Source: Octopus sinensis (taxonomy: Eukaryota). From it: a stretch of DNA of 64,000 nt. Below are positions 1 to 64,000 of the stretch, piece after piece. The number at the start of each line of letters is the position of its first letter. Position 1 is the stretch's first letter. The stretch spans positions 2,232,001 to 2,296,000 of the forward strand of contig NC_042997.1 in the NCBI RefSeq assembly GCF_006345805.1, in the 5' to 3' direction. The notes under the pieces were generated by a model. That model ran no database searches, had not been told where the DNA came from, and worked only from the letters and a program-made list of their open reading frames with translations. A program made the translations under genes and the position numbers.

Positions 1-684
1 TCAAAATAAGAGGTGATAAAAATTCAAATTTATAGAAATTTAAACGTAAAGTAAGAACTAGAGCAACCAGCCTCCACACGTTGATGGAATGACATCATCA
101 GTTTTTAAGTTACAATTTTATAAAAGGCGAAAAGAAAAAGATAGAAAAACAGAGAAAATAAGACCACAGAAAACAAGGAAAGAAAAAGAGAGAAAGAAGA
201 ATATTTAATCAAACAGTTTTGTATAAATTTGATGATATTCCCCTGTCATCTTATTGATTCCTCCAGGGCGTGATGTTAATTACCCGCAAACATATTTCTC
301 CTCATCCATTCTTCCATTCTGAGAATTGAAACTGAAACAGAATACCTTCTGAAAATATACACATTCAAGTCTTCTTCATAAGGGGGAATATGTTTGCGGG
401 TTATTAATATCACGCCCTGGATGAATGAATATGATGACAGGAGAATATCACTAAATTTATACAAAACTGTTTGATTAAATATTCTTCTTTCTCTCTTTTT
501 CTTTCTTTTTTTCTGTCATCTTCTTTTTCTGTTTTTTTCTATCTTTTCCTTTTTGCCTTTTATAAAAATTATAACTTAAAAACTGATGATGTCATTCTAT
601 CAATGTGTGGGCGCTGGTTGCTCTCGTTCATATTTTACGTTTAAATTTCTGTAATTTTGAATTTTTATCACTGCTTATTTGGAG
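1..684. repeat. Long imperfect inverted repeat (~300-bp arms, ~80-bp loop), probably PLE-derived
   Basis: 1-300 is the reverse complement of ~383-684 (e.g. ccagggcgtgat / atcacgccctgg; aatcaaacagttttgtataaattt / aaatttatacaaaactgtttgatt). It may extend beyond the window start. Confidence 0.88.
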
Positions 685-845
685 CTTGACAAAAACAGTA
701 TACCTTTGTGAAGAGTTTCGTCAATCCTTTTTAATATATAATACTACTACTACTACTACTACTACTAATAATAATAATAATGATGATGATGATGATGATG
801 AGGATGAGGATGATGATGATGATGATGATGATGCTGCTGCTTCTG

Positions 846-919
<74 letters not shown>

Positions 920-924
920 AACAA

Positions 925-1957
925 CAACTATTGGCAGAGGATTATCTGAGTGAATTCCAAATGCAACAAATTCCAGAAATAGAAGTACTCGAAACAAGCA
1001 GAGAAAAGGCTAAGCGTATGAAAACCTGTGCTTTAGATATTGTTACAAATAAATGGCAAGAAAAGCCTCTCAATGGCAAATATCCAAAGAGACCTAGTAG
1101 TGCAGATGTTGACAAAGCCCTTACTATCAATGGTTTGTGCCCTCTGGCTTAAAATCAGAAACAGAAGGGTTTATCATAGCAGCCAAAGATCAATGACTAC
1201 CTACAAGGAACTACCAGGCTAACATATTAAAGAACAGCAGTAGCCCAACATGTGATTCTCAACTACAAAATGAAGCCATTGATAATGTTGTCTCCATGTG
1301 CAGTCTTCTTGTGCCTACAGAGTATCTCAACATGCATGATAAAGCAGTACAGTGTATTCACTGGGTAATCTGCAAAAACCTGGAACTACCACAAGATAAA
1401 AACAGTTTGGAACACAAATCACTCCCAGTGGAACTTTGCCATAGCAACTGACAGAAAGATACGAATAGGTCAGACATTATACTGAAAGACTTAAGACAAA
1501 AATCATACCACCTCGTTGATATGACTGTCCTAATCGACATAAATGTATTTGTGATGTCCTACTGAGCAAGTCTTGAAATAGAAATTGGCAAAATGTAGAG
1601 CCTCATGACAAAACACTACTTGTTGTCATAAGTGTCCAAGGAATCGTAGCAAAAAGAGCTTATTGCTACCTAGCTTAGATACCAGAAAACACCAAAATGG
1701 CAGAAATTCAGAAGACAGTGTTCATAAGAACTGCCCATATCTTACATAAAATACTGTGTATGTAATCTCAAATTATAAAACACAATCATGATTTTCTTAC
1801 TTTTTCTTAAACATTATTGAGAACAATACTATGCACAAAACCAATTATATAACACCATAGGCATAACACTATCATGAAATTCTAACTTGTTGTTTCTTGA
1901 GGTCTCTGTGTGAGACCTGGAGCCAACATGTACAAGTACAAAGCAAAGGCCAAATAT
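925..1957 (+). mobile_element. Decayed 3' fragment of a second Dong/R4-like subfamily
   Basis: KWQEKPLNGKYPKR..ADVDKALT, GLKSETEGFIIAAKDQ and remnants of the knuckle and RLE, with stops and frameshifts. Flanked by (AAT)n at 846-915 and 1958-2080. Confidence 0.85.
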
Positions 1958-1981
1958 AATAATAATAATAATAATAATAAT

Positions 1982-2054
<73 letters not shown>

Positions 2055-2209
2055 GTATTAATAATAAAATTAATAATAATGATAGTAATCATTATTATTT
2101 TTGTTTTTGTCGTTATCGTTATTAGTATTATCAGTTAGTGGCCGTGGTAGCATCATCATCAGCAGTAGTAGTTATCGCAGAAGTAGTAAGTATTATTATT
2201 ATTATTATT

Positions 2210-2839
2210 ACTTTTTTTTTCTTCTTTCAAATTTGCTTCCATTTCTTGCCGAGTGTCTTCCCGACTCTTAGGGCAAAGAAACTCATAGTATACATTGGTA
2301 GGCCATTAAACCAAACTCAATAGTTCGTTAATTTTTTTTAATTTAAAAAAAAAAAATTTTTTAAGTTAAATTAAAATACAAGAGCAGCAACAGTTCTCAC
2401 ATCAACAATTCTGTTCTCAATACGTGTGATGTACCAGTTAAGACAGTTTTTTGCACTTCTTGCAGGGATGGTAAGCCAGGGATCATTCTCATATAATTTT
2501 CGGTTCCCTTCTTGATCATTCCTAGTGCTCCTACGATCACTGGTATTGTAACCGCCTTGAGATGCCACATTTTCTCAATTTCAATGAGTAGGTCTTTATA
2601 TTTTCTGAGCTTGTCAAACTCTTTCGCTGAGATATTATGATCACAGGGGATGCTCATGTCGATCAATAAGCAACCTTTATTGTTTTGGTCTTTCACAACA
2701 ATATCTGGTTTATTGGCATTGATGGTTCGGTCTGTATGTACTGGAAAGTCCCACAGAATGGTTACATTTTCTCCTTCAGTTACAGCCTCAGGGTGGTGAT
2801 TATACCACTTGTCGGGAGTTTTGATATTGTAATGCCGAC

Positions 2840-2846
<7 letters not shown>
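2210..2846 (-). mobile_element. Short 3' copy of the same Dong-like family as 44047-46590
   Basis: The reverse complement is near-identical by eye to ~45971-46590 (KDQNNKGCLLIDMSIPCDHNISAKEFDKLRKYKDLLIEIEK plus the same 3' UTR). It is flanked on both sides by (ATT)n. Confidence 0.93.
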
Positions 2847-2912
<66 letters not shown>

Positions 2913-3744
2913 TTGTAGTAGTAGTAGTAGGAAGAGGAGGAGTACGAATGATCATTATTATTAGTACTGTTGTTGTTTCTGTCGATATTACTGTGGTTGC
3001 TGCTCATGTTCTTTCACTAACTATGAATAAATTTCAAAAGTCCAGTTCATGCTCGTATCTCTGCGTGCGCACGATTGAGCAACTCAAAGTATGTATGCTG
3101 GTGGTGATTAGTGACTAAACTTTCACATATATACGCATACATAAAAAATGTATTGAATTCTGAGTGAACAGATATTACTATGAAAATATATTCATATTTT
3201 GATTCAAAAGTTTTTTTCCTAATGTTCTAGATAAACATACTTTAGTCACGAAGGATAACGTAATGAATCAGGAATTTCTTAACAAAACTGGTTTTGACGG
3301 TGATACATTCTTGTAATTTAAAGCTACATATTCTTGACGGTAACATAAGCTAAGTGAATATTATTATCCCTCTAATAAAGATTTAATAACTTATATATTT
3401 AACCTTCTTCTATTTGTAATATTAATGATAGATGTAAGCGTTAAACCATTCATTTATTGCACATAATTATATCCGGCAATATCTTTCAATAAAGTAATAT
3501 CCATATTGATCTGCTATTATTGGAATATTCCATCACTACACTGCAATACGGGAAATAAACTTTTAATTTGGCTGATGATTACCGGTACATGTAAATTTAT
3601 CTTTTATAAAAGATATTTGCTTTTGGCAAGGAAATCGAATTTTCTCTATATGCCGTGACATTCATTTTTCTTGAGGTCCATCCTGTTTGCTTTATGTAAG
3701 TTTCTCTACATCTAAATGTGTTATTACTTATTAAGTTTTGAGAA

Positions 3745-4058
3745 AGCACGTGATTCAGTGGTTAGTGCATCGGGCTCTCAATCATGATGTAGTGAGTTCA
3801 ATTCCAGAACTAAGCAAGGCCCTTTATTTCACGTTGCTGCAATTCACTCAGCTGTAGAAATGAGATGTGACGTCAATGGTGCCAAGCTGTATCACCCTTT
3901 GCCTTTCCCTGGGATAACATCGGTAGGGTAGAGAGGGTGGCTGGCATGAATGTGTGACTTCTGGCCTTCAACAAACTACCTTGCCCGGACTTGAGTCTTG
4001 GGGGGAAACTTTTTAGGTTTGATGCTGTTGTCTTTCAGGACCAAAGGTGATCTTTAAC
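3745..4058 (+). mobile_element. Diverged tRNA-derived SINE related to 60438-60760
   Basis: gtgattcagtggttag, gagttcaattcc, ctttatttcacgttgct..cactcagctg. Confidence 0.75.
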
Positions 4059-4259
4059 TCACATAAAATGCGCGTTGTCATAGGAAGTATGATCAGCGGC
4101 AGCAGAATAGTTGGAACAAGATCCATTATTGGATTAACCACACATATGAAATATTTGTTTAATGCCCGTCGAATATAATTTGGCATTTACTAATATTCTC
4201 ATTTATGACTTTGGCCATATTCTACTTTTATAATATTAGTTCATCCCATAAATAATGCG

Positions 4260-4860
4260 TTTTTTAATGGTTCTTTCATTTTTCAAAATGAAAATAAACA
4301 AAGTTCTTTTTTAGTCTAAGATATATGCTCCTTCATTTTTTTGTTTACACTGTTCTTCAAGCTACCTTGTAGACATGCAAGGTTTCTTTCTTAAAATTCA
4401 CTTGTCCGTGACGAAAAATACTTCTCCGATGTTGTTTTGTTCTCGTCTACAGAATTCATAATTTTTCCGTCCAAACGATTTTGAAGACTGCAGAATAAAT
4501 AATAACCACATGGGGCAATGTCCGGCAAATCTAGTGGGTGGAGTATCGTTTCTCATTAAAACTGCTCCAGTCTTTCTAATGTCATCCGCACTGTATGTGG
4601 CCCAGCATTATCCTGATGGAAGAACACCTTCCGTCTTAAAACTAAAGATATTTGTTTTTGTTTCCAGTGATGTGTTGATAAATGGTTGAATGACCAAATC
4701 CAAGCTAGTCTGCTAGTTTTTGAACAGTTTCGACGGGATTTTGTTCCACGAGGGATTGCAGGACGTCCTCGTCAAGCTTTACAGACCTTCCGGGACTTCT
4801 AGGCTGTAGTTTCCGGCTCTGAATTCCAGAAACCACCGTTGACACTTGCTTACGCTTATT
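4260..4860 (-). mobile_element. Decayed mariner transposase C-terminal fragment
   Basis: Minus strand HQDNAGPH and HPLDLPDIAPCGYYLFCSLQNRLDGK, corresponding to the mariner HDNA / YSPDLAP-D motifs. Confidence 0.7.
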
Positions 4861-5190
4861 GTATGATCCCTATATACCGAATTAATATTCCTTAACCAGT
4901 TGAGCATCTCCCTTAGTGGCTGACAATATGTGAATCTTTGATCACAAGCAGAATTAGTGGGGGAGCATCATAGCTATGTGCCGAGAGGAATTTTTTGGGG
5001 TCTGGATAATTCACCTTTTGCTCAACATCCTTAAACAACCCTTGTTCAGGAACATCTTGAGCGGGACAGCATGACATTGTAGGCAACAGCTAGCAAGCCC
5101 GCGATGCATAAATGATTCCAGGAGTTCTAAGAAAACACTTGATAAAAAGTAATAATGACAACAATAATAATAATAACAATAACAACAACA

Positions 5191-5250
<60 letters not shown>

Positions 5251-5419
5251 AAGAAGAAGAAGAAGAAGAAAAAGAAGAAGATGAAGAAAAAGAAGGGGAG
5301 ACGAAGAAAAAGAAGAAGAAGAAGAAGAAGAAGAAGAAGAAGAGGAAGAAAAAGAAGAGGAAGAAGAAGAAGAAATAGAAGAAGAAGAAGAAGAAGAAGA
5401 AGAAGAAGAAGAAGAAGAA

Positions 5420-6194
5420 GAAAGCAAAGTCCCAACAATGGCTGAGAAGATCAGGACTCAAAGCAGAGACTGAAGGATTTGTATTTGCAACAAAAGATCA
5501 AAGCGTCCCCACCAAAAATTACCAAAAACTTATAATTAATAGAAACATAACTAGTAACTGCAGAATATATGGAGATGGTGAAGAAACAATAAATCATACT
5601 GCCTCTGGCGTCCCAGTCCTGGCTATGGAGGAATATATTCACAGACACAAGAGATTTGGTATCTTTATACACTGGAAGCTATGACAACGTTATGGAATAA
5701 CAAGAGAAAAAATGGTATAGGCACACGCCAGATAAGGTCACAGAAAGTAAGAATGCAACCATACTCTGGGATATGCCAATATACACAGATAGAGAAATTG
5801 TGGCCAATAAAACGGGTATTGTTATCAGATATCACCAACAAAAGATTGCTTTCTCATCAATGTATCAATACCAACAGCTGACAAAAATTCTCTAAACGAA
5901 ATGGAGAAACTTCCAAAGTACAAAGACCTGAAAATAGAGGTAACTCGAATATGGAGTCTAAACACGGAAAAAATTCCTATTATTTTATGCTCATTAGGTA
6001 TGACAAAAAATTTCAGGCAAATGCATAACAAAAACACCGGGACTAACAAATATATTTAACATACAGAAAATAGCACTACTAGACACCGCACACAATTTCA
6101 ATCCAGTAACAATAAGAGCATCACAACAAACCATAGCACATACTCATGTCTGCCCTCGATAGTGCAGTGAAAGAACGTAACAAAAATAAGACTA

Positions 6195-6198
<4 letters not shown>
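5420..6198 (+). mobile_element. Decayed 3' fragment of a third Dong/R4-like subfamily
   Basis: QQWLRRSGLKAETEGFVFATKDQ, CRIYGDGEETINH, ILWDMPIYTDREIVANK, KYKDLKIEVTRIW. Preceded by (AAT)n(GAA)n and followed by (AAT)n. Confidence 0.87.
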
Positions 6199-6256
<58 letters not shown>

Positions 6257-6294
6257 TGATAATAATAATAATAAAAATAATATTAATAATAATG

Positions 6295-6405
<111 letters not shown>

Positions 6406-8264
6406 TGGGGATAAATTAAGTGAATATTACGATGATTAGATCCCCAAAACATGTCGGTAGGTGGTGGAATACAGAATTCTCAATGGAAAAATCTACTCGT
6501 AAAAAAAGAAAAGGAAATATAACTCAATGAGTGAAAGTAGCACTGCATTATTTGATGTTTGAAAATGTGTTATTTCATAATACGCTTCTAAATTATTCTC
6601 CCATTTTAGCCTCTGTGCTGTAAATGTCATAAATGAAAGTTGAATTTCCGCAACTGGAAATGTAGCTTTCAAACCTAACACTTGTATCCGTATATATATT
6701 TAGCTTTTTTTTTTTTTTACATTTTTGTATAACTGAACTGCCTCATTCATTTGATATGCCTCCAGAGCTCACTTGTAAATAGCTTCGGTGTATCGTATGA
6801 CACTAATTTATGATATAAGCATATACATAATACTATTTCTAAATAAATCATTTTAACTTCTTTTTAAAAAACATTTTACATCAACTGGTGATAACATGAT
6901 ATTACCAGAAAATGAAGAAGAAATTGGAATTTACATATCGAATTCTCACGTAGATTTAACAGAAAATATAATAGATTTGTCCTTCATTTGAATGTATACG
7001 TATGTTATATGACTGAAATTTAATTCTCTTTAATACTAATGAAATGTGGTGAAACATTTCCACAACAAAGCTTCCATTTAGTTCTATATCAATAACTTCA
7101 AATTTACATGCACAACAAAACTTTTCATGTTCGATAAAGCAATCTCAACAGTTATTGATTGACTAAGTTTTATGAATAAGAGAAAAAAAACAATACATTC
7201 GAAAATTTAAACCGTTAATGATTAATTCTTAACAATCCATTATTTGAATTGTACTCGCCACCATATTTTCTCGTATTTTGAGATGTTAAAAACGCGAGGC
7301 GTTGGCTATGCTTTGTTTTTCAATTAAACGGCATTTGATGCAATTTCATTTCATGAGAGTTATACACGTAATATTCACACAAGATTTCACACGATTCTCA
7401 TTAACATACTTGCAAATAGTTGTTAGAAATGCACAACATGGGGCAAACTATAATAAATGTTCATAGCTTTTAAATATCAATTACTGAAGAATTCGAAATT
7501 AATCATGGATCATCTACTAAATCAATCGTGACAATCTCTACTTTTTATAATAAGATTAATATAACGTAATTAAAAATTGTAATTACATTTCTTGAATATG
7601 CTGGATTTGCCTATCATTGAGCACGTTACTTCATATTGCATTCTAAATAATGTGGCAACTGATGTCGTTTGAAATAATAATTTTTAGAGCAATAAAAATT
7701 GTCGTTGCAACAATGAGCACAACGTTTATTATTAATTAATCTCTTGGAGTTTCATTTAAATTTCTTCGTTATGTTATGCTTCTATTGCTCATTGATGTAA
7801 ATGTATGCACAATGCAACAGGCTCATACATTAAATATTGGGAATATGTTCACATCTTTAATATATATTTAATTCATATACAATATTTTTTTTAATTTTGA
7901 GCAGTCTTCAAAATTCTACATAAATATGCTAATCGTATTTTTATTACGCGTACGTTAGATGTACATATTGCAGTAATTGTCATTCCAGTTACAATTTTGT
8001 AAAAAACTCTCGTTTTCACGTTACGTGTCAAGAGAGATTTTTTCTTATATTATACAATAGAATAGGCTTGTCACAGCAGTTTTCAATTGTATTTATATCC
8101 ACTCGCTCTGTTTTAATTACTGTTTACGAACTAAAGGCAAATATATTTTCAATCCCAAAACTGTTCAAGTTCTAGGGAGATAGCTTACGGATGTCTATGT
8201 TTCTGTAGAGTGAAATTTACAGAAAAATATTTCGTCTGAATGTCGGAATGTCGTGAGAATATTA

Positions 8265-8577
8265 CGTACATTATTTATATTATTTACATTTGACGGATAT
8301 TTGTTTGTTGTTAACACAATATTTCGGCTGATATACCCTCTAGCCTTGGGGAAATTTCGAACCTGGGTGCCAAAATCAGAAAGTCTTTCAATATGATGGG
8401 TTTTTTGGTTTTTTTAAAATTTATATATTAGTCATTCACTGGTACAACACAAAAAAACCCCAAATATATGGCACACTAGGCATAACAACAACGTGAACTT
8501 CCAACCTGTTGTCTCTTGAGGTCTCTGGGTGAGACTTGGAGCCAACTTGTACAAACATAAAGCAAAAGTCAAACATA

Positions 8578-8625
<48 letters not shown>

Positions 8626-8639
8626 TAATAATAATAATA

Positions 8640-8675
<36 letters not shown>

Positions 8676-8828
8676 CAACAACAACATCGAAAAATACCTT
8701 AGGAATGAGAACCCAGGTTCGAAATTTCCCCCAACACAACTGATGAAGGTTCGAGGGTTTATCAGCCGAAACGTGTTAACGACAAAGAAATAGAGGACAA
8801 ATATCCGTCAATGTAAATAATGTACATA
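8265..8828. mobile_element. Inverted pair of PLE pLTR-like repeats enclosing a Dong 3' fragment and (AAT)n
   Basis: 8265-8370 is the reverse complement of 8710-8826 (acccaggttcgaaatttcccc...tcagccgaaa...caaatatccgtca...tgtaaataa). Hammerhead core at 8740-8772. Confidence 0.7.
8372..8580 (+). mobile_element. 3' UTR fragment of the second Dong-like subfamily
   Basis: Shares cttgaggtctct-ggtgaga-c-tggagccaac-tgtaca with 1896-1950 and is followed by (AAT)n. Confidence 0.75.
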
Positions 8829-8829
8829 G

Positions 8830-9245
8830 TCGCAGGATTGGCTGTGTGGTAAGTAGCTTGCTTACCAACCACATGATTCCGGGTTTAGTCCCACTGTGTG
8901 GCAACTTTGGCAAATGCTTCTATTATAGCATCGGGTCCACCAAAGCCTTGTGAGTGGATTTGGTAGACGGAAACTGAAACAAGCCCGTCGTATATATGTA
9001 TATATGTGTATGTATGTATGTATGTATGCATGTGTATATGTTTGTGTGTCTGTTTGTCCGTCTAGCATCGCTTGACAACCGATGCTGGTGTGTTTACGTC
9101 CCCGTAACGTAGCGGTTCGTCAAAAGAGACCGACAGGTTAAGTACTAGGCTTACGAAGAATAGGTCCTGGGGTCGATTTGCTCGACTAAAGGCGGTGCTC
9201 CAGCATAGCCGCAGTCAAATGACTGAAACAAGTAAACGAGTAAAA
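8830..9245 (+). mobile_element. tRNA-derived SINE with internal (TA/TG) microsatellite
   Basis: Head tggctgtgtggtaag...gggtttagtccc and CORE-like gtggcaactttggcaa. The tail is shared with 60120-60310 and 61375-61590; the head is shared with 26985-27107 and 53455-53490. Confidence 0.8.
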
Positions 9246-9478
9246 CATCCACATCTCTTAAATATAGAACTGTTGCAAGAATATTATACATTTTTCTGAA
9301 ACACCATTATGCCGAATATTTTCATGTCTTCATATATTTACCATCTTTCATGCCTAAACTGTGTATACATCAATATTGGTATTATCAAATACATCAGAAA
9401 ATATATTTTAAACTATACAAATGTAGAATAATATCAATGGAATATTTACTTATGTATCTCAATCACTCACTTTTTTTA

Positions 9479-9522
<44 letters not shown>

Positions 9523-11388
9523 CGCTCTCTGCATACATATATACATACGTACATGTATATAAGTGTGTGCGTTTGTGTATAATTCTACCAAGCTGGGTAC
9601 ATGCGAGTACGCACGCATACATACACACACACAAATGGGCTTGTTTGTGTGGTGGGGGTTATTTGTTAACCTATCTTTATGTGCATACGTATAATTATAC
9701 ATGTATGTATAAATGTATGCACTCACAGAAGAGAGAGGACGAGGGGAGATATACAGACAGCTAGATAGGAATCTGCGTTCATACACATATGTCTCTGTTG
9801 TTGTATGTATGCCTCCTATCTCTTTATCTATTGCTTGGCCGCGTGCACACGTATACGAATATAGAAATATGTGCTTTCACATACTATACACAAAGACGCT
9901 AATATGAACAAATATAATAATAGCACATATTCGTTTTATTTCTAAACCATTTTAAGGCCCATTAATTTAAAAAGTAATAAAAAAAGCATTTTTAGATCAA
10001 TTAACTGCAGCAATTTGTAAATTCCCAAAGAACATGTCTACATCATATTGGTTTCCGACCCAGTGAACATGGTATCTACTCAGCGAATCCTCTTCTTTTC
10101 ACTCCTGTATCTCTAACACTGTTTATCTACATTCTTTGGAAAGAAAGAGAAGATTCGTTCTACATTATTTTCAGTGAATTAACTTTACGAAGAAAATTCA
10201 TATATAGTGAAGAGGAGACACTTCTTTGTGTAAACTATTAAAATAGTTGAAGCGTATATATTTGAGATGGAGAAGTGGAGTAGCTGTTAAGAACTATGTT
10301 GGTTTAGTGAGAAAAGGTAAACGAAGTCAAAGTATAGGGAATGAATTTAGTAAATGGTGAAGTTACAGAGAAGTATATTATTCACGGCTTATTGACATTG
10401 TAAGCTTCATTGACTGATTTATTCAATGAATAGTAAGATAAAAATCAAAGTAATAATCAAATCTAAAAACCAACACAAATTTATAAATTCTAGAAAAATA
10501 TATAAAAAGAAATTGAAGTGTTCAGTAATTTGATAAAATTCACAAAATAAGAATATTCCAGCGGATGGGTTATAGTAAAATCACAAATATTAAATATTAT
10601 CAAATGATTTATGAGAGAAAAACAGTGTAATTTTAGCAAGTAATAAAATACCAAACACGTCAATTTATTCGTTCATTAGAAAGAAGTAGTTTTATGATGG
10701 TATTTTGGCGACGAAATTAATATATTCCCTCTCATTTTCAGGATAAGAATAAAACATAAAAGAAATATAATAATAGAAGTCTGTACATAAATGTCCATCG
10801 ACATATCGTAATGTAAGAGTTGTGAAGTTTATTAAAACATATCTAATATATATTTTACGTTAGATACAGAACTCAATATGTTGAGTAGAGTGGCTATGTA
10901 TATTTTCCATGGATACTCAACTATTCAACACTGTAAATTCGTTTCATTTCTTTGAAGTTTATATAATGTTGAACTGAACATCAACTTGATGCATGATTTA
11001 AGGCCTATTTAGTTTTCATTTTAGTGGATGGATTGCCACTTGTCCTTGTTGCTAATGTGTGTATAAATAAGAACACATCTGGAAAACGACAAGATTCTAC
11101 GCAAGTTCTGCATTAACAATGGATTAACTGGAATAATTAGAGGATGATTAAAGTATTCTTCTATATATATATATATATTTGATATGTAGATACCAACAAT
11201 ATCAGGGCATGTATAAATCTTGAAAACATAAAGAAAAATCGATTCCAGGTGAGAATTCGATCTTTATTTCTTCTTTTGCTGGTGTCTCAAATTTAGTTAA
11301 ATCTGTTTCTCAAAGGGGAGGTCTATGGGACATGGCACAAGTTCTTTTGAAAATGTGGGTGACATGTTTGACGGGGGGTGTTTTGCTC

Positions 11389-11539
<151 letters not shown>

Positions 11540-11899
11540 AAGAAACAGGGACAGGGACAGAGAGACGTAGAGACAGAGAGAGTTGTGGTACAACAAGGCA
11601 CCAAAGTTTACTAAGAATAGCATTCGATAAATTTACGACGCTATAGCAAATTTTCACTCTGAGGGCGTGTGAGGGCAGTGAATATAAAAAAAATTCGTCT
11701 TACCTATTTTAAGAACTTTAGATAAATAGACTACCCAGAATCGGATAATGTAGCCTAAGTACCCAGCTTTGCTCGGAAGATTAAAGGATGTCAAAAGAAA
11801 TAAATATATTTTTCTTATAAAAAAACATATTTTTAGAAAAATTCTGAGATGACGTGTGTATAAATAGTTATTAAAGCAAATCCTGAAAATAATCAGTTT

Positions 11900-12620
11900 G
11901 ATTTTGTAGAACTTTTAAATATACAATGTCTTCAGTGTGTCCTTTAAATGGGTTACAATTAAAAAGAGTTTGGGGATTCCAACTTGCGAATACCCTACAT
12001 AACACCCTACATGAGAGAAGTAAGGAGAAGCAAGGTTAAGTCCAACAACCTTGAACGTTTATCTTTGAGATTTTTCATCTATCTAGCAAAACTTACTTTC
12101 ACTGGGAACTGGAGTCGTTCAAATTGAAAGGGAAGGTGAGATGGGATTATCGGGATCTTGGGAATGAAGACATCCTCACACTTATACTTCCCAGTGATAA
12201 TTACTGCTTATAGAACATGTAGTTGTATCGCTTTCACCACCAGTATGGTGTCATTGCACAGGCGAGGTGGGTCGAGATTCCTGAGCAGCAAGTTCGGGGC
12301 ACCCTTTTTAAGTGTTAAGTTTTATGGGGAAATCCCAAATGGCTGCAGAGAGTTCAGGAACTCAGTTGAAAAACTACAGCTCGGTTCTGATCACTGACAG
12401 TGTCAATGTATTTGAATAAGTGTTCTTGTCCTTGCAACAGCTGCAAAATATCCCAACTGATTTTGTCGCCAGCATCATTACTTGGAGCTAATATGGCTCG
12501 CTCACATAGCCATTGATAGTTGCTAAAGTTTTGTGCATGTTTGGAAATACCTATATTTTGAGTTCATTGACAGTCGGTATCCCCTTATCACACGGTAGCT
12601 TCCGTTGTTGCCCTAATTCG
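11900..12620 (-). mobile_element. Helitron Rep/Hel PIF1-like helicase C-terminal fragment (decayed)
   Basis: Minus strand [44 protein letters not shown]...DVFIPKIPIIPSHLPFQFERLQFPVKVSFA. Confidence 0.85.
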
Positions 12621-13356
12621 CTATATAAATGATAGAAAATCATGTATCAAATGAAAATAAGATTCTGGCTCAGTGACGGATCCCTGAATTAGTATAGTTT
12701 TAATGTTTTTGCTAACAACATATTCTCACGTCTAATTAAATATGGAAAAAGACAGAAAATGGCACCCTTTTGCAGGAGAAATTTAGTTATATTGTCTTGT
12801 GAAGAGTGCATTTCATCACCTGTAACCCTTTCCAATGTCGAATATATACATGTACAACTTTTAGACTTTTCTGAAGGGGGCATTCTTTCGTTACAAACAG
12901 CGTAGTTGTTATAGTGGATGATATGGTATCATATGATTGTTCTTGAATTTCCGTAAAAATATCTATTTCTTTACCTCTTTTCAAAAGCGACATTTGCTTT
13001 GATATGTGAGCAGAAAGTGAAAGAGAGGAGAAAGGGTAAGATGTATGTACATGTATATGAAAGGGAGGTGAGCGTGCGTGAGAGAGAGAGAGAGAGAAAG
13101 AGTGAGTGAAGGTGTGTTGTCATGTCTTCTATCTCTGCCTCTCTCTCTCACACACAAACACGTCTTTCACATACACGTACATGCATGCATTTTTTGTATG
13201 TGCATGTGTGCATGAGAGAGGGAGAGCGAGCGAGAGAAGGTTTGCGTTTTCATGTACATATCAGTGGCACTCAATCTCACTCTCTCTCTCTCTCACAAAC
13301 ACACACATCTTTCATATACACGTACATACATAAATACACATGCATATATCTTCTTC

Positions 13357-13413
<57 letters not shown>

Positions 13414-14419
13414 CGATATCCAAACATATATACATCGGATTCAAATGCGAAATATCAAGTCTTAAGACGAGTTGCTTCAAAAATATCCACAAAAATGTAT
13501 TAGAAGTTTATTAAGTTATAACATTTTCTAATTCCAATCCAAGTACAAATATTCACATCTGATTTAAATATGAAATATCGAGAGTGTACTCTAGCAAATT
13601 TTATTAGGTCTATTCCACGAAAATATTATTTCGATAACACATGTCCATATCTATCACTAATGTTACGGGAATATTGAACTTTAAAATTTATTAAGTTGGT
13701 CGTATGAATTCAAAAGATATCCTACAATGTATGAATGAATGGCTTATATCAATGTAATAAGAGTTTTCGCCGGGGGGCGTCCGTATGAATATCTTTCGTT
13801 ATTTAGAAAGCTTACTGTTTCTTTTTGTTCTGAAATTACATATGTTGTGTGTAACATAGAATTCTAAGTTCTACAGTATAGTTATTCCAGTTCTTTGCGG
13901 AGGCCCGATGCGACAGCAAATGTTGCAGTATTTAGTGCCGGCCCTGTTGTTAACAAATTTATGTTTTAGGGTTACAGTTAGGGTTAGTATTTAGCGAATA
14001 AGGTGTCAGTGTAAATATTTACCAAATTTGTATCCAGCCACAATTATGTTCATCATTAACCAACTTTGTGTGAAAGTGTTGTGTGACATTTCTCTGCACG
14101 TGACAGGACCGTTCACAGAAATTTTGTCTCAGGAATGTACTTTTATATATATATTACTGCCAATTCATTGGATTAATCCGAACAAAATAGAGGTTTAGTC
14201 ACTCACTCAACACCTATGATCCTGTTCTTCATTCCAAAATAATAAATACTTTAGCATACTTCCAAAATGGCACCTCGTCCATGTGTATACGCGTACATAT
14301 ATCTGCATGTGTCAGTGTATGTGTGTGTGTGTGGGGGGGGGTTAGCGTGCAAATAAAACATTTACGGAAAGGTATTCATAAAAATTGGATTAAAATAAGT
14401 TATCTTTATATGCCTTGTT

Positions 14420-15352
14420 TGCAATGCTCCGTATAAATGATAGCAACGTGTGTATCGAATGAAATTAAAATTCTGGTTTAGGAACAAATCGATGAAGCTA
14501 GGAAAGTTTTAATGTTTTCGGTAACAACATATTCTATCTTCTCATCTAATATTGTAAGAGAGAGAAAATGCTACCCTCTCTTTTGCAAATTAAATTAATT
14601 TTGGCGGTATGGTCTAAACTCCTTGTCTCATTGTCACAATATAAAAGCGTTTATCTTTACTCAATAAAAGGAGGTGGGTCGTAGACGTGTGACGGAGAAT
14701 TATTCAATATCGTGTCTGCGTCTATGAGAATCATTTACCCTTAAAGCGAAAAAAGCGACGTATACGACAGGTATGTAAAGCATATTTCTGTTCATTCCAC
14801 AAGCTGTAAAATTGTTGCGCGCGTGTGCACCCAGACAAGAATATTTGCACATATTTAGCTGTTATTTTTAGGAGTTCATTTTCAGTTTTAGATAACGGGA
14901 TGGTGTGGCAAGGGGTGTGTGGATCAAGTTTGATGTTTTTCATAGAAAATTTGAAGACATTTTTTCCCATATTCTGAATCTACCTATTTTTCCATGCAGG
15001 TTGAAAAAATGTTAAACATTCAAAATTTGAGGGAGCCGGCAATTTAAAATTTTGAAAACAGCTGTTTTGAATATTGGGAATGTCCGTCGTTTAAAACATA
15101 GTAATCCGCTGCAAAACAAAAGTCGGTATAGGCCGTGGGGAGGGATACAGACCCTATAGCGAGAGAGGCCAAAATTTGACCCTTTAGAATCTTCCCCGAG
15201 TACTGAAAAATCTTCATGCCAAATTTGGTACAGATAGATTCAGCGGTTTGGCTGTGCATAGAGGAGACACACTCACACACACACAGACACACATACATTC
15301 ACACACATACACACATAAATACGCACACACACACAGAGTGAATATTTATAGA
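14420..15352 (+). mobile_element. Probable non-autonomous Helitron/Helentron-like element
   Basis: 14470-14600 resembles 12660-12790, which lies next to the helicase fragment. The end region aaatttggtacagatagattcagcggtttgg..(CA)n..atttatagata resembles HINE-type ends (from recall). Confidence 0.35.
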
Positions 15353-16229
15353 TACAAACAGATGTGTGCGTGAGTGTGTTTGTGTATCAGTGTGTGCCTT
15401 CGTCGTGACAAGAAGTATTTTTCATAGTTCTCGTCTCTCAGTAGCCGAAGAAACAGATTTCAACTCAAACCAGCAGTAAGTTTTATGTTATTAGGACCTT
15501 CGAATTCTGCTATTTATTAATATGGGAGCATAAATTTACATAAGTCAATATACAACAAGGAGAAACAAATATAATCCAGCACTGCCTGCAAAAAAAAATC
15601 TCAAATATTTTCAAGATTATTTGTAAAACTTCACTCCTGTTCGATCGTTTTCACCCAGTGAGGAAACAGGATTTGGAAGCTGTCATTTTGTGCGTGACAA
15701 CACATATTTTGAACACCCTGAAAATAGCAAGTGTTGTCAATATTTGTATTCTTCACGCAGAAAATTAGTAAACAACACGTCTTTTGTAGTTTTCAGTATT
15801 CAATATGCACTTCATGCAATAAACAACACATTGCAAATTAAATATATAAAAAAAATTAAGCTTTCAATATATATTTCATGCGATAAACAGCACAACAGCG
15901 TCACGTCAATAAGTGCTTTCAATATATTTGTCAATACGTGTTTTTTCGCAGACAAAAGAGTTCTCGTGTTCGGTTTATAGGAACAGGTGTCTGTGGTTTA
16001 CGATTGACTAAAATTATCCAAAATTTTCAAACTTTAATAGCTAATAAATTTTCATTTATTGATTTATAGCGAAAATGATTTTCATGGCAATGATTAACCT
16101 ATAAAGTATATTAATGTGAATATGAAATCAATTCAAACAGAAACTGAAATTGGCAGCCAAACGGAAAGGATCCTCAACACAATCACTCTTACGTTCATAC
16201 ATTAAATCGGCAGTAACTCACATAGAGTG

Positions 16230-17170
16230 TATAATACCGTTCTGTCGACTGAATATGGCCAGTAATATCTTAAACGTCACTGGGTAGAAAAAGAAATTCG
16301 TGCATCGATAAGCGCTTGGTACGCTCATCATAACGATAGTGTAAAAGCTAATGGTTAATGTAAAATCGCCGTAAAATTAGCGTCACAGTCCATTTACAGG
16401 TTTGAGAAGCAGATCGAAAACCAAATAAAAAGAAATCACAAGATCATTTCATATCGTACATGCACACGCAGAAACACTACAATGGATGTAATGTACAAAT
16501 CGATGCCAATAGGTCAGGGGTCACCACAACGACCCGTTAGCAAACAACATTCTCTTTGGTATCGCTATCTGAACTAATTCAACCCAACACTATCGTGGCA
16601 ATCCAGGATTCTCTACCACTTCAACAGCCTGCTACTACTACTTCATTAGGACCATCTTCTATGGAAACGCTATCTGACCTAATTCCACCTGTTCGAAGCC
16701 AAGATTCACTACCGCTTCAACAACAAAAACAATAATCCGCTATTACTACTATAATAGGAACACTGACCAATTAGCCTGTCAATATAAAAAAAAAACTATT
16801 ATATGCCCAAGTCAAAAAGTCTGTATTCACAATTCTCAAGGTAACATTTGGCACCAACTGAAAGGGACACTGCCCTTAATTCCATGTAACTTATTCCGTA
16901 GACTTGTGAAGGGCACTTGTCCACATGGTGTAACTCAAAAAACTGCTTTCTCTTTCACTCCAAATACAGTCCGAAATACAGAGTACATGGCCCTGATCCT
17001 AAATATGGATTCGCAAAAGGCAACGGATGCACCTTCTTCCATCTGTGTCAAAATTCTGTCATTAAGGAATTGCCTGAAACTGGAATGAACCGACTATCAT
17101 CCCAAATATAAATAAACAACAACAAAGAATTGCAACAACAGCACTGTATAAAACAAGTCCATTTTTATTA
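16230..17170 (+). mobile_element. Probable LINE ORF1 remnant with tandem CCCH-like zinc fingers
   Basis: Frameshifted KGTCPHGVTQK / NCFLFHSKYSPKYRVHGPDPKYGFAKGNGCTFFHLCQNS. The left boundary is uncertain. Confidence 0.45.
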
Positions 17171-17219
17171 TTATTGTTATGATTCTTCTTCTTCTTCTTC
17201 TTCTTCTTCTCTTCTTCTT

Positions 17220-17303
<84 letters not shown>

Positions 17304-18129
17304 GGTGAAAAGAAATTATGATTGACTATAGGATACAACTCCGCTGGTTGTCTTAAAAACTGGTTTTCTTAAAGTTCTTACACTTATCATAGATATCTTC
17401 ATCATATGGACACATTCAACAAAGAATCTTAAGCTTATGACCATAAGAGGTTTAAGTATAAAACTCTTATGTGCTCTTATTTAGATATTCAACAGTTAAT
17501 CGGATACATAATTTGCGCTTTCATTAAAAACTAAGTGTAGTAATTTAGCTAATCCATGATTTCAATGCAACGGATAATTGACATATTTTGCACAATAACC
17601 ATTGGAACATTATCGCTTGTATATACTCAGGAAAATAATAACACTAAATATCATGTATGATAATTTTTTTAATTATTGAGTTTATTTTCTGACAAAATGA
17701 AAAGGATATCTAATAGTAACCGCAGGTGTCTCTAAATGAAAAGATATGAAATGAAGTGTCGAAAATCATCAACTCCACCAGAATGCCATGAAGGAAACAG
17801 AATGTGGTTTTATTTTCGGGAAACAAGATAATAGCTGTTGGTTCTGCTTTGCTTCAATATACGTCAACAGAACAGCCTTATCTCAGCTTTACTTTTGTTG
17901 TACAAAGACGCAGAGAACATGAATGCATTTTCTCGTACATCTACAGCATGGTTATATACATAAATGAAAACATGCCCAGTGAGAAGAAGCTGTACCGCAA
18001 GGACGGTAAAAATTGTACTTAATTCAATACAAGATAAATCATTAATTTATCAGAAATACTCTCAATGCAAGTGAAGGCAAAAAGAACAACTAGCTGAAAT
18101 TGAACATGACTCCAAATTAGAAAGATGAT

Positions 18130-18861
18130 TAAATATAAAGAGCAGAGAGGACGGACGTTTTTGAAATGGTTTTTACTCAGCCCTTGGAGGAATTTCATAT
18201 TCGGACAGGTACCATTTGGCCCTTGGTGCCTTAGCATTTTTCTTTTTTTTATTAGGTGAAGCCATGATACTATGAATGATAAAGAATCGCGTTTGCCTAC
18301 GACAGTTATGTGAAGAATAACGAGTCCGTGACAGCAGTTCACCGTGAGTTTCGGCGCCACTTCAACATTCCCCGAAATCAGGCTGTTCCCTTTCGTAATA
18401 CAATTTTACGTTGGATGAATGCGCTTCGTACATGAGGTACAGTAGGCAAGTGGAAGCGCCACAAACGGTACGGAGACCGAAAAATGTGGAACACGTCAGA
18501 CAAACTTTGATACGGAGTCCGAATTGTTCTACTCGGAGGCATTCCACTGAAGTTGGCATCGGTAATCGATCGGTAAGGCGTATTTTGCATGGCGACCTAC
18601 ATTTCCACCCGTACAAAATGGTCTCTGACCAACAGTTGAAAGCATGGGACTATGCACGAGCAATGCACGAGAGAGTGGAAGCCAACTTACAAGAAAACCT
18701 TCAGAAATGCATCAATGAAAACAGACACCACATGATGGATGGTCTTTCCCACTCTTAATTTTGGCAACTGCTAATTCAATAAAGCACATTAAGGTCGACA
18801 AAAATTGTTTGCAGATAACATTAATGATTTTGTAAATTACCCGTCCTTTGTGCCCCACACT

Positions 18862-18864
<3 letters not shown>
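18130..18864 (+). mobile_element. Internally deleted Tc1/mariner-superfamily element (DUF4817-type HTH N-terminus)
   Basis: AFAYDSYVKNNESVTAVHREFRRHFNIPRNQAVPFRNTILRWM, then RSPNCSTRRHS...RRILHGDLHFHPYK joined to the C-terminal LQKCINENRHH. The right end is ...cacactgTA. Confidence 0.8.
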
Positions 18865-18889
<25 letters not shown>

Positions 18890-18893
<4 letters not shown>

Positions 18894-19090
18894 GCTTTAT
18901 CAAAAAGCAGCAAAATATCACAAAATCTGTTACTCAGTTTCACGTTCCCGTTTGTCGGACGGTTTTTGTTTCCTAACGTGAAACCCTGAGTGATATATTT
19001 GCTGCTTTTTAATAAAGCATTTGACTCTACCTCTAGTATTCGGGTGCGATCTTTTCCACCTTGTTTCGCATGTATGTGCTTACTCTTGTA
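18890..19090. mobile_element. Head-to-head pLTR-like unit, same family as the 59337 hammerhead repeat
   Basis: atgctttatcaaaaagcagcaaaatatcac is inverted relative to gtgatatatttgctgctttttaataaagcat. The minus strand reads ccgt-CCGACAA-ACG-ggaa-CGT-GAAACTGAGTA-ACAG (decayed core). (TA)n on both sides. Confidence 0.7.
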
Positions 19091-19109
19091 TATATATATA
19101 TATATACAC

Positions 19110-19500
19110 CATGGATATCATTTGACATATGAAGATCATTTACAATTGACCACATTGATTTCTGGGGATACTAATCCATAGTCTGTTGAGCTTACTGGAT
19201 AAATTCAGGTGTTGGGATTATTTCAGAGCGTTAAGGACGCTTTTTATGCTTTGATATTAGTGATACGTTTCCATATTCAGTCTCTAGCTCCTTGCAAAAT
19301 TTGTAGACGATGGATCTGGAAACTTTTGAAAATCAAGATATTTCTAAATCGCTATGCTCAGCCTTTATAACCACAATAACGGCAGGTCTCTTCATTTCTT
19401 GAGTAAGCTGAGTGTCTACCATCATTATTTTCTGAAACAAAAATGATTAGGTGTTAGCAAAAAATGGAGCAAGGAAACCCAAAAGTTATGTCGTTAAATA
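19110..19500 (-). mobile_element. Tc1/mariner-superfamily (maT/DD37D-like) transposase N-terminal remnant
   Basis: Minus strand LTQEMKRPAVIVVIKAEHSDLEIS*FSKVSRSIVYK...RSEIIPTPEFIQ. Confidence 0.55.
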
Positions 19501-20089
19501 GCTACGTACCCTATTTATAATATCATATTTACAATTAAAGAATTAAGGTTTAGAAAGTAGGCGTTAAATGCAGGATCCAAATACTGCTGGAGGTTAAGCA
19601 TCAGGTAGTGTGCCTGCAGAGCCACGCATGGCTTCCACGCTTTATCAGCGATACTGTGCGTTCATCGTTGGAACTACGTCCGGAATTCCGAGGTGCAGGT
19701 GGGGTATATTTTATATGCTTAATACGGAGGACGGGATGTAACTAGAAGATTTTTTAGCTTAACAGTCGTTCCGGCTTCATTCTGCACTGCTACTTAGTCG
19801 GCGTGGAACGATGTAATCACACCACATGTAATGCATAGTGCAAAAGTGCTTTATCAGATAACGTAAGGCTCTTCACAAGTTACTAGATTTACATACATAC
19901 ATACATGCATAAATACATATACAAACATATAAATGAGTGTATTTGTATACACACATATATGTATCGATATGATAAACGTATTTCCACACACACACACACA
20001 CGCACACACACGCACACACACATACGTACGCATATACACAAACACTCATGTTCACATATTTAAATACATGCTGTTACTTCCGTAACATT

Positions 20090-21270
20090 TTGATTTATAA
20101 TCTAATAGAATTCTCATATTATAGGGCTATTCGAAAATTTTCCGTGAAGATTTCAAAAATTTTTCGAGAAAATTTTCTGTGAAAATTTTACAAAAATTTT
20201 TGGGTAAAATTTTCGTAAAATTTTCACCGAAAATTTTCTCGAAAAGTTTATCGATAATTTTCACGGAAAATTTTCGAATAGCCCTATAATATGAGAATTG
20301 TATTAGATTATAAATCAAATTTTTGGAAAATTTTCACCGAAACTTTTCTCGAAAAATTTTTCGATAATTTTCACGGAAAATTTTCCCCGAAAATTTTTGC
20401 CATACTTTGTGATTTTGGCACCGCTGGTTTTCCATACTTTATGATTTTGGCACAGCTGGCCTTCCATACTTTGTGATTTTGGCACCGCTGGCCTTCCATA
20501 CTTTGTGATTTTGGCACCGCTGGTTTTCCATACTTTGTGATTTTGGCACAGCTGGCCTTCCATACTTTGTGATGTTGGCACCGCTGGCCTTCCATACTTT
20601 TTCCAAAATTTTCACCGAAAATTTTACTCAAAAATTTTTACAAAATTTTCCCCAAAAATTTTTCGAAAATTTTCGCCGAAAACTTTCCCCAAAAATTTGT
20701 GATTTTTCGAAAATTTTTGCCATACTTTGTGATTTTGGCACCGGTGGCTTTCCATACTTTGTGATTTTGGCACCGCTGGCTTTCCATACTTTGTGATTTT
20801 TGCACCGTTGGCCTTGCATACTTTGTGATTTTGGCACAGTTGGCCTTCCATACTTTGTGATTTTGGCACCGCTGGCCTTCCATACTTTATGATTTTGGCA
20901 CCGCTGGCCTTCCATACTTTTTCCAAAATTTTCACCGAAAATTTTACCCAAATATTTTTCTCGAAAAATTTTTCGATAAGTTTTACGGAAAATTTTCGAA
21001 AAATTTTTGGGGATAATTTTACCCAAAAATTTTTGTAAAATTTTCACCAAAACTTTTCTCGAAAAATTTTACGATAATTTACACGGAAAATTTTCCCCAA
21101 AAATTTTTCCAAAATTTTCACCGAAAATTTTCCACGAAAATATTTTGAAAATCTCCACCGAAAATCTTCCCCCAAAATTTTTGGAAAATTTTCACCGAAA
21201 ATTTTCCCCCAAAATTTTTTGGAAATATCCAACGAAAATTTTCCCCAAAAATTTTTGGAAAATTTTCAAA
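20090..21270. repeat. Composite satellite: inverted repeat + GAAAATTTTC-rich DNA + two 32-bp tandem arrays
   Basis: Inverted repeat 20090-20150 / 20260-20320. The unit ccatactttgtgattttggcaccgctggcctt occurs ~6 times at 20400-20600 and ~6 times at 20720-20920. Confidence 0.9.
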
Positions 21271-21649
21271 GAAGCAGACGAGTGTTATAACTAAACATGA
21301 TGAAACATGACGAAACAGACAGCTAAAAGTGAGAAAAGCAAGAGAAAGAATATTAAAAATCAATTTGTTTTAGAAATATATCAGATTCAGTTCAAGACTA
21401 TCAACGGAAAAAATATGCCTGAATATTCTAATTGTGAAAAATTCAATTTTCATGCTAGGTTTGAATGTTGCATATAGCTTAATTGTTCATAAACAGATTT
21501 GTCCAAAATTTTGGAAATATTTTTGTGAAAATTTTCGAAAACCTTTTGGGTAAAAAGCGCAGAAATTTCTAAGCATTGAAGAATTAATCAGTTGTGAAAA
21601 TCAACTCTCAGTTAACATGTAGATCACTAGTATTATAGCTGTGACAATA

Positions 21650-22650
21650 CAGAAAAATTGAATCACCTATCACAGATCGAAGAATTCGGTGAATCAAGAG
21701 CGGTATCGATTCTGGAAAAGGGCGAAGGATTATCTCTAAGTGAAGAACAGATAACTATGTTTTCAGATATAATTGTTACATATAATTGTTACATCGAAAT
21801 TGCTAGATATAATTGTTACATCGAAATAAAAACAGCTGCTATTCCTACCGAGTAATAAGATAGCATGTTAAATACATTTGTGAAGAAAGCAGCGGATTTT
21901 TCTACTGAGATGTTCCCGGAGAATACCTATCTCAATTGAAGTGCCAACAACTCAAAAGATAAGTAATAACAAAATTCAAATGATTTCACCATTTCCATTA
22001 TCAAATCTGCTTAAAAGTACGATTACCACTCAGAATGCTTGCGTAACCAGTCACCTCTCAAGCATGGATGTTAGTGTCACTACTTCTTGCCAAATTAAAA
22101 ATTCTATTGTTCATACCATGATGAGCCTGAGATCCACAGATCTATCTATAAGAACCGGTGTTAATCCTATAGTCCCGAACAGGATTGCACTGTCAATATG
22201 AATATTACAGAGTGATAGTTTCTTGTTTGTCCTGGAAAATAAACGCGATGCTAAATTCACCCACGTGTGTTTTGATGAAGAATTTAAACGGCACTCAAGT
22301 AATAATGACAAAGGCAACAAACAATTAATATTGGTCCCACTATAATCATGGGACATAGTAATGAAGTTGGTCAGGATATGTATTAATATTTGGTCGTCAT
22401 AGGAGAAAAGTTTATCGGACTCGGATATTTTGTGTTTGCTATGCAAGCACCGGAGGCCTATATTTAATGTCTAATAAACAAGAATTATGAATATGCTTCT
22501 CAACTTTCAGGTCGTGATAAGAAATATGTCATACTAGTGAGGATTAAACCGCCCATATTACTGACAGACCCCAAAAAATATACTTGAGGTGCTATTTTTC
22601 TAAGAGGTATGACATTAATCTGAAAAACACTGCAGTCGTATCTGTTGGAA
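21650..22650 (+). mobile_element. Possible very decayed L2/Rex-like RT remnant
   Basis: Faint motifs only (ISPFPLSNLLKS; Y*YLVVIGEK resembling YKYLGVIIDEK). Confidence 0.25.
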
Positions 22651-23949
22651 GTATTGCAAAGATGCTAATGCGTATCAGATACTGAATATTCTGAAGCCCT
22701 TTAAAATAATGAATACCGGTGGAATATTCCAGGAAAAATCATTCCGAGTGTACACACAACAAACGAGATATTTCTCTATTGAAAGTGAGCAAATGTTATG
22801 AACTGTTTGACGTATAAGTTATTCAATAAATTTGCATATATCGTCAAAATTATGGAGAAGTTGAAAGTTTATGGAGAACGAAGGAGAAAAGTGCACTGCT
22901 TACTCCCATTCTTTTTATTTGTATTTGTACTTACTATACTTAGCTGTATATCAACATCAACATAATTATATAAAAGTATAGAACGGTTGTGTTTCATCAA
23001 AAGCAAAAACAAAAACCTTGCAAAGTTTATAGCAGCTTACACCTAGCAGCTCCTGAGAAAATAACATGCACTTAATCACATACATGTATGAAACATGGGT
23101 GTTTCATGGGCCTAAATTGTAATGTCAAACAAATGTTTATGGGAAAATGTGACCTGCAAACATTGCAATACATGAGTGCAATTTTATTTACACAAAGGCA
23201 CGAGACGAGGTGAGCCCTATTATAACTATCCACAGCCTCAAGTGATTTGACATAAACATATAAGCATTGTTAGTAACACGATCAAATTCTACACAAAATA
23301 AAAACATGCTAAACTTGAATATCCCTACGTACATGTATGCATGTGTGTGTGCGAGTGTGTGCGCATGTGTACGAATGTTGTATGTGCGTACGCGTGCGTG
23401 TACGTGTTTATATATATAGGCGTGTGTTTTTATGTAGAAATATATATATATGCCTATATCATTAAATTGCATGTGGTTTTAAACAAGGAATGAATATGGA
23501 AAAATTCCATAGAAATTACATATGACTTTTTTGCCTACACCACAAAACACAAAAAGTTGTATACTGAAAGCTTTTTCTATTCAAAGGGCTCGAAGAGCGT
23601 GTGGCTCTTTATTTTTCCTTGTTCCAATATATTGATTGATATATGCCAATCTCACATTAAAAATACGTGTACCAGTATAATTCCAGTTGAACTCTGATGC
23701 AAAAACATTTATTCTGTGAAAATACATCGTTATAACTTTGAGAACTTTCATAGTCTTCGGCCAGTATAGACCCGGGCCATGTCTATCTTAATAGAACTGT
23801 CTGGTGAAGTCTTTTACTCATATATGGGGCTATTATTCATACATAAAATGTGATAGAATAAAATTATTCCCCAGTTGCTTTCGTTACACAATATGTGTGC
23901 ATGTATGTTTGTATGTATATATATATATAATATATATATATATAATATA

Positions 23950-24550
23950 TATACAAAATTAGAAAATGGAGAAACATACTTAAATCAATCAATCATCAAC
24001 CATCAGATAATACCCAATCAACACTTTATTACACCATTATATAACAGCAAATACATTATACATAATATATTGTAAATATAGCTAGACATCGAAATATAAA
24101 TATAAATTACAATTAATCATATCTGACAGCTGTTTCGGCCGTGAGGACATGTCTCATTTAACCTATTAGCCACATAAAGCAGGTATAAATGAGACATTAA
24201 CAAGTATGTCCCACGGCCTCTTCAGATAATTAATATAAGTGTGAAAAAAATTTACATATAAATATAAAAATATAAAATACAAAAATGTGTGCATAGACAC
24301 TCATAATTCTACACATATATATATACATACATATACACATTAATACAATAATACAATATAAACAAAATATATCAGTATACATTAACAAACACAGTTATTT
24401 TCCATATTGGACTCCTAGTTCCATAACTAACATCAAGGAAATACATATACACTCACATTTAAATTTAAAGCAGCCATATATATATAAAAAAAACAGTTCA
24501 GTTCATTAAAATGTGTAACCCTACAAAAAGTCAATAAAATTAATATCAAT

Positions 24551-24610
<60 letters not shown>

Positions 24611-26450
24611 TAATAATAATAACAACCATGAATGTACCAAGTACAGCAAGCGGACATCTACATATCAATAAGTCTAATTCATCTGTCCGCTTGATATTGA
24701 TTATTCTAGATTGATTCGATTGGCTTATAGTTTTAAATTTGAATCACAACGGAAATGTTACGGTTAGTTAGTCAAGAAACGCACATACGCACACGCACAT
24801 CCACAGATCCAGCGCACATACATAATTGTATTTATACACACACACATACACCCATACACATACATAGCCACATACACAGCCAAATCATAAATAAATAAAT
24901 AAATAATATAAGAGGTATAATCTTAACTAAATACATGGAAAAACAGAGAAACCCAATCGATTGCACTTACATGCATGCAGACATCCAGCACCCCCAAAAC
25001 GACATCAAGGCCGCGGTATTAACTAAGAAGATCCACTCACATATTTCCATAAAACATTAATTGCAAAGATACATATAATTATATCAAGACATAGAATGTA
25101 ATTTTTCATAAGGTACATAATTCATATGACACCGTATTTTCCGTAGCCATAGTAAACTATAATTAAACATCTACTAATTTAGCCGCTATATGTTATGTTC
25201 AAACGTACGCTAAATTATAAAGTATAGATTAAACATTTCCGTTTGACTATCAAAAGACATAGAAATATACATATACTAAGTTGACATCGGTTTATAATAA
25301 TTAAATTATAAGAGATTAATTGTAAGAAGTCAAAATACGCTAATATTCCAGGATATATAAACAAACAAAATAACTCCTTATAGCATAAATAGATATCATC
25401 TCTACGTAATAAATCCAATGTTATTATAATACTAATATTTATCTATCGAAACCCTTACCAACGAACTAATAGAAATTACACTCACATCTACATGCCCATA
25501 AGTATACCCATGTGTAACAACAGACATACACATACACACCATATATTTTCACATGTGACGTGCGTGTAAACATTCATAGTACTTATATATAAATATACTT
25601 TTAAGCATCAGTGGACACATAAATACAAATGTAATAATTAACAGGATTTGGCATTAAATAATATCAGTGGAGGACTTACCAATAAAATGATATATAAATA
25701 AATAACAAAAATTAAATTATTATAAGTTAATAATTGTAATTACTTAAGATTAAAATGTAATAAAATAAAATAAGATTAAATAATTAAAATTAAAATGAGA
25801 ATATAAGTACAAGCTAGTATACATGTATCTATATTTTATTATAATAAATATTGGATATGTATGTATATATCTACAAATAAATAAATAAATAAATAAATGA
25901 ATAAATAAATAGATAAATACCATAGAAAACAAATTAAGATAAATACAAAGGTACACCTAATATATAGTAATGCTAATATGCATATATCCACATATGCATA
26001 AAAGAGTATATAGATAAATAAATAACATAAAATAAAATGAAGATATATATTGAAAAAAGTACATATATAAACTTAGTATACAGGTTACTATTATGTAAAC
26101 ATTTACCTATAGCTAATGAATAAATAAATAAATAGATGAATAACATAATGTACAAACAAGATGAGTACAAATATAGACTAAATATATAAGACTGCTAATA
26201 TGTATAAAGCCAAATGTAAGTAAATGAATAGGTTTATTATTAAATAGCATAAAATACAAATTTAGGTGAGTACAAACATACACTAAATATACAATATATA
26301 AGCCTGCCAAATAAATACCTACAAAAACCCATATATTCAACCAAAACAAACAAAATCCAATATAGACTCTCATTTATTACATATTAGTATTATAGCATCT
26401 AAAACCAGGTATCTAACTATGATACTCATACACACTCAGCAATTTTGGAA
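23950..26450 (-). mobile_element. Probable very decayed Penelope-like element with 3' pLTR hammerhead
   Basis: Hammerhead motif at 24121-24230. Faint RT-like remnants (YYV-[frameshift]-DDI near 25400; FTMATEN near 25150). The element abuts (TA)n. The upper boundary is uncertain. Confidence 0.4.
24121..24230 (-). ncRNA. Hammerhead ribozyme motif with long stem II and palindromic stem III
   Basis: Minus strand: CTGAAGA-GGCCGTGGGACAT...ATGTCCTCACGGCC-GAA-ACAGCTGT-C, giving a GUC triplet. Stem I is imperfect. Confidence 0.7.
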
Positions 26451-26836
26451 AACTCCGAGAATATCATATTACTGTGTATATACCAAAATGTGTATATTCT
26501 TTCTTGCCGCAGTGTATTTCCCTTATAAATCAGGACAAAAAACCAAAACAAAAAACAATTAATACAGGACATAAATATTTATATACATGTGTAGCTACAG
26601 AATTATAAAAAATTATAAATTTATAAATTGCATATTTTAAAATTGTAGATGACTACTAGTATAATAAGATACAGAAGGGAGTTAAAGTATTACTAGTAGA
26701 AAAGCTAAGTTCTATTTAAATCTACAGAAAGTGTACGGTAGTTTATGAATGCAAAAAAAATTCTTTTCATTTATGTTATTAATAATAGGCCTACCCGCTT
26801 TGATAATGAAAAAAAATTCATTAATACATAGAGAGC

Positions 26837-26986
<150 letters not shown>

Positions 26987-27141
26987 CATGGCTCTGTGGT
27001 AGGAAGCTAGATTACCATTCACATGGGTCAGAGTTCAGGCCCACTGCATGCCATCTTGAGCCAAATGTCTTCTATTATAAGCTCGGGCCAACTAAAGACT
27101 TGTGAGTGTATATATATATATATGTATATATATATATTATA

Positions 27142-27184
<43 letters not shown>

Positions 27185-28173
27185 TACATACATACGTACA
27201 CACATACATACATACTTGCATACATATATATGTAATTTATAATTTCGATCAATTTAAATTACATCACATCTGAATCTAAAATATGTGTGAACATATGAAC
27301 ATATTTTGCATAAAATATATTTATATCTTCATATCTACATTTATATGTATCTTATATATATATATAATGTCTTGGTACTTAGTACTTTACACAAGCCCGT
27401 GTACATATGGAAACTGAAGTAGTACTAAGATTTTGCAAATGACGTTGCAATAATAAATGTCAATATTTTAAACGTTTAAAAAATTATATTGAATAAAAAT
27501 AAGTCAATTTACAAAATAAATATATCATATCTGGTTGCTAAATATCAATAAATGACAGCAAATTTCCTGAATACAAATTCCATTAATGTGACACTTTAAA
27601 TTTTGAAAAAAAGCCTTTAAAATACCTGCTTCTATAGATCTAACTCAGGTCGTTTCCATAGTTACCTTGGAAGGAAAATAAATTTTCCCAATGATTAAAA
27701 TTTGTAAATAAGAAAGGCATTTCAATCATTAATTTTTAATGCATTCTACTACATCATGTTCTTTAACACGTATCCTCTGAAACTGAACAGTATAAGTGGA
27801 CGAACATTTAGGACATTCTGAAATAAAACATTATTCTATTGTGAAGACTGCTGAGTTTCAGTCCCACATCAGCATTCCTTCCAAACTTTTGCTAGTTGTG
27901 ACTATTCCAATTTTCACACGATTAAGTTTTAGCACTATAAAACACATTTTTCACATTTACAGACGTGAGAGACCAGTTGATGCTAAAATTATTTAAATGA
28001 TAATTGTAACAATTCATGCAATGTCATAAATGCTCTGTAGTAGTGTTTCGAATATATTCACATCTGTTAGATTTTAATTTATATGGAACACTCAAATCAT
28101 AAGTTTTTTTGTAACGGCAAATTGACAAAGTCATCACACCGTACTTCATGAAAGAAATATTAAACATGGGTGG

Positions 28174-28487
28174 GTCTCGCCTGTTGTGTATATATACATA
28201 TATGAGCCGTCGATTGTGCATCTTTGGCTCGTACAATTTACGGACATACAATGGAGGGATAAACAGATTGAAATCTGACAGACACAGAATAGAGGGATAG
28301 ACAGATTGATATCTGACGGAAAAAATTAGATATCGTACATGTCACACACATTTCTCCGCTGTTGTGTATATCCAATTATATGGGCCGTCGATTGTGCATC
28401 TTTGGCTCGTACAATTTACGGACATAGAATAGAGGGATAAACTGATATCTGACGGAAAAAAATTAGATATCGTTTATGTCACACAAA
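28174..28487. repeat. Local tandem duplication (~180 + ~135 bp)
   Basis: gccgtcgattgtgcatctttggctcgtacaatttacggacata and gatatctgacggaaaaaaattagatatcgt each occur twice. Confidence 0.85.
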
Positions 28488-30399
28488 TTTAAGAACAGGT
28501 TATAAGATAAAACCTCTCTAAATTTTAGCTTTTCAAATACATAGTATGTATTTCCTGCATAGTTAATATGGATTTCAAGTTGTTGGCACAAGTCCAGCGC
28601 TTTCGAGAGAGGATTTCAGTTGATTACGTCGACCCAATTGTTCAACTCTTACTTATGTTATCGAACGTGAAAGGATGAAATGCAAATTCGACCTCTACGA
28701 AAATTACCTCAGAATGTGAGGACGGACGAAATCCTGTTAAGCATTTTTTGCGTCATGATAACGATTCTCTCAGTTCGGCGCTTTGAATGCTTGTTAGTAA
28801 TGTGAAATCGGATTCTTACTGAATTTGAAGGATCTAAATGAAATGTTTAAATCAGATACATCGGTTGCATATATTTCGCAAAGAATTGCCATATACAGTT
28901 CAAAAAAGCAGAACAAAGAGATTGTTGATAAAAATGTACTTACTATAACAGAGTTTCATGACCTCGTGCTCATTTAGACATATTGAAAAACACGACTGAG
29001 TTTGTTTTTAAAATAATCAATAATTTACGAAAACCTTTCTAATTTTTATTGTGATGAATAAATTTTCAGATGTTAAAAACATAACTTAATTATATTTTCT
29101 ATTTTGTTCATCAGTTGAAGCCTAACTTGCGTACAAGAGAATATTGTAACTGATGTTTAAAACACCTAATAAAAGTCCTAGTTAAACTGAATCTTGGTGA
29201 ACTATATTGTCAATATTTTCTTCTTCCGTAGCATACAGGTCAGCACATACAAAAAAAAAACACGCACGTCCACCACACTTATATTAATTCCATTCTAGCA
29301 GCAAACGTTTCATGCGACAATAAACTTCATGGGACTCTTTTCTATTATGCCCTTCTGTATCTAATTATTAGGAGTTATATCTTCCTTTATTTGGTTTAGG
29401 TGTACTTTTTTGACGCATTTAGTATTAGAATATCCATACTAGACATCCAGTTTTCAAGGATGATGTTCCTGATGATTTAAAAGTTTTGTATCCCATCTGG
29501 CATTGGCCTTAGACGCTTTTTATATTGCTTGTGTATATCACTGCGTTAAATAAAACCAAAGCACGTAGCATTATTATTAAACTGCTATACAAATTATAAA
29601 CACACAGAAAGCCATGATAAAATCCACGTAGCAAATTCACCAGAGACAATTATATACAAAAATCATTATGAATAAATTAAGACGCCCACAACAAGCGAAC
29701 GAGAGAAATTACGAATAATAGAATTGTTTGGCGCATTATTACCGTATCGGGAAACGAGAATAGTGAATAAGGTATTTTCTTAAAGGAAATCTTAAAACCT
29801 ACGCCATATATTATGTACTAACCTTCACACACTTTGAAAAAGTAATTTTAACGAATATACAGGGATGTAGTATTATATACATACTTACAGGCAAATGGAT
29901 ATATACATACATTCATATATGCAGAAAAGACATATACATATTTATGTACACATCTGAGTTTTAGATTGATCTTGGATAACTAAAAAATATCTACATCAAT
30001 GTGGATTGTTAAGGAATAATCACTAAATATTAAAAACACAAACACACACAAATACGCTGAATATACGCATGATGATTGGTCCTGTGAAACACGAATTTCA
30101 TCATTACTATTCACGTTTAATAGCGACATTTTAGTAAACAAAATCGTGAAACTACTAAACGCATTGTGTATATTATATATTTATCTATAATTATCAGAGT
30201 AAATAAAGTTTCTTTTTTTTGACAAACAGAGTATATACTCCTCTTTAGGTGTGCGTATGTGTGTACGCTTGCACATAGAGTTAGTGCATACATTTGTATC
30301 TGCGGGTATGTGTGTCTGAGTATGTATGCTGGTGTCTGTATTTGTCTGTGTAAACACGAATGCAATTTTATATGTATATATATATAACTTAGATAAAAT

Positions 30400-30760
30400 T
30401 TAGATATGTTTTGACCAAAGATTGGTCCAGGTCATGTCTAACTTAATAGCACCACCTGATAGGATTATCTGAATCCTGTTTAATTCAAGTTTTGTTTATG
30501 TTTATAGTGAGTTGTTGTTGGGTGAGCTGTATCCAATTATGGGTGGCTTATCTGGTATTCCTTGAAGGAATCTATCCAGGCTCAGTTTAAAATTGATGGA
30601 ATCCTTTTCCTCTTTGATCTCTTTCGGGACAATGTTAAATAGGGCAGGGCCTGTTGAGGAAAAGAAATTATGTTGCAGTGTACATGTATGCTGTTATCTT
30701 GAATTGGGCAGGGGACGTATGGCCCGTGGACCCAGTATTGGATGAACCTTGAAGCTATAT
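30400..30760 (-). mobile_element. CR1-group LINE 3' end
   Basis: Minus strand FFSSTGPALFNIVPKEIKEEKDSINFKLSLDRFLQGIPDKPPIIGYSSPNNNSL. Confidence 0.75.
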
Positions 30761-31232
30761 GATTTTGATTTTTCCAGTTTCAGCTAATGAGCTGTGGCCA
30801 TGCTGGGGCACCGCCATTCAGTATATATATTTATATATGTAAACCTTCAATACAAATATGAACTATACCATGTTCTGTGATAATTACAATAACATTTCTT
30901 AATAGCTACATTTCGGTATTTGTATCTCCATTAAATGTTACACATTTCAAAGAGATATAAATGCAGCATGCATGTTTATACGAAAGTTACGCACTATTTT
31001 ATTATGATTATTTTTGAGAAAGTAAATATTTCATAAAAATATATGAATTTAATGTAAATTTCTGAATTTCGAGTTTTCAATATGATTCTATTAATTATAC
31101 TAATACATTTGTATATTTATTTGGAATACATTAATTATATATGCATTCATATATTTCTCCGTACTTATCCTATATTCTTACTGTTATCTAATTTATTGCG
31201 AAGTAGTATTCTAGTTATTAATAAACATAAAT

Positions 31233-32040
31233 CCGAGGTCTGACTATTAAGTATCTGGACTGTGGCCATAGTAACAATGCGAAAGCATAGAAAGTAAAGA
31301 CGCTTGGCAAATATTTACTTTAAAATCGGATGTGCATGCGCAATAAGTTTTAACTTTCTAGCTCACTTCCGCTGTGCTTGGAAAGAGGGTGTCTAGCAGG
31401 CGATCGTCGCATTGACCATGAAAGTGAAAGCTATCATGGCGATACCTGCTTAGACGCCAACGCAAAGTCGCAGAAAGTGTATGGAGAGGAGTGTATGAGA
31501 CGCACATATGTGTAAATGTGTTTTAAACGTTTCTAAGATGGCTGACATAATGTCGATATTGACGAACGTTCTGGGAGACCCGCAACCAGCCCAACTGGGG
31601 AAAACATCGCACATGCGCGTACAGCTCTGAGGGGAAATCATCGAATCACTATATGTGTGTTATTAGAGGATGTGCAGATTAGTTACGATTCAGTTCAGTA
31701 CATTATCACTAAAGATTTGTGTATGAGACGCAAGTTTGCCAAGCTTGTGCCAAAACTGCTTTCAGCCGACCAAGAAGACATTCGGGTTTCATTTGCAGAA
31801 GTTCTCCTTGATTTTCTCGAGAACGATGAAAACATTTTGAAAATTTGCGTAGGTCTCTGTGAAGGTACACACCTTCTTCCCAGTACTGCTGTAGACAGTG
31901 GAAGGGAGTTAGAACGTTAAAACTTAGTGGGAATATACAGCATTGTGTTCAAGGTCAATCATAGCCAAGCGGTTTTATTTTGCGTGCTTTAACTTCGTTA
32001 CTATAATAACAGACCTGATACTTATCGATCAGACCACATA
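31233..32040 (+). mobile_element. Mariner deletion derivative with TIRs
   Basis: Left end gaggtctgactattaagtatctggactg matches right-end reverse complement gtggtctgatcgataagtatcaggtctg. Peptide IITKDLCMRRKFAKLVPKLLS (WVPxxL-like). Confidence 0.75.
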
Positions 32041-35019
32041 CATATATGTGGAATAAGCAAGATAGATGTATGTAAAATGTAAAGACTACGGTCATTGATG
32101 ATATTTAGCACTCAATTGTAACTAAAACTGATACCTTATAAATCATTTTTAAGAATTAAAATTCCTATAAAATGGTCTTCAACTGTTGACTATGTTTTAT
32201 TTCCTCTATTCGGTCATGGTTTGAGACAAATTTTTAAACCTTCTGCAGAAATGATAACCAACATAGCCCTATGGAAAAATAGGGATTGTTTCTCTTTATA
32301 GGTTTTATTTCACATACAGCTGAAAATTATTTAGTGGCATAATACATGTCTCAAAAACATATGTTTGAAATGAGAGAAAATAATACTGGCACAAGGCTAG
32401 TAACTTCAAACGGAACGGCATTTAGTCGATTACATCGACACCATTTCTTCACTAAAGAGATTGCAAAGTGCCACTTGAATGACTGAATTCTTAACAACAA
32501 CAAAAGTGAAAATTTTCTTAGCAACAATCATCCTTGATTCCATACATCTATGTTGCTGATACCTACAGTAAAAATATCATTCAGCAGAACTCAACCCAGA
32601 TAAATTAACCTTATCAGAGATGAGCTAAGATGAACTTTGATATAACACAGTGTGATGAAGGCTAAGCAGGGCGAAACTTCGAAGTCTCTGCCAATGCTGT
32701 TCTTGCTAAAGTATACTATCTGTCACATTATTTTTCCTCTTTAGTATGCTTGATGCTTTCCATGAGTATACAAGTGATGAAATTGCAAAATTGACAGCAA
32801 ATTGTGCATACTGATGCAGAAAGTCAATTAATATTATAGGTATTCAATGAAACATTCAACACACACACACACACACACCAGTAATTAGCTTACGGAACAT
32901 AAGCAAATGCACAACTTATCACTCTGTTTATTACCGTATTTTACCTATGCAAATATAGCTAATCAATTCGTTTTCCAAATTTGGCCCCTAAATTCAACTG
33001 GAACTTACAGTTTAGGTTCAAATATGGATATAGTTGTTATTTCGTGTATCCCATGCATTATTAATCTCTCTACAATATATTACTTATTATAAATTCCTTT
33101 CTTTTTGTTTTCAATTTTAAATGTTTTGGAACTATATTAAAATTTGATTTGCTTCTGTACTAACTCATACCAAATTTTTCAACCAAGCACAATGAATTTC
33201 CCTTTCTCTCACATACATGCTATTTATTGAAATTTAAATGTTCATATTCTAATAAGGAACTTATTTCTCTAACTCTTTCAATAATTGTCGAGAAACAATT
33301 TTTGAAAGCGATATTCTGACACAAATATTGTTGATATCTTTCATGATTATTTTTTACTGCCACTTGTCATTTTAACATGACCCTTACCGCTTGTCCGTAT
33401 AGACACGTGCATGTATGGTCGAATAATGTTTCAGTAGATGCTTTAAAAATATATACTGTGGTTAGAGTAAATAAATATATTATTAGATAATAGAAATTGA
33501 TGTACCGTTTGAGGTATTTAATAGAGCAAATAAAGAGACTTCTCGAGTTGAGATGAAATATATATATATAGTCATAAAACAAATGGTGCTTTTGTTATTA
33601 GGAATAAGAGCTTCGAAATCGGTTTATCACAAATGAAGCTTTTATGTTCCTTGATTTCAGCAGCTGAGAAGAGAAAGAACAGAAGGAAACTGAGCACACG
33701 AAACCTGTATAATATGCAAGGAAATTTAGCTTCGATACTGAGATAATGGTTTATATCTAACCTAAAGAGGAAGAATAACATTGAAAATGATACATTGATA
33801 TCACAATCGATAATATATTTCTTGCTGTGGATAAAATGCACCAAATTTGATATGATCGCCAAAGTTAAGGAACTATAACTGTTCAGATAACGTTGGAGTT
33901 GATTAGAATTATGTCTACGAGGTTATGATATTAGTCAATATTCTATAGAAACTGAATGTGGCCATACTTGTATGTTCCTACAATATCACTCAATACTATA
34001 ATAGAACAAAAGACCAGCAACAATTTGCTAAGTCATAAAAAAGCAATCAAATAACCAGTCAGCCAGATCTGAATAACACGTTGAATCATATTAATGCTTC
34101 AATATTACATTACCTATGGGACATCTTCCATAGGCAAATTTGTAAATATATTGCCAGTGCGAAGGTAATTTACTACAAACGGAACGAGGGCATATTATAT
34201 GCTATATACAATGGAGTAAAACTTTAATGGTTATAGATATTTCTCAAACTGGAAAACATTCCTATGAGATTTGAAACAAATTTTAATGGTAAAACAAATC
34301 TTTAAAATACTCAGATAAGAGCTGTAAATGTGTTTGAATTTCATCCGTAATATCATTTAGTTTGCAATAGACATGCATATAAAATATCACAATTCCTTTG
34401 AACTCCAGATCAATTCACATTATGAGTGAATAAATAATTTATTTAAACTATTTAAGAAATGGAAATAAAGATAAATTTATCAAACCAACAAAATAAACAA
34501 AATGATATTCACATTAAGAAACATATTCATGCTAAAGAATTACATGTACATATCCACAAATATAAACGTATAATACGTTAATGAATAATAACAACACGAT
34601 CAACCTTACATGGATATTTGACACTAGAAAAGAAAATAATAAAGAAACAATAGAAGTAAAATATCATTCAAATTTAAAGTATGAAATACCCAAATGCTAC
34701 AACAAAATGCTGACAAGTTCATAATCCTGTCAATTCCTAGTGAAACCTTCGGAATTGTCAGGAAAATTTTAAGTGCAGATATTGGAATATTAAACTTGCT
34801 ATAAGTGTGGATGTGGTGCATAGGTTGCGTTTCCCTGTCTCGGCGAGAATTACCCGGAAATTACTCGTCATGACGAACAAGTAGAAAGAACTCAATAAAA
34901 GAAAGAATTAGAATGTACAAAGCAACACGTCCTCAAACTAGATCACCTGTTTAGGAAGCATAATCAAACATTTTACCTAAAGAACGCAACAACAACAATA
35001 ACAACATGATGATGATGAC

Positions 35020-35084
<65 letters not shown>

Positions 35085-35085
35085 C

Positions 35086-35116
<31 letters not shown>

Positions 35117-35659
35117 GCAATAATAATAATAATAGTAATAATAATAATAATATGATAATTGACATAACAGAAAGAACATGTATGATAATCGACATAGCAA
35201 GAAAGAGCATGTGTGATAAGATAATCGACATAGCATGTTCCGGTGACAACAGCATCAATGTGAAAGAAGAAAAAAATGAACAACTATGACGATCTGAAGT
35301 GGAAAATATGAAGTTTGTGGACAATGAAGAGAGTAGACGTGATGCCTTTAGCAATAGGTGCACTTGGAAGTATCAGCACTCAACTACCAACATCCTCGAA
35401 ATGATGAAAGGTAAAGTCGACTTCGGCAGGAATTTGAACTCAGAACGTAGCGATGAAACAATAAAAAAAATAATAATTTTGTTTCGAGGAAGGGATATGA
35501 GACATGATCGGTCGAAAACGTAAAGAACATTGATATAAAAAAAAACCCTCCTACGTGTGTTTTAGTATTTTTGATCTTTTTATTTCAAATGAAAACTCGG
35601 AAATTATAACTGCACAGAAAAAACGAATACAAATAATGCTAGATACCATCTAGACTGGC

Positions 35660-36030
35660 CAAGATACCCTCATGTTATGTGACCAAATGTGTTTTATTTT
35701 TTAACTTAATCACCCTTTTGCTCCACAAAATCTTTCCATTAATGTTTTCGTGCTTGGATTCCATTGATGAAGATGCGTTCATTCTGTTGGTCAACACAGT
35801 TATAAGATACCACATCGTTTACATTGCGATACTGATATCCAAGTCGACTGTCTTTTTATGTTCAGGTACATAATAGACATAACCAAATCAGTACAATAGG
35901 GTGATAAACAAGTTGAAAGCGATAGTCACGCGCAGTGGCCTTTGAAATCCGAGACTTATGTGCAGGACATTGTTCTGATGAAAAAACACGTCTTCGACTA
36001 AAATGTTTGCAGTGTGTACCGCAGCAGGGT
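35660..36030 (-). mobile_element. Possible mariner 3' remnant
   Basis: The minus strand resembles F.NGI..L..RWK.CV...GD.V.K, a mariner-like C-terminus, but is heavily decayed. Confidence 0.35.
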
Positions 36031-36152
36031 TGATGTCTTAAGAACTGAAACAAGTAGTATATACATACATACATACATACATACATACATACATACATGC
36101 ATACATACATACATACATACATACATACACACACACATACATATATACATAA

Positions 36153-36258
<106 letters not shown>

Positions 36259-36371
36259 GAGCGTAGGCTCGAAACATAAAATACTTTTTTCTATTCCTGA
36301 GAGTTATACTAATACATCTGTTTGTTTTGTACACCACCTGTCTTCATCTTTTGTTTTTTTCGTATTCTCTC

Positions 36372-36452
<81 letters not shown>

Positions 36453-36523
36453 TATATATATTATATATATATATATATATATGTTTGTATGTGTGTGTAT
36501 ATGTATATATGTAAATGTGTGCT

Positions 36524-36587
<64 letters not shown>

Positions 36588-36764
36588 TATATACATTTTA
36601 TTCCTTACAATTTTTTTCTTGTGAAATTATGTTCTGTCATTTACGCTTTATGCCAAATATTGCATATATTAATAATAATTAAGTGTCCGTTAAATTAACT
36701 TGAATGATTAATTATGTTTTAATATATCGATTTGCTATAAATATGATACTACCAAACCTCCACG

Positions 36765-37385
36765 TTGTGATAAACAATGTCAGTTCTGATATTCCAGCGT
36801 GGATGATATTACCCACATAATCAGCAGCTAACCCCAGAAAGTCTACGATATACTACCTGCCCATGAGGCGTGATATAGTTGCAAAAACTATTTACAACAC
36901 TATCTGCGGGAAGCATGCATCGCAATCATGTCAGAACCAGCAGTAATCACTCCTTTATAAACAAGAAATAATGGTTGAAGGCTTCTTTATACCATGAATT
37001 CAGGGCAAAAACAACAGCCATGATATTTTTGTGTGGCACAGGTAAAACATAACGCATTCTAGTAGTGAGGATGGACAGGTCAACTGGCCAGATGATGTGA
37101 ATGTACAATCAAAAGTCCAGGAAAAAGAGAACATTTATGGTGAATTAACATGAAATTTTTACTCTGATTTTCTTTTCTTATGAATTTTCATTTGTACCTA
37201 TCATCAAATGTGCTTTAGGTTATGTACCAACAAATTTTCACAAAAAATAAACTTAGAAATACTCGGTTTCACGGAGAAAGAGCAAAAAAAAAAAACGGAC
37301 TCGGATTCTCCAAATCCAATCTATTAGTGGCACATGAAGATTTGGAAGACATTCCAAAAATTTTCCATTTGAGACTCTTACGTGA
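36765..37385 (+). mobile_element. Older RLE-type LINE 3' remnant
   Basis: Frameshifted CDKQCQF..SVDDITHIISS knuckle, a YYLPMR-D-VAKTIYN (RHD-like) segment, a DIFVW RLE remnant and IIKCALGYVP. Confidence 0.6.
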
Positions 37386-38181
37386 AGAGATGCACACAAT
37401 TAGGTACATACATCGACAGTGCAGCCACCACAAAGACTCAGCCACATAATTGTGAACACCAGGAAATCTCTTAACTCAAAAAGCCACGTCACTTAGTTAG
37501 ACAGTGGCTTAAACTCGCTCAGGAATTCCTTCAAACAACAACAAAGACTAAATGAAGAAAGACAATTTATCAACAACTATAAACCACAATGAAATATAGA
37601 CACAACTACAACCAATTAATAAGAACAGGCAATTGAAAACAATTTTATACATACTATTATCATTTTGAAAAATACTCCCCATCGTTTCCAAAATTTTTTT
37701 TCCAATATTCATATATGCCAGCAAGCACACACACAAACCTACAGACACAGACACACGCAAAGACACAGACACACAAACATACACACATACACAAAAAGGC
37801 AACATCGCGAAAACACACACACATACAACAAAACATCACAAAGCACACATACAATTCACTTTCTCTCTCTCTAAACACACAAACAATCACACACATACAC
37901 ACACATACACACAAGTGATAACCCTACATAGAAGGTAGATACACAGACAAAGATGTGGATTTAAATTTTAAGAACGTTTATCATAATTCGCAATAAATTC
38001 ACTCACACACGCACAAAAATTACCAACACATACACTCACCCACACATACAAACAGCTGGAGACCGCACACACACTCAGGTGAAGACACTCAAAAGTATAC
38101 ATATATATACACACACATATATATATATATATATATACATATATGTCTATATACATGTATGCATGTCTATATATATATATA

Positions 38182-38244
<63 letters not shown>

Positions 38245-40408
38245 TTCCAGCCACTACTTTTTCTGATTGTTCTACAAAAATTATCATTACCCCCAAATGT
38301 ACCAATACAAGGTAAAACTGCAACTTTATTCTGTTTTCTTTTCAATTTGTAGTTTACTTTGTTCCTTCTCGGAATCGAGTGCTTTCCATTCACACAATAC
38401 ACATTTTTTTAGAAAAGACATAAAAAAATCTGAAAATCGGCTATAATGATAAACTTTTCCTCTTTAATTGCTATGAAGGTATGATGGTATCGCGAAGCAA
38501 ATTGGAGGAAAATGTTATAGAGGTTTAAAATCGAAACAAAAAAGTGCGTATTTATACGCACTTTTTTGTTTCGAGACACATATTTCCTACGTTTAGCGGA
38601 GCAGTGTCAACTTCAAGGTTGATCCCTGTGAAATTTATAATGTAGCCTTCTGTGAAATGACCTCTTTGTTCTGGGTTTCTGAATAAACAGAAAAATAAAC
38701 ATGTATCATCTTACTGCTTCTTTTGTCTCTTCATTGATTATATGTTTTTTATTATATTTTTATAACTTGTAATATTAATACATATGTCTGCATACGTTTA
38801 CTTTATGCGTATTTCAGTATTATGATTACCTGTCATGTATTTCTGTACATCATTAATATAAAAGTGCATGTGTGTGTGTGTGTGAAAATGTGACGTCTGT
38901 CTCAAAAACTACAAAGTTAAGTAGCATTTTCCTGCTTTGATTTGTAAACTAGAATAAGAAAAAAACTGGCCAACAAAGAACTTGTCTCCAGAAAAAAGAA
39001 TACCTGTATCTTATATATTTTTGCATGCCGAATTCAATACTGTCAACATTCCCCTTCACAATGACAAGAAATTTTACAAACCTCGGAAACAACTTTTGCT
39101 ATATATGAAATCCATGTACAATATTGGCGAAAAATATCTATAATAAAATTCTAATTCATAAATACAATTTTTTTTTATTAATACAAAGCGCGCGGGTGAA
39201 GTAAATCTCGTGGTGTGAAGAATCAACACGGAATACGGGTGGAACACAATAAATTGTGCGGTTGGTATGGTAACAAGCTATGAATGCCTCGCTATCTGTT
39301 AATTGGTTAAAATTATACAAATTTCCCAAATTTAATTCCAAATAAAATTAGATTTTTTTAACTTACGAGATAAAGTAATTGGTTGAAAGTAATCAAAATT
39401 CAGAGTTGCATCGATACACCAAAATTGAAAGCAATCTGTGTAAAATTTGAGGTGGCATATTTTGCGAATGAAAAATACTAGCTACCCTTCTCGTATTGTT
39501 CTAGATTTATATATAGCTTATCATTGAAGCTGCAAAAAACATCACAAACATATCTCAGGAAATTCTACATAGAATTTAACGTTCCTATCCGTGTGGTAGT
39601 TGGGATTAAGAACGGGACAAGAATTAAGGTTATATTTATAAATATATTCTACAATTTACATTGACAGATATATATTTGAATTTGGTTTCATTTCATTGGT
39701 CGTTTCAACTAACTTTTTTTGAGAAAGGAAGATCAAAAATTAAAAGGTTAAAATATCATATTGCGTTAAATCGAAGAAAACCGTAAATAAAAATAAATTT
39801 TAGGTTAGGAGGAAAATCATACATGCCCAGACTAACTTAATCAATGTTAAACTTAGTTTAATTAATATAAATGTGAGTCTGTTTATAATATGATATCAAT
39901 TACAGAAGGAATCTAAAATCATAAAAATATATAGACACACGTTATTCACATACAAACGCATGCATGTATCCCTTTATAGATGCGCACGCTAACAATATAT
40001 ACATACATATGTACCTGAACATGTACAAAAGCTGACACATAAATATCTACAAACATACACAGGCAAATAATAATATGAATATATTTACCAATGTATAGTT
40101 CAATATCTACACGTATACATATACACAATACGTCCCCGTGCCTATGTGCTAATATGTTTCCAATATGCACAACTTTGCTGTTGCAAGTTAGGTAAAGAGG
40201 AAACGAAAAGAGAAGAAATGAATCAGAATAAATAGTGTTGGTGTTGCGAAAAGAAAAGAGAAAGAGAAACGTTTGAAATTAGCCTTCCTAATAATAACTA
40301 GTACGGAGGAATAGAAGAAAAGATAAGAGACAGCAAAGCCCTTATGTATGTATAGCCAACCCGTATACGCACAGATATAAATAGGCGTACATATACATAC
40401 CCACATAA

Positions 40409-40479
<71 letters not shown>

Positions 40480-40504
40480 TATATATATATGTATATATAT
40501 ATGA

Positions 40505-40868
40505 ATTAATAATAAAATATTAGGGAATAAATCCAAACTTACAGGGAAAAATCAGATTTAGGATTGAATCCAATTTTATAGTAAAATATTATATTATATA
40601 AAAATTAGAGATAAAACCACTATTAGGCAAATCAAACAATGAAAAACTTAAGCCAGTACATAAAATTAATTAATTTATATTATTTTAAATATATATCAAA
40701 ATTATTAAAAGTTTAATAAAAGATAATGAGTAAAACACGTTATCTTTTATTAAAATTTTAATACTTTTGATATATATTTAAAATAATATAAATTAATTAA
40801 TTTTATGTATTGGCTCAAGTTTTTCATTGTTTGATTTGCCTAATAGTGGTTTTATCTCTAATTTAATA
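40505..40868. repeat. Fold-back repeat family copy 1, in (TA)n
   Basis: A unique ~95-bp leader, then arms ~40602-40727 and ~40740-40864. Confidence 0.88.
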
Positions 40869-40919
40869 TAATATATATATATATATATATATACATTGTT
40901 GCACACATTGTACACGAAC

Positions 40920-40969
<50 letters not shown>

Positions 40970-41399
40970 TCATACATAAATACTTACATACATAATACAT
41001 ATATACACGTACTTATATATTCAAAACTGCGTATCTGGTGTATTGCATATTAATATAAGAAATACAAATGGAATTAAAGTAAATAACAACAGAAAATTGT
41101 TGAAAGAAGGGACAAAATCAGATGTGCAGATTAAATGAAGCCAATTATCAAATTATATTAAATTGCTAAAAATGTTATTTTGTGCAATATAAATTTGACC
41201 GTGGCGAAATTTAAACCAGAAACTTAGTAACTGGCGAAATATCACTAAGCATTTTATCCAACTCGCTAAAGTTCTTGCCAGCGTCGTCGTCTTATTAGCA
41301 ATGATAATAATAATGACAAGTAAATGCAATGAAAATAAAATAGTTATATAGTAATGATAAAAATAATAAAAACTAACAATAAGAATTAAAACAATTATA

Positions 41400-43300
41400 C
41401 TAACAAATCCATTCGTATTCTCGATATCTTTAAGGAACTTTCCGAGGCTTTTGTATGTCTTGCAATGCTTATGAGTCTTCGATTTGAACCTTAGCTGTAC
41501 ATACTATTCCTTTCTCTAGACAATTTCCATGTAACGAACAGCAAAGTTGGAATTGAAATTACAATTCTTCTGATTATTGCCGGCACAGTTGTTATTTCTA
41601 ACGGTTTTCGCATTGTGCAGGATAATTAAAGAGAAGCTCTTGCAATGAGAATAGCTGACCTTCCGCGATCTCCTATTAAAAATTCTATAAAATTTATTGT
41701 TTCCTTGAAAGTGCTCAAAAATTAGTTTTAATAAATCCCTACCTGTAGTGGTTTTATACGGCAATGTTAAATATCGGAGTAACTCACAAGACATTCTTAG
41801 ATGTAGTTCTACGTGTTCCATTTTGTGTTAATTATGCATTCCCTGTACTAGAACATCTCCGAGAACCCATTGTTTCTTAATACGTTATTATATGGTGCAG
41901 TATTTTGAAATAACTCTTCTTAAGATATGGATGATATGCGCCTTCCTGTAATAATAACTAGATTTATAAGTACTACGGGTGGATGGTTTGACTCTTTTCA
42001 AATATAATATAGCTTTTTATTAGGCTTACGGTTGGGTTTAAGTTTATTTAATTGCAAGTCTAAGTAATTATCTAAAAGATCTACATTATTTAAGTTAGTT
42101 TATATCATTATTCGTCAGCCCGTTCTTTGGAAGAAAGTAATGAGATTCTTCCTAAGTCTATCTAACTCATGGCCGTTTATATTACGGGTGACTATATGAC
42201 CGTCACCCTATATAATACTGCATCTACAAAAGAGAATTCCAAATACAGGTCGTGCAAAGTAGAAGCTTCTATCAGGTTATATAATTCCGCCCTGTCATAA
42301 TCCCCCAAATAAAGTATCCTCGCTCTTTCTAACCCTGGTGGATTCGTCGTCAAAGTGGAGGGATTTGCTTGCCTGCAGAATAATATCCGAACTGTCAATG
42401 GTGACGTATTGTTTGGCGAAGTCTATTGCTTTAAGAAATAAAGGCCTGAATTGTGACGGGTAAGAGTCGACAAAATCGAACTGCGTAAATATGCAGTTAA
42501 ATTTATAGTTAATTCCCTCGAACCAATCGATAACTGATTTACTATTTCCCCAAATCCGTAAATATAATTCCCTATTTAACTAAAATCGAATTTAAGATAA
42601 TTTTGCTAATAATACCTGTTTTAGTTGGGTTGATTAGTCTACATTTAGGGTTTCTACTAATGTTAGCCCTGTGGTCCTTAATGGTATCCTGTCACTATCT
42701 TAAAATTTGTAGGGATCCTTCTTGCTTCGATATTCACCTCTTAATATATTTTAGAGTTAGCTTTTCATTGGTATCTGTAATGCTATTAAAAAGAAGTCGC
42801 CCGTGAGGTTGTTTTTCATCTGCGTATAGGTTTTTGCTTTTTTATTTTATCGGAGTTTACGAAAATCTCATCCGAATTCTTTATATTTCTGATACGTTTA
42901 TTCATAGTTCTCTGAAGAGAATTGCTGATTTTGCGGAATTTTATCCTTCTAATAAGTTCGAAAAGGTCTCTCTCAAAAGCTTTAAATTCTAAAATAGGTG
43001 GTAGGTTCTTAAAAGGTTACCGTTATTCCATTGTTCTTTCATGTCAAAGAATTAAGATATCCATCTCATTCTTCGGATTACATCTTCCGCTTTCTCATGT
43101 AGCCTTTTGACATATTTCTTCTGCATCGAGAAAGGTATTTCTTATAGAAAAATCCCAACGGGTAGAGTTCCATTTTTTTCAGATGTTTCATCTTCTTACT
43201 TGTGGCGAGTCGCTCAAACTTTCTGGAAAACAAGCAGGGTACATCAGAGTCATATTATAAATGTGAAAAAAGGTGCGAAAAATAGTACTCGAATACAGGA
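41400..43300 (-). mobile_element. Decayed Penelope-like element, Naiad-like (RT + linker + start of GIY-YIG)
   Basis: Minus-strand peptide remnants TIKDH, KCRLINPTKT, WGNSKSVIDWF, FDFVDSYPS, GDYDRAEL..L..LYR, GRDLLKLIFEHF..NNKFYRIFNR..KVSYS and HGNCLEKGIV.TAKV. Many stops and frameshifts. Confidence 0.8.
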
Positions 43301-43356
43301 CATAGAGTAATATGCTATATTATTAAAGCTGAAAAACATCACAAACATAACACAAC

Positions 43357-43408
<52 letters not shown>

Positions 43409-43427
43409 TAATAATAATAATAATAAT

Positions 43428-43460
<33 letters not shown>

Positions 43461-43548
43461 ATTAATAATGATAATAATTATAATAATAATAATAATAATA
43501 ATAATATAATAATATAATAATATTAATAATAATAATATAATAATAATA

Positions 43549-43579
<31 letters not shown>

Positions 43580-43593
43580 AATAAATAATAATA

Positions 43594-43627
<34 letters not shown>

Positions 43628-43631
<4 letters not shown>

Positions 43632-43995
43632 TATCAATACAAACAGATCACAACGTGTCTCTAAAAGAAATGGAGAAACTTTCAAAATAGAAAGACCTGG
43701 AAATAGAGGTAACTCGAATGTGGAATCTAAAAACTGAAACAATCCCTATCTAATAGTAGGCGCATTAGGTATGATTAAAAAAATATTCAGACAAATACAT
43801 AACAAAAATACCAGGGCTTACAAACACATATAACATACAGAAAATTGCACTACTGGGCATGCACACATCCTAGGCAAAACACTTTCAATACAGTTACCAT
43901 CAGAGCACCACAACAAATCAGAACACATACCCAAGGCACACAGATCCGCGCTCGGTAGTGAAGTGAAAGCACGCTATAAAAATAAATTTAATGAA

Positions 43996-43997
<2 letters not shown>
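43628..43997 (+). mobile_element. 3' end fragment of the third Dong-like subfamily, directly upstream of the long copy
   Basis: Similar to 5860-6198 (KDLEIEVTRMWNLKTETIP, IQKIALLG, UTR gtagtgaagtgaaagcacg). (AAT)n on both sides. Confidence 0.87.
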
Positions 43998-44046
<49 letters not shown>

Positions 44047-44047
<1 letters not shown>

Positions 44048-46419
44048 TAAATGCAGACTGGATTATACAAACTGAAGGATCCTACCAAAATTTACAACAA
44101 CAAGCATGGGAAGACATCACAATAGCAGACCTAAGAAAGGCACTCACGAAGGCCCATAATTGGAAATCCCCCGGTAAAGATAGGGTGCCGAATTTCTGGC
44201 TCGCATCGCTCCCGTGCGCACACGGTAAGCTAGTTCAGCTGCTCAATGGAATTTTGAGAGACCCAAAGAAAACACCTGAATGGTTAGCAAGTGGCATTAC
44301 TTACCTACTCCCAAAGAATAACGAAACCAACCTTCCAAAAAACTATCGGCCTATAACCTGTCTATCCAGCACGTATAAAATCCTAACATTTATCCTGGCG
44401 GAGAAAACATATGCATTCATGGAGAAGAACGATATTTTCCCCATTGAACAAAAAGGGTGCCGCCGAGGCTCTTACGGATGCAAAGATCAACTGCTAATCA
44501 ATCGTATGATCCTTGAGAACTGTCACAACAAGCGCAGAAATCTCAGCACCACATGGATTGACTATAAAAAGGCCTTCGACAGTATACCGCATCCATGGAT
44601 CTTGAGATCGCTGGACATCTTTAAAATTTCCCCTGTGATTTCAAACTTCCTGAAGCACAATATGTCGTTGTGGAATACGAATCTCCAATTATACCACTCT
44701 AATGGAGTACTTGCCTCAGAAAATATAAACATCAACTGTGGAATTTTTCAAGGTGACTCACTTTCACCTTTAATATTCTGCATAGCCCTAATACCCCTTA
44801 CAAGTGAATTAAACAGAACAGGGTATGGGTATAAAATTGCCAATAAAAAAATAAGCCATCTATTTTATATGGATGACTTAAAACTTTATGGTAAAGACAA
44901 TAATGAACTTGAAGCCCTATTGCGCACCGTGAAAGCATTCAGCGATGACATCGGGATGGAGTTTGGACTTGAGAAGTGTGCCAAGGCCACTTTCCAGAAA
45001 GGGAAAGTGAAGACCACAAATTCAGTCGTGTTAGATGCTGACACAGTCATAAGAGAGCTTGAGCAAGAACAGACATACAAATATTTAGGGATAAATGAAG
45101 GCTCTGGTATTCAGCATGCAAGCATGAAAGAGAAAATCAGGAAGGAATGTTATAGGAGAGTTCGTGCAGTCCTGAAATCTGAACTAAATGCACGTAACAA
45201 GGTGTTAGCTATAAATTGCTTAGCAGTTCCAGTTGTTACTTATAGCTACAATGTGTTGAACTGGAATATGAGTGAAGTAAAGAATATAGATAGAAAAATA
45301 CGCAAGCTGCTGAGTTGTAATAGGATGCACCGCCCAAAGGCAGACGTAGATCGCCTTTACTTTCCCAGAGCCCAAGGAGGTCGAGGCCTGATCCAATTTG
45401 AACTAGCTTACAAAACAACCACAATTGGACTGGCCAATTATCTCGAAATATCGAATGACTGGATGCTAAAGCTCGTGGAAAATCACGAGAGACGAAAGAA
45501 GCTTCCTTCTATCATCAAGGAAAGCAAAAAATTTACTATTGATCTCGTGCAGGATACCCAAACTGAACAACCCGAGGGAAGTACGGCAACTATTGTTGCA
45601 AAGAAGGTGAAAATGATGGCAATGAAAAAAGCGCACGAGCAATTGGCTGATAGGTGGGAGGAGAAACCTCTGCACGGCAAATATGTGACCCGCAGCAAAC
45701 AAGCTGATGTTGACCAGAAGCAAACCCATCAGTGGCTGTGGAGCTCAGGGCTAAAAGCAGAGAGCGAAGGTTTCATCCTGGCTGCTCAAGACCAAAGCCT
45801 ATTAACCCGGAACTACCAGGCCAATGTGATGAAAAATGGAGCAGACCCAAAATGCCGATTCTGCAACGACATGATTGAAACAGTGGACCACCTAATCTCT
45901 GGATGTAAAGTCTTAGCACCAGTGGAGTATAAATTAAGACATGACAGAGTTGGCCAATATCTCCACTGGCTAATAAGTCGGCATTACAATATCAAAACTA
46001 CCGACAAGTGGTATAATCACCACCCTGAGGCTGTAACTGAAGGAGAAAATGTAACCATTCTGTGGGACTTTCCAGTACATACAGACCGAACCATCAATGC
46101 CAATAAACCAGATATTGTTGTGAAAGACCAAAACAATAAAGTTTGCTTATTGATCGACATGAGCATCCCCTGTGATCATAATATCTCAGCGAAAGAGTTT
46201 GACAAGCTCAGAAAATATAAAGACCTACTCATTGAAATTGAGAAAATATGGCATCTCAAGGCGGTTACAATACCAGTGATCGTAGGAGCACTATGAATGA
46301 TCAAGAAGGGAACCGAAAATTATATGAGAATGATCCCTGGCTTACCATCCCTGCAAGAAGTGCAAAAGATTGTCTTAACTGGTACATCACACGTATTGAG
46401 GAGAGCATTGTCGATGTGA
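44047..46419 (+). CDS. RT-RLE polyprotein (partial; one premature TGA at 46294-46296, probable natural stop 46417-46419)
   Basis: ORF-track frame 43963..46296. Its first ~28 aa come from the upstream element's UTR and the AAT tract. The frame stays open after the TGA (MIKKGTENY...RRALSM*), and the sister copy at 2397-2696 has GGA (GALGMIKKG) at that codon. Confidence 0.88.
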
Positions 46420-46589
46420 GAACTGTTGCTGCTCATGTATTTTAATTTAACTTTAAAAAAATAAAAAAAAAATAACGAACTACTGAGTTTGGTTTAATGG
46501 CCTACCAATATACACTATGAGTTTCTTTGCCCTAGGAGTCGGGAAGACACTCGGCAAGAGATGGAAGAAAATTTGAAAGAAGAAAAAAA

Positions 46590-46590
<1 letters not shown>
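44047..46590 (+). mobile_element. 5'-truncated RLE-type non-LTR retrotransposon, R4/Dong-like, inserted in (AAT)n
   Basis: RT motifs KSPGKD, YRPITCL, QKGC, WIDYKKAFDS, GIFQGDSLSPLIF, YMDDLKLY and YKYLG. Also a CCHC knuckle CRFC-x8-H-x4-C, the RHD motif and the RLE core KPDIVV...LIDMSIP...K. A ~170-nt 3' UTR ends in an A-run followed by (AAT)n, and (AAT)n also lies at the 5' junction. Confidence 0.95.
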
Positions 46591-47765
<1,175 letters not shown>

Positions 47766-47840
47766 AAGAAGAGGAACAACAACAACAACAACATCGAAAA
47801 ACACCTTAGGAATGAGAACCCAGGTTCGAAGTTTCCCCAA

Positions 47841-47886
47841 GACCCCTGATGAAGGCTGGAGGGTATATTAGCCGAAACGTTGTGTT
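47841..47886 (+). ncRNA. Minimal hammerhead motif in a short PLE pLTR-like repeat (47790-47945)
   Basis: CTGATGA-a-GGCTG-gagggtatat-TAGCC-GAA-ACGT-T-gtgtt, with a palindromic ACGT stem III. The same repeat occurs at 8686-8828 (+) and 8265-8370 (-). Confidence 0.65.
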
Positions 47887-47960
47887 AACAATAGAGAATA
47901 TAAGGACAAATATCCGTCAATTATAAATAATGTAAATAATGTACGTACAGATATATATAC

Positions 47961-47993
<33 letters not shown>

Positions 47994-48449
47994 CATATAT
48001 ATACATATATACCTAGACATACACACACACTCATAAAGTGTAACATTAAATTCGTAAGTGAAGTTAATCTTATATGTGCATCGTCATAGCGTACCAGCGA
48101 ATGTTTTTTACATTATTTGTTTATAGTCTGGGGATTCTATTCAGGAACGTGGCCTTGATAAACCACAGAAATGGGGAAATATCGGTATCAATTACTTCTG
48201 CATGGTACTGGAGGGGTATTGCCTTAGCTTTCCATGACTTTTAGCGATGTAGTGCAACGAACTGATGAGCAAGCAGAAAACATGCATTGGCTGTGTGCGG
48301 TAGATTATGTTTACAACACTAACGCTGCTTCTAATTAACAAATGAATTTAATATTACGCCTCCATGATCGTGGCATACAAACAAATGTTTCTCACACCAT
48401 TTGTATATAATCATATACAGGCGGTTTTCTCTAATCTATGTTACTTTAT

Positions 48450-49440
48450 ATCATCCTGGTTGATGAAGGCCTCACCGAAGCAAAGTAATTTGGAACTTGT
48501 GAACATCTAGGTCCGAAAGAGTAGTTAATACTAATATAAATTTTAGCTTTTCGATTTTGCTTTTATTTTTCTTCCATCAAATCCAATTGGATCTCTTGTC
48601 AGCTGCTTCTTTTTTAGCTGCTGTAAGTGCTCTGATACTCATATTTCTCAGAAACTGGAAGATATTTAATGAGAGGGTATGTAGATTTGTACACGATTCC
48701 TATTCATTCCACCTCTATGGATTTTATCTTCGAAACCAGATTATATCAGTTTGATGTTTAACGATATTCTTTAGCCTCGTAGGTGATGGTTGTCTAAATT
48801 CTCCTTTCGTATGGCACAGTGAAATTAACCAGTATTATTTGATCTGATGAGTGTCAGAGGAATAATTCATTCTACGTTTGAGAATGCTATTCTGGAAATT
48901 TTGTTGATCCTTTCTAGTTATCCACTTCACCCATTAGACGCTGTTTACAACATTTAATTAGCACAAATGTTGCATAATCACAGTACTTTATCCTCTGAAA
49001 TGTAGCACATTCGTGAAGTTTCTGGCGTTTTGCTCCCTCCCGCAGAACAAATTGTATGTATGAACTTAATTTTGATTATGCGCATCTCCAGCTCACCCTA
49101 AATTTCCATTAACCCAGGGGAAATTCCCCTGTTTATTTGCCTTAGCACAGCAAATCGTGGATGTTATTCAATTTCCGCTACTTCACGTTTTTATTGGAGA
49201 GCTGAAGATAATATAAAATTTGAGGATGAACATGACTATAAATAGATCCAAATGTCATTCCAGATGAGATTCGGAATACATTCCCTCTATTCATCAATTG
49301 CATCGGATCTACGGGAATTCTTTCTCTATAATCTTGGTAGCATATTGACACTTTATAGAACCTACAACCTACCCAATGGTCTGTGTAAATCTCGTTATGC
49401 TCCCAAACTTAGGAATTTTCTTCGCCGCCACCTGTAACTT
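48450..49440 (-). mobile_element. Possible decayed LINE endonuclease region
   Basis: Higher complexity than the flanks, with only faint APE-like remnants. Confidence 0.2.
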
Positions 49441-51173
49441 CAACTTATGCCGATTCTTATCACAGTTTTATCACCTGAATAATCAAGCATACATGTAAAC
49501 CTTGCTTTTCCAGTTTTATACTCTTCCATGATAACTTCAGATTTGCTCGGCAAGAGTAGAGAGCACAAAATTAGTAAGAAGAAATTAAATATTAAAACAT
49601 TATTTTTATTATAATAATTTCTCGTTTCCATTGTGCTAGTGCTGACATGTTATATGAACAAAACTTATACCAACATATATTGCAAGCACCAAATCGGGTA
49701 GGGCGTTTGAATCCGCAGTTGAACAGAATAATGTTATAAAATGCTATAAATTATCGGTAGATTGCATTTTTCAACCTACGGTAACTGCATCTGTTTCATT
49801 ATCCATTCAGGTACAATCATTGCTTGTTTTAGCTGACTCGCATCATTTTAGAAAGCAATATCTGTGTCGCCAAGTATGACGTATAAGTGGCGGAGTAAAC
49901 GTGCCTTTTGTTTTGTTTGTTTATTGCTCTTTCATATATATATATATTTATTTCTCAACATTTTTGTCGTGTTTTACTGCTTTAAATTATAAATTGTCTT
50001 CTCCAATAAATAGGCGTACATTTCATGTGTAAAATATATCAAGTAAATAATTCAAAATAATGCATGTATGAACTTAAAGAATGAAATACACTACATTGTT
50101 ACCCAAAACTTGATAAACATCAAACACAAATAATACAAAGCAACATTTATATTTAAATGTATAAAGAAGAAAAAAGAGAAATGATTGACTATATGAAACT
50201 AGGAGAAAAATAATATATTTGATTGCTATAGTTGGCTTTCTTTTGCAAAATGCTTACAGCAAATTAAAATAAATACTATAACAAACAAACAAAAAAGAAA
50301 TATCAACTATAAAATAACAAAAATGAAACTTTTTCCAATGTAAAAGGGAACACAAGTTATCGATCATCTTACATCAGAGACCAATTTTAGTAGTGATTCA
50401 ATGGTCAGCATTCCAAATATATCGATAAAATCTATTGACGAGTGTTAGAGATCAACAAATTTCTATAATATCAATGTCAATTAGGAAATAACAGAGGCAT
50501 CAATTGCCAAACAAAAAGTGTTAGAGTTTGGGCGAGCTTGATGTAAGTGCTCTCTTCTTTGGTTTATGAAGCTCACAGGTTTGTACTGAATCATAAAAAT
50601 GAATAGAATCTTTCCACAGATTTGTTTTCCCACTGTGCTCAATTCATTTATATTTCTCAGACCATAATTGATCTCGGTCCATCGATGCAAAAATTATGAT
50701 AAACATTTGGTTTGCCGAAACACTTTAATAAAAACGTGTAATGTGTCGCCTCTAGTCAGTTGAGAATTCTAGTACTTAAACGATATTGAATATATGGAGT
50801 AACAAAATAAGCGATCCATGAAGCTTGAGAAAATTACGCCGAATAAAACACAACATGCACACAGATATTTTAGTAATACACACATTAATAGAAGTGAATC
50901 AACATTTTACTATAAAAACCCTCTCCATTCTTTTTTATTTATTTATTCAGTGTTTTTTTTACGCAAAATAATAAACATATTACGATAATGATGATGTTAG
51001 CTTACTACGATGAAACTAAGTAGAATTGTTAAGAAAAACACTCGATATAGTTTAGAAAACCGTAATATTTTCACATGTATTAATATGACTTCTATAGAAT
51101 GAGACATGTGAGGCTTGTATCACTCGGTAATATAACAGATAAATATATATATATACACAATCATATATATATA

Positions 51174-51212
<39 letters not shown>

Positions 51213-51654
51213 CATTCATATAGATGCACATACATGCACGCATACATACATATATACATACTATTAAGTAATAAAATGGAGAGTTTAAATGCATATGAAC
51301 TAATTTATTAACATTTTGCTTATTAAGCCAACAATTGTTTAAGTTTACACTCAATAAATATTAGAAACCTATAGAATAACTTAGCATTTTGCAGATTTAG
51401 ACCAAAATTGTAGAGTATAGTTTATTGTAAAATTTTATCTATGACTAACAATAGTGTAAATAAATTAATTTATATCCATTTAAACTCTCCACATACTTAA
51501 TAATCTTCGATATTTATAATGTCCCTGTTTATACTGAAGAGACATTTCTAAAGGATATAAAATATTAAATCAGTGTGAATTGGATTAAATCATCCCTTTA
51601 AGAGGTTAATACATCCTCGTAGTGATTGAACATATATATATATATCAATGATTA

Positions 51655-52701
51655 TCAATGATTAAGGGTAACATCTATTAATTATTAATTAATTTCGCCA
51701 AGTAGTGTTCAGTATGTAAAAGGACCATTCAAGGCGTATTCAATATATTACGTTACATAATTAGGGCTCAGTAAAATAATTTACTTTGCAACATACTGAA
51801 ATTTTTAGAAATAGCAGCCAAAAATTTTTTTTAGTCATTTCCACTACTTTAAGAAGAGTCTCCCGGATAGTGTTTACTCAAAAATAATTCACGTAGATAT
51901 GGAGGGAAAATACAAAATATCACATGTACAAAGATTATTTGAGAATGCTCACGTTACTAGATTAGTCGAATTAAACTCGACATTTCTTTCGTCAGCTAAA
52001 CATTTCTTAATTTGGATTTGAAAGCACTAAAAAACTGAACATACCCATCCGACATTAATCATCTCAGACAAACATCTCCAAGCTGCCAGTGCCAGCAAAT
52101 TCAAACAGTACGAGTGAAGATTTATGTTCTTCCCGCTTCCATTCACGTGAGTTATATAGTAAACAGCTTATAACGGTGAGAACCGCAGTAAAAGAACAGG
52201 GAGAAAGGAATTGTATTATCAATGATTAAAGGTAAAATCAATTAATTATTAATTAATGTTCAGTATGTAAAAGGACCATTCAAGGCGTAATCAATATATT
52301 ACGTTATATAATTAGTGCTCAGTAAAATAATTTACTTTGCCACATACTGAAAGTTTTAGAAATAGCAGCTAAACAGTTTTTTTAGCCATGTCCACTACTT
52401 TAAGAAGTGTCTCCCGGATAGTGTTTACTCAAAAATAATTCACGTAGAGATGGAGGGAAAATAAAAAATATCACATGTACAAAGTTTATTTGAGAACGCT
52501 CACGTTTCTAGATTAGTCGAATTAAACTCGACATTTCTTTCGTCAGCTCCATATCTACGTGAATTATTTTTGAGTAAACACTATCCGCGAGACTCTTCTT
52601 AAAGTAGTGGAAATGGCTAAAAAAACATTTTGGCTGCTATTTATTAAAATTTCAGTATGTGGCAAAGTAAATTATTTTACTGAGCCCTAATTATATAACG
52701 A
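51655..52701 (-). mobile_element. PLE-like unit: two direct ~335-bp repeats plus a terminal inverted partial copy
   Basis: Direct repeats at 51655-51997 and 52219-52548. Segment 52549-52701 is the reverse complement of ~51750-51903. Hammerhead-like motif on the minus strand at 52490-52548. Short (TA)n at both ends. Confidence 0.75.
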
Positions 52702-52742
52702 TATATATATATATAAAAAGGAGATGTGGAACACGAGTTGTG

Positions 52743-53049
52743 ATATATAAAAAAGGAAATGAAGAAAATGCTGACAAAATAATTTAAGTAATTTAAGTAA
52801 TCTAATTAGTGAAAGTTCTTTTTAACGGTTGCGCATTTGTTATGCTTATCAAAAGATAATTTGTTTAAGAGAGATAGAGTTCTTTTTTGATAGATTTTTA
52901 GGAAAAAAATCTATCAGAAAAGAACTCTATCTCTCTTTAAAAAATTATCTTTTGATAAGCATAACAAATGCGCAACCGGTAAAAAGAACTTTCACCTAAT
53001 TAGATTACTTAAATTACTTAAATTATTTTGTCAGCATTTTCTTCATTTC

Positions 53050-53060
<11 letters not shown>
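52743..53060. repeat. Near-perfect ~155-bp-arm fold-back
   Basis: Arms 52743-52899 and 52904-53060 with a loop of only a few nt. Contains a degenerate hammerhead-like motif at 52949-52986 and ends in (TA)n. Confidence 0.9.
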
Positions 53061-53127
<67 letters not shown>

Positions 53128-53391
53128 GATATATATATATAATATATATATATATATATTATATATATATATATATAAGAGAGACAGAGACATGCAGAAA
53201 CAAGGTAAATGCTACTTGTATTCGAACACTATACGTATATTCTTTTTAACAAAAACTTTAAAATTTTGCTAAATTTAATTGTTTTCCATACATAAATTTG
53301 AAAAATTCTCAACGAGTGAAGCCAGTAATGAAATTTCATTTTAATAAAATTGTTTTAACATTTCTATCTCGACTTTTCCTAATATATATAC

Positions 53392-53447
<56 letters not shown>

Positions 53448-53479
53448 ATATATACGCGTAGGAGTGGCTATGTGGTATG

Positions 53480-54548
53480 TAACTTGCTTAATTTAAAAAA
53501 AGTTTTAATGAAAAATATCAACTAATTAATTAATAATGTATTCACTCTTGTTGTTTACAACTTCTTCCCAACATTCAACAAGATTTTCAATACCTCGTTT
53601 GTAGAAATCACCCGATTTCGGCTCGAAAGATTTATCCAGCCAAGCTGTCAATTCTGGTGGAAATGCATTGGAAATGTACGGCAGGTGTGACAGCACTTGC
53701 CAGCCATGCGTTTGAATGGCTTCCTTGGTCATATTGGTGATATGAGGGCGGGCGTAAATAACGTGAAATACGGGATGTAAAGGGGTGAATACATAAACAA
53801 CGAGAAAAACAAATCGAAAATAGGACAAGTACCATAAAGAACAACCATCCAACAGTTGTCGGCTATCCATCAACTCCTCATTTCGAGTATTGAACAATGA
53901 TATGAGTCTTCGAAAGGCAATTGTTACCTGAAGCCATACTAAAATCAAGGATTCACGGAGGGTCACAGTTGGTAACGAAACAGGACAGTGGAAACATGCA
54001 ATGAAACTGAACGAAAATAAGCATGCTGGGTCTTTAGACCAGTCAAGGCTAACATAGCGAACGCTAGAGAAATATATTCTATTGACAAGAGGAAAGATTG
54101 AAGAGAGAGACATATGGGATACGTGCACTCTCTATGATAGTCGTGAAGGTAAAGAAAAATAATCGCGTGAGGAAAAGAAAGATGGACGATGGGCACGTGT
54201 GAGCAAAGAGAGAGAGAGAGAGAGAGCGCAAAGGAGAAATAGAAAAAGAAAACGGTGAAGATTTGCTTGCTCGTCACCGCTCAACTCATGGACACAAGAC
54301 TGGCTTTTACATCAATATGAAGCGGCGTATGGAATATCTTAGCCCCGGTAAACAAACGACATCGCGCGTGAGACAAGATCTTCATCCGAGTAAAACGATG
54401 TTCTGCATATGGTGAGACTGGGAAGGGATGATCCATTACGAATTGCTTGAACGGAATCAACCGGTCAATGCGGAGCTCTATTTTCAACTGATGGAACGAT
54501 TCTACGAGGCTATTCAAGAGAAAAGAACTCATCGACAGCATGGACAGT
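53480..54548. mobile_element. Rearranged mariner fragments (3' end on -, DDD-domain piece on +)
   Basis: Minus strand GWQVLSHLPY...FYKRGIENLVECWEEVVNNKSEYI. Plus strand [34 protein letters not shown]. Confidence 0.75.
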
Positions 54549-54623
54549 TTGTGACGTCCTGTATCATTTCTTCATATATGTATTTGTGTACACACACAGA
54601 CACACACACAGACACACACACAG

Positions 54624-54680
<57 letters not shown>

Positions 54681-54735
54681 TCTATATTATACAGACATTT
54701 ACTCACACACGAATACATACACAAACACACACACT

Positions 54736-54784
<49 letters not shown>

Positions 54785-54787
<3 letters not shown>

Positions 54788-55092
54788 AAAATATTAGGGA
54801 ATAAATCCAAACTTACAGGGAAAAATCAGATTTAGGATTGAATCCAATATTATAGTAAAATATATTATATTAAATTAGAAATAAAATCATACAATGAAAA
54901 ACTTAAGCCAATACATATGATTAATTAATTTATATTATTTAAATATATATCAAAATTATTAACAGAGTTAATTAATTATCTTTTTAAATAATTTTGATAT
55001 ATATTTAAATAATATAAATTAATTAATCATATGTATTGGCTTAAGTCTTTCATTGTATGATTTGACTAATAGTGGTTTTATCTCTAATTAAT
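54785..55092. repeat. Fold-back repeat family copy 2, in (TA)n
   Basis: Same leader (aataaaatattagggaataaatccaaacttacagggaaaaatcagatttaggattgaatccaat) and arms as 40505-40868, with a different loop region. Confidence 0.88.
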
Positions 55093-55142
55093 ATATATAT
55101 ATATATATAATATATATATATATAAATATACATACACATACA

Positions 55143-55249
<107 letters not shown>

Positions 55250-55389
55250 ATTAAATATATAATGCTCCATGTTTCACTTTAGCAACTACTGAGCTAAAGC
55301 AATTCACATTAAAGTACACAGTGCAACAGATATTTGACAATATAACGTACGTTTGGAAACAACAGCATGCAATATATAAATGGGCATAA

Positions 55390-56620
55390 AAGCGGCGAGC
55401 TGTCAGAGACTTTAGCACGCCGCGCGAAATGCTTAGCGTTACTTCGTCTGTCATTACTTTCTGAGTTCGTATTCCACCGAGTTCGACTTTGCCTTTCCTC
55501 CTTTCGAGGTCAATAAATTAAGCACCAGTGTCGTACTGATTTTGATGTAATCGAATGGCACCTCTCTCCAAATATTTCGGGCGTTGTGCCCGAGTAGAAA
55601 AGAATATATAAATGAGCCTATCATATAGAATAAAATTTCCGTTTAGCTTTCGTTGGACACTATTTCTTTTATCTAAATATACATATATTTCTATGTAGGG
55701 TCTTTGAGTTCCAGCGAAAAAAATGTACATGTCATTTGGAATTGCAGTAGAACTTACAGGCTTCAGAAACAAACGTGAAACCATATCTATTGGGAAGACA
55801 AAATGACGAAGAAATAGCAATATACAGATATAATAGTTTCTTGTTTTAAACTGGAAAAGCAAAACCTTTACCAAAACTTGATCCTTGAAGCATGGAATGC
55901 AACAATATGTATTCAACTACGCCTCAATAAAGTTTTACTTTTAATATATTAAAAATATAACGAAGGCGGCAAGCTGCCAGAAGTTTTAGCACGCCGGGCA
56001 AAATGCTTACCGTCATTTCATCCGGCTTGAAATTCTGAGTTCAAATTGTTGCCAAGGTCGACTTTGCCTTTCATCATTTCGGGGTCGATAAAGTGAGTAC
56101 CATTTGAACACTGGAATCTATGTAATCGACTTATACGCTCTCCTGAAAGTTGCTGAACTTGTGTCAAGATTTGAAATCATTACATTAAAATAGATAACTA
56201 AGGCGGTGAGCTGGTAGAATCTTTAGCACGCCGGGTAAAATGGCTGGCGTCATACTCTCGATCATTGCGTTCTATTTTCAGATTCCGCCGAGGTCGACAT
56301 TGCCTTTCATCATTTAAGAGTGAATAAAATAAGGATATGTTAAGCAGTGAGATGTATCTAACTTATCTAACCTTCCTCCGGATTTGCTGACCTTGTGCGT
56401 GCTAAAATTTGAAACGCATAAGTAAGGTGGTAAGCTGGCAGAATCGTTAGACCACCAGTCAAAATGCTTAGTGGCATGCTAGTCGTCTTTATATTTAGAA
56501 TCCAAATGGCACCAGTGTCGCCCTTGCTTTTCCTCAAGGACTGCTAGTTGACTGTAGTCGATCGAACTGACCTAGACCCTCCACCAAAATTACTGCCTAT
56601 GTACCTAAATTTGAAACAAA
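55390..56620 (+). mobile_element. Cluster of four same-orientation SINEs of one family (~55390, 55965, 56201, 56426)
   Basis: Each starts ggcgg-gagctg-cagaa-ttagcacgccggg-aaatgctta and carries gtcgactttgccttt. Minus-strand relatives at 28575-28785 and 41195-41285. Confidence 0.85.
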
Positions 56621-57607
56621 TATATTAAATATAGAACTGACTCTAAATCAATTCACATCGAGGCGAGATATTACCTGTTACTATTTTGAACAACTACATC
56701 TCTATACATACATTCAGTGATAATACAAATATAATTTACATAGATTTTCATTAAAAAATGATGTTTGTATTCATTCAGAAATTTTAAACTAGAATAACTA
56801 TCACGAATATTTTGGAATCCCGCCTGCACAATTAACAATTTTCTATTTCCTTTTGAATTTGAATGATATTACATTTATCTTATGACGTTTTATTTTACCT
56901 TTCCATTTACATTGTTGTGGAGAATCTGAATACCGGTGGGAAATTTAGTCGCCATTTTGTTGACTCTAATGTCGAAATTGCGTGACATGCCTGATAATCA
57001 ATAAGGGATTTACTCATAATTTCCATAACAAGGCATGATTTGTGGCATTCCTGAAATGTCTCTGCTTCTTATAAAACCTCTCGAAGATATATTAGTCAGT
57101 ATCTAAGGCGCCAGTCAGACACATGACCAGGAATACATTTATTAGTTTACTGATTTCGAAAGAAAGCTTGAAGTCTGGTGATGAATAAATCGTTTCATAA
57201 ATGGAAATACAAAACAATCCATCAAGATTTAATTCATCAGAAAAGCGACATACCCAAGATAATCTTCTCAGGTCTTAATCTGAGAAAAGAAACAAAAAAC
57301 GAAAATGCATATTATTTTTTGTTCTTCTGAAATTCATTACTTAAGGCTAAATAAACACATTTAGTTTAAGTTTACCACAAATTATTGAACGGCCTCGTAA
57401 ATAGTTTCTGTCTCGATGGACAACAATAATTAATTTACACAGATTCCGCATATCATTAATTCGTCGGGTCATTTTGTTATAAATCCAAATGTTGTGCTAT
57501 TTTCAAATAACATGAATTAAATATCACGAATAAAAGTAGAATAATACCAACAGCTTGACGTACTCTCCAGCACTGTCACTCTAACACACACATATAATAT
57601 TATATAC

Positions 57608-57689
<82 letters not shown>

Positions 57690-57692
<3 letters not shown>

Positions 57693-59010
57693 TTTCTCTT
57701 GTTTTGCAATGTCGGAGATTCCATCTACCTAACCTGTCTTGGGAATATGCACCTGGAAAACTGCATCATTGCTCATGCGAATGCCCAGGTCACGCACTGA
57801 TTTTGATTCAGGGATTGCAATTTCTCCTGGGCCAATGTATCCTGTCTGCATATCGTTCAGCTTCGCGTGCTGGTAGCACAGGTCTCGGAATTTTCCTGCA
57901 TTAATCTTCATGATGTTGTTCGCAGCACACCTGTATATTGCGTCCAACACCAGTTGCAGATGAGCAATATTCCCAGGATATTGTATTCTCTCAAATACTT
58001 TTGCGTCATCTGTATAGATAGCGAGGGCGGCTACCTGTGCAGCTTAAGGCATATCTGAGAGGGCCACTATGAGTAGCAGTGGCCCTAAGGCAATGCTCTT
58101 TGCTATTTGTGTTTCCTTTGTGTTGGCTCCATTGGTTACCACTGCCTGACGTCTATCTTTTAGAAAGTAGTGCAGCCACTCTCCAAGTTTTCCGACTACG
58201 CCGAAGTCAGGTAGTTTGCGCCATATTATATCATGGCTGACTTTGCAAAATTGATATATATCTCGTCCACACTTGAGTCATTTAGCAACTGTTTTAACAC
58301 CCAATCGTAATGTTGCAACATCTGTGTCAGGCAGATTCTACCTGGTCAAAATCCATGCTGGATGTCAGCAAGTTATTTTCTTCAAGGAACGTGATTAGCT
58401 CTTTGCTGTCTATTCGTTCTATGATTTTGTTGATATGTGAGGTCAATGGGAAAGCCTTATAACTTTTAGCATCTAATCTGTCTCCTCCATTATGGACAGG
58501 GCATAATATCCCTGCCTTCAGTTTGTCTGGAAGCTTACTACATGCAAGAAGAGTGTGAAAATAAGCTGCAGTTGTTTTGCAGGAGCGCTTGGAATACACC
58601 AGAGCCATATGTAAGGCGAGTATTACTTCTTTGATGTTAATGCAAGCAATTTCCGCCTCTTTGTTTACAAGTAAAGTGGCCCTGAATGGTTGCAGCATGG
58701 TTTTCTCCAAGAATGAAGCATTGGAAAGGTGGAACAGGGAATAAGCCTGTGCTGGCTAGAGGTGTGTTATTCCTGAGAGCAACTCGCTTCCAGGCCATCT
58801 CACATTGGGGAAGTTAAAATCACCCAAAAGGAATAGACTGATGTCCCAGTTTAGTGACAAATTCTCTCTTTCTTAGGCAGTATGGTTTGGAGCAGCTAGT
58901 GTTCGATATAAAGTAATATGACAATATTTACTTGTCTTATGTGTAAAAATTGAATCTCACATTAAATTTGAATGTGACATCAGGACCTGGGGCATGAGTT
59001 CCTCTCGAAT
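57690..59010 (-). mobile_element. Decayed CR1-group LINE (APE endonuclease + RT pieces)
   Basis: Minus strand LLGDFNFPNVRW, ILCPVHNGGDRLDAKSYKAFPLTSHINKIIER, YINFAK, YTDDAKV and VRDLGIRMSND. Confidence 0.85.
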
Positions 59011-59049
59011 GTACTATATGTGTGTGTTACATATATATATATATGTATA

Positions 59050-59155
<106 letters not shown>

Positions 59156-59186
59156 TATAATATATATATATATGCGTGTGTGTGTG

Positions 59187-59225
<39 letters not shown>

Positions 59226-59237
59226 CGCATATATATG

Positions 59238-59292
<55 letters not shown>

Positions 59293-59336
59293 AGAGTATA
59301 GATTGAATTAATATATATGTTCCATTCTAGCAAGAA

Positions 59337-59374
59337 CTGTCTGATGAACGGCAACGAGAAACTCAGAGTAACAG
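59337..59374 (+). ncRNA. Minimal type I hammerhead ribozyme motif (PLE pLTR-type)
   Basis: CTGT-CTGATGA-a-CG-gcaa-CG-a-GAAA-CT-cag-AG-TA-ACAG. Stem I CTGT/ACAG is perfect, the core is intact and the cleavage triplet is GUA (after 59370). AATAAA and (TA)n follow downstream. Confidence 0.75.
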
Positions 59375-59447
59375 ATTTTGTTGAATTTTCTGCTGCTTAA
59401 AATAAAGTATATATATATATATTATATATATATATATATATATACGT

Positions 59448-60060
59448 ATATTTGTTGGTTGCCAACTAACTTGCCACCGATTTTTAAATTTTGTAATCTA
59501 TATTTTCGAGAATTCTATGTTTGAATCATTTGGAATATATTTGGTTTCATTTTCTTGTTAATTTTAGTTCATTTTTGTTTATTTTCAGATCATTAAAGTG
59601 AAATGTCAAGTTCAGAAAAACGAGCATTTTCGACACCTCATCCTTTTTGATTTTAATCAAGGTTCTAACGCGGCAAAAGTTGCTCGCCACATTTGTTCTG
59701 TGTATAGAGAGGAAGCCATAGCTGAAGGAACCGCTGGTGTTTTGGATGAGAAGTGCTGCCACACTCGCCGTACTCTCCTGATTTGGCACCATCGCATTTC
59801 CACGTGTTTCAATCTCTTTCAAATGCTATGCGCTGAGTTTCGTTCAATACTGATGCAGAATTGAGAGCTTGGTTGAATCAACTTTTCGAGTCGAAATCGG
59901 GTGATTTCTACTAACGAGGTATCGAAAATCTTGTTGAGATTTGGGAAGAAGTTGTAAACAAAATGGGTGAATACATTATTGATTAATTAGTTGTTATTTT
60001 TTATAAAACCTTTTAAAACATATTAATTTAAAAAGCGACGGCAACTTAGTAACCAACCCA

Positions 60061-60063
<3 letters not shown>
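59448..60063 (+). mobile_element. Mariner deletion derivative (MITE-like) with TIRs in (TA)n
   Basis: HFRHLILFDFNQGSNAAKVARHICSVY (HTH) fused to HSPYSPDLAPS and WEEVVNKMGEYII. TIRs ttgttggttgccaactaacttgcc / ggcaacttagtaaccaacccaa. Confidence 0.85.
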
Positions 60064-60125
<62 letters not shown>

Positions 60126-60333
60126 TGTTTGTCCTTCCAACATCGCTTGACAATTGATGCTGGTGTGTAACCTAGCGTTCCCTGTTACCTAGCGTTTCGG
60201 CAAAAGTGACCGATAGCATGGGTACTAGGGTAATATGTCCTGAGGTCGATTTGCTCGACTAAAGGCGGTGCTCGAGCATGGCTGCAGTCAGATGAATGAA
60301 ACAAATAAAGGATTAAAATAATGTATATGAAGG

Positions 60334-60374
<41 letters not shown>

Positions 60375-60437
60375 AAATATAGATATATATGTGTGAGTGT
60401 GTGTGTGTGTGTATGCATGCATAATTATGTGTGTGTG

Positions 60438-60760
60438 AGGGCGCGTGGTTTAGTGGTTAGGGCATTCGGCTCATGATCGTAAGGTTGTGAGTTCGATTCC
60501 CGGCGACGCGTTGTGTCCTTGAGCAAGACACTTTATTTCACGTTCCTCCAGTCCACTCAGCTGGCAAAAATGAGTTGTACTTGTATTTCAAAGGGTCAGC
60601 CTTGTCACTCTCTGTGTCACGCTGATTATCCCCGAGAACTACGTTAAGGGTACACGTGTCTGTGGAATGCTCAGCCATTTGCACGTTAATTTCACGAGCA
60701 AGCTGTTCCGTTGATCGTATCAGCTGGGACCCTCGTCGTCGTTACCGGCGGAGTCTTTTT
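60438..60760 (+). mobile_element. Intact tRNA-derived CORE-like SINE with 16-bp TSD
   Basis: A box TGGTTTAGTGG, B box GAGTTCGATTCC and CORE-like tgtgtccttgagcaagacact. TSD taattatgtgtgtgtg at 60422-60437 and 60761-60776. Confidence 0.9.
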
Positions 60761-62054
60761 TAATTATGTGTGTGTGTGCATGTGTACTTTTTGGAGCACG
60801 CGTAATTTTTGAGAAATTCGAATACAAAGCTTGTTTGACAGGAAAGAATTAACTTGCAGAGAAGCAAGTTTGCACTTACATTTCTAAGTTTGTGGGGAAA
60901 AAAATTATTAGAATTATCGTGTGGACAACCACAACATTTATTGCAGATATATTTAATTATGATACTCAATTTGCAAGGACTAGTCTAGGTTTCAGTCCCA
61001 CCGCGGTAGATTAGGTGCGTGCTCTCTGCTATGGATTCCAGACAACCAAATTGTAGCTGAAAATGGTAGACCACAGTTGTTTGTATATATATATATATAC
61101 ACACATTCATACATACACACAAGTACATGCATGCGTGTGTGTGAGTATGTATATACATATATATATATATAATTTTCTCTCCCTGTTTGTTTCAGTGTTC
61201 CTTTCTGTGTGGAAGAGCGTAGGCTCGAAATTTTAAAGACTTTTTCACTTTCGAGCGTTATACTAATACATCTGCTTGTTGTGTACAACACTTGTCTTTG
61301 TCTTTTGCTTTTTTTGTGAGAATTCTACCCCCTATATATATATATATATATATATGAATGTATGCATTTCTGGTTTTTGTGCTTATGTTTGTCCCATACC
61401 ATTGCTTGACGATCGGTACTGGCTTTTTTTCATCTCTGTAAACTAAGGGTTCGGCAAAAGAAAACAAAATGATATAATACCAGAGTTTTACAGTTAAATG
61501 CCGGGTTAGATTTATTAGACGAAAACCTTCAAAGTTGTGCCCCAACATCGCTGCACTATCAAAACCTCAGCGAAGTAAACGATAAAAGAATACTAATCAG
61601 ATTAGGCACAAACTTTTTATGATGCTTTCAATGTTTTCTTTATTAATCTCTAATGCTCTCTGCATTGTTGTTCCTGTGTTTAAGTACAACTCCCTTACTA
61701 TACGATATGGCAAGAACAATGTCAACTGCCTTCAAAGAACTCATTTTTCCAGAAGATCAATAAAGCAATCACAGAGTATAGCGAAATCGATTCACTGCGC
61801 TTTCTCACATTATGTGATGTCTATACTTATTTCAACAATGTACACCACTAATTTTACAATGAGTGAATACAGACCTCTAAATCAACTAATGTGTATTATC
61901 AGTGTTTTGTTTCGATGCAATGTACTGATAAAAAGAACACGCTTTTACCTAATAATTTACAAAGAATAATTGTTTTATAGGATGCATTTAATCCGGGATA
62001 CCTCAATGCATCCACAGACATTCAGTGCATGCATTTCAATATATATATATATAT

Positions 62055-62086
<32 letters not shown>

Positions 62087-62418
62087 ATATACACATATGA
62101 ACATTAAAGTTTGTTATTTCAATAAGTTCAGTTATTCTTTTGTCGGCAAAATATAATGAAATATCAGAAATAAACACGCATATATTTTTGAATATTCAAT
62201 AATAACTTGCCTAAAGAGAGGAGAAAAGCATATCAAAAATTTGAAGACAACGAAGCTATATAATTTGATTGGTCTTCACCAGTTCTGCGGATAGGTCATA
62301 TATTGATATTTTGGAATAGATTATAAATTTCGTGAGTGTGTGTGTGTATATGTGTGTGTATAATATAAGTGGAAATATGAATGTGTGTGTGCATGTATTG
62401 ATATATATATCTATATAT

Positions 62419-62488
<70 letters not shown>

Positions 62489-64000
62489 TATATATAAGTA
62501 TATATAAGTATATATGCATGTATATGGTCATGAGAACAAAATTGTAGTATTGTGATGACTGTATGTGCTGCTTCGTAATATTTACCTTTTGTTGGTAATG
62601 TTGTAACGCACATTAATAATAAATACTATTCGTTAATTCAAATAGAATTGTAGAGTTCAATCTTCCGATGTCCTCTCTATAGTATAAATGGAACAAAGAA
62701 TAAATTACAGAATATATAGTAACAAGGAAAGAAGCGGAGAATAGAATATGAGATGGATCAAAGCAGCAATGTTGTCATATTAGAATTTATGTCGTAGTTA
62801 GATGCTTTGCTGCCAACACTTTAGGATATAATGCGCATCAAAAAGGAAGCAATACGTGAAGCGTATATCGGAGAATAGAGAAATAACGTTAATGAAAGGA
62901 GACGTGTGTACCAAATAGTTTATTGTATGTTATAAAGAATAACAGACCACAGTAATATTCGAAAGATTTAACATTCTATTAAATCCTAATTACAATTTTG
63001 AAACTTGTTCTGTATCTTTCTTTCACCTTATTGAAATTCAGACCTTTTCACCTCCATGAATATCACTGATATTAAATCCAATTCGACCAAGAATAAGTGT
63101 GATTAATTAAATATTTATATGCAAAGGGATTTGACTTCTAGATTGCATGTCGAATACATGCAGAGGTAAAATTTAATATTAATTGCATTCCACACAAGCG
63201 TTCACATATACAAGTCGATTAGATGTACAATCACTACAGCGGTATATACTCAACTATGGTGTTGTGCATTTATATACATAAATTAGTAGACATTTCTATA
63301 TATGTATAAATTGAACTCAGTTAACATAGTCATTGTTTATGTTATTGCATATATATTGTGAACTAGTGTAAAGAATTCACACATACTGAAAGATGATTGC
63401 ATATATTTCAGCACAATACTTACACACACAGATGAATAAATTTCAGTATTGATATTGCTTGCAGTTATTGCCTTGTATGTGACGGTGATCAAATGGAATC
63501 TATCCTCTTTTATTGGTGCTAATCAAATATGACAACAAATAAACTCACAGACACAGTTATTGAACTTCCCACGTCAGTAAAATATATTACAACTTCAGTT
63601 CTAGATTTCAATTGCAGACCCATAGAAACGTTTGTTATTGGTTTTGATTCTGAAAAACCTCAGCGGCTGTTTTTCATTGCTTCTCTGAAAGTATGTTGTT
63701 CATATAGAAAATTGGGAATTTCCAATTTTGTGATTGCTGAACAGTGATATAGGTTCATATAATAACAATGGTGTTATTTACTAAAGGTTATCTTTCAATC
63801 ATCGTCAAGATTATTATATTTACTATGTTGATTTATTTAGCTACGGTGAATTGAGGCTGATATGAGGATAGAACACAGTGGAACAATAATATTGAGGGGA
63901 AAAAAGCGATAGTTCCATCAAATGGAGAATTTTGACATGTCTGGTTCACAAATAATTTGTACAAAAACATAATTATATACAATGGAATATACAGTGGAAT

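Follow-up and report, generated by a model that had tools for sequence, protein, structure and literature searches.

An apparently young, high-copy and probably R4/Dong-like retrotransposon of Octopus sinensis sits strand-specifically within pre-existing AAT tracts

Among retrotransposons with a restriction-like endonuclease (RLE), Dong is the best point of comparison for the element considered here. Dong targets TAA in the silkworm, in mosquito, and in Biomphalaria, a snail (PMC3812793), and the same target is given for the Dong elements of most insects, molluscs, and cnidarians (PMC7998251). The R4/Dong group was described as marked by a diverged Myb domain and no zinc fingers (PMC7998251), and some families of HERO, included among the RLE clades described elsewhere, are stated to target microsatellites (PMC4640811). 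According to three further reports, Dong-R4 is an expanded ancient family of coleoids (PMC8967140), a full-ORF Dong consensus from O. bimaculoides gave no evidence of recent activity (PMC9115989), and O. vulgaris has five Dong-R4 families with recent activity, amounting to 4.7 Mb of sequence and 1129 insertions lying ≤2% from consensus (PMC13282606). The O. vulgaris study states that published brain-activity work did not give the sequences of its elements, and no target-site analysis was found in it, the term "target site" being absent from it (PMC13282606). Neither a target-site study of octopus Dong nor a Dong-dependent SINE was found among the best 20 literature matches in openly accessible journals, and a literature search for a biochemical study of a Dong protein returned none from the text available.

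The locus lies in a 64,000-nucleotide stretch of O. sinensis DNA (RefSeq assembly GCF_006345805.1, contig NC_042997.1, positions 2,232,001 to 2,296,000), the whole of which was analysed and is called the window below (Table 1). The genome carries molluscan haemocyanin genes, one unit of which scores best among single units against the octopus protein PDB 1js8 (851 bits, compared with 732 for the squid protein 4yd9_C), in keeping with an octopod host. The copy under study is very probably an inactive, 5′-truncated member of a young, high-copy non-LTR element, here termed family A, that likely belongs to R4/Dong and lies strand-specifically in pre-existing (AAT)n; its intact copies likely use target-primed reverse transcription (TPRT) to insert.

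Table 1. Positions of family A, related fragments, and AAT tracts in the window
Feature	Position	Strand	Basis
Decayed Dong-like family C fragment, flanked by AAT tracts	931..1957	+	Self-match, tract listing
Sister family A copy, last 142 codons and 3′ UTR	2212..2845	-	Self-match
Decayed family-B-like fragment, AAT at end	5430..6197	+	Self-match, tract listing
Family C 3′ UTR fragment, AAT at end, left edge approximate	8460..8578	+	Self-match of 1841-2052 to 8460-8672
AAT tract 5′ of family B fragment	43363..43630	+	Tract listing
Older Dong-like family B 3′ fragment, in whose tail the young copy sits	43631..43995	+	47% amino acid identity to P0002
(AAT)16 tract, upstream half of target, also tail of the older family B fragment	43996..44043	+	Tract listing
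5′-truncated family A copy (young, Dong-like)	44044..46590	+	Residues 446-1235 of open frame P0002, plus 3′ UTR
Remnant frame RT-CCHC-RHD-RLE, one in-frame stop	44047..46419	+	Translation
Reverse transcriptase domain, YMDD at 44866-44877	44311..45096	+	Pfam RVT_1 PF00078, residues 89-350, E 1.4e-29
CCHC zinc knuckle (CxxC..H...C, 45853-45906) and RHD (45937-45945)	45853..45945	+	Motifs; PF13966 E 6e-05, under the curated cut-off
Restriction-like endonuclease core PD..D..K (KPDIV..D..K)	46105..46218	+	Motif; alignment A1 profile aligns to R2 proteins here
Premature TGA, private to window copy	46294..46296	+	TGA in 1/65 copies
3′ UTR, short A run at end	46420..46590	+	Sequence
Compound AAT/GAT/AAT tract downstream of window copy	46591..47089	+	Tract listing
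Element X, non-coding, ~560 bp, AAT tracts either side	47098..47654	+	Comparison among loci
AAT tract 3′ of element X	47655..47735	+	Tract listing

The window copy was originally predicted to hold about 750 uninterrupted codons over reverse transcriptase (RT), CCHC, RHD, and RLE, and the count came close: the frame at 44047-46416 (+) has 749 open codons, a single TGA beginning at 46294, and 40 codons more before the stop at 46417-46419. The motifs of all four domains fall at columns that are highly conserved among 77 homologues. At the codon occupied by the TGA, 58 of 65 copies read GGA and one reads GAA, the window copy being the only one with TGA (five were unparsed); the sister copy has G at the stop position, in agreement with the proposed GGA. 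The description of the copy as one nonsense codon from open was accurate as to the single stop. However, the copy retains residues 446-1235 only, the 5′ UTR and codons 1-445 of a 1235-codon frame, and with them the start, being missing, and four further missense changes lie at columns that are 90-99% conserved among the 77 homologues. One codon from open is, owing to this truncation and these changes, not one codon from working, and the copy is dead as well as front-truncated. Compared with the L036 copy, which has a natural 1235-codon frame, it is 97.9% identical, with 25 differing positions.

Eleven full-length loci with both ends parsed were found to be 5.0-6.7 kb long, with a 5′ UTR of 1.2-2.8 kb. 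The full-length element has one 1235-codon frame (helical N-terminal domain, RT, CCHC, RHD, and RLE) and a 3′ UTR of ~170 bp. The 5′ UTR contains a ~470-bp tandem monomer and sub-repeats in variable number (L105, L113, L116, and L117); mouse L1 promoters also have a monomer 5′ UTR that varies in copy number. Thirty 5′-end loci share a common start point directly after the AAT tract, and 38 truncated copies have scattered 5′ ends and one fixed 3′ end, with no LTRs.

An AlphaFold model of the protein (pLDDT 88.9) gave R2 as its best structural match (E 3e-34, identity 16%). R2 (R2Bm and R2Tg; PDB 8gh6 and 9nl3) has the RT-CCHC-RLE layout and the fold in common with family A, and TPRT would be shared by analogy, although the two are 15-17% identical in structural alignment across the R2 structures. 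R2 carries N-terminal zinc fingers and occupies one 28S rDNA site, whereas family A has no fingers, lies in a dispersed microsatellite, and has no detected HDV-like ribozyme. No N-terminal zinc finger of the CxxC type was found in the first 450 residues of the open-frame protein P0002 or of four homologues, and the sole CxxC in P0002 is that of the C-terminal knuckle. The first 93 modelled residues form four helices (pLDDT 88) whose fold matches are weak, with a best Z of 6.2 and all values below 8. Zeste (Z 5.5, rmsd 2.9, 67 aligned) stands among these matches, TRF, ISWI SANT, and GT-1 also appear in the top rows at Z <8, and residues 145-215 of R2 match weakly (Z 5.1); the Zeste, TRF, SANT, and R2 matches together span Z 4-6. 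The Zeste, TRF, ISWI SANT, and GT-1 structures are Myb/SANT folds. Foldseek of this domain returned nothing at E≤0.001, Pfam gave no Myb match in the N-terminus, and comparison of the domain sequence with the PDB gave chance-level matches only. The weak four-helix matches agree with the diverged Myb domain described for R4/Dong (PMC7998251).

The succession of RT, CCHC, and RLE in a single ORF is the R4/Dong layout, and over its whole length the protein is 39% identical to an RT of Pediculus, a genus whose element is placed in the R4/Dong set in PMC7998251, the correspondence being by species and not by accession. The described Dong elements (Bombyx Dong, DongAg, DongBg, and Darwinula Dong1/2) resemble family A in their TAA/AAT target (PMC3812793, PMC7998251) and in the single RT and RLE ORF without zinc fingers, Dong having a diverged Myb-like N-terminus (PMC7998251). 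In the descriptions of Dong that were compared, no mention was found of a 5′ UTR with ~470-bp monomers, of full-length junctions with (AAG)n, or of a non-coding passenger. None of the sequences returned by the homologue searches was labelled Dong, R4, HERO, or NeSL, and family A likely belongs to the R4/Dong clade as judged by architecture and TAA target. Convergence on AAT by an element from a different RLE clade (HERO or NeSL-like) is another reading, and some HERO families do target microsatellites while the NeSL-related Togen targets (TG)n (PMC4640811); however, the lack of an N-terminal zinc finger, the 39% identity to the Pediculus RT, and a TAA target that matches Dong make such convergence very improbable. 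Three Dong-like homologues (P0114, P0126, and P0128) also have an OTU domain (PF02338, precomputed), and a protein of Penaeus japonicus (P0153) shows 55% identity to P0002, which puts it no further away than the other Dong families of the octopus genome and makes it a candidate case for horizontal transfer.

Target specificity was examined at 68 5′ junctions, which comprise 79 loci and the two window copies, minus six duplicates and seven loci whose element extended past the fetched edge or which repeated the window; several of the 5′ junction positions were placed by hand. A sense (AAT)4+ tract lies ≤60 bp upstream in 61 of the 68, compared with 3.1% of window positions, whereas (ATT)4+ does so in two of the 68, compared with 0.4% of window positions. 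The seven misses consist of four junctions with (AAG)n between, one duplicated 5′ end, one degenerate tract, and one opposite orientation (L064). At the 3′ side, (AAT)n on the sense strand, seen as TAA repeats, follows the end in all 40 parsed copies, as had been foreseen for the 3′ flanks, and AAT is visible by eye in the remaining eight of 48, whose ends were unparsed by motif. The same arrangement was observed in related families. Family B, the RT-RLE part of which is ~53-59% identical to that of family A, shows AAT ahead of 20 of its 25 full-length starts, and in 38 of 40 loci the divergent Dong-like elements nearby share the strand of the focal copy. For families A, B, and C and for element X, the sequence that follows the 3′ ends fits a single phase in which the downstream DNA begins AAT (AAT after 14/14 ends of family B and 14/14 of family C; GTAATAA after 44/58 of family A).

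Loosely AT-directed insertion, with the AAT association produced by selection against other sites, would draw on the fact that AAT tracts are non-coding and make up 2.6% of the window. Selection, however, leaves unexplained both the strand bias (61 versus 2) and the common 3′ phase, and none of the AT, AC, and ATAC tracts that were listed for the window contains a family copy, so that this explanation is scarcely credible.

Direct evidence on the age of the target came from a host repeat that contains the full-length copy L050 and has an AAT tract within it. A search with this repeat gave 975 candidates, of which 40 were listed and the best 20 fetched; in ten of these 20 paralogues the site is empty, the AAT-type tract being joined straight to the right flank. 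One family A insertion is common to three contigs and is full-length in L105/L106, where the right flank picks up again beyond the element (97.3% identity). The same tract holds another five independent insertions, namely a truncated family A copy (L091), three of family B (L083/L084, L095, and the full-length L099), and element X (L088), and in L087 the tract is followed by sequence of no assigned identity. The internal tract measures from ~12 to >200 bp across L085-L098. The empty sites are paralogues in one assembly and not alleles, and a search for the alternative haplotype of L020 gave other repeat copies only. Because empty paralogues exist and six independent insertions share the tract, this tract predates them and served as the target on six occasions; it is an insertion hot spot.

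These observations bear on the explanation that insertion has no sequence preference and that (AAT)n is a self-made 3′ tail, with the 5′ AAT arising from template jumps or from nearby older tails. AAT does follow every parsed 3′ end, and many 5′ tracts are indeed the tails of other Dong-like copies. Nevertheless, the tract is already present where paralogues of the host repeat, itself unrelated, are empty, and that repeat was entered repeatedly, and truncated copies with differing 5′ ends all abut AAT. With AAT thus found at 5′ junctions and in empty sites and not as a tail only, the self-made tail is very improbable indeed and is largely refuted. Family A sits strand-specifically within pre-existing (AAT)n, as the original prediction of sequence- and strand-specific insertion had held.

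The window itself contains a pile on one strand that reads, in order, AAT, family B fragment, AAT, young family A copy, AAT/GAT, element X, and AAT, and of the window's 15 AAT tracts, 12 directly adjoin members of family A, B, or C or element X. The sister copy lies on the opposite strand with sense-strand AAT at both ends (2842-2910 and 2192-2209) and is 94.8% identical in DNA to the window copy, of which it covers the last 142 codons and the 3′ UTR. The assertion that sense (AAT)n marks the 3′ end in any genomic orientation is correct for all six copies and genome-wide; within the window, its orientation part comes down to the sister, because all four older fragments lie on the + strand. Elsewhere in the window, a short repeat with a CTGATGA...GAAAC arrangement, presumably recalling the hammerhead of Penelope-like elements, occurs at 47776-47945 (+) and ~8250-8365 (-) with no Rfam match at gathering score. 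A 201-codon frame at 53526-54131 (-) resembles what we take to be a decayed mariner transposase end, long self-complementary stretches lie at 1-683, 20089-21268, 40586-40880, and 52294-53062, and a 32-bp tandem array lies at 20400-20920.

Searches of the genome itself gave first-look candidates numbering 1146 with the 3′ end, 1247 with the start of the RT, and 351 with the outermost 5′ end; these are not copy numbers, and the best 40 of each search were scored. Pairwise divergence among 50 long copies (1225 pairs) has a median of 1.2% and a minimum of 0.3%, in a sample of the most similar matches (best 40 of >1100 candidates) that represents the youngest layer of the family. Natural 1235-codon frames were found in three of 150 scored N-terminal matches, others having 1222, 1208, and 1167 codons. 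The natural open frames each deviate at 6-7 highly conserved columns, and some of these deviations are probably family-wide. Judged from these sequences, family A appears young, high-copy, and very abundant, and the low divergence among its best-matching copies supports the earlier view of a recently active-looking family. The proposed reconstruction of an active element proved unnecessary, because natural open frames exist. The suggested use as an R2-like insertion enzyme also fared poorly: the usefulness of R2 lies in its one defined site, whereas the target of family A would be a repeat scattered through the genome. Eight sequencing runs under four organism labels were compared in detail, and the element was present; contigs from three runs cover 30/30 bins of the ORF, in runs whose type was guessed as RNA, so that the coverage is no measure of transcription, strand, or autonomy. 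Between 66 and 82% of sampled words of the element are present in 20 sequencing runs under 12 organism labels, none of the runs listed being recorded as RNA.

The idea that the family is possibly uncharacterised in this lineage did not survive comparison with the literature. Dong-R4 is already described in octopus, as an abundant and recently active group (PMC13282606) and as a full-ORF consensus (PMC9115989), and molluscan Dong is already stated to target TAA (PMC3812793, PMC7998251). Octopus Dong-R4 (PMC13282606, PMC9115989, PMC8967140) comes from the same host group as family A, carries the same class label, and is abundant, with recent activity in O. vulgaris, in a comparison made by description only, and an octopus repeat library may already contain family A. 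The literature examined did not yield direct empty-site evidence in the octopus lineage, the passenger element X, or the behaviour of the 5′ junctions.

By analogy with R2, the protein would bind its own RNA and recognise the tract, a task that probably falls to the RLE and the Myb/SANT-like domain at the N-terminus. Since the downstream DNA starts at AAT, the RLE would nick the ATT strand, a placement that is blurred by microhomology; the target-site duplication is unreadable inside a microsatellite. The nicked 3′ end would prime cDNA synthesis, and early termination would yield truncated copies such as the window copy. An AAT tract would remain on both sides of each insertion, and because of these flanking tracts later Dong families and element X could stack in the same orientation.

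Extra G-containing leader bases were found in 25 of 30 full-length junctions, and (AAG)3+ was found in eight of the 30, whereas the 38 truncated junctions have none (Fisher p 0.0008). The first ~20 bases are repeated two or three times at 5′ junctions of both family A and family B (L055, L069, L126, L129, L133, L144, and L149). The (AAG)n and the repeated first bases suggest stuttering and template jumping at the RNA's 5′ end; alternatively, the upstream AAG may have been copied from a few source loci instead of arising by stuttering. A search for an HDV-like ribozyme at the 5′ end gave no family at E≤5 in two 5′-complete or near-complete loci, in which hairpins are present, and the RNA fold of the 5′ end has a z of -0.46. 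A crude ribozyme descriptor matched neither family A nor family B, and Rfam at gathering score gave no match within the window. The variable G-rich leaders are no less compatible with a 5′ end set by a promoter than with one made by a ribozyme.

Element X has a fixed 5′ start in several loci and is 5′-truncated in others, with AAT on both sides (the window copy, L052, L009, L032, and L019), and through L088 it is also found in the host-repeat tract used by Dong copies. Searches of element X gave no tRNA, no Rfam match, and no frame >59 codons, and comparison with the Dong copies gave no common 3′ sequence beyond one 20-bp match (E 0.012). Element X is likely a non-autonomous passenger. A broader reading, which we offer tentatively and regard as possible rather than probable, is that at least three Dong families, together with a 560-bp passenger that borrows their enzyme, have made the AAT landscape into a niche that amplifies itself, in which full-length insertions of an RLE element with a monomer 5′ UTR seed (AAG)n.

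Family A is no new kind of system, and it provides a clean case for the recognition of a simple repeat by an RLE protein, as opposed to a unique rDNA site. Such recognition is open to bench work because natural open copies are at hand, paralogous sites that are empty show the target, and junctions number in the thousands. Octopus TE biology gains a concrete candidate family. If the feedback between insertions and AAT tracts is real, one guild of retrotransposons would explain much of the trinucleotide-repeat load of its host, which would bear on assembly quality and on microsatellite markers.

Follow-up and report, generated by a model that had tools for sequence, protein, structure and literature searches.

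What kind of element lies behind a short array of direct and inverted repeats with a hammerhead motif in the genome of Octopus sinensis, which enzyme would move it, and does its ribozyme cut? The array lies in a stretch of 64,000 nt (GCF_006345805.1, NC_042997.1, 2,232,001-2,296,000, forward strand), hereafter the window, from whose first letter positions are counted. We consider it probable that the locus is a decayed copy of a high-copy, non-coding repeat of ~560 nt, which bears a type I hammerhead motif and likely borrows the RT and GIY-YIG endonuclease of a PLE.

Architecture of the locus

The element adjoins a (TA)n target on its left (51632..51645), with 10 nt at 51644-51653 reiterating the element terminus (51654-51663). 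Its main arm (51651..52548), of which the RNA sense is the minus strand, comprises 1.6 monomers arranged head-to-tail and extends from a "long" 3′ end at ~51651-51653 to a 5′ truncation at 52548. Within this arm, direct copy A (51651-51997, 347 bp) and direct copy B (52215-52548, 334 bp) share 315 of 334 aligned bases, with B lacking 13 bp, and are separated by a "spacer" of 217 bp (51998-52214, minus strand). An inverted, 5′-truncated arm on the plus strand (52547..52708, 162 bp) is identical to copy A at 152 and to copy B at 149 of its 162 positions, meets the main arm head-to-head with an overlap of 2-3 nt and ends at a "short" 3′ end; a further (TA)n (52701..52714) lies between this retrozyme and a second fold-back. 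The original prediction of two direct repeats around a spacer, followed by an inverted partial copy, is thereby borne out.

Between the two fixed 3′ ends lies a PLE-type "tail" of ~90 nt (51651..51742, minus strand; the concept is that of PMC11167929 and 10.1101/2021.04.23.441226), which is missing from the inverted arm. With its long end at 51651 and its short end at 52708 the locus fits the PLE end pattern exactly. The proposed period of ~565 bp holds for the left ends of the repeats (564 bp), but not for the distance between the predicted cut sites 52495/52494 and 51944/51943, which is 551 nt because copy B lacks 13 bp. The resulting non-coding monomer (51944..52494, minus strand) is strongly self-paired, with a z of -5.2 compared with -3.4 for the opposite strand.

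The repeat family in the genome

The genome searched amounts to 2.72 Gb and is rich in microsatellites. Genome-wide, 3,513 candidates were obtained for this stretch, and the family has at least 7,312 units, the number of times that a 26-mer from the main subfamily is matched exactly (reversed control, 0). A pattern for the 3′ half of the hammerhead has 2,962 exact matches, against 0 in the reversed control, and thus the motif is not there by chance. Copies are dispersed over all large contigs and form at least three subfamilies that diverge by up to 31%. The window's own subfamily is small (121 matches to its 23-mer), and the closest sampled relative of the window copy differs from it by 6.4%. 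The third subfamily (L259, L286-L315) is young, with 97-98% identity among the top copies and 1,845 candidates, and its hammerhead is the most canonical, the triplet being GUA and the base of helix II closed by an A-U pair.

The spacer accompanies the repeat at 30 of 30 retrieved loci. It is therefore part of a repeated monomer rather than a body flanked by LTRs, and the locus consists of 1.6 monomers and an inverted arm; nor is it a unique local sequence, being the least conserved part of the monomer throughout the family. By eye, it offers possible look-alikes of Pol III boxes when held against what we take to be their consensus, for which no claim is made. Monomers range from 540 to 568 nt, and the longer tandem arrays that were to be sought genome-wide do exist, reaching ~4.2 units (L007/L009). 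No ORF was found in 48 monomers, where the longest stop-free frames are 54-141 aa, and tblastn of PLE proteins against monomers and window gave neither a hit nor an RT + GIY-YIG ORF, so that the spacer is non-coding, as had been proposed, and not a piece of a PLE ORF.

Contigs from six runs, which are not on record as RNA and whose type is only guessed to be such, contain family-like pieces over the element in 8 of 8 comparisons, although contigs of this sort reveal neither ends nor strand nor circles. The literature searches turned up no paper about this family, and supplementary tables or repeat libraries may list it under another name; in an octopus repeat paper (PMC13282606) the words "ribozyme" and "retrozyme" are absent from the main text.

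The hammerhead and the predicted RNA fold

Both direct copies carry a type I hammerhead on the minus strand, at 51939..52000 in copy A (predicted cut 51944/51943) and at 52490..52549 in copy B (predicted cut 52495/52494). The assignment is made by motif and pairing analysis, since Rfam scores none: there are 0 hits at the gathering threshold in the window, and among the 37 matches of a relaxed search (E<=10) there is no hammerhead family. The minus-strand hammerhead quoted in the original prediction is present in the sequence, with C3 at 52546, as is GTAAC in place of GAAAC in the other direct copy, which is copy A. Here the core is broken (GUAA for GAAA), helix III has a mismatch and the triplet is AUU. 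Copy B has an intact core and a GUU triplet, with an A-A mismatch at the base of helix II, and the 5′ strand of its helix I is shortened to 3 bp by the inversion junction. Since A is missing one core A and one pair of helix III, and B most of helix I, the locus would be inert or nearly so as a ribozyme. The two or more consecutive complete hammerheads that Li et al. (10.64898/2026.07.22.740005) take as the mark of an "active" locus are thus absent here, with the core of A broken and helix I of B truncated, and are present at other loci (e.g. L205/L251). The locus probably derives from a read-through template, has since decayed and releases no monomer now; the proposed release of a ~565-nt monomer is not supported for this copy, the unit being 551 nt and both ribozymes damaged.

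Across the family, each unit has one type I hammerhead whose helices pair, and of 156 copies 119 retain an intact core, the conservation of which had been anticipated. A palindromic helix III occurs in 90/156, the triplet is GUU in 137/156 and GUA in 12/156, and position 10.1-11.1 is UU in 76 and AA in 66 of the 156 copies, being paired in only 14. When 18 diverse copies were aligned, 88.9% of the hammerhead pairing cells were paired compared with 30-43% in slid controls, with the 10.1-11.1 pair unpaired in 15/18; covariation within the hammerhead alone is weak in these copies (3 two-sided pairs vs 2.7 in shuffles). Conservation of the core reaches 97%, as opposed to 85% overall, across subfamilies diverged by up to 31%. 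The weak, palindromic helix III together with the mismatched base of helix II points to a putative cleavage as dimers, as described for such hammerheads (PMC4209133) and for those of axolotl (PMC7229834).

The monomer as a whole has a stronger signal. The circular consensus fold of 16 monomers scores -168, compared with -80 to -93 in six column shuffles, and contains 23 compensatory pairs where shuffles have 4-13. Long helices link the 5′ part to the spacer, while helix I closes both ends. Individual monomers have circular-fold z values of -4.4 to -5.8 (15 shuffles each). The domain that holds both start sites is the most conserved, at 93% vs 79-86% elsewhere.

The insertion signature

Arms were sampled with short queries from the 3′ part, which leaves arm length unselected. 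The sample of the window subfamily (loci L081-L110 and L131-L200) yielded 123 arms, of which 112 were counted, and that of the main subfamily (47 loci in the first 21.5 Mb of C1) yielded 83, of which 76 were counted; counted arms lie above the identity floor, are clear of the locus edge and of N runs, and end in either 3′ cluster. The 3′ ends fall into two fixed clusters, ~196-201 and 291 nt past the cut site, and a long and a short end are paired in 59 of 60 fold-backs (30/30 in the window and 29/30 in the main subfamily). The arms stand head-to-head, both starting from the same 3′ domain, and have variable 5′ ends. TA repeats follow 183 of 188 arms (107/112 and 76/76, respectively). The sampled arms lack poly(A) and a common LINE tail, and none is continued by shared non-monomer sequence. 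From the polarity of the ends it follows that the hammerhead strand is the template strand.

The family thus shows the insertion signature of PLEs, consisting of two fixed 3′ ends, an inverted 5′-truncated copy and TA targets. Frangieh et al. (PMC11167929) showed that in AT-rich DNA the two strands are nicked by a PLE enzyme, which starts from two sites within the RNA and so generates the "tail" that this source calls unique to PLEs, and Craig et al. (10.1101/2021.04.23.441226) report partial tandems, inverted 5′-truncated copies, a tail and microsatellite targeting for PLEs. The initial description as a non-autonomous PLE- or retrozyme-like element fits these arrays, given the missing ORF, the conserved core and the signature of tail, inversion and TA target. 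That the repeats are instead a minisatellite amplified at the DNA level, or a SINE-like LINE passenger inserted by twin priming, is scarcely credible: tandem arrays do exist, and so do LINEs, such as the one with an RVT_1 + zf-RVT ORF at 43834-46296, but the copies are scattered, their 3′ ends fall at two fixed places and their 5′ ends vary, both head-to-head arms begin in one and the same 3′ domain, poly(A) and a shared LINE tail are missing and the targets are strictly TA. This explanation is largely refuted by the fixed pairing of long and short ends.

The mean difference between units of the same locus is 1.7%, compared with 3.6% to the nearest other locus, and units are closer within their own locus than to other loci in 26 of 33 cases. 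Such similarity would fit a circle, or a homogeneous uncut multimer, as template. There are exceptions, namely two arrays with units differing by 3-7% (L266, L282) and one long+long fold-back that departs from the pairing rule (L206), which suggest a mixed template or two insertions.

Neighbouring insertions and other features of the window

The original prediction correctly placed a second fold-back next to the element, but this belongs to a different family and is a separate insertion, of a Neptune-type PLE. Its arms (52715-52899 and 52905-53062, together 52715-53062) are head-to-head and identical at 152 of 157 positions, with a ~25-nt tail on the left arm and no hammerhead in the arm. The family has 1,197 candidates and TA targets. 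The sequence is 92-96% identical to the inverted pLTRs of another locus (L285). There it makes up the tip of an inverted pLTR of ~650 bp, and the ORF between these pLTRs is of Neptune type, contains GIY-YIG and has 64% identity to a complete RT+GIY-YIG protein; by this sequence match, the second fold-back is assigned to the 3′ tip of a Neptune-type PLE's pLTR. Rfam matches to miRNA families at this fold-back were set aside, as they are far below the gathering score and reflect any long hairpin.

Further (TA)n (53054..53177) leads to a third insertion on the plus strand (53177..53393), a diverged 3′ fragment of pLTR from a further family of Neptune-type PLEs, which is 74-75% identical to the pLTR of L201 and ends in (TA)n. 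The cluster reflects repeated insertion into TA runs. Elsewhere in the window there are a near-perfect 90-bp fold-back between TA/CA runs (54884-55063), part of which matches sequence of L064, and nested minisatellites of 13, 24, 32 and 37 bp (20130-21270).

The search for an autonomous partner

Intact RT+GIY-YIG PLE ORFs with a Cys-rich linker, a mark of Neptune/Nematis according to Craig et al. (10.1101/2021.04.23.441226), are present in the genome. The autonomous PLE partner that was expected to share the repeat was not found among the best 30 GIY-YIG loci and 20 stretches of 5,029 candidates, nor in L201, L284 and L285. A profile of 48 monomers likewise detected no pLTR homology in the examined GIY-YIG loci, and there is no PLE ORF near 30 loci of the third subfamily. 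Candidates for a parent or partner were rejected as follows. The PLE ORF between two arrays in L201 comes with a pLTR of its own, the arrays having been inserted into TA separately; the monomers beside a PLE ORF in L070 are separate TA insertions too; and the 820-aa stop-free frame of the window (43834-46296, plus strand) carries RVT_1 + zf-RVT and is a fairly intact piece of an unrelated LINE ORF.

It is improbable that the repeats are truncated pLTR pieces of an autonomous PLE that escaped the search, as the neighbouring fold-back is of an ORF-bearing one. That fold-back does have the same signature of tail, inversion and TA target, and in the minimal hammerheads of PLEs, too, helix I is short and helix II long (PMC4209133). 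However, the arms here pass seamlessly through as many as ~4 monomers, in which there is no ORF, no sampled arm runs into shared non-monomer sequence, and the monomer in its entirety forms a single covarying fold.

Loci L061-L065 (C6, C3, C1, C19) contain a young PLE of Neptune type, whose RT+GIY-YIG ORFs of 781 aa are intact and nearly identical; upstream there is an ORF reaching 479 aa, and the pLTR carries a minimal hammerhead (at 84 and 6019 in L064). Judged from its sequence, this PLE is a candidate for an active enzyme. Other hammerhead-bearing repeat families are present as well (L061 5537-6760, L062, L068 7021-8170, L077, L080, L285 6372/8693), some as inverted pairs and one with an A-A mismatch at the base of helix II.

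5′ ends and hammerhead cutting

If the hammerhead cut its template, 5′ ends should gather just past the predicted site. Ends at 1-15 nt after it occur at 19 of 126 loci where ~4.8 are expected, although this interval was chosen with the offsets already in view, and BLAST places ends only to within a few bases. Counted by locus, the main subfamily has 7/45 such ends (1.4 expected, p 5e-4) and the window subfamily 12/81 (3.4 expected, p 1e-4); by arm, the counts are 10/74 (2.4 expected) and 12/102 (4.1 expected), respectively. During the first pass of the site 23 events fall in 1,451 nt (with 13 rather than 12 events of the window subfamily, owing to a slightly wider 3′-end filter), and during later passes 0 in 420 nt, a contrast that is weakened by the lower background stop rate of long arms. 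This excess hints at cutting in vivo. Against this reading, the ends are spread over 3-15 and not placed at 1, and a second hot spot of 11 events occurs at 91-105. In the third subfamily, despite its more canonical hammerhead, only one arm ends at 1-15 (30 loci, selected for length), and a test of partner arms for a shared cut template was not significant (0/15 vs 10/48, p 0.10). In L070 (5946-6407) the 5′ end of a main-subfamily arm coincides precisely with the predicted cut and is followed by short repeats of the arm's first 9 nt.

The same data bear on an alternative in which a PLE mobilizes the element with the hammerhead as a passenger: uncut multimeric transcripts would be the templates, tandem arms would copy tandem sources or arise by template jumps, and the 5′ pile-up would be a pause of the enzyme at helix I. 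This is unlikely, yet it deserves serious weight. The hammerheads are attenuated, with GUU so frequent and the 10.1-11.1 position mismatched (UU/AA) in 142/156, and most arms read through the site (45/55 and 38/52 in two subfamily samples). For Anolis Poseidon, PMC11167929 describes unprocessed RNA as the main substrate, with hammerhead cleavage dispensable in vitro and no reads ending at the cut site, and 8 of 9 Xenopus retrozyme dimers gave no cleavage in vitro (10.64898/2026.07.22.740005). By contrast, a pause should recur at each pass, whereas later passes lack such events and the third subfamily adds one, and a passenger would hardly keep its core at 97% across subfamilies so far diverged.

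A proposed life cycle

In the preferred reading, of a non-coding repeat borrowing a PLE enzyme, tandem loci would be transcribed, and their hammerheads, weakened by the palindromic helix III, the GUU triplet and the mismatched helix II base, would cut mainly as dimers into unit-length RNA, part of which may be ligated into circles. The PLE enzyme would then bind the most conserved domain (monomer ~150-300) and nick both strands in (TA)n. Reverse transcription would start internally at two sites ~90 nt apart, one for each DNA end, giving two head-to-head arms of which one carries the tail. With a cut linear RNA as template an arm would stop at the cut site, while a circle or an uncut multimer would allow read-through into near-identical tandem units.

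A bolder version is offered tentatively, as possible rather than probable: the insertion ends could be a fossil record of the retrozyme life cycle, in which the hammerhead cuts in the germ line, the PLE enzyme copies both the cut linear monomer and the ligated circle from the two start sites ~90 nt apart, and no parent PLE sharing sequence survives. If true, this would be evidence at the genome level that PLE-type transposition involves hammerhead function and rolling-circle templating, beyond the only in vitro PLE system, which showed neither. Taken alone, the locus is an unremarkable dead copy of an element type already known, but the family is useful, with thousands of young copies, fixed 3′ ends and countable 5′ ends. 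It bears on whether PLE enzymes mobilize animal retrozymes, as proposed in PMC7229834 and supported by phylogeny alone in 10.64898/2026.07.22.740005. It also bears on whether their hammerheads cut in vivo, which 10.1101/2021.04.23.441226 calls "still unclear" and for which cleavage was dispensable in vitro (PMC11167929).

Comparison with known systems

The kind of element is already known in animals, as non-LTR retrozyme or non-autonomous PLE. By its sequence features the family files as an animal non-LTR retrozyme that would work like a PLE passenger, with self-cutting predicted only. Like metazoan non-LTR retrozymes as described in PMC7229834 and 10.64898/2026.07.22.740005, it is built of tandem monomers that are GC-poor and non-coding and each bear a single type I hammerhead, has a strongly self-paired predicted circle and shares its genome with PLEs. 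The weak helix III and the mismatch at the base of helix II resemble axolotl HHR_Amex2. At 540-568 nt the octopus monomer is longer than the retrozymes of coral, mussel and axolotl (220-390 nt), but inside the range of 51-972 bp given by Li et al. (10.64898/2026.07.22.740005). Unlike metazoan retrozymes, so far as the sections available of these papers describe them, the octopus insertions are mostly short fold-backs of two arms that lie in (TA)n and carry a tail of ~90 nt.

With EN+ PLEs the octopus family shares partial tandems, an inverted 5′-truncated copy, an optional tail from two internal start sites and microsatellite targeting (PMC4209133, PMC11167929, 10.1101/2021.04.23.441226, PMC3846280), and the pLTR hammerheads of EN+ PLEs similarly have a short helix I (4-6 bp), a long helix II and a palindromic helix III. 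In contrast to EN+ PLEs, the octopus family has no RT or GIY-YIG ORF, its tail measures ~90-95 nt compared with the 30-40 bp reported for PLEs (10.1101/2021.04.23.441226), and its hammerhead does not form the G10.1-C11.1 pair. Non-autonomous Chlamys PLEs such as MRC1 generally have 3′ ends in common with autonomous families (10.1101/2021.04.23.441226) and most Chlamys PLEs are without a hammerhead, whereas the octopus family has a hammerhead and, in the examined loci, no partner with a shared 3′ end.
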